A DNA stretch of 5,758 nucleotides from Candidatus Aenigmatarchaeota archaeon (GTDB lineage Archaea; Aenigmatarchaeota; Aenigmatarchaeia; GW2011-AR5; JACRAC01): contig JBDRFU010000063.1 in the NCBI GenBank assembly GCA_043818435.1, positions 1 through 5,758 of the forward strand, read 5' to 3'. How positions within the stretch are numbered: position 1 is the first letter of the stretch; each line of letters begins with the position of its first letter. The translations under genes were made by a program, and so were the position numbers. Of the stretch, positions 1-5,758 are shown piece by piece. The notes below the pieces were generated by a model, which was given only the letters and a program-made list of their open reading frames with translations, was not told where the DNA came from and did no database searches.

Positions 1-250
1 CGGACTCTGCGCATGTACGGAAACCAACACACCAACATCATCTGCATTATATCCATACTCAGGCTTATCGTAGCCGATCTCCTTTATTGTATTTCTGACA
101 ATATTTTGTATATCAATCCCAGCCTTTGTAGTAACCTCACCAGCAACAACAACAAGACCAGTCGTGACAAGTGTCTCAATAGCAACTCTTGATTCCTTAT
201 CCTGTTTATACAATTCATCCAGAATCGCATCAGAAATCTGGTCACACACT
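1..250 (-). CDS. metK: S-adenosylmethionine synthetase (bacterial/eukaryal MetK type), proposed exon 2; truncated at the window edge
   Basis: Minus-strand translation from 249 down to 1 gives [83 protein letters not shown]. This is collinear with the well-known MetK N-domain (E. coli ...[40 protein letters not shown]...[28 protein letters not shown]). A250 is the third base of the split Lys codon. The frame is closed just upstream by UGA at 252-250, so it cannot be read through from the N-terminal piece. Confidence 0.9.
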
Positions 251-281
251 CAAGACACCTTTGAATGATCATTCAAAGATT
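251..281 (-). other. Putative 31-nt bulge-helix-bulge (BHB) mini-intron in the metK mRNA
   Basis: Hand fold of the minus-sense RNA. Inner helix h': A280-U257, U279.G258, C278-G259, U277-A260, U276-A261, U275-A262, G274-C263, A273-U264, A272-U265, U271-A266, loop GAUC. First 3-nt bulge: A283 A282 A281. Central 4-bp helix: G287.U253, G286-C254, A285-U255, C284-G256. Second 3-nt bulge, on the opposite strand: U252 G251 A250. Outer helix: C288-G249, C289xU248 mismatch, C290-G247, A291-U246, C292-G245. Cleavage after the 2nd nucleotide of each bulge removes 281..251 (31 nt). The joined sequence is GAC AAA GUG UGU GAC CAG = DKVCDQ, which is in frame. The exact junction is ambiguous within the A-run 280-283. 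Confidence 0.6.
259..278. repeat. Perfect 20-bp palindrome CTTTGAATGA|TCATTCAAAG (core of the intron hairpin)
   Basis: Direct reading: plus strand 259-278 equals its own reverse complement. In the RNA it forms an 8-bp stem plus GAUC loop. The in-frame UGA (271-269) that terminates the unspliced exon-1 frame sits at the apex. Confidence 0.95.
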
Positions 282-343
282 TTGTCCGGGTGACCTTCTG
301 TAACACTCTCTGATGTAAACAGAAAATTTCCACGCCGCATCAT
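282..343 (-). CDS. metK: S-adenosylmethionine synthetase, proposed exon 1 (N-terminal 20 codons plus 2 nt)
   Basis: Minus strand ATG ATG CGG... (343-341 and 340-338 are in-frame ATGs) encodes [21 protein letters not shown], the invariant MetK N-terminus (consensus LFTSESVxEGHPDK). If unspliced, the frame continues IFE and stops at UGA 271-269. The start overlaps the stop of the upstream LAGLIDADG ORF (ATGA, 343-340). A GGAGGTG Shine-Dalgarno-like motif lies at 361-355, with rather long spacing to the start. Confidence 0.85.
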
Positions 344-1218
344 ATATTCTCTTGCACCTCCATTTTATTCAAATTATTACTGAAATTTGCAAACTTTCTT
401 TTCAAATAAATGCGGGAATCTTTATAAATCCAATGGGCCAAACACTTACCTCTGGTACAAGAAAACTGCAGACCAAAGGTATTAGAATGTATTCTTCTAC
501 ACCTAGATTTCACGCCAATATGATTGAAAATCACCTTGCTCAATTTCTTCAAAAATCTTTCTGAACCAGAACATATGGAAATCTCAAAATACGGACTCCT
601 TCGTCTATTAACATACCGAACAGTACCATCGCCATCAATAATACCACGAATGAAATGCCTGACATGATCACTCCTAGTTATATTTTCAGGAAACCTCACA
701 ATCATCGATTTTCTAGGAACAACACCTAAATCTATTAACTTCCGACACAATATCTTGCTTGCAACAATAAGACGATAAGAATTGGTATTCTTAGAATATA
801 ATAAAGGTTTTGTACTTCCCATGAGTCCTCTTATTTTTTCCAGGTGAGCTTTGTCCTTGGATGAAGCAGTTATCGTGAGAGACCAATATGACCTACTAGG
901 ATTCCAAGTCACATTACCATCAGCGAAGATGAAACCTAAGATATAAGATGATTCTTCATTGGGATTATCAAAGAACTCTTCATTTACAATATGTTTAATT
1001 GGATGAAAACCAAACTCATCAACACACCACCTGTTCACTGCTGTCTTACCAATACCAAGTTTTCGCGCCATTTCTCGTTGGGATAGTTTGCCCATGTTAG
1101 ATTCTAAGAATTTCAACATTTCTTTCTTTTTATCAGAACTTATTATTATTCCCATAGTATTATTTATATTATGATCACTTAAATATGATGGATGGCCCTC
1201 AAGAAACTCATTCAGCAT
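340..1218 (-). CDS. Free-standing double-motif LAGLIDADG homing endonuclease with an N-terminal helix-turn-helix extension (292 aa)
   Basis: Two LAGLIDADG motifs are present. [11 protein letters not shown] is at aa 92-102 (nt 945-913) and [11 protein letters not shown] at aa 189-199 (nt 654-622), about 97 aa apart, as in monomeric two-domain enzymes. The motif [13 protein letters not shown] is typical of intein/archaeal-type LAGLIDADG domains. An HTH-like segment [21 protein letters not shown] lies at aa 44-64. ATG is at 1218-1216, preceded by AGGTGA (1228-1223) with 4 nt spacing. No Hint/intein splicing blocks flank the ORF. Confidence 0.9.
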
Positions 1219-1226
1219 AAACTCAC

Positions 1227-1520
1227 CTACAACACAATATCATATACCCGATCTCTCTTAACAAGTATCTCACTTTCACCAAATATCTCAGGATATATTT
1301 CTTTCAACAACTCCACGGCAATAGTTCCATGATTATCCGAATAAGAACACGATTTAAACTCGATCCCACTTATTTTTCCTCCACTATTCGGTCTCCATGT
1401 TTGAAACCCATCAAAACCCGAGTTTACTCCGCCAGGATGATACATTACTTTTTTATTACTTCTCATACTATCACTCACCATATTTACCAACAATACTATA
1501 AGAAGACTAGTCATATCCAT
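1227..1520 (-). CDS. Hypothetical 97-aa protein with an N-terminal hydrophobic segment (possible signal or anchor); no family recognised
   Basis: An open frame is the only strong evidence. I prefer ATG at 1520-1518 (MDMTSLLIVLLVNMVS...). The TTG at 1586 used by the ORF track would abut the divergent gene's ATG and remove the promoter region. Its stop TAG (1229-1227) overlaps the SD of the downstream endonuclease gene, which suggests co-transcription. No motif could be assigned to a known family. Confidence 0.4.
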   Translation of the reverse strand: MDMTSLLIVLLVNMVSDSMRSNKKVMYHPGGVNSGFDGFQTWRPNSGGKISGIEFKSCSYSDNHGTIAVELLKEIYPEIFGESEILVKRDRVYDIVL

Positions 1521-1585
1521 ATGCAGATATTCATAAAAATATGCGTATATTAATAGTTTTCTACGATAAGGAATTAGGGTAAACA
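1521..1585. promoter_or_regulatory. AT-rich divergent intergenic region with TATA-like boxes (putative bidirectional archaeal promoter)
   Basis: This 65-bp region lies between the minus-strand ATG (1520) and the plus-strand ATG (1586). ATAAAAATAT (1533-1542) and TATATTAATA (1546-1555) are TATA-box-like. The second is centred about 35 nt upstream of the plus-strand ATG and about 30 nt upstream of the minus-strand ATG, consistent with short-leader or leaderless archaeal transcripts. No transcription start site data are available. Confidence 0.4.
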
Positions 1586-2110
1586 ATGTTTGATATTAGA
1601 AAACTGAAAGAGATACGAAAAAAACAAGGGATAACTCAGAATGAACTAGCCAAACGCTCAGAAGTCAGTCAATCTCTCATAACCAGGATAGAAAATGGTG
1701 AAGTTGACCCATGTTATAGCAAGGTCCAACGCATAATAAACGCACTAGAACAGACATCTAAAGGAAAGATCGAAGAAATCATGACAAAAAAAATCATCGC
1801 TGTAAAACCTTCTGATGAAATAAAAAAGGCCATACGCATAATGAGGAAACGAGGAATATCTCAATTACCTGTCATAGAAAACGATAAAATTATAGGAACT
1901 GTATCCGAGACCGGAGCATCTACCATAATTCAACACAGATCATTAAAATACGTCAGAGAAATAATAGAACCCTCATTACCTACAATGGACAAGAATAGTT
2001 CGATCCAATCGTGCAACGAGCTTCTCAAACACTGTCCAGCTATCATAATCACAAACAATGGCAAGCTATGCGGCATAGTAACAAAAGCCAATCTATTGAA
2101 GTTGATCTAA
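1586..2110 (+). CDS. Transcriptional regulator with an N-terminal XRE/Cro-type HTH and a C-terminal CBS-domain pair (174 aa)
   Basis: The N-terminus LKEIRKKQGITQNELAKRSEVSQSLITRIENGEVDP is a classic XRE HTH. Two CBS repeats follow: IMTKKIIAVKPSDEIKKAIRIMRKRGISQLPVIENDKIIGTVSE and IIEPSLPTMDKNSSIQSCNELLKHCPAIIITNNGKLCGIVTKANLLK. Its stop TAA (2108-2110) overlaps the next ATG (2110-2112). Confidence 0.85.
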   Translation: MFDIRKLKEIRKKQGITQNELAKRSEVSQSLITRIENGEVDPCYSKVQRIINALEQTSKGKIEEIMTKKIIAVKPSDEIKKAIRIMRKRGISQLPVIENDKIIGTVSETGASTIIQHRSLKYVREIIEPSLPTMDKNSSIQSCNELLKHCPAIIITNNGKLCGIVTKANLLKLI

Positions 2111-2805
2111 TGAAATTCCTCACAGATTATCCAGCAATGATCATCAAAGATTATCTCGTCGTCTCAGACCTACATATAGGCATAACCAAAGGGTTGTATG
2201 ACAAAGGCATATCGATACCGAGCCAGGTTAAAGGAATGATAACCAGAATTCACAAATTAAAGAAAATCGGCAACGCAAAGAACCTAGTCATTCTAGGTGA
2301 CCTCAAACATAGGGTACCTGGGATATCATGGCAGGAAAAGAAAGAAATACCAGAATTTCTATCAAACCTAAAATTCAATAAGATTATACTAATCAAGGGC
2401 AACCATGATGGAAATATAGAAGATCTGATACCAACGAACAAGAAAATCCAAGTCAAGAAGAATCTCATCATCGGAGACTGCTACCTAACACACGGTCATA
2501 TGAATATTGACAAAGATAAGGCCACCCAGATCCAATTTGTCATCATTGGACACAATCAACCACGAATAGCCTTTCAGGATGACATGAAAGCAAAGTATTT
2601 CGAAACTGTATGGATACAAGGATACCTAAAAAACGAAAGAAGAGTAATAATCATACCAGCCTTCAACGAACTCTGTGGCTCAACATTATTCAATAAAAAC
2701 AAGCCAATCGGCCCAATTGCAAAGAATTTGAACTATAAAAAGTCTCATGCATATCTCTTGGACGGAACAGATCTTGGGAAGTTAAACGATTTAAAAAAGG
2801 TGTGA
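2110..2805 (+). CDS. Calcineurin-like metallophosphoesterase (ICC/PdeM-like family that commonly accompanies Lhr helicases), 231 aa
   Basis: Metallophosphoesterase motifs occur in order: VVSDLHIG (DxH), LVILGDLKH (GD), ILIKGNHD (GNHD), LTHGH, IIGHNQP (GH). I prefer the ATG at 2110 (TAATG coupling to the upstream gene) over the track's GTG at 2011. That start would add 33 aa read out of frame over the CBS gene. Confidence 0.85.
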   Translation: MKFLTDYPAMIIKDYLVVSDLHIGITKGLYDKGISIPSQVKGMITRIHKLKKIGNAKNLVILGDLKHRVPGISWQEKKEIPEFLSNLKFNKIILIKGNHDGNIEDLIPTNKKIQVKKNLIIGDCYLTHGHMNIDKDKATQIQFVIIGHNQPRIAFQDDMKAKYFETVWIQGYLKNERRVIIIPAFNELCGSTLFNKNKPIGPIAKNLNYKKSHAYLLDGTDLGKLNDLKKV

Positions 2806-2824
2806 ACATTTATGGTGATACTTT

Positions 2825-5617
2825 ATGAAATTCACAATATTCTCAAAAAAAATGCAGGAACTTATCAAGGAAAAGGGATTCGCTGAACCAACACTAGCCC
2901 AGAAAATGGGAATACCCGAGATCATGAAAGGTAGTGATGTTTTAATAATAGCACCCACCGGCATTGGAAAAACCGAAACCGCCATGCTAGGGTTATTCGA
3001 TAAGATACATCAGGAAAAAACCAAACCAATATCGATTCTATACTTAACACCAATGCGATCATTGAACAGAGATCTTCTATCAAGACTGCATTGGTGGGCT
3101 AAGAAACTGGATCTAGAAATAAGCATTCGGCATGGAGACACCACACAAACAGAAAGGACTTCCCAAAGGGAGTGTCCACCAAACATATTGATATCAACTC
3201 CCGAGAGTCTACAGGCCCTTCTCGTCGGAAAGAGGATGCGAGAGCATATGAAAAACGTCAGGCATGTTGTCATTGACGAAATTCATGAACTAGTTCCAAG
3301 CAAAAGAGGAATCCAACTAGCAGTTGCCCTAGAACGACTTCAAGAACTGACAGGACCACTTCAAAGAATAGGATTGTCAGCAACTATCGGAAACCCTGAG
3401 ATGGTAGCGAAGTTTCTTGGAAAAGCCACAAAGATAATAAGAGCTGATGCAGAAAAAAAATACAATATAAAAATTGAGAATCCAAAACCAAACACAAACG
3501 ACATTCAACTATCCGAGGAGTTGTTTACGAAACCTAACACGATTGCAAGATTAAAAAAACTTCATGAATTGATTCTATCACATAAAAGCGTGCTTATATT
3601 TTCCAATACACGAGAAACTGCAGAGATTCTTTCCTCGAGAATGAGAAGAATTGATAAAGAACTTCGACAGGAAGTCCATCACGGATCTCTCTCGAAAGAA
3701 AAACGCATCACAAGCGAACAGAAGTTCAAAACCGAAGAACTGAAATCTCTGATAGCTACATCATCATTAGAACTTGGTATAGATATAGGCTCAATAGATC
3801 TGGTAATCCAATACCTTTCCCCAAGACAGGTATCTAGAATCGTTCAGAGAGTTGGTCGCTCTGGGCATGGTGTAGGTCTAACCAGTAAGGGAATAATAAT
3901 ATCCGGAGAGGAAGATCTGTTCGAATCATCTGCAATCGCAAAAAATGCAAGAGAAAAGAAAATAGAACAAATACATATCCACGATTCCGCCCTTGATGTT
4001 CTAGCAACACAGGTAATAGGTCTCTGTATGGAATATTATGACATCACTGATGATAAAATCTATCAGATAATAAAACGTGCATACCCGTTCAGAGAATTGA
4101 AACGAAAGGAATTCGATGAAGTGATACGATTCTTAGAATTGTTGAGAATCATATGGATAAACGAATCCACAACCGGGCTTATAATATCAAAACGGAAGAA
4201 AGCCTGGGAGTATTACTTCGAAAACATGAGCATGATTCCTGACTCCAAGAGCTATAGGGTGGTGTCCATAATACAGGGAGAACCCATAGGAACACTGGAC
4301 GCAGAATTCATCTCAGAACACGGTAAACCTGGAGAGAAATTTGTGGTATCAGGCAGAGCCTGGAAGATAATTCAGATCGATGGAGACAAAGTCATAGTCG
4401 AACCCACAGATGATATAGAATCCGCCATACCTGCATGGGAAGGAGAACTCATTCCAGTCCCGTTTGACATAGCCCAGGAAGTTGGTAGAATACGGAAGGA
4501 ACTATCAAAGATCAAGAATGAAGATGAAGAAAAGAAAATAAAAGAGAAATATCAACTAGATAAAAATTCCATAAAAGAAATGATGGAGATAATCGAAAAA
4601 CAAACCAAAAAATCCATTCTACCAACCGATGACACATTCCTAGTAGAATCCTACAAGGACTTCGTAATAATACACTCTTGTTGTGGCTCGCTAATAAACG
4701 ATACCATAGGACGATATCTAGCAGCCATGATAACAGCAAAAACAGGAGTAGCGGTCAACCTGAAAATAGATCCATACAGAATAATGATTCAGACAACTGC
4801 CACACTAGATGATATAGTAAAAGAACTGAAAGAAATCGACGACATGAAAAAGGTTCTTGAGATCGCTCTTGAACGATCATCATTATTCAAACATAGATTC
4901 ATGCAAGTCGCTAAGAGATTTGGTATAGTCTCAAGGAGAACACAATTCGAAAGGATAGGTGTTGGTAAGATAATATCACAATATGAAAATTCTCCTGTCT
5001 TCAAAGAAACCCTCAAAGAGATATTTGTAAATAAAATGGATATAACTGGGGCCAATAGAGTCATGAAAATGATAAAGAACGGTGATATCAAACTCAAGAT
5101 AAAAACCGGTGGGGATGTGAGCTATCTAGGAGAACTCGGACTCATCCACCAGTTCTCAGAAGTTATGAAACCAAAGATACCAAACCAGGAGATATTCAAT
5201 GCATTCAAAAAGAGATTGCTATGCACGCGTGTCAGACTGTTATGTATCCATTGCGCTGATTATAATCTTGTAAAGGAAGTACGCGATATTGAAGAACAAC
5301 CCGAATGCCCAAAATGCGGTTCTCGTCTAATAGGTATCGCACACAAGAACCAAGACATCACACGTATTCTTAAGAAACGTATCAAGAAAAAAGAACTTAC
5401 ACCAGAAGAACTCAGGGAATTCGAGAATCTAACCCGCTCTGCAGATCTTGTTATGGTGTATGGAAAAAAATGTATCATGGTTTTAGCAGGACGTGGCATC
5501 GGTCCAGAAACCGCAGCGCGAATCCTTTCGCACCTTCATCCAGACCAAGAAAAACTTCTGCGCGACGTACTTGAGGCAGAGAAAACGTTTGCGAGAACAA
5601 GTGTGTACTGGAAATAG
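2825..5617 (+). CDS. lhr: Lhr-type superfamily-2 DExH ATP-dependent helicase (930 aa) with a DEAD/H-associated domain and a C-terminal zinc ribbon
   Basis: Helicase motifs: motif I APTGIGKT (nt 2951-2974), YLTPMRSLNRD, RHGDTTQTER, ILISTPESL, motif II DEIH (nt 3275-3286), LSATIGN, FSNTRETAE, HHGSLSKEKR, ATSSLELGIDIG, and motif VI QRVGRSGH. The Lhr-associated region LPTDDTFLVESYKDFVIIHSCCGSLINDTIGRYLA follows. A CxxC...CPxCG zinc ribbon (CIHCADY...CPKCGS) lies near the C-terminus. GGTGAT SD is at 2814-2819, 5 nt before the ATG. Confidence 0.95.
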   Translation: MKFTIFSKKMQELIKEKGFAEPTLAQKMGIPEIMKGSDVLIIAPTGIGKTETAMLGLFDKIHQEKTKPISILYLTPMRSLNRDLLSRLHWWAKKLDLEISIRHGDTTQTERTSQRECPPNILISTPESLQALLVGKRMREHMKNVRHVVIDEIHELVPSKRGIQLAVALERLQELTGPLQRIGLSATIGNPEMVAKFLGKATKIIRADAEKKYNIKIENPKPNTNDIQLSEELFTKPNTIARLKKLHELILSHKSVLIFSNTRETAEILSSRMRRIDKELRQEVHHGSLSKEKRITSEQKFKTEELKSLIATSSLELGIDIGSIDLVIQYLSPRQVSRIVQRVGRSGHGVGLTSKGIIISGEEDLFESSAIAKNAREKKIEQIHIHDSALDVLATQVIGLCMEYYDITDDKIYQIIKRAYPFRELKRKEFDEVIRFLELLRIIWINESTTGLIISKRKKAWEYYFENMSMIPDSKSYRVVSIIQGEPIGTLDAEFISEHGKPGEKFVVSGRAWKIIQIDGDKVIVEPTDDIESAIPAWEGELIPVPFDIAQEVGRIRKELSKIKNEDEEKKIKEKYQLDKNSIKEMMEIIEKQTKKSILPTDDTFLVESYKDFVIIHSCCGSLINDTIGRYLAAMITAKTGVAVNLKIDPYRIMIQTTATLDDIVKELKEIDDMKKVLEIALERSSLFKHRFMQVAKRFGIVSRRTQFERIGVGKIISQYENSPVFKETLKEIFVNKMDITGANRVMKMIKNGDIKLKIKTGGDVSYLGELGLIHQFSEVMKPKIPNQEIFNAFKKRLLCTRVRLLCIHCADYNLVKEVRDIEEQPECPKCGSRLIGIAHKNQDITRILKKRIKKKELTPEELREFENLTRSADLVMVYGKKCIMVLAGRGIGPETAARILSHLHPDQEKLLRDVLEAEKTFARTSVYWK

Positions 5618-5619
5618 CC

Positions 5620-5627
5620 TTTTAAAA
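5620..5627 (+). promoter_or_regulatory. TATA-like box TTTTAAAA upstream of map (probable leaderless or short-leader transcript); the T-run may also act as an lhr terminator
   Basis: TTTTAAAA starts 3 nt after the lhr stop and is centred about 24 nt upstream of the map ATG (5648). No SD-like motif lies between them. This geometry fits archaeal TATA-to-TSS spacing. The call rests on sequence pattern only. Confidence 0.35.
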
Positions 5628-5647
5628 CCTCATCACAATTTCTAATC

Positions 5648-5758
5648 ATGGACAAACAAATCCTAGATCAATACATCCGCGCAGGCAAGATAGCATCCGA
5701 GGTACGCAAAGAGAGTAAAAAGATGATAACAGTAGGTGCACCGCTACTAGATATTGCA
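5648..5758 (+). CDS. map: Methionine aminopeptidase, type 2 (archaeal/eukaryal type), N-terminal 37 codons; truncated at the window edge
   Basis: MDKQILDQYIRAGKIASEVRKESKKMITVGAPLLDIA matches the characteristic archaeal MetAP N-terminus. For comparison, Pyrococcus has [35 protein letters not shown]. Confidence 0.8.
   Translation, partial: MDKQILDQYIRAGKIASEVRKESKKMITVGAPLLDIA

Follow-up and report, generated by a model that had tools for sequence, protein, structure and literature searches.

Is the interrupted metK gene at the end of this archaeal contig a dead gene, a gene whose gap is crossed by the ribosome, or a gene whose transcript loses an intron? The window, by which we mean the whole stretch of 5,758 nucleotides that was analysed, comes from a Candidatus Aenigmatarchaeota (DPANN) MAG and carries metK, a bacterial-type SAM synthetase gene, on its minus strand. 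The frame that starts at the ATG at 343-341, directly followed by a further ATG at 340-338, is closed by an in-frame UGA at 271-269; the downstream frame is open from the GUG at 248-246 and is itself closed by the UGA at 252-250. An earlier note on this DNA had described the frame break, its stops and 31 extra nucleotides, and had proposed that these fold into a near-canonical BHB motif and are excised in frame; we find the break, the stops, the surplus and the in-frame excision exactly as described. Deletion of 281..251 (31 nt) gives GAC AAA GUG UGU GAC CAG and restores GHPDKVCDQISD, the predicted spliced junction being CCGGACAA joined to AGUGUGUGAC without 281-251. Because positions 281 and 250 are both A, deletion of 280..250 would give the identical product. 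The predicted 104-aa spliced product matches Pfam PF00438 over positions 1-99 of 99 (E = 4.9e-45), i.e., it has a complete MetK N-domain. GHPDK, which we take to be part of the MetK catalytic site, is invariant across all MetK proteins compared, and exon 1 ends in AA, the first two bases of the GHPDK Lys codon. We read the insert as a relaxed BHB intron in metK pre-mRNA, with a probability of about 85%. The features of the split gene and of the proposed intron are as follows.

282..343, minus strand: metK exon 1, from the ATG at 343-341 to the second base of the Lys codon in GHPDK
1..250, minus strand: metK exon 2, opening with A, the third base of the Lys codon; partial because the gene runs off the window
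251..281, minus strand: putative BHB-type intron of 31 nt, AAUCUUUGAAUGAUCAUUCAAAGGUGUCUUG; removal restores frame and motif, and homologues lie at the same codon position
257..280, minus strand: inner intron hairpin, a 10-bp helix (280-271/266-257) with one G-U and a loop at 270-267
284..287, minus strand: 5' strand (GGAC) of the central 4-bp helix, from the third base of a Pro codon and an Asp codon; partner 253-256
253..256, minus strand: 3' strand (GUCU) of the central 4-bp helix, internal to the intron; the helix has one G-U
281..283, minus strand: 5' three-nucleotide bulge AAA; predicted cut 282/281, register after PMC12397907
250..252, minus strand: 3' splice-site trinucleotide UGA; predicted cut 251/250, within a larger internal loop in most alleles
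290..295, minus strand: 5' strand (GGUCAC) of the distal exon-exon helix, from Gly-His codons; partner 240-245
240..245, minus strand: 3' strand (GUGACC) of the distal exon-exon helix, from Cys-Asp-Gln codons

The RNAfold centroid of the window reproduces the inner helix, the central helix and the AAA bulge; these elements and the UGA bulge lie where the earlier note had placed them. The outer helix that it proposed (292-288/249-245) fared less well: four of the five pairs can form in the window, but the helix is not conserved, being 57.9% paired across 29 alleles with one pair that never forms. The centroid puts the outer pairing elsewhere, at 295-290/245-240 (GGUCAC/GUGACC, 6 perfect bp), and the MFE structure of the window prefers a competing local pairing (z = -2.88), which is not conserved on the allele alignment. 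The agreement of structure, cleavage register and reading frame had been called unlikely by chance. The fold by itself is not, because a loose BHB descriptor is common in shuffled windows (approximately 37 matches in each when the inner helix has 6 bp or more, and 2.2 when it has 9 bp or more), and given this background we did not count structure-only significance as evidence. What exceeds chance is the combination of a fold that falls exactly on the frame break and covariation across genomes. Searches of the window against Rfam at permissive E-values returned sub-threshold noise only, and ARAGORN found no tRNA in it.

The same insert, 29-32 nt long and at the identical codon position, is present in 31 distinct alleles from independent assemblies. 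A genome scan yielded 14 species-level genomes with a split metK, all archaeal, mostly DPANN and none bacterial, and a metagenome scan yielded 17 further split loci; since these pattern scans required the conserved flanking codons and a gap of 16-46 nt, and catch only such alleles, the distribution is a lower bound and biased. Excision by the BHB rule restores the GHPDKxCDQ motif in all 31 alleles and gives complete MetK ORFs (385-436 aa) in 11 of the 14 genomes; two of the other three loci run off the fetched DNA and one meets a masked run of N. Intron-less alleles exist alongside the intron-containing ones, and among the closest MetK relatives 116 of 120 are uninterrupted, the other four being truncated proteins that start with MCDQISD. 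Intron-bearing organisms include those behind groundwater Aenigmatarchaeota and Woesearchaeota MAGs. Several candidates were discarded along the way. Six of 23 metagenome matches were dropped, five as non-MetK chance matches and one (L026) as a tandem duplication of unsplit sequence. Truncated MetK fragments (P0060, P0061 and P0075) on long Nitrososphaeria-like contigs had the appearance of split genes but were rejected, the contigs being noisy assemblies full of fragmented genes (CDC48, CobA, CbiD). The idea of a dispersed, MITE-like repeat was also abandoned, the intron sequences matching elsewhere only by chance over 12-14 nt (363 kb). Intron-bearing tRNAs were sought in 35 related loci, which contain no tRNA genes at all.

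The alleles bear directly on the proposed RNA structure. Over all scored pairs in 29 alleles, 96.2% of cells are paired and 11 pairs show compensatory change; the observed pairing/covariation score was reached in 0 of 500 shuffles, and controls with a slid register gave 29-45% pairing. RNAalifold found the same structure independently. Compensatory changes occur in all nine aligned pairs of the inner helix (94.2% of cells paired). The central helix is 100% paired, and both of its variable pairs covary (GC/GU/AU/UA at one position and UA/CG/UG at the other), the changes including synonymous third bases in the Pro codon and the Asp codon. This covariation ties synonymous codon positions to intron bases, which makes the comparative evidence unusually clean. 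Flanked by the central and inner helices, the 5' AAA is invariant in all alleles, while the 3' trinucleotide is always NNA, its third-base A completing the Lys codon. The distal exon-exon helix (96.6% paired) is fixed by coding, so that covariation is not possible there. The compensatory changes that the earlier note had suggested looking for are therefore present, and the helices are preserved across alleles.

On its 3' side the motif departs from the canonical form. A strict hBHBh' motif has a 3-nt 3' bulge with a helix on each side, whereas in the metK insert the conserved closing helix sits 4 nt farther out on the 3' side, and the helix directly beside the 3' bulge is found only in the subgroup to which the window belongs; "near-canonical" is thus a description that fails here. 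Because the helix beside the 3' bulge is unconserved, we class the motif as a relaxed BHB, as in cbf5, and on the allele alignment it fits the relaxed (BHL/HBh'-type) definition rather than the strict hBHBh' one. Some archaeal endonucleases take relaxed motifs as substrates (PMC12397907, PMC5829648, PMC2738675), and DPANN endonucleases bear loops that are tied to a broad substrate range (PMC5829648). In the structure of the ARMAN-2 endonuclease with RNA (PMC12397907), cleavage follows the second bulge nucleotide, in agreement with the register that the earlier note had applied to the window. As a counterpoint, the 3' site in most alleles lies outside a canonical two-helix 3-nt bulge, and cutting there would need an endonuclease of relaxed specificity.

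We infer splicing of the insert from comparative sequence evidence, and every sequence-based test put forward in the earlier note speaks for a BHB intron that the metK mRNA would lose in frame. In the proposed course of events, GGAC (the third base of the Pro codon and the Asp codon) would pair with the intron GUCU as the central helix of 4 bp, the AAA of the Lys codon would bulge out on the 5' side, and the 10-bp intron hairpin would stack beyond this bulge. The 3' splice site would lie within the UGA after the central helix, with the distal helix between Gly-His and Cys-Asp-Gln codons closing the structure. Presumably, the tRNA-splicing endonuclease (EndA) would cut behind the second nucleotide at both sites, and an RtcB-type ligase would join the exons to GAC AAA GUG UGU (GHPDKVCDQ), releasing a free 31-nt intron.

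The explanation that comes closest to this one keeps the excision but assigns it to another structure-specific nuclease and ligase, or to a LAGLIDADG-linked factor, instead of the tRNA-splicing endonuclease. LAGLIDADG proteins can serve as group I intron maturases, and the 3' site does deviate from a strict BHB. We nevertheless consider it improbable: a conserved helix of 4 bp, a bulge of 3 nt and a second-nucleotide cut together make up exactly the EndA signature, many intron-bearing alleles have no LAGLIDADG gene, and an RNA of 31 nt is too small to be self-splicing.

We see only a very slim chance for translational bypass, i.e., ribosome hopping of the phage T4 gene 60 type, in which the ribosome would take off at the Lys codon and skip the hairpin gap with no RNA processing. 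The gap is indeed short and holds a stable hairpin with early in-frame stops behind, and in 11 of 31 alleles an AAA that matches the take-off codon lies directly before the resume codon. The remaining 20 alleles, including the window (UGA), are however without a matching landing codon, and bypass gives no account of the covariation of the central helix with exon codons or of the fixed 3-nt offsets. Moreover, split-metK genomes are all archaeal, and none is bacterial, in a collection dominated by bacteria. Intron lengths cover all three phases, in-frame inserts have a stop codon in 5 of 5 cases, and of the 26 out-of-frame alleles 21 could not be rescued by any single frameshift. Neither frameshifting nor read-through nor ribosome hopping works for the majority of alleles.

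An insertion that is never spliced is, in our estimate, just as improbable as bypass. It would leave either a metK pseudogene, or a 24-aa peptide and a truncated MetK that starts from a GUG or AUG before the Cys codon, with SAM supplied by another enzyme or by a host. Gene callers do yield truncated MCDQISD... proteins, and DPANN archaea are metabolically reduced. Against this, the coding of exon 1 is kept: its codons in 29 alleles have one amino-acid change amid heavy synonymous turnover, and on this pattern metK exon 1 is under purifying selection. The RNA helices covary, GHPDK is invariant as described above, and many alleles have AUU, AUC, AUA or UUA ahead of the Cys codon, none of them a usual start. 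The downstream ORFs are complete in the 11 of 14 genomes already mentioned, and because the rest of the gene is intact in intron-bearing genomes, metK is not a pseudogene. An assembly, amplification or sequencing artefact is the least credible option. In its favour, the window is a short MAG contig (5.76 kb) and certain related assemblies (L001-L003) are error-ridden; against it, the remaining genes of the window are intact, the 31 distinct alleles come from independent projects and assemblers and have diverged in sequence with the structure kept, and an insert present in 31 independent assemblies is not a chimera.

If the insert is a BHB intron, the gene directly upstream of metK may bear on how it came to be there.

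340..1218, minus strand: free-standing LAGLIDADG homing-endonuclease-like gene with an N-terminal HTH (PF14528, E = 4.3e-12)

The TGA of this gene overlaps the metK ATG. The match of its product to PF14528 scores 46.5 bits (cut-off 22.5 bits), and at 100% identity the protein matches NCBI MFH1631232.1, an entry from a Candidatus Aenigmatarchaeota MAG. The acidic motifs xADGN and IDGDG are kept in seven of seven aligned homologues and occur in 104/120 and 117/120 LAGLIDADG family members, respectively. The nearest solved structure is PDB 2dch, a "putative homing endonuclease" (E = 3.4e-7), which we take to be an archaeal rRNA-intron enzyme. In all contexts that were examined, LAGLIDADG homologues are the immediate upstream neighbours of metK. 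The gene is found between HTH-CBS and metK in the window and in L012, L013, L018, L019, L032 and L046-L050. L004, L014, L017, L031 and L042-L045 lack it, and there metK directly adjoins HTH-CBS or a small ORF. In some loci, other upstream ORFs (259-356 aa) were considered as divergent LAGLIDADG genes and rejected as unrelated.

Of the alleles that were reached via the LAGLIDADG search, 5 of 8 have the intron, the background frequency being 4 of 120 (Fisher p = 2.5e-5), and interrupted or altered metK junctions are enriched beside the LAGLIDADG gene. The association is incomplete in both directions: there are the many intron-bearing alleles without the gene, and at least one metK beside a LAGLIDADG gene (P0361, an IADQIAD variant) is intron-less. 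The L048 allele has an extra T. One pair of loci is particularly close. L041 (with intron) and L042 (without) have 0 differences over 1,713 nt from the 3' edge of the intron, whereas in exon 1 they differ at 12 of 57 positions, plus 3 of 3 bases of the next codon; the intron-less site of L042 reads GGTCACCCAGATAAGATCTGTGACCAGAT. With lower confidence than for the intron itself, this conversion-like boundary and the adjacent LAGLIDADG gene point to DNA-level mobility, and the intron, which is sporadic, appears to be optional and recently exchanged at the DNA level. It was probably spread or maintained with the upstream free-standing LAGLIDADG gene, a proposal that we likewise hold with lower confidence.

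More tentatively, and at somewhat less than even odds, the mini-intron and the upstream gene may act together in archaeal chromosomes as a unit of collaborative homing. Intron-less metK would be the DNA target of the putative LAGLIDADG nuclease, with the cut at the highly conserved site coding for the junction of GHPDK and xCDQ; the 29-32-nt BHB intron splits this target and so would protect its carrier, and repair would copy nuclease gene, exon 1 and intron into the recipient. If true, this would explain how BHB introns get into mRNAs. Collaborative homing has been described for the free-standing F-CphI and the psbA group I intron of cyanophage S-PM2 (Zeng 2009; PMC6083498). The likeness lies in a free-standing nuclease gene beside a conserved gene and an intron lacking an endonuclease at the putative target; by analogy, the putative metK intron would guard against self-cleavage while the nuclease would supply mobility. 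The psbA system differs in its self-splicing group I intron, its phage host and its Endo VII-like nuclease.

Archaeal rRNA BHB introns often contain LAGLIDADG genes; unlike these, the metK-linked endonuclease gene is outside the intron, approximately 60 nt upstream. A 4-bp central helix, a 3-nt bulge and a second-nucleotide cut, the last predicted for metK, are common to archaeal tRNA and rRNA BHB introns and the metK intron (PMC12397907). In contrast to both, the host RNA of the metK intron is an mRNA and the intron is just 29-32 nt long. Outside archaea, HAC1/XBP1 splicing (IRE1 with RtcB or Trl1) is a protein-enzyme, spliceosome-independent removal of a short, frame-changing mRNA intron. 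This unconventional mRNA splicing is mentioned in PMC13149111. It differs from the metK case in its nuclease and recognition hairpins, and it is a eukaryotic, regulated stress response.

The cbf5 pre-mRNA intron occurs in Crenarchaeota of the Desulfurococcales and Sulfolobales (Watanabe 2002; Yokobori 2009, PMC2738675). Like the metK intron, it is short, lies within a coding sequence and has a BHB-like motif that is often relaxed. It is cut by the tRNA-splicing endonuclease, the enzyme that we propose for metK, and it is patchily distributed across the phylogeny, having been gained and lost, the metK intron being likewise sporadic. The host gene (metK, inside GHPDK) and the superphylum (DPANN) are different, and the metK case is a comparative one. 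The cbf5 sources consulted contain no report of an adjacent free-standing LAGLIDADG gene or of DNA-level mobility for that intron. The earlier note had regarded cbf5 as essentially the only such case, which holds for coding sequences; the HVO_1309 mRNA of Haloferax volcanii is, however, also processed, being a splicing-endonuclease substrate with BHB sites (Schwarz 2020, PMC7714728; PMC10485636). The HVO_1309 intron is in the 5' UTR and leaves the reading frame uninterrupted, whereas the metK intron breaks it; a further difference is the HVO_1309 host, a euryarchaeon whose enzyme is of strict specificity.

Previously, cbf5 and HVO_1309 were the only archaeal mRNAs known to be processed by the tRNA-splicing endonuclease, and a 2023 review expects more (PMC10485636). 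Our literature search for metK/MAT with BHB motifs or introns in archaea or DPANN found no report, and metK would be the second coding-sequence BHB intron, in DPANN and in a central metabolic gene. It would provide a testable natural substrate for relaxed-specificity DPANN endonucleases, and the allele alignment could seed a search model for further introns of this kind. The presence/absence polymorphism and the neighbouring LAGLIDADG gene may offer a handle on how mRNAs gain protein-spliced introns. Annotation pipelines output N-terminally truncated MetK proteins without GHPDK (e.g., P0121, P0139, P0152 and P0156), and DPANN metabolic reconstructions may therefore mis-score SAM synthesis.

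metK lies on the minus strand of the window and is broken between two frames by an insert of 31 nt:

343-341, minus strand: metK start ATG; its frame (exon 1) is open until UGA 271-269
248, minus strand: GUG opening the metK continuation, in a frame different from that of exon 1 and closed upstream by UGA 252-250

Deletion of 281-251 gives the junction GAC AA/A GUG UGU (slash, ligation point), and deletion of 280-250 gives an identical product, the two being equivalent because both boundary bases are A. The spliced 104-aa product spans the whole Pfam S-AdoMet_synt_N model (1-99 of 99, E = 4.9e-45), confirming the proposal of an earlier note that in-frame excision of 31 nt restores metK. That note had described a motif of the bulge-helix-bulge (BHB) type, and every helix and bulge it listed is present in the window. 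The RNAfold centroid of 302-235 (z = -2.88; equally good folds in 2 of 200 shuffles) contains the inner hairpin (10 bp), the central helix (4 bp) and the AAA bulge, but not the proposed outer helix (292-288/249-245): the exons pair as GGUCAC/GUGACC (295-290/245-240), and the minimum free energy (MFE) structure has a third, local pairing instead. The fold alone is no proof, because a loose BHB descriptor matches shuffled sequence often: about 37 times per window when the inner helix is required to have 6 bp or more, and 2.2 times when it must have 9 or more.

The same insert was found elsewhere. When one genome of each prokaryotic species was scanned with a degenerate exon-gap-exon pattern, 14 loci matched, all in archaeal MAGs (Aenigmatarchaeota, Woesearchaeota, Micrarchaeota and Nanoarchaeota/Nanoarchaeia, some labelled only 'archaeon' or 'Methanosarcinales'); the scan returned no bacterial split metK, though bacterial-type MetK is ubiquitous in bacteria. 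With a complementary pattern, metagenome contigs yielded 23 loci, comprising 17 split metK genes, 5 chance matches and 1 duplication, and contig look-ups added two alleles (L041 and L046), bringing the total to 31 distinct alleles. Throughout these 31, an insert of 29-32 nt follows the second base of the GHPDK Lys codon, AAA forms the 5' bulge, and all four pairs of the central helix are valid, with the 3' strand of that helix stopping exactly six nucleotides before the Cys codon; the third nucleotide past the helix is an A that completes the Lys codon. Two sets of candidates were discarded. At L026:4091-4158 (PDVJ01003935.1) a 35-nt unsplit metK segment, CACCCCGACAAACTGTGCGATCAGATCTCTGATGA, occurs twice in tandem and so passed the scan as if it were a split gene, and on contigs L001-L003 (ERZ250395xx, 114-483 kb) many genes are fragmented, CDC48, CobA and CbiD as well as metK. 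The latter contigs are Nitrososphaeria-like, with Rad51-LSM-metK synteny, and have the appearance of error-rich long-read assemblies; the breaks in their metK genes do not represent introns. Contigs L004, L012 and L014 are titled 'uncultured Methanosarcinales archaeon', but the sequences with which their MetK, HTH-CBS and LAGLIDADG genes group are those of Nanoarchaeota/Woesearchaeota (the MetK calls of L014 and of the Nanoarchaeia locus L013, for instance, share 84% identity); judged by these genes, the labels look doubtful.

Covariation was counted in a MAFFT alignment of 29 distinct alleles. Pairing stands at 96.2% for a model made up of the inner helix, the 3-nt bulge, the central helix and a distal outer helix; compensatory change occurs at 11 pairs, and none of 500 column shuffles reaches the observed score; structures slid out of register pair at 29-45%. 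The inner helix covaries at 9/9 pairs and the central helix is 100% paired; in each of its two variable pairs a synonymous codon position of the exon varies together with a base of the intron. For the Pro codon, the third base and its partner are GC in 12 alleles, GU in 8, AU in 7 and UA in 2, and for the Asp codon UA in 12, CG in 9 and UG in 8. RNAalifold, given no structure, arrives at this architecture too and counts 10 covarying pairs. The outer helix placed beside the 3' bulge in the earlier note is only 57.9% paired, one of its pairs forming in no allele, and the MFE alternative is 45-52% paired with zero compensation. The conserved motif is thus an inner helix, a 3-nt bulge, a 4-bp helix, a looser 3' loop and a coding-constrained distal helix, i.e., a relaxed BHB rather than the 'near-canonical' one first described.

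In 11 of the 14 genome loci, excision by the BHB rule leaves a complete MetK ORF (385-436 aa) that ends in a stop codon; of the other three, two run off the fetched DNA and one meets masked bases. Across the 29 alleles, ten exon 1 codons show one amino-acid change, although their synonymous positions turn over extensively and serine switches between TCN and AGY; it follows that exon 1 is translated within MetK. Translational explanations fare less well. Independent initiation of a truncated MetK downstream of the insert is argued against by the codon before Cys, which is AUU, AUC, AUA or UUA in many alleles, and ribosome hopping onto an AAA landing codon would have that codon in just 11/31 alleles, the window not among them. 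Insert lengths fall in phase 0 in 5 alleles, phase 1 in 16 and phase 2 in 10; all five in-frame inserts carry a stop in frame, and of the 26 out-of-frame alleles 21, among them the window, cannot have their frames joined by a single frameshift, since the exon 1 frame stops ahead of the last exon 2-frame stop.

These comparisons indicate that the insert is real and support reading it as a BHB-type intron with a relaxed motif. The earlier proposal holds with two corrections, the relaxed form of the motif and the addition of HVO_1309 to the known mRNA cases. Splicing would proceed by tRNA-splicing endonuclease (EndA) cleavage and then RtcB ligation. In the ARMAN-2 endonuclease-RNA structure the scissile phosphate is on the third bulge nucleotide and a 2'-deoxy at the second blocks cleavage, which places the cut after the second nucleotide, as the earlier note had assumed; bulge-helix-loop and other relaxed motifs are substrates of some endonucleases (PMC12397907). 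DPANN endonucleases are of alpha4, (alpha-beta)2 and epsilon2 types, many with an L3 loop that is associated with disrupted tRNA genes (PMC5829648). As endonuclease-spliced mRNAs, reviews list only two, cbf5, taken initially as essentially the sole case, and the HVO_1309 5' UTR intron, and expect more (PMC10485636, PMC7714728). A literature search for metK, MAT or SAM synthetase with BHB motifs or introns in archaea or DPANN found nothing relevant. With strong comparative support, the metK intron would add one member to a very small class of endonuclease-spliced mRNAs.

Both intron-containing and intron-less homologues exist. In a search of 5.8 billion proteins with the spliced L013 MetK, the 120 closest relatives, which are named Woesearchaeota/Nanoarchaeota and share 73-100% identity with it, have an uninterrupted N-terminus in 116 cases and start at MCDQISD in 4, one being L013's own gene call. 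Presence of the intron is thus the minority state, with a patchy distribution, and leads to mis-annotation. Gene callers start MetK at a GUG/AUG past the intron (MCDQISD...), losing the conserved GHPDK motif, as in protein records P0121 (L013), P0139 (L046/L047), P0152 (L014) and P0156 (L041), and in L047 and four other clusters a LAGLIDADG ORF is called through metK exon 1, ending inside the intron. Two loci from the same project, L041:1-1817 with the intron and L042:3957-5773 without it, are identical at 1,713/1,713 positions from the Cys codon onward; exon 1 differs at 12/57 positions and the codon after Lys at 3/3 bases. A conversion-like or recombination boundary thus lies at the intron's 3' edge, within 4 nt of the 3' splice site.

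The LAGLIDADG gene is directly upstream of metK, in the same orientation, in every context examined, and in the window its TGA overlaps the metK ATG:

340-1218, minus strand: LAGLIDADG ORF, HTH and two LAGLIDADG motifs (PF14528, E = 4.3e-12)

The protein is 100% identical to MFH1631232.1, 'LAGLIDADG family homing endonuclease [Candidatus Aenigmatarchaeota archaeon]'; both acidic motifs persist in its homologues (363 clusters, 51-63% identity), and the nearest solved structure, 2dch, was deposited as a putative homing endonuclease. Intron-less relatives lack the gene and have a divergent conserved HTH-CBS gene about 200 nt from metK; several intron-bearing loci lack it too. Eight alleles were reached through a LAGLIDADG search, independently of the intron pattern, and five contain the intron, against a background of 4/120 (Fisher p = 2.5e-5). 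Of the other three, P0333 is apparently intron-less. Protein P0361 (662 aa; cluster of P0268; 5 contigs of up to 45.8 kb) runs from LAGLIDADG in frame into an intron-less MetK with the variant junction GHPDKIADQIAD, in which Ala replaces both Cys and Ser; where the site has a different sequence, then, the nuclease gene can adjoin a metK that is not interrupted. L048 has no intron either, but one additional T lies 7 nt upstream of the site of intron insertion:

L048:3900-3990 (GCA_028279705.1, JANQNF010000078.1): LAGLIDADG-adjacent metK, GGG CAT CCT T GAC AAG TTG TGT, read as CCU UGA C

Possible readings of the extra T are a fault of assembly, a scar of repair or a mutation to resistance in the putative target of the nuclease, and a +1 frameshift site of the RF2/antizyme kind. 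An intron and an upstream putative LAGLIDADG nuclease gene form the same pattern as F-CphI and the cyanophage psbA intron, for which 'collaborative homing' was defined (PMC6083498). By this analogy, we tentatively suggest that the metK mini-intron and its neighbour may be such a pair, a plausible and testable link with a mobile endonuclease gene.

The HTH-CBS-to-metK interval is an insertion hot spot:

Window 1227-1586, minus strand: 119-aa ORF, no Pfam match
L046:710-3335: PIN-domain gene, small upstream ORF and 479-aa unknown ORF
L013:5141-5521: 126-aa ORF

A conserved small ORF with the motif YGLRIAAEYGGNNG (L004:984-1355, 123 aa; L018:908-1324, 138 aa) abuts metK in L004, whereas in L018 the LAGLIDADG gene stands between the two, so that the point where this gene was inserted can be placed exactly. 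The window's mechanical metallophosphoesterase ORF starts at GTG 2011 (plus strand), and a stretch of 100 nt (2011-2110) is shared with the HTH-CBS gene; its true start probably abuts the CBS stop, since the conserved part begins at a Met near 2110 (MKFLTDYPAM...). The Lhr helicase-phosphoesterase-HTH-CBS block is conserved beside metK in L022/L023, L029, L033 and L036.

Follow-up and report, generated by a model that had tools for sequence, protein, structure and literature searches.

Phages have protective inserts beside homing endonuclease genes (HEGs), and fungal mitochondria have endonuclease elements that replace the end of their host gene; neither arrangement has been reported from archaea or in combination with a bulge-helix-bulge (BHB) intron. 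In phage T4, the gene 60 insert of 50 nt lies beside the homing endonuclease gene mobA (PMC5009743). This short non-coding insert is thought to protect the target of the nuclease and is removed at expression, by translational bypassing (PMC5009743). In the cyanophage S-PM2 psbA intron with F-CphI, and in T4 mobE with the I-TevIII intron, a free-standing nuclease gene adjoins an ORF-less, self-splicing group I intron, and alleles that lack the intron are cut at the site that it interrupts (PMC6083498, PMC2790892). The fungal mORF hybrids (Allomyces atp6; Glomus atp6, atp9, cox2 and nad3) are LAGLIDADG or GIY-YIG insertions with a replacement gene end, and the native end persists as a diverging duplicate whose differences are mostly synonymous (PMC3630166). 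Short BHB introns of 16-44 bp that have no HEG occur in the protein-coding sequence of crenarchaeal cbf5 (PMC2738675), and in 2020 cbf5 was the only additional archaeal mRNA BHB intron reported, apart from a Haloferax 5' UTR case (PMC7714728).

The DNA analyzed here, which we call the window, is a stretch of 5,758 nt from a Candidatus Aenigmatarchaeota archaeon. It contains a LAGLIDADG HEG and, directly after it, the first part of a bacterial-type metK, whose GHPDK motif is split by 31 nt. The product of metK is SAM synthetase, and the host organisms are tiny DPANN archaea. We consider it probable (roughly 0.6, judging from sequence) that the locus is a metK-specific homing cassette that would carry a replacement 5' gene end and regenerate a target that needs disabling. 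The features of the window are as follows.

340..1218, minus strand: LAGLIDADG homing endonuclease gene (292-aa entry in the ORF list, and Pfam)
1174..1218, minus strand: copy 1, the decayed original metK 5' end, forming HEG codons 1-15 (clearer copies in relatives)
355..361, minus strand: Shine-Dalgarno-like GGAGGTG inside the HEG 3' coding end, a putative signal for metK (sequence reading)
282..343, minus strand: metK exon 1, or copy 2, the replacement 5' end, whose last bases are the AA of a Lys codon (cut set by the BHB register)
251..281, minus strand: 31-nt BHB mini-intron, AAUCUUUGAAUGAUCAUUCAAAGGUGUCUUG (strict BHB search)
240..295, minus strand: entire BHB motif including exon helix H1 (strict search and folding)
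1..250, minus strand: metK exon 2, partial, continuing beyond the window (frame and Pfam)
1586..2110, plus strand: divergent HTH_3 and CBS-pair gene, a conserved neighbour by which both the locus and its empty site can be recognised (Pfam)

As at T4 mobA/gene 60, an HEG is inserted in a gene, and the coding sequence beside it is interrupted by a short insert that is non-coding. The T4 system differs in using translational bypassing and an HNH enzyme, and in having its host gene split into two genes, whereas the metK locus has a BHB intron, a LAGLIDADG enzyme, an archaeal host and one metK gene with a duplicated 5' end. The nuclease gene adjoins an ORF-less intron, as in the psbA/F-CphI and mobE/I-TevIII pairs, but the metK intron is a 31-nt BHB intron that would depend on host enzymes, and in most relatives, unlike in these collaborative-homing phage systems, it is replaced by a one-base insertion or by substitutions. 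The fungal mORFs, which the duplicated end recalls, replace the C-terminal end of their host gene; the metK cassette replaces the N-terminal end, leaves the native 5' end fused to the HEG, sits in an archaeal host and has an added intron or frameshift layer. The cbf5 intron is likewise a short ORF-less BHB intron, but it lies in another gene and phylum, its motifs are often relaxed, and it has no linked HEG.

The HEG stop codon (TGA, 342..340) overlaps the metK start codon (ATG, 343..341) to give ATGA, and the insert starts 62 nt past this ATG, within GHPDK. Both observations agree with the original prediction, which had described the overlap and an intron about 60 nt further downstream in a conserved metK motif. 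A second ATG follows immediately, at 340..338. GGAGG was also present ahead of the metK start in most related loci. Without splicing, the metK frame reads GHPDKIFE and then meets a stop codon; once the 31 nt were conceptually removed, the product matched PF00438 with E=2e-44. The ends of the insert are ambiguous by 1-3 nt from the letters of this one sequence, and the BHB cut rule fixes them at 281..251.

By structure and by frame restoration, the 31-nt insert is a strict BHB intron. Helix 2 consists of 4 bp (GGAC, 287-284, with GUCU, 256-253), the bulges are on opposite strands and have 3 nt each (AAA, 283-281; UGA, 252-250), and helix 3 is a 10-bp hairpin (280-271 with 266-257). Exon helix H1 pairs 292-288 with 249-245 (4/5 pairs) and is joined by a distal GGUCAC/GUGACC pairing. 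If the bulges are cut after their second nucleotide, the product reads EGHPDKVCDQ, with the intron falling between bases 2 and 3 of the Lys codon; this register agrees with the rule for crenarchaeal cbf5, where the cut separates residues 2 and 3 of the bulge (PMC2738675). The same register was found in 8 loci, with introns of 21, 29, 30, 31 and 33 nt, and this one register with the canonical cut restored the frame and GHPDK(V/M)(C/A)D in 8/8, with intron lengths that differ modulo 3. Helices 2 and 3 were 100% paired and five pairs had compensatory changes, a modest number from only 7 sequences. In these 7 sequences, 0/500 shuffles reached the observed covariation score, and slid controls were 18-75% paired. 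H1 is the weak helix of the motif: it was 86% paired with one C.U mismatch, and it had no covariation because it is coding. From the motif and the restored frame, we infer that the intron is spliced.

An alternative register (GACA/UGUC) was also a strict BHB and was rejected because its product was out of frame in every locus. We also rejected a group I or group II self-splicing intron, for which 31 nt is too short; Rfam covariance models gave no match at E<=1 anywhere in the window. The splicing genes EndA and RtcB were not present on the 5.8-kb contig. An intein was rejected as well: the HEG ends in a stop codon, metK has a separate ATG and Shine-Dalgarno sequence from which to restart, and there was only a weak Hom_end match. 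Finally, the original prediction had pointed to an inverted repeat flanking the spliced junction as possible nuclease half-sites. The repeat is there, with GGTCAC (295-290) and GTGACC (245-240) 13 nt apart after splicing; since these are the Gly-His and Asp-Gln codons, the palindrome is lost in relatives, and the RNA forms the distal exon helix, it is not evidence for nuclease half-sites.

The 292-aa product of the HEG, predicted from the start to be a LAGLIDADG protein with intact motif D/G positions, matched Pfam LAGLIDADG_3 in two stretches (E=4.3e-12; 46.5 bits against a cut-off of 22.5), and its N-terminal region had a weak match to HTH_3. An AlphaFold2 model (pLDDT 87, pTM 0.80; residues 1-22 disordered) has a metK-derived disordered N-terminus, a helix-turn-helix region and then two LAGLIDADG domains, and the model together with Foldseek indicates the pseudo-symmetric alpha-beta-beta-alpha-beta-beta-alpha double-domain fold. 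The best Foldseek matches were I-Tsp061I (E=7e-12), I-LtrWI, I-AniI and I-DmoI, and the maturases bI3 and I-AniI were also among the fold matches. The closest solved structures, I-Tsp061I and I-DmoI (sequence E=1e-9; fold E=7e-12, TM 0.68-0.72), are double-motif monomers from BHB introns. Their genes lie inside the intron that is mobilised, whereas the metK HEG lies outside and 5' of the mini-intron and encodes the extra N-terminal HTH region. The motif aspartates, D100 (in FADG) and D197 (in DGDG), were invariant across 30 homologues, as were G101, D195, G196 and G198 in the same alignment. Sequence and fold thus point to a double-motif monomeric LAGLIDADG homing enzyme that is probably an active nuclease.

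We found 192 homologues of this protein, with identities of 45-63%. The family is one tight cluster at 50% identity and occupies one locus throughout, a pattern that would also suit a fixed gene, possibly domesticated, that has long been passed on vertically. More distant LAGLIDADG loci (L027-L080; Bacillaceae, Chloroflexi and CPR) have no metK nearby and were set aside. A lookup of the exact protein returned no record, and an IMG/VR scan for a viral origin returned relatives of at most 35% identity, on which grounds a viral origin was dropped.

The HEG is directly followed by metK in 36/36 related loci from several DPANN lineages, and the CBS gene lies upstream of the pair in at least 20 loci. 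The ORFs in the gap between the CBS gene and the HEG were unrelated between loci, with no conserved gene among them. Two alleles (L090 and L137) are empty sites in which the CBS gene adjoins metK and there is no HEG. In other loci the HEG is decaying, by TGG>TAG changes (L003 and L022), a frameshift (L025) or truncation (L026). This decay fits the life cycle of a homing endonuclease, and the locus thus has both presence/absence polymorphism and degenerate HEG copies. The exon-2 ORFs were intact, at 362-417 aa, in all 22 relatives with the ORF wholly inside the fetched locus, and no interrupted allele with a complete ORF was an exception.

The HEG had been described as free-standing, and here the original prediction has to be revised, because the gene sits in the 5' coding region of metK, begins with a remnant of the metK 5' end and brings a replacement for it. 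HEG codons 1-15 (1218..1174) correspond to the metK 5' end in decayed form, and this copy 1 is clearer in relatives such as L241 and L244 (MRGSNGKYPFTSEAMAEGHPVYLSD). Of the 20 codons compared between copies 1 and 2 of L244, 7 have synonymous and 3 have non-synonymous differences. Such differences are expected between two metK starts that had each been functional, one in the recipient and the other in the donor. The original prediction had proposed a check for a break in composition over 340-1586, and there was none: GC was 0.33-0.37 across 340-1586 and 0.34-0.46 in the flanks.

We compared the site of the intron between alleles with and without the HEG. The canonical site was defined, after inspection of the data, as an uninterrupted EGHPDK(I/V/L/M)CD, with the junction DNA written as GAAGGTCACCCGGACAAAGTGTGTGACCAG / ACAGAAGGTCACCCGGACAAAGTGTGTGACCAGATT; the variant site DNAs are the site with one added T (CATCCTTGACAAG), the copy-1 site (GGCCATCCATCATATTTAAGTGAT) and the frameshift-type stretch (GAAGGGCATCCTTGACAAG). 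HEG-bearing loci were sampled through the HEG, and metagenome metK matches listed, which served as HEG-less controls, were mostly bacterial, with few close ones (n = 7). The canonical site was kept in 0/36 HEG-bearing loci and in 7/7 related HEG-less alleles (p=3e-8), and the site was interrupted in 22/36 HEG-bearing loci and in 0/76 of the HEG-less alleles listed with enough upstream sequence (p=3e-14), where the alleles in both comparisons are phylogenetically non-independent. All 79 HEG-less alleles among the matches listed were uninterrupted. An altered site in every HEG-bearing allele is what a protective insert in a putative nuclease target predicts.

The HEG-bearing sites fell into three states: the intron (8/36), a one-base insertion giving CAY CCY TGA CAA, a candidate +1 frameshift site (14/36), and substitutions (14/36). 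HEG and intron are therefore not in strict co-occurrence. In the neighbour-joining trees of HEG and MetK alike, the three states were intermixed. The added T, the intron insertion point and the point at which copy 1 departs from metK all lie within about 15 bp. Uninterrupted HEG-bearing alleles changed even conserved residues (P>A in L016; G>A in L021 and L026). The Cys was kept in 20/22 interrupted and 3/14 uninterrupted HEG-bearing alleles (p=4e-5, again with phylogenetically non-independent alleles). Ala in place of Cys is common at this site in HEG-less bacteria. The idea of a collaborative-homing cassette in the original prediction is thus largely supported as to the cassette, by the adjacency in 36/36 loci, the empty sites and the altered sites. 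Strict pairing of intron and HEG is only partly supported: the insert never occurred without the HEG (0/76 of the HEG-less loci listed with enough upstream sequence), but the intron is one of three solutions. None of the HEG-less loci listed had an interrupted allele, though conversion of the intron only would be expected sometimes.

The one-base insertions of the relatives, which are not found in the window, resemble the prfB site CUU_UGA_C, the antizyme site UCC_UGA, and CCC_UGA of Listeria phages and pheL, with a P-site codon, UGA and then C (PMC5009743). CCC_UGA is a documented +1 shift site (PMC5009743). The likeness to prfB includes an SD-like GAAGGG and a 3-nt spacer ahead of CCU UGA C, and the GGG Gly codon was enriched at the frameshift-type sites (9/14 vs 2/22). 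Unlike the known frameshift sites, the insertion would be a 'savior' change that shields DNA from a nuclease; the frameshifting is predicted. Archaea have no established case of a cellular +1 frameshift (PMC8211752). A long-range BHB that would span copies 1 and 2 and excise the HEG, making the added T irrelevant, was also considered and was rejected, because the search gave no consistent motif leading to a MetK N-terminus (L241, L242, L244, L002 and L012). A MetK protein search for truncated gene calls returned short fragments only.

In the mechanism that we propose, a cassette would have inserted into metK, within its 5' coding region. The start of the resident gene (copy 1) would have become the N-terminus of the HEG and its expression signal, and the 3' end of the cassette would supply a ribosome-binding site and the replacement 5' end (copy 2). 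Joining copy 2 to the rest of metK would recreate the probable target of the nuclease, the DNA for EGHPDK-x-CD, so that the target DNA must be disabled and the protein kept. In the genome of the window, the BHB intron in the Lys codon would disable the target DNA, and the archaeal tRNA-splicing endonuclease and ligase would excise it from the mRNA to give GHPDKVCDQ. Some relatives would use a one-base insertion, passed by +1 ribosomal frameshifting at CCY_UGA_C, and in others amino-acid substitutions would disable the target. More tentatively, and with somewhat less confidence than in the cassette itself, we suggest that one HEG drove three independent solutions at a single essential-motif block in DPANN (BHB intron, CCY_UGA_C frameshift and forced substitutions), and that the duplicated metK 5' end serves the spreading cassette as upstream homology arm.

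Of the other explanations, the least improbable, though still unlikely, is that the HEG product is a domesticated and immobile LAGLIDADG-HTH protein that serves the host, for instance by binding DNA to regulate metK or by acting as an RNA chaperone, with the intron or +1 site tuning MetK synthesis in an autoregulation like that of RF2 or antizyme. The constant locus (36/36), the single tight cluster, the N-terminal HTH region, the maturases among the fold matches and the prfB-like sites with their GGG codon would suit such a role. However, both catalytic aspartates are invariant, some HEGs are pseudogenes and one is truncated beside an intact metK, and there are empty sites; moreover, in 14/36 HEG-bearing loci there is no interruption that could be regulated, a maturase is not required for BHB splicing, and the layout of copies 1 and 2 is that of an insertion and not of a regulator gene. 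A little less probable is that the HEG is real and the interruptions are unrelated to immunity from it, being tolerated lesions or independently mobile mini-introns in DPANN metK. The HEG-less short introns of cbf5 (16-44 bp; PMC2738675) show that such introns exist, and truly close HEG-less controls are few (n=7), but only in HEG-bearing loci do three types of change fall together within ~15 bp, conserved residues are altered in the uninterrupted alleles, and retention of the Cys correlates with interruption.

It is far less likely that the ribosome skips the 31 nt by translational bypass, as it does the 50-nt gap of T4 gene 60. A stop codon soon after the break (GHPDKIFE*), a stable hairpin at the take-off region and the T4 precedent, which couples such an insert with a homing endonuclease (PMC5009743), would fit bypassing. 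Against it, neither the window nor the relatives have a matched pair of take-off and landing codons giving GHPDK-x-CDQ, the insert fits a strict BHB whose cut rule alone restores the frame in 8/8 loci of differing intron length, and the compensatory changes in helix 2 are unneeded for bypassing. We give the least credence of all to an assembly error, or to a dead metK in this genome. The window is a single low-coverage MAG contig with only 103 metK codons, which would allow such a reading, but seven further assemblies, all independent, have a homologous insert at this position, with intact ORFs downstream (364-413 aa), and covariation keeps the BHB structure.

If the homing-cassette reading is correct, metK would provide the second protein-coding family of BHB introns after cbf5, with a selective reason for existing, and the site in the relatives would be a strong candidate for programmed +1 frameshifting of a cellular archaeal gene, the first of its kind. 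The natural allele series of intron, +1 indel, substitution and empty site would define the target of the nuclease. If, beyond this, one HEG did drive all three solutions, nuclease pressure would be one way in which mRNA introns and programmed frameshifts arise in archaea. In these genomes, gene calls split or truncate metK or fuse it to the HEG (P0003, P0018 and P0024), so metabolic reconstructions of DPANN archaea may wrongly score SAM synthesis as absent.

The TGA stop codon (342..340) of the LAGLIDADG homing-endonuclease gene (HEG) overlaps the ATG (343..341) of a bacterial-type metK, the gene for SAM synthetase. Direct reading confirmed the coordinates of the original prediction, its ATGA overlap, the insert of 31 nt and the GGTCAC/GTGACC repeat. 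The features are as follows (BHB, bulge-helix-bulge):

343..282, minus strand: metK exon 1 (BHB register)
281..251, minus strand: predicted 31-nt BHB intron (strict BHB register)
from 250 on, minus strand: metK exon 2 (BHB register)
1218..340, minus strand: LAGLIDADG HEG ORF, 292 aa (ORF call and Pfam)
1227-1586, minus strand: 119-aa ORF between the CBS gene and the HEG (no Pfam or NCBIfam match)
1586-2110, plus strand: divergent HTH_3 + CBS-pair gene
2110-2805, plus strand: metallophosphoesterase gene
2825-5617, plus strand: Lhr-type helicase gene, 930 aa

Comparison with related loci (L-numbers) indicates that the HEG sits within metK, not beside it. In many HEG homologues, the first residues are a divergent version of the MetK N-terminus (copy 1), as seen in the window, L241, L242 (MAKITFVTSESLVEGRPSYLSD) and L244 (MRGSNGKYPFTSEAMAEGHPVYLSD). 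Copy 1 resembles GHPDK-x-CD as far as the Asp, with DK always replaced by x-Tyr. The HEG stop is followed by a GGAGG box and then a second, complete metK start (copy 2), which lies a few to ~150 nt past the stop, or overlaps it, in all 36 examinable loci. The predicted adjacency of HEG and metK thus held throughout; the description of the HEG as free-standing did not, as the gene appears to be inserted in metK with a metK-derived N-terminus. In L244, the two copies have lineage-specific residues in common and show 7 synonymous and 3 non-synonymous differences in 20 codons. Mobile-ORF hybrids of fungal mitochondria have been described with the same pattern between native and imported gene ends (PMC3630166), and in architecture the metK cassette is an N-terminal mirror image of these hybrids. 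Three public gene calls for homologous proteins (P0003, P0018, P0024) either join metK exon 1 onto the C-terminal end of the HEG or lack the first ~20 residues of MetK, so the metK annotation of these genomes is wrong.

The HEG protein matched Pfam LAGLIDADG_3 in two stretches (E=4.3e-12), with a weak N-terminal HTH match, and by sequence it matched no solved structure other than 2dch. In a fold search, its AlphaFold2 model (pLDDT 87; residues 1-22 disordered) best matched I-Tsp061I and also matched I-DmoI, both LAGLIDADG enzymes from BHB introns in archaeal rRNA. There were 192 homologues at 45-63% identity, the named ones from Woesearchaeota, Aenigmatarchaeota and other DPANN archaea, and clustering at 50% reduced the family to one full-length representative, apart from ~9,000 more distant LAGLIDADG clusters. 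We checked whether the acidic residues of the LAGLIDADG motifs are degenerate in homologues, and the catalytic aspartates proved invariant in both motifs of the alignment. The HEG itself is degenerate in four loci, each with metK still intact alongside: TGG is changed to TAG at conserved Trp codons (L003:975, L022:3711), the frame is shifted in L025 (~6413-6423), and the C-terminal half is lost in L026 (297-620). Distant LAGLIDADG_3 relatives (24-35% identical; L027-L080 and L161-L240) were present in Bacillaceae, Chloroflexi, CPR bacteria and viral contigs; no metK was found near these genes at the bacterial loci L027-L080.

The probable target region in metK was altered in every HEG-bearing locus. 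Eight of the 36 have the predicted BHB intron, 14 have a single extra T (CAY CCY TGA CAA), and 14 are uninterrupted, all of these deviating from E-G-H-P-D-K-[IVLM]-C-D (Cys to Ala, Ser or Met; Gly to Ala; Glu to Pro, Ile or Ala; Pro to Ala in L016). HEG-less loci came from a metagenome scan seeded with exon 2 only; among the matches listed there were at least 79, every one uninterrupted. By Fisher tests, which ignore shared ancestry, interruption was associated with the HEG (22/36 HEG-bearing vs 0/76 HEG-less loci that had sufficient sequence upstream among the matches listed, p=3e-14; intron 8/36 vs 0/76), and Cys was retained in 20/22 interrupted but 3/14 uninterrupted HEG-bearing alleles (p=4e-5). 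The canonical uninterrupted site, defined after data inspection, was found in 0/36 HEG-bearing loci and kept in 7/7 HEG-less loci from the DPANN-like MetK clade or with CBS synteny (p=3e-8, same test and same caveat on ancestry). These statistics are strong hints, not proof, of a tie between HEG presence and an altered target region. The site of intron insertion, the extra T and the position where copy 1 diverges from metK all fall within ~15 bp, about the length of a LAGLIDADG recognition site. The exon-2 ORF is intact (362-417 aa) in every locus that contains it in full, among them all 12 of the interrupted relatives checked. The original interpretation as a collaborative-homing cassette was partly supported, and the comparison extends it, with the extra T and substitutions replacing the intron in 28/36 loci.

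The unedited metK frame of the window runs into a stop; once the 31 nt are deleted, it matches S-AdoMet_synt_N cleanly (E=2e-44). RNA folding paired GGUCAC with GUGACC in an outer helix that encloses a 4-bp inner helix, an AAA bulge and a 10-bp hairpin. Seven relatives have inserts at the same position (21, 29, 30, 31, 31, 31 and 33 nt). We listed all strict BHB motifs per locus (4-bp helix, two 3-nt bulges, inner helix of at least 3 bp). A single register per locus yields a full-length in-frame MetK N-terminus, ...EGHPDK(V/M)(C/A)D(Q/K)..., although the insert lengths differ modulo 3, in line with the ORF-less mini-intron predicted for the window. The shared register has a central helix 2 of [G/A]GAY paired with RUC[U/C] and bulges of AAA and UGA, UUA or ACA, and its cut positions agree with the published rule, by which the cut falls after the second of the three bulge residues (PMC2738675). 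In a trimmed alignment, helix 2 and the inner hairpin (helix 3) were 100% paired, with both sides changed in five pairs; 0 of 500 shuffles reached the observed pairing score, and slid controls were 18-75% paired. Pairing in the exon helix was weaker, at 86% with one C.U mismatch, and as coding sequence this helix is unable to covary. An Rfam scan gave no match. Translational bypass as an alternative was rejected, there being no matched take-off and landing codons. The pairing pattern argues that the insert is a BHB intron, presumably removed by splicing. We group it with the crenarchaeal cbf5 mRNA intron, described in 2020 as the one further BHB intron on record for archaeal mRNA, barring a Haloferax 5' UTR case (PMC7714728).

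The extra base occurs in L002, L003, L007, L012, L022, L024, L025, L241, L242, L244, L246, L247, L248 and L250. All 14 alleles read (G)GG CAY CCY UGA CAA at the GHP|DK codons (e.g. L241:2689-2702) with an intact downstream ORF, and skipping the U puts them back in frame. The site has a prfB-like layout, with an SD-like GAAGGG, a 3-nt spacer and CCU UGA C. A +1 shift at CCC_UGA has been documented, as have "savior indels" offset by frameshifting (PMC5009743). Codon choice differs from that of the other HEG-bearing alleles (GGG 9/14 vs 2/22, CAT 13/14 vs 6/22, CCY 14/14 vs 8/22), a difference that may stem from selection for a prfB-like context or from nothing more than shared descent. A long-range BHB excising the extra base was rejected, as L241, L242, L244, L002 and L012 had no consistent motif. 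The insertion is thus a candidate for programmed +1 ribosomal frameshifting; if true, it would be the first cellular case in archaea, where reviews report none established (PMC8211752).

In the mechanism that we infer, a metK-specific LAGLIDADG nuclease would cut DNA encoding GHPDK-x-CD in naive alleles, and repair would copy the cassette, with the metK 5' end (copy 1 in the donor) as one homology arm and the metK body as the other. In the recipient, the resident metK start would become the HEG N-terminus and promoter-proximal start, and copy 2, with its SD, would restore metK. Because joining copy 2 to the metK body would bring the target back, this junction would carry a disabling change, in the window the 31-nt BHB intron, that is undone or tolerated at expression. 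The cassette would work in the same way as T4 mobA/gene 60 (PMC5009743) and as the trans homing of the psbA intron/F-CphI and mobE/I-TevIII (PMC6083498, PMC2790892). We found no earlier description in literature on LAGLIDADG and SAM synthetase in archaea, or on BHB and protein-coding genes in DPANN.

A divergent HTH_3 + CBS gene lies upstream of HEG-metK in at least 20/36 loci, including the window, and directly adjoins metK in the HEG-less metagenome loci L090 and L137, which are empty sites. Because CBS domains often bind adenosyl ligands, this gene may be a SAM-sensing regulator of metK. The 119-aa ORF of the window had no counterpart in the related loci. The gap between the CBS gene and HEG is generally 370-870 nt of unrelated sequence in intron-type loci, vs only 19-150 nt in +1-type loci. 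Two +1-type cassettes (L022, L025) are on contigs binned as CPR bacteria (Nealsonbacteria, Saccharibacteria), and their MetK clusters away from DPANN MetK; either mis-binning or cross-domain spread would account for this placement. Bacteria are not known to splice BHB introns. In L242 (4075-6381), a 768-aa metK gene call has Intein_splicing and LAGLIDADG_3 matches inside the C-terminal domain, indicating a second mobile element, of the intein type, in the same metK. Of the relatives found, L244 is the closest in synteny: there too, the CBS, metallophosphoesterase and Lhr trio flanks the cassette (Lhr 68% identical).
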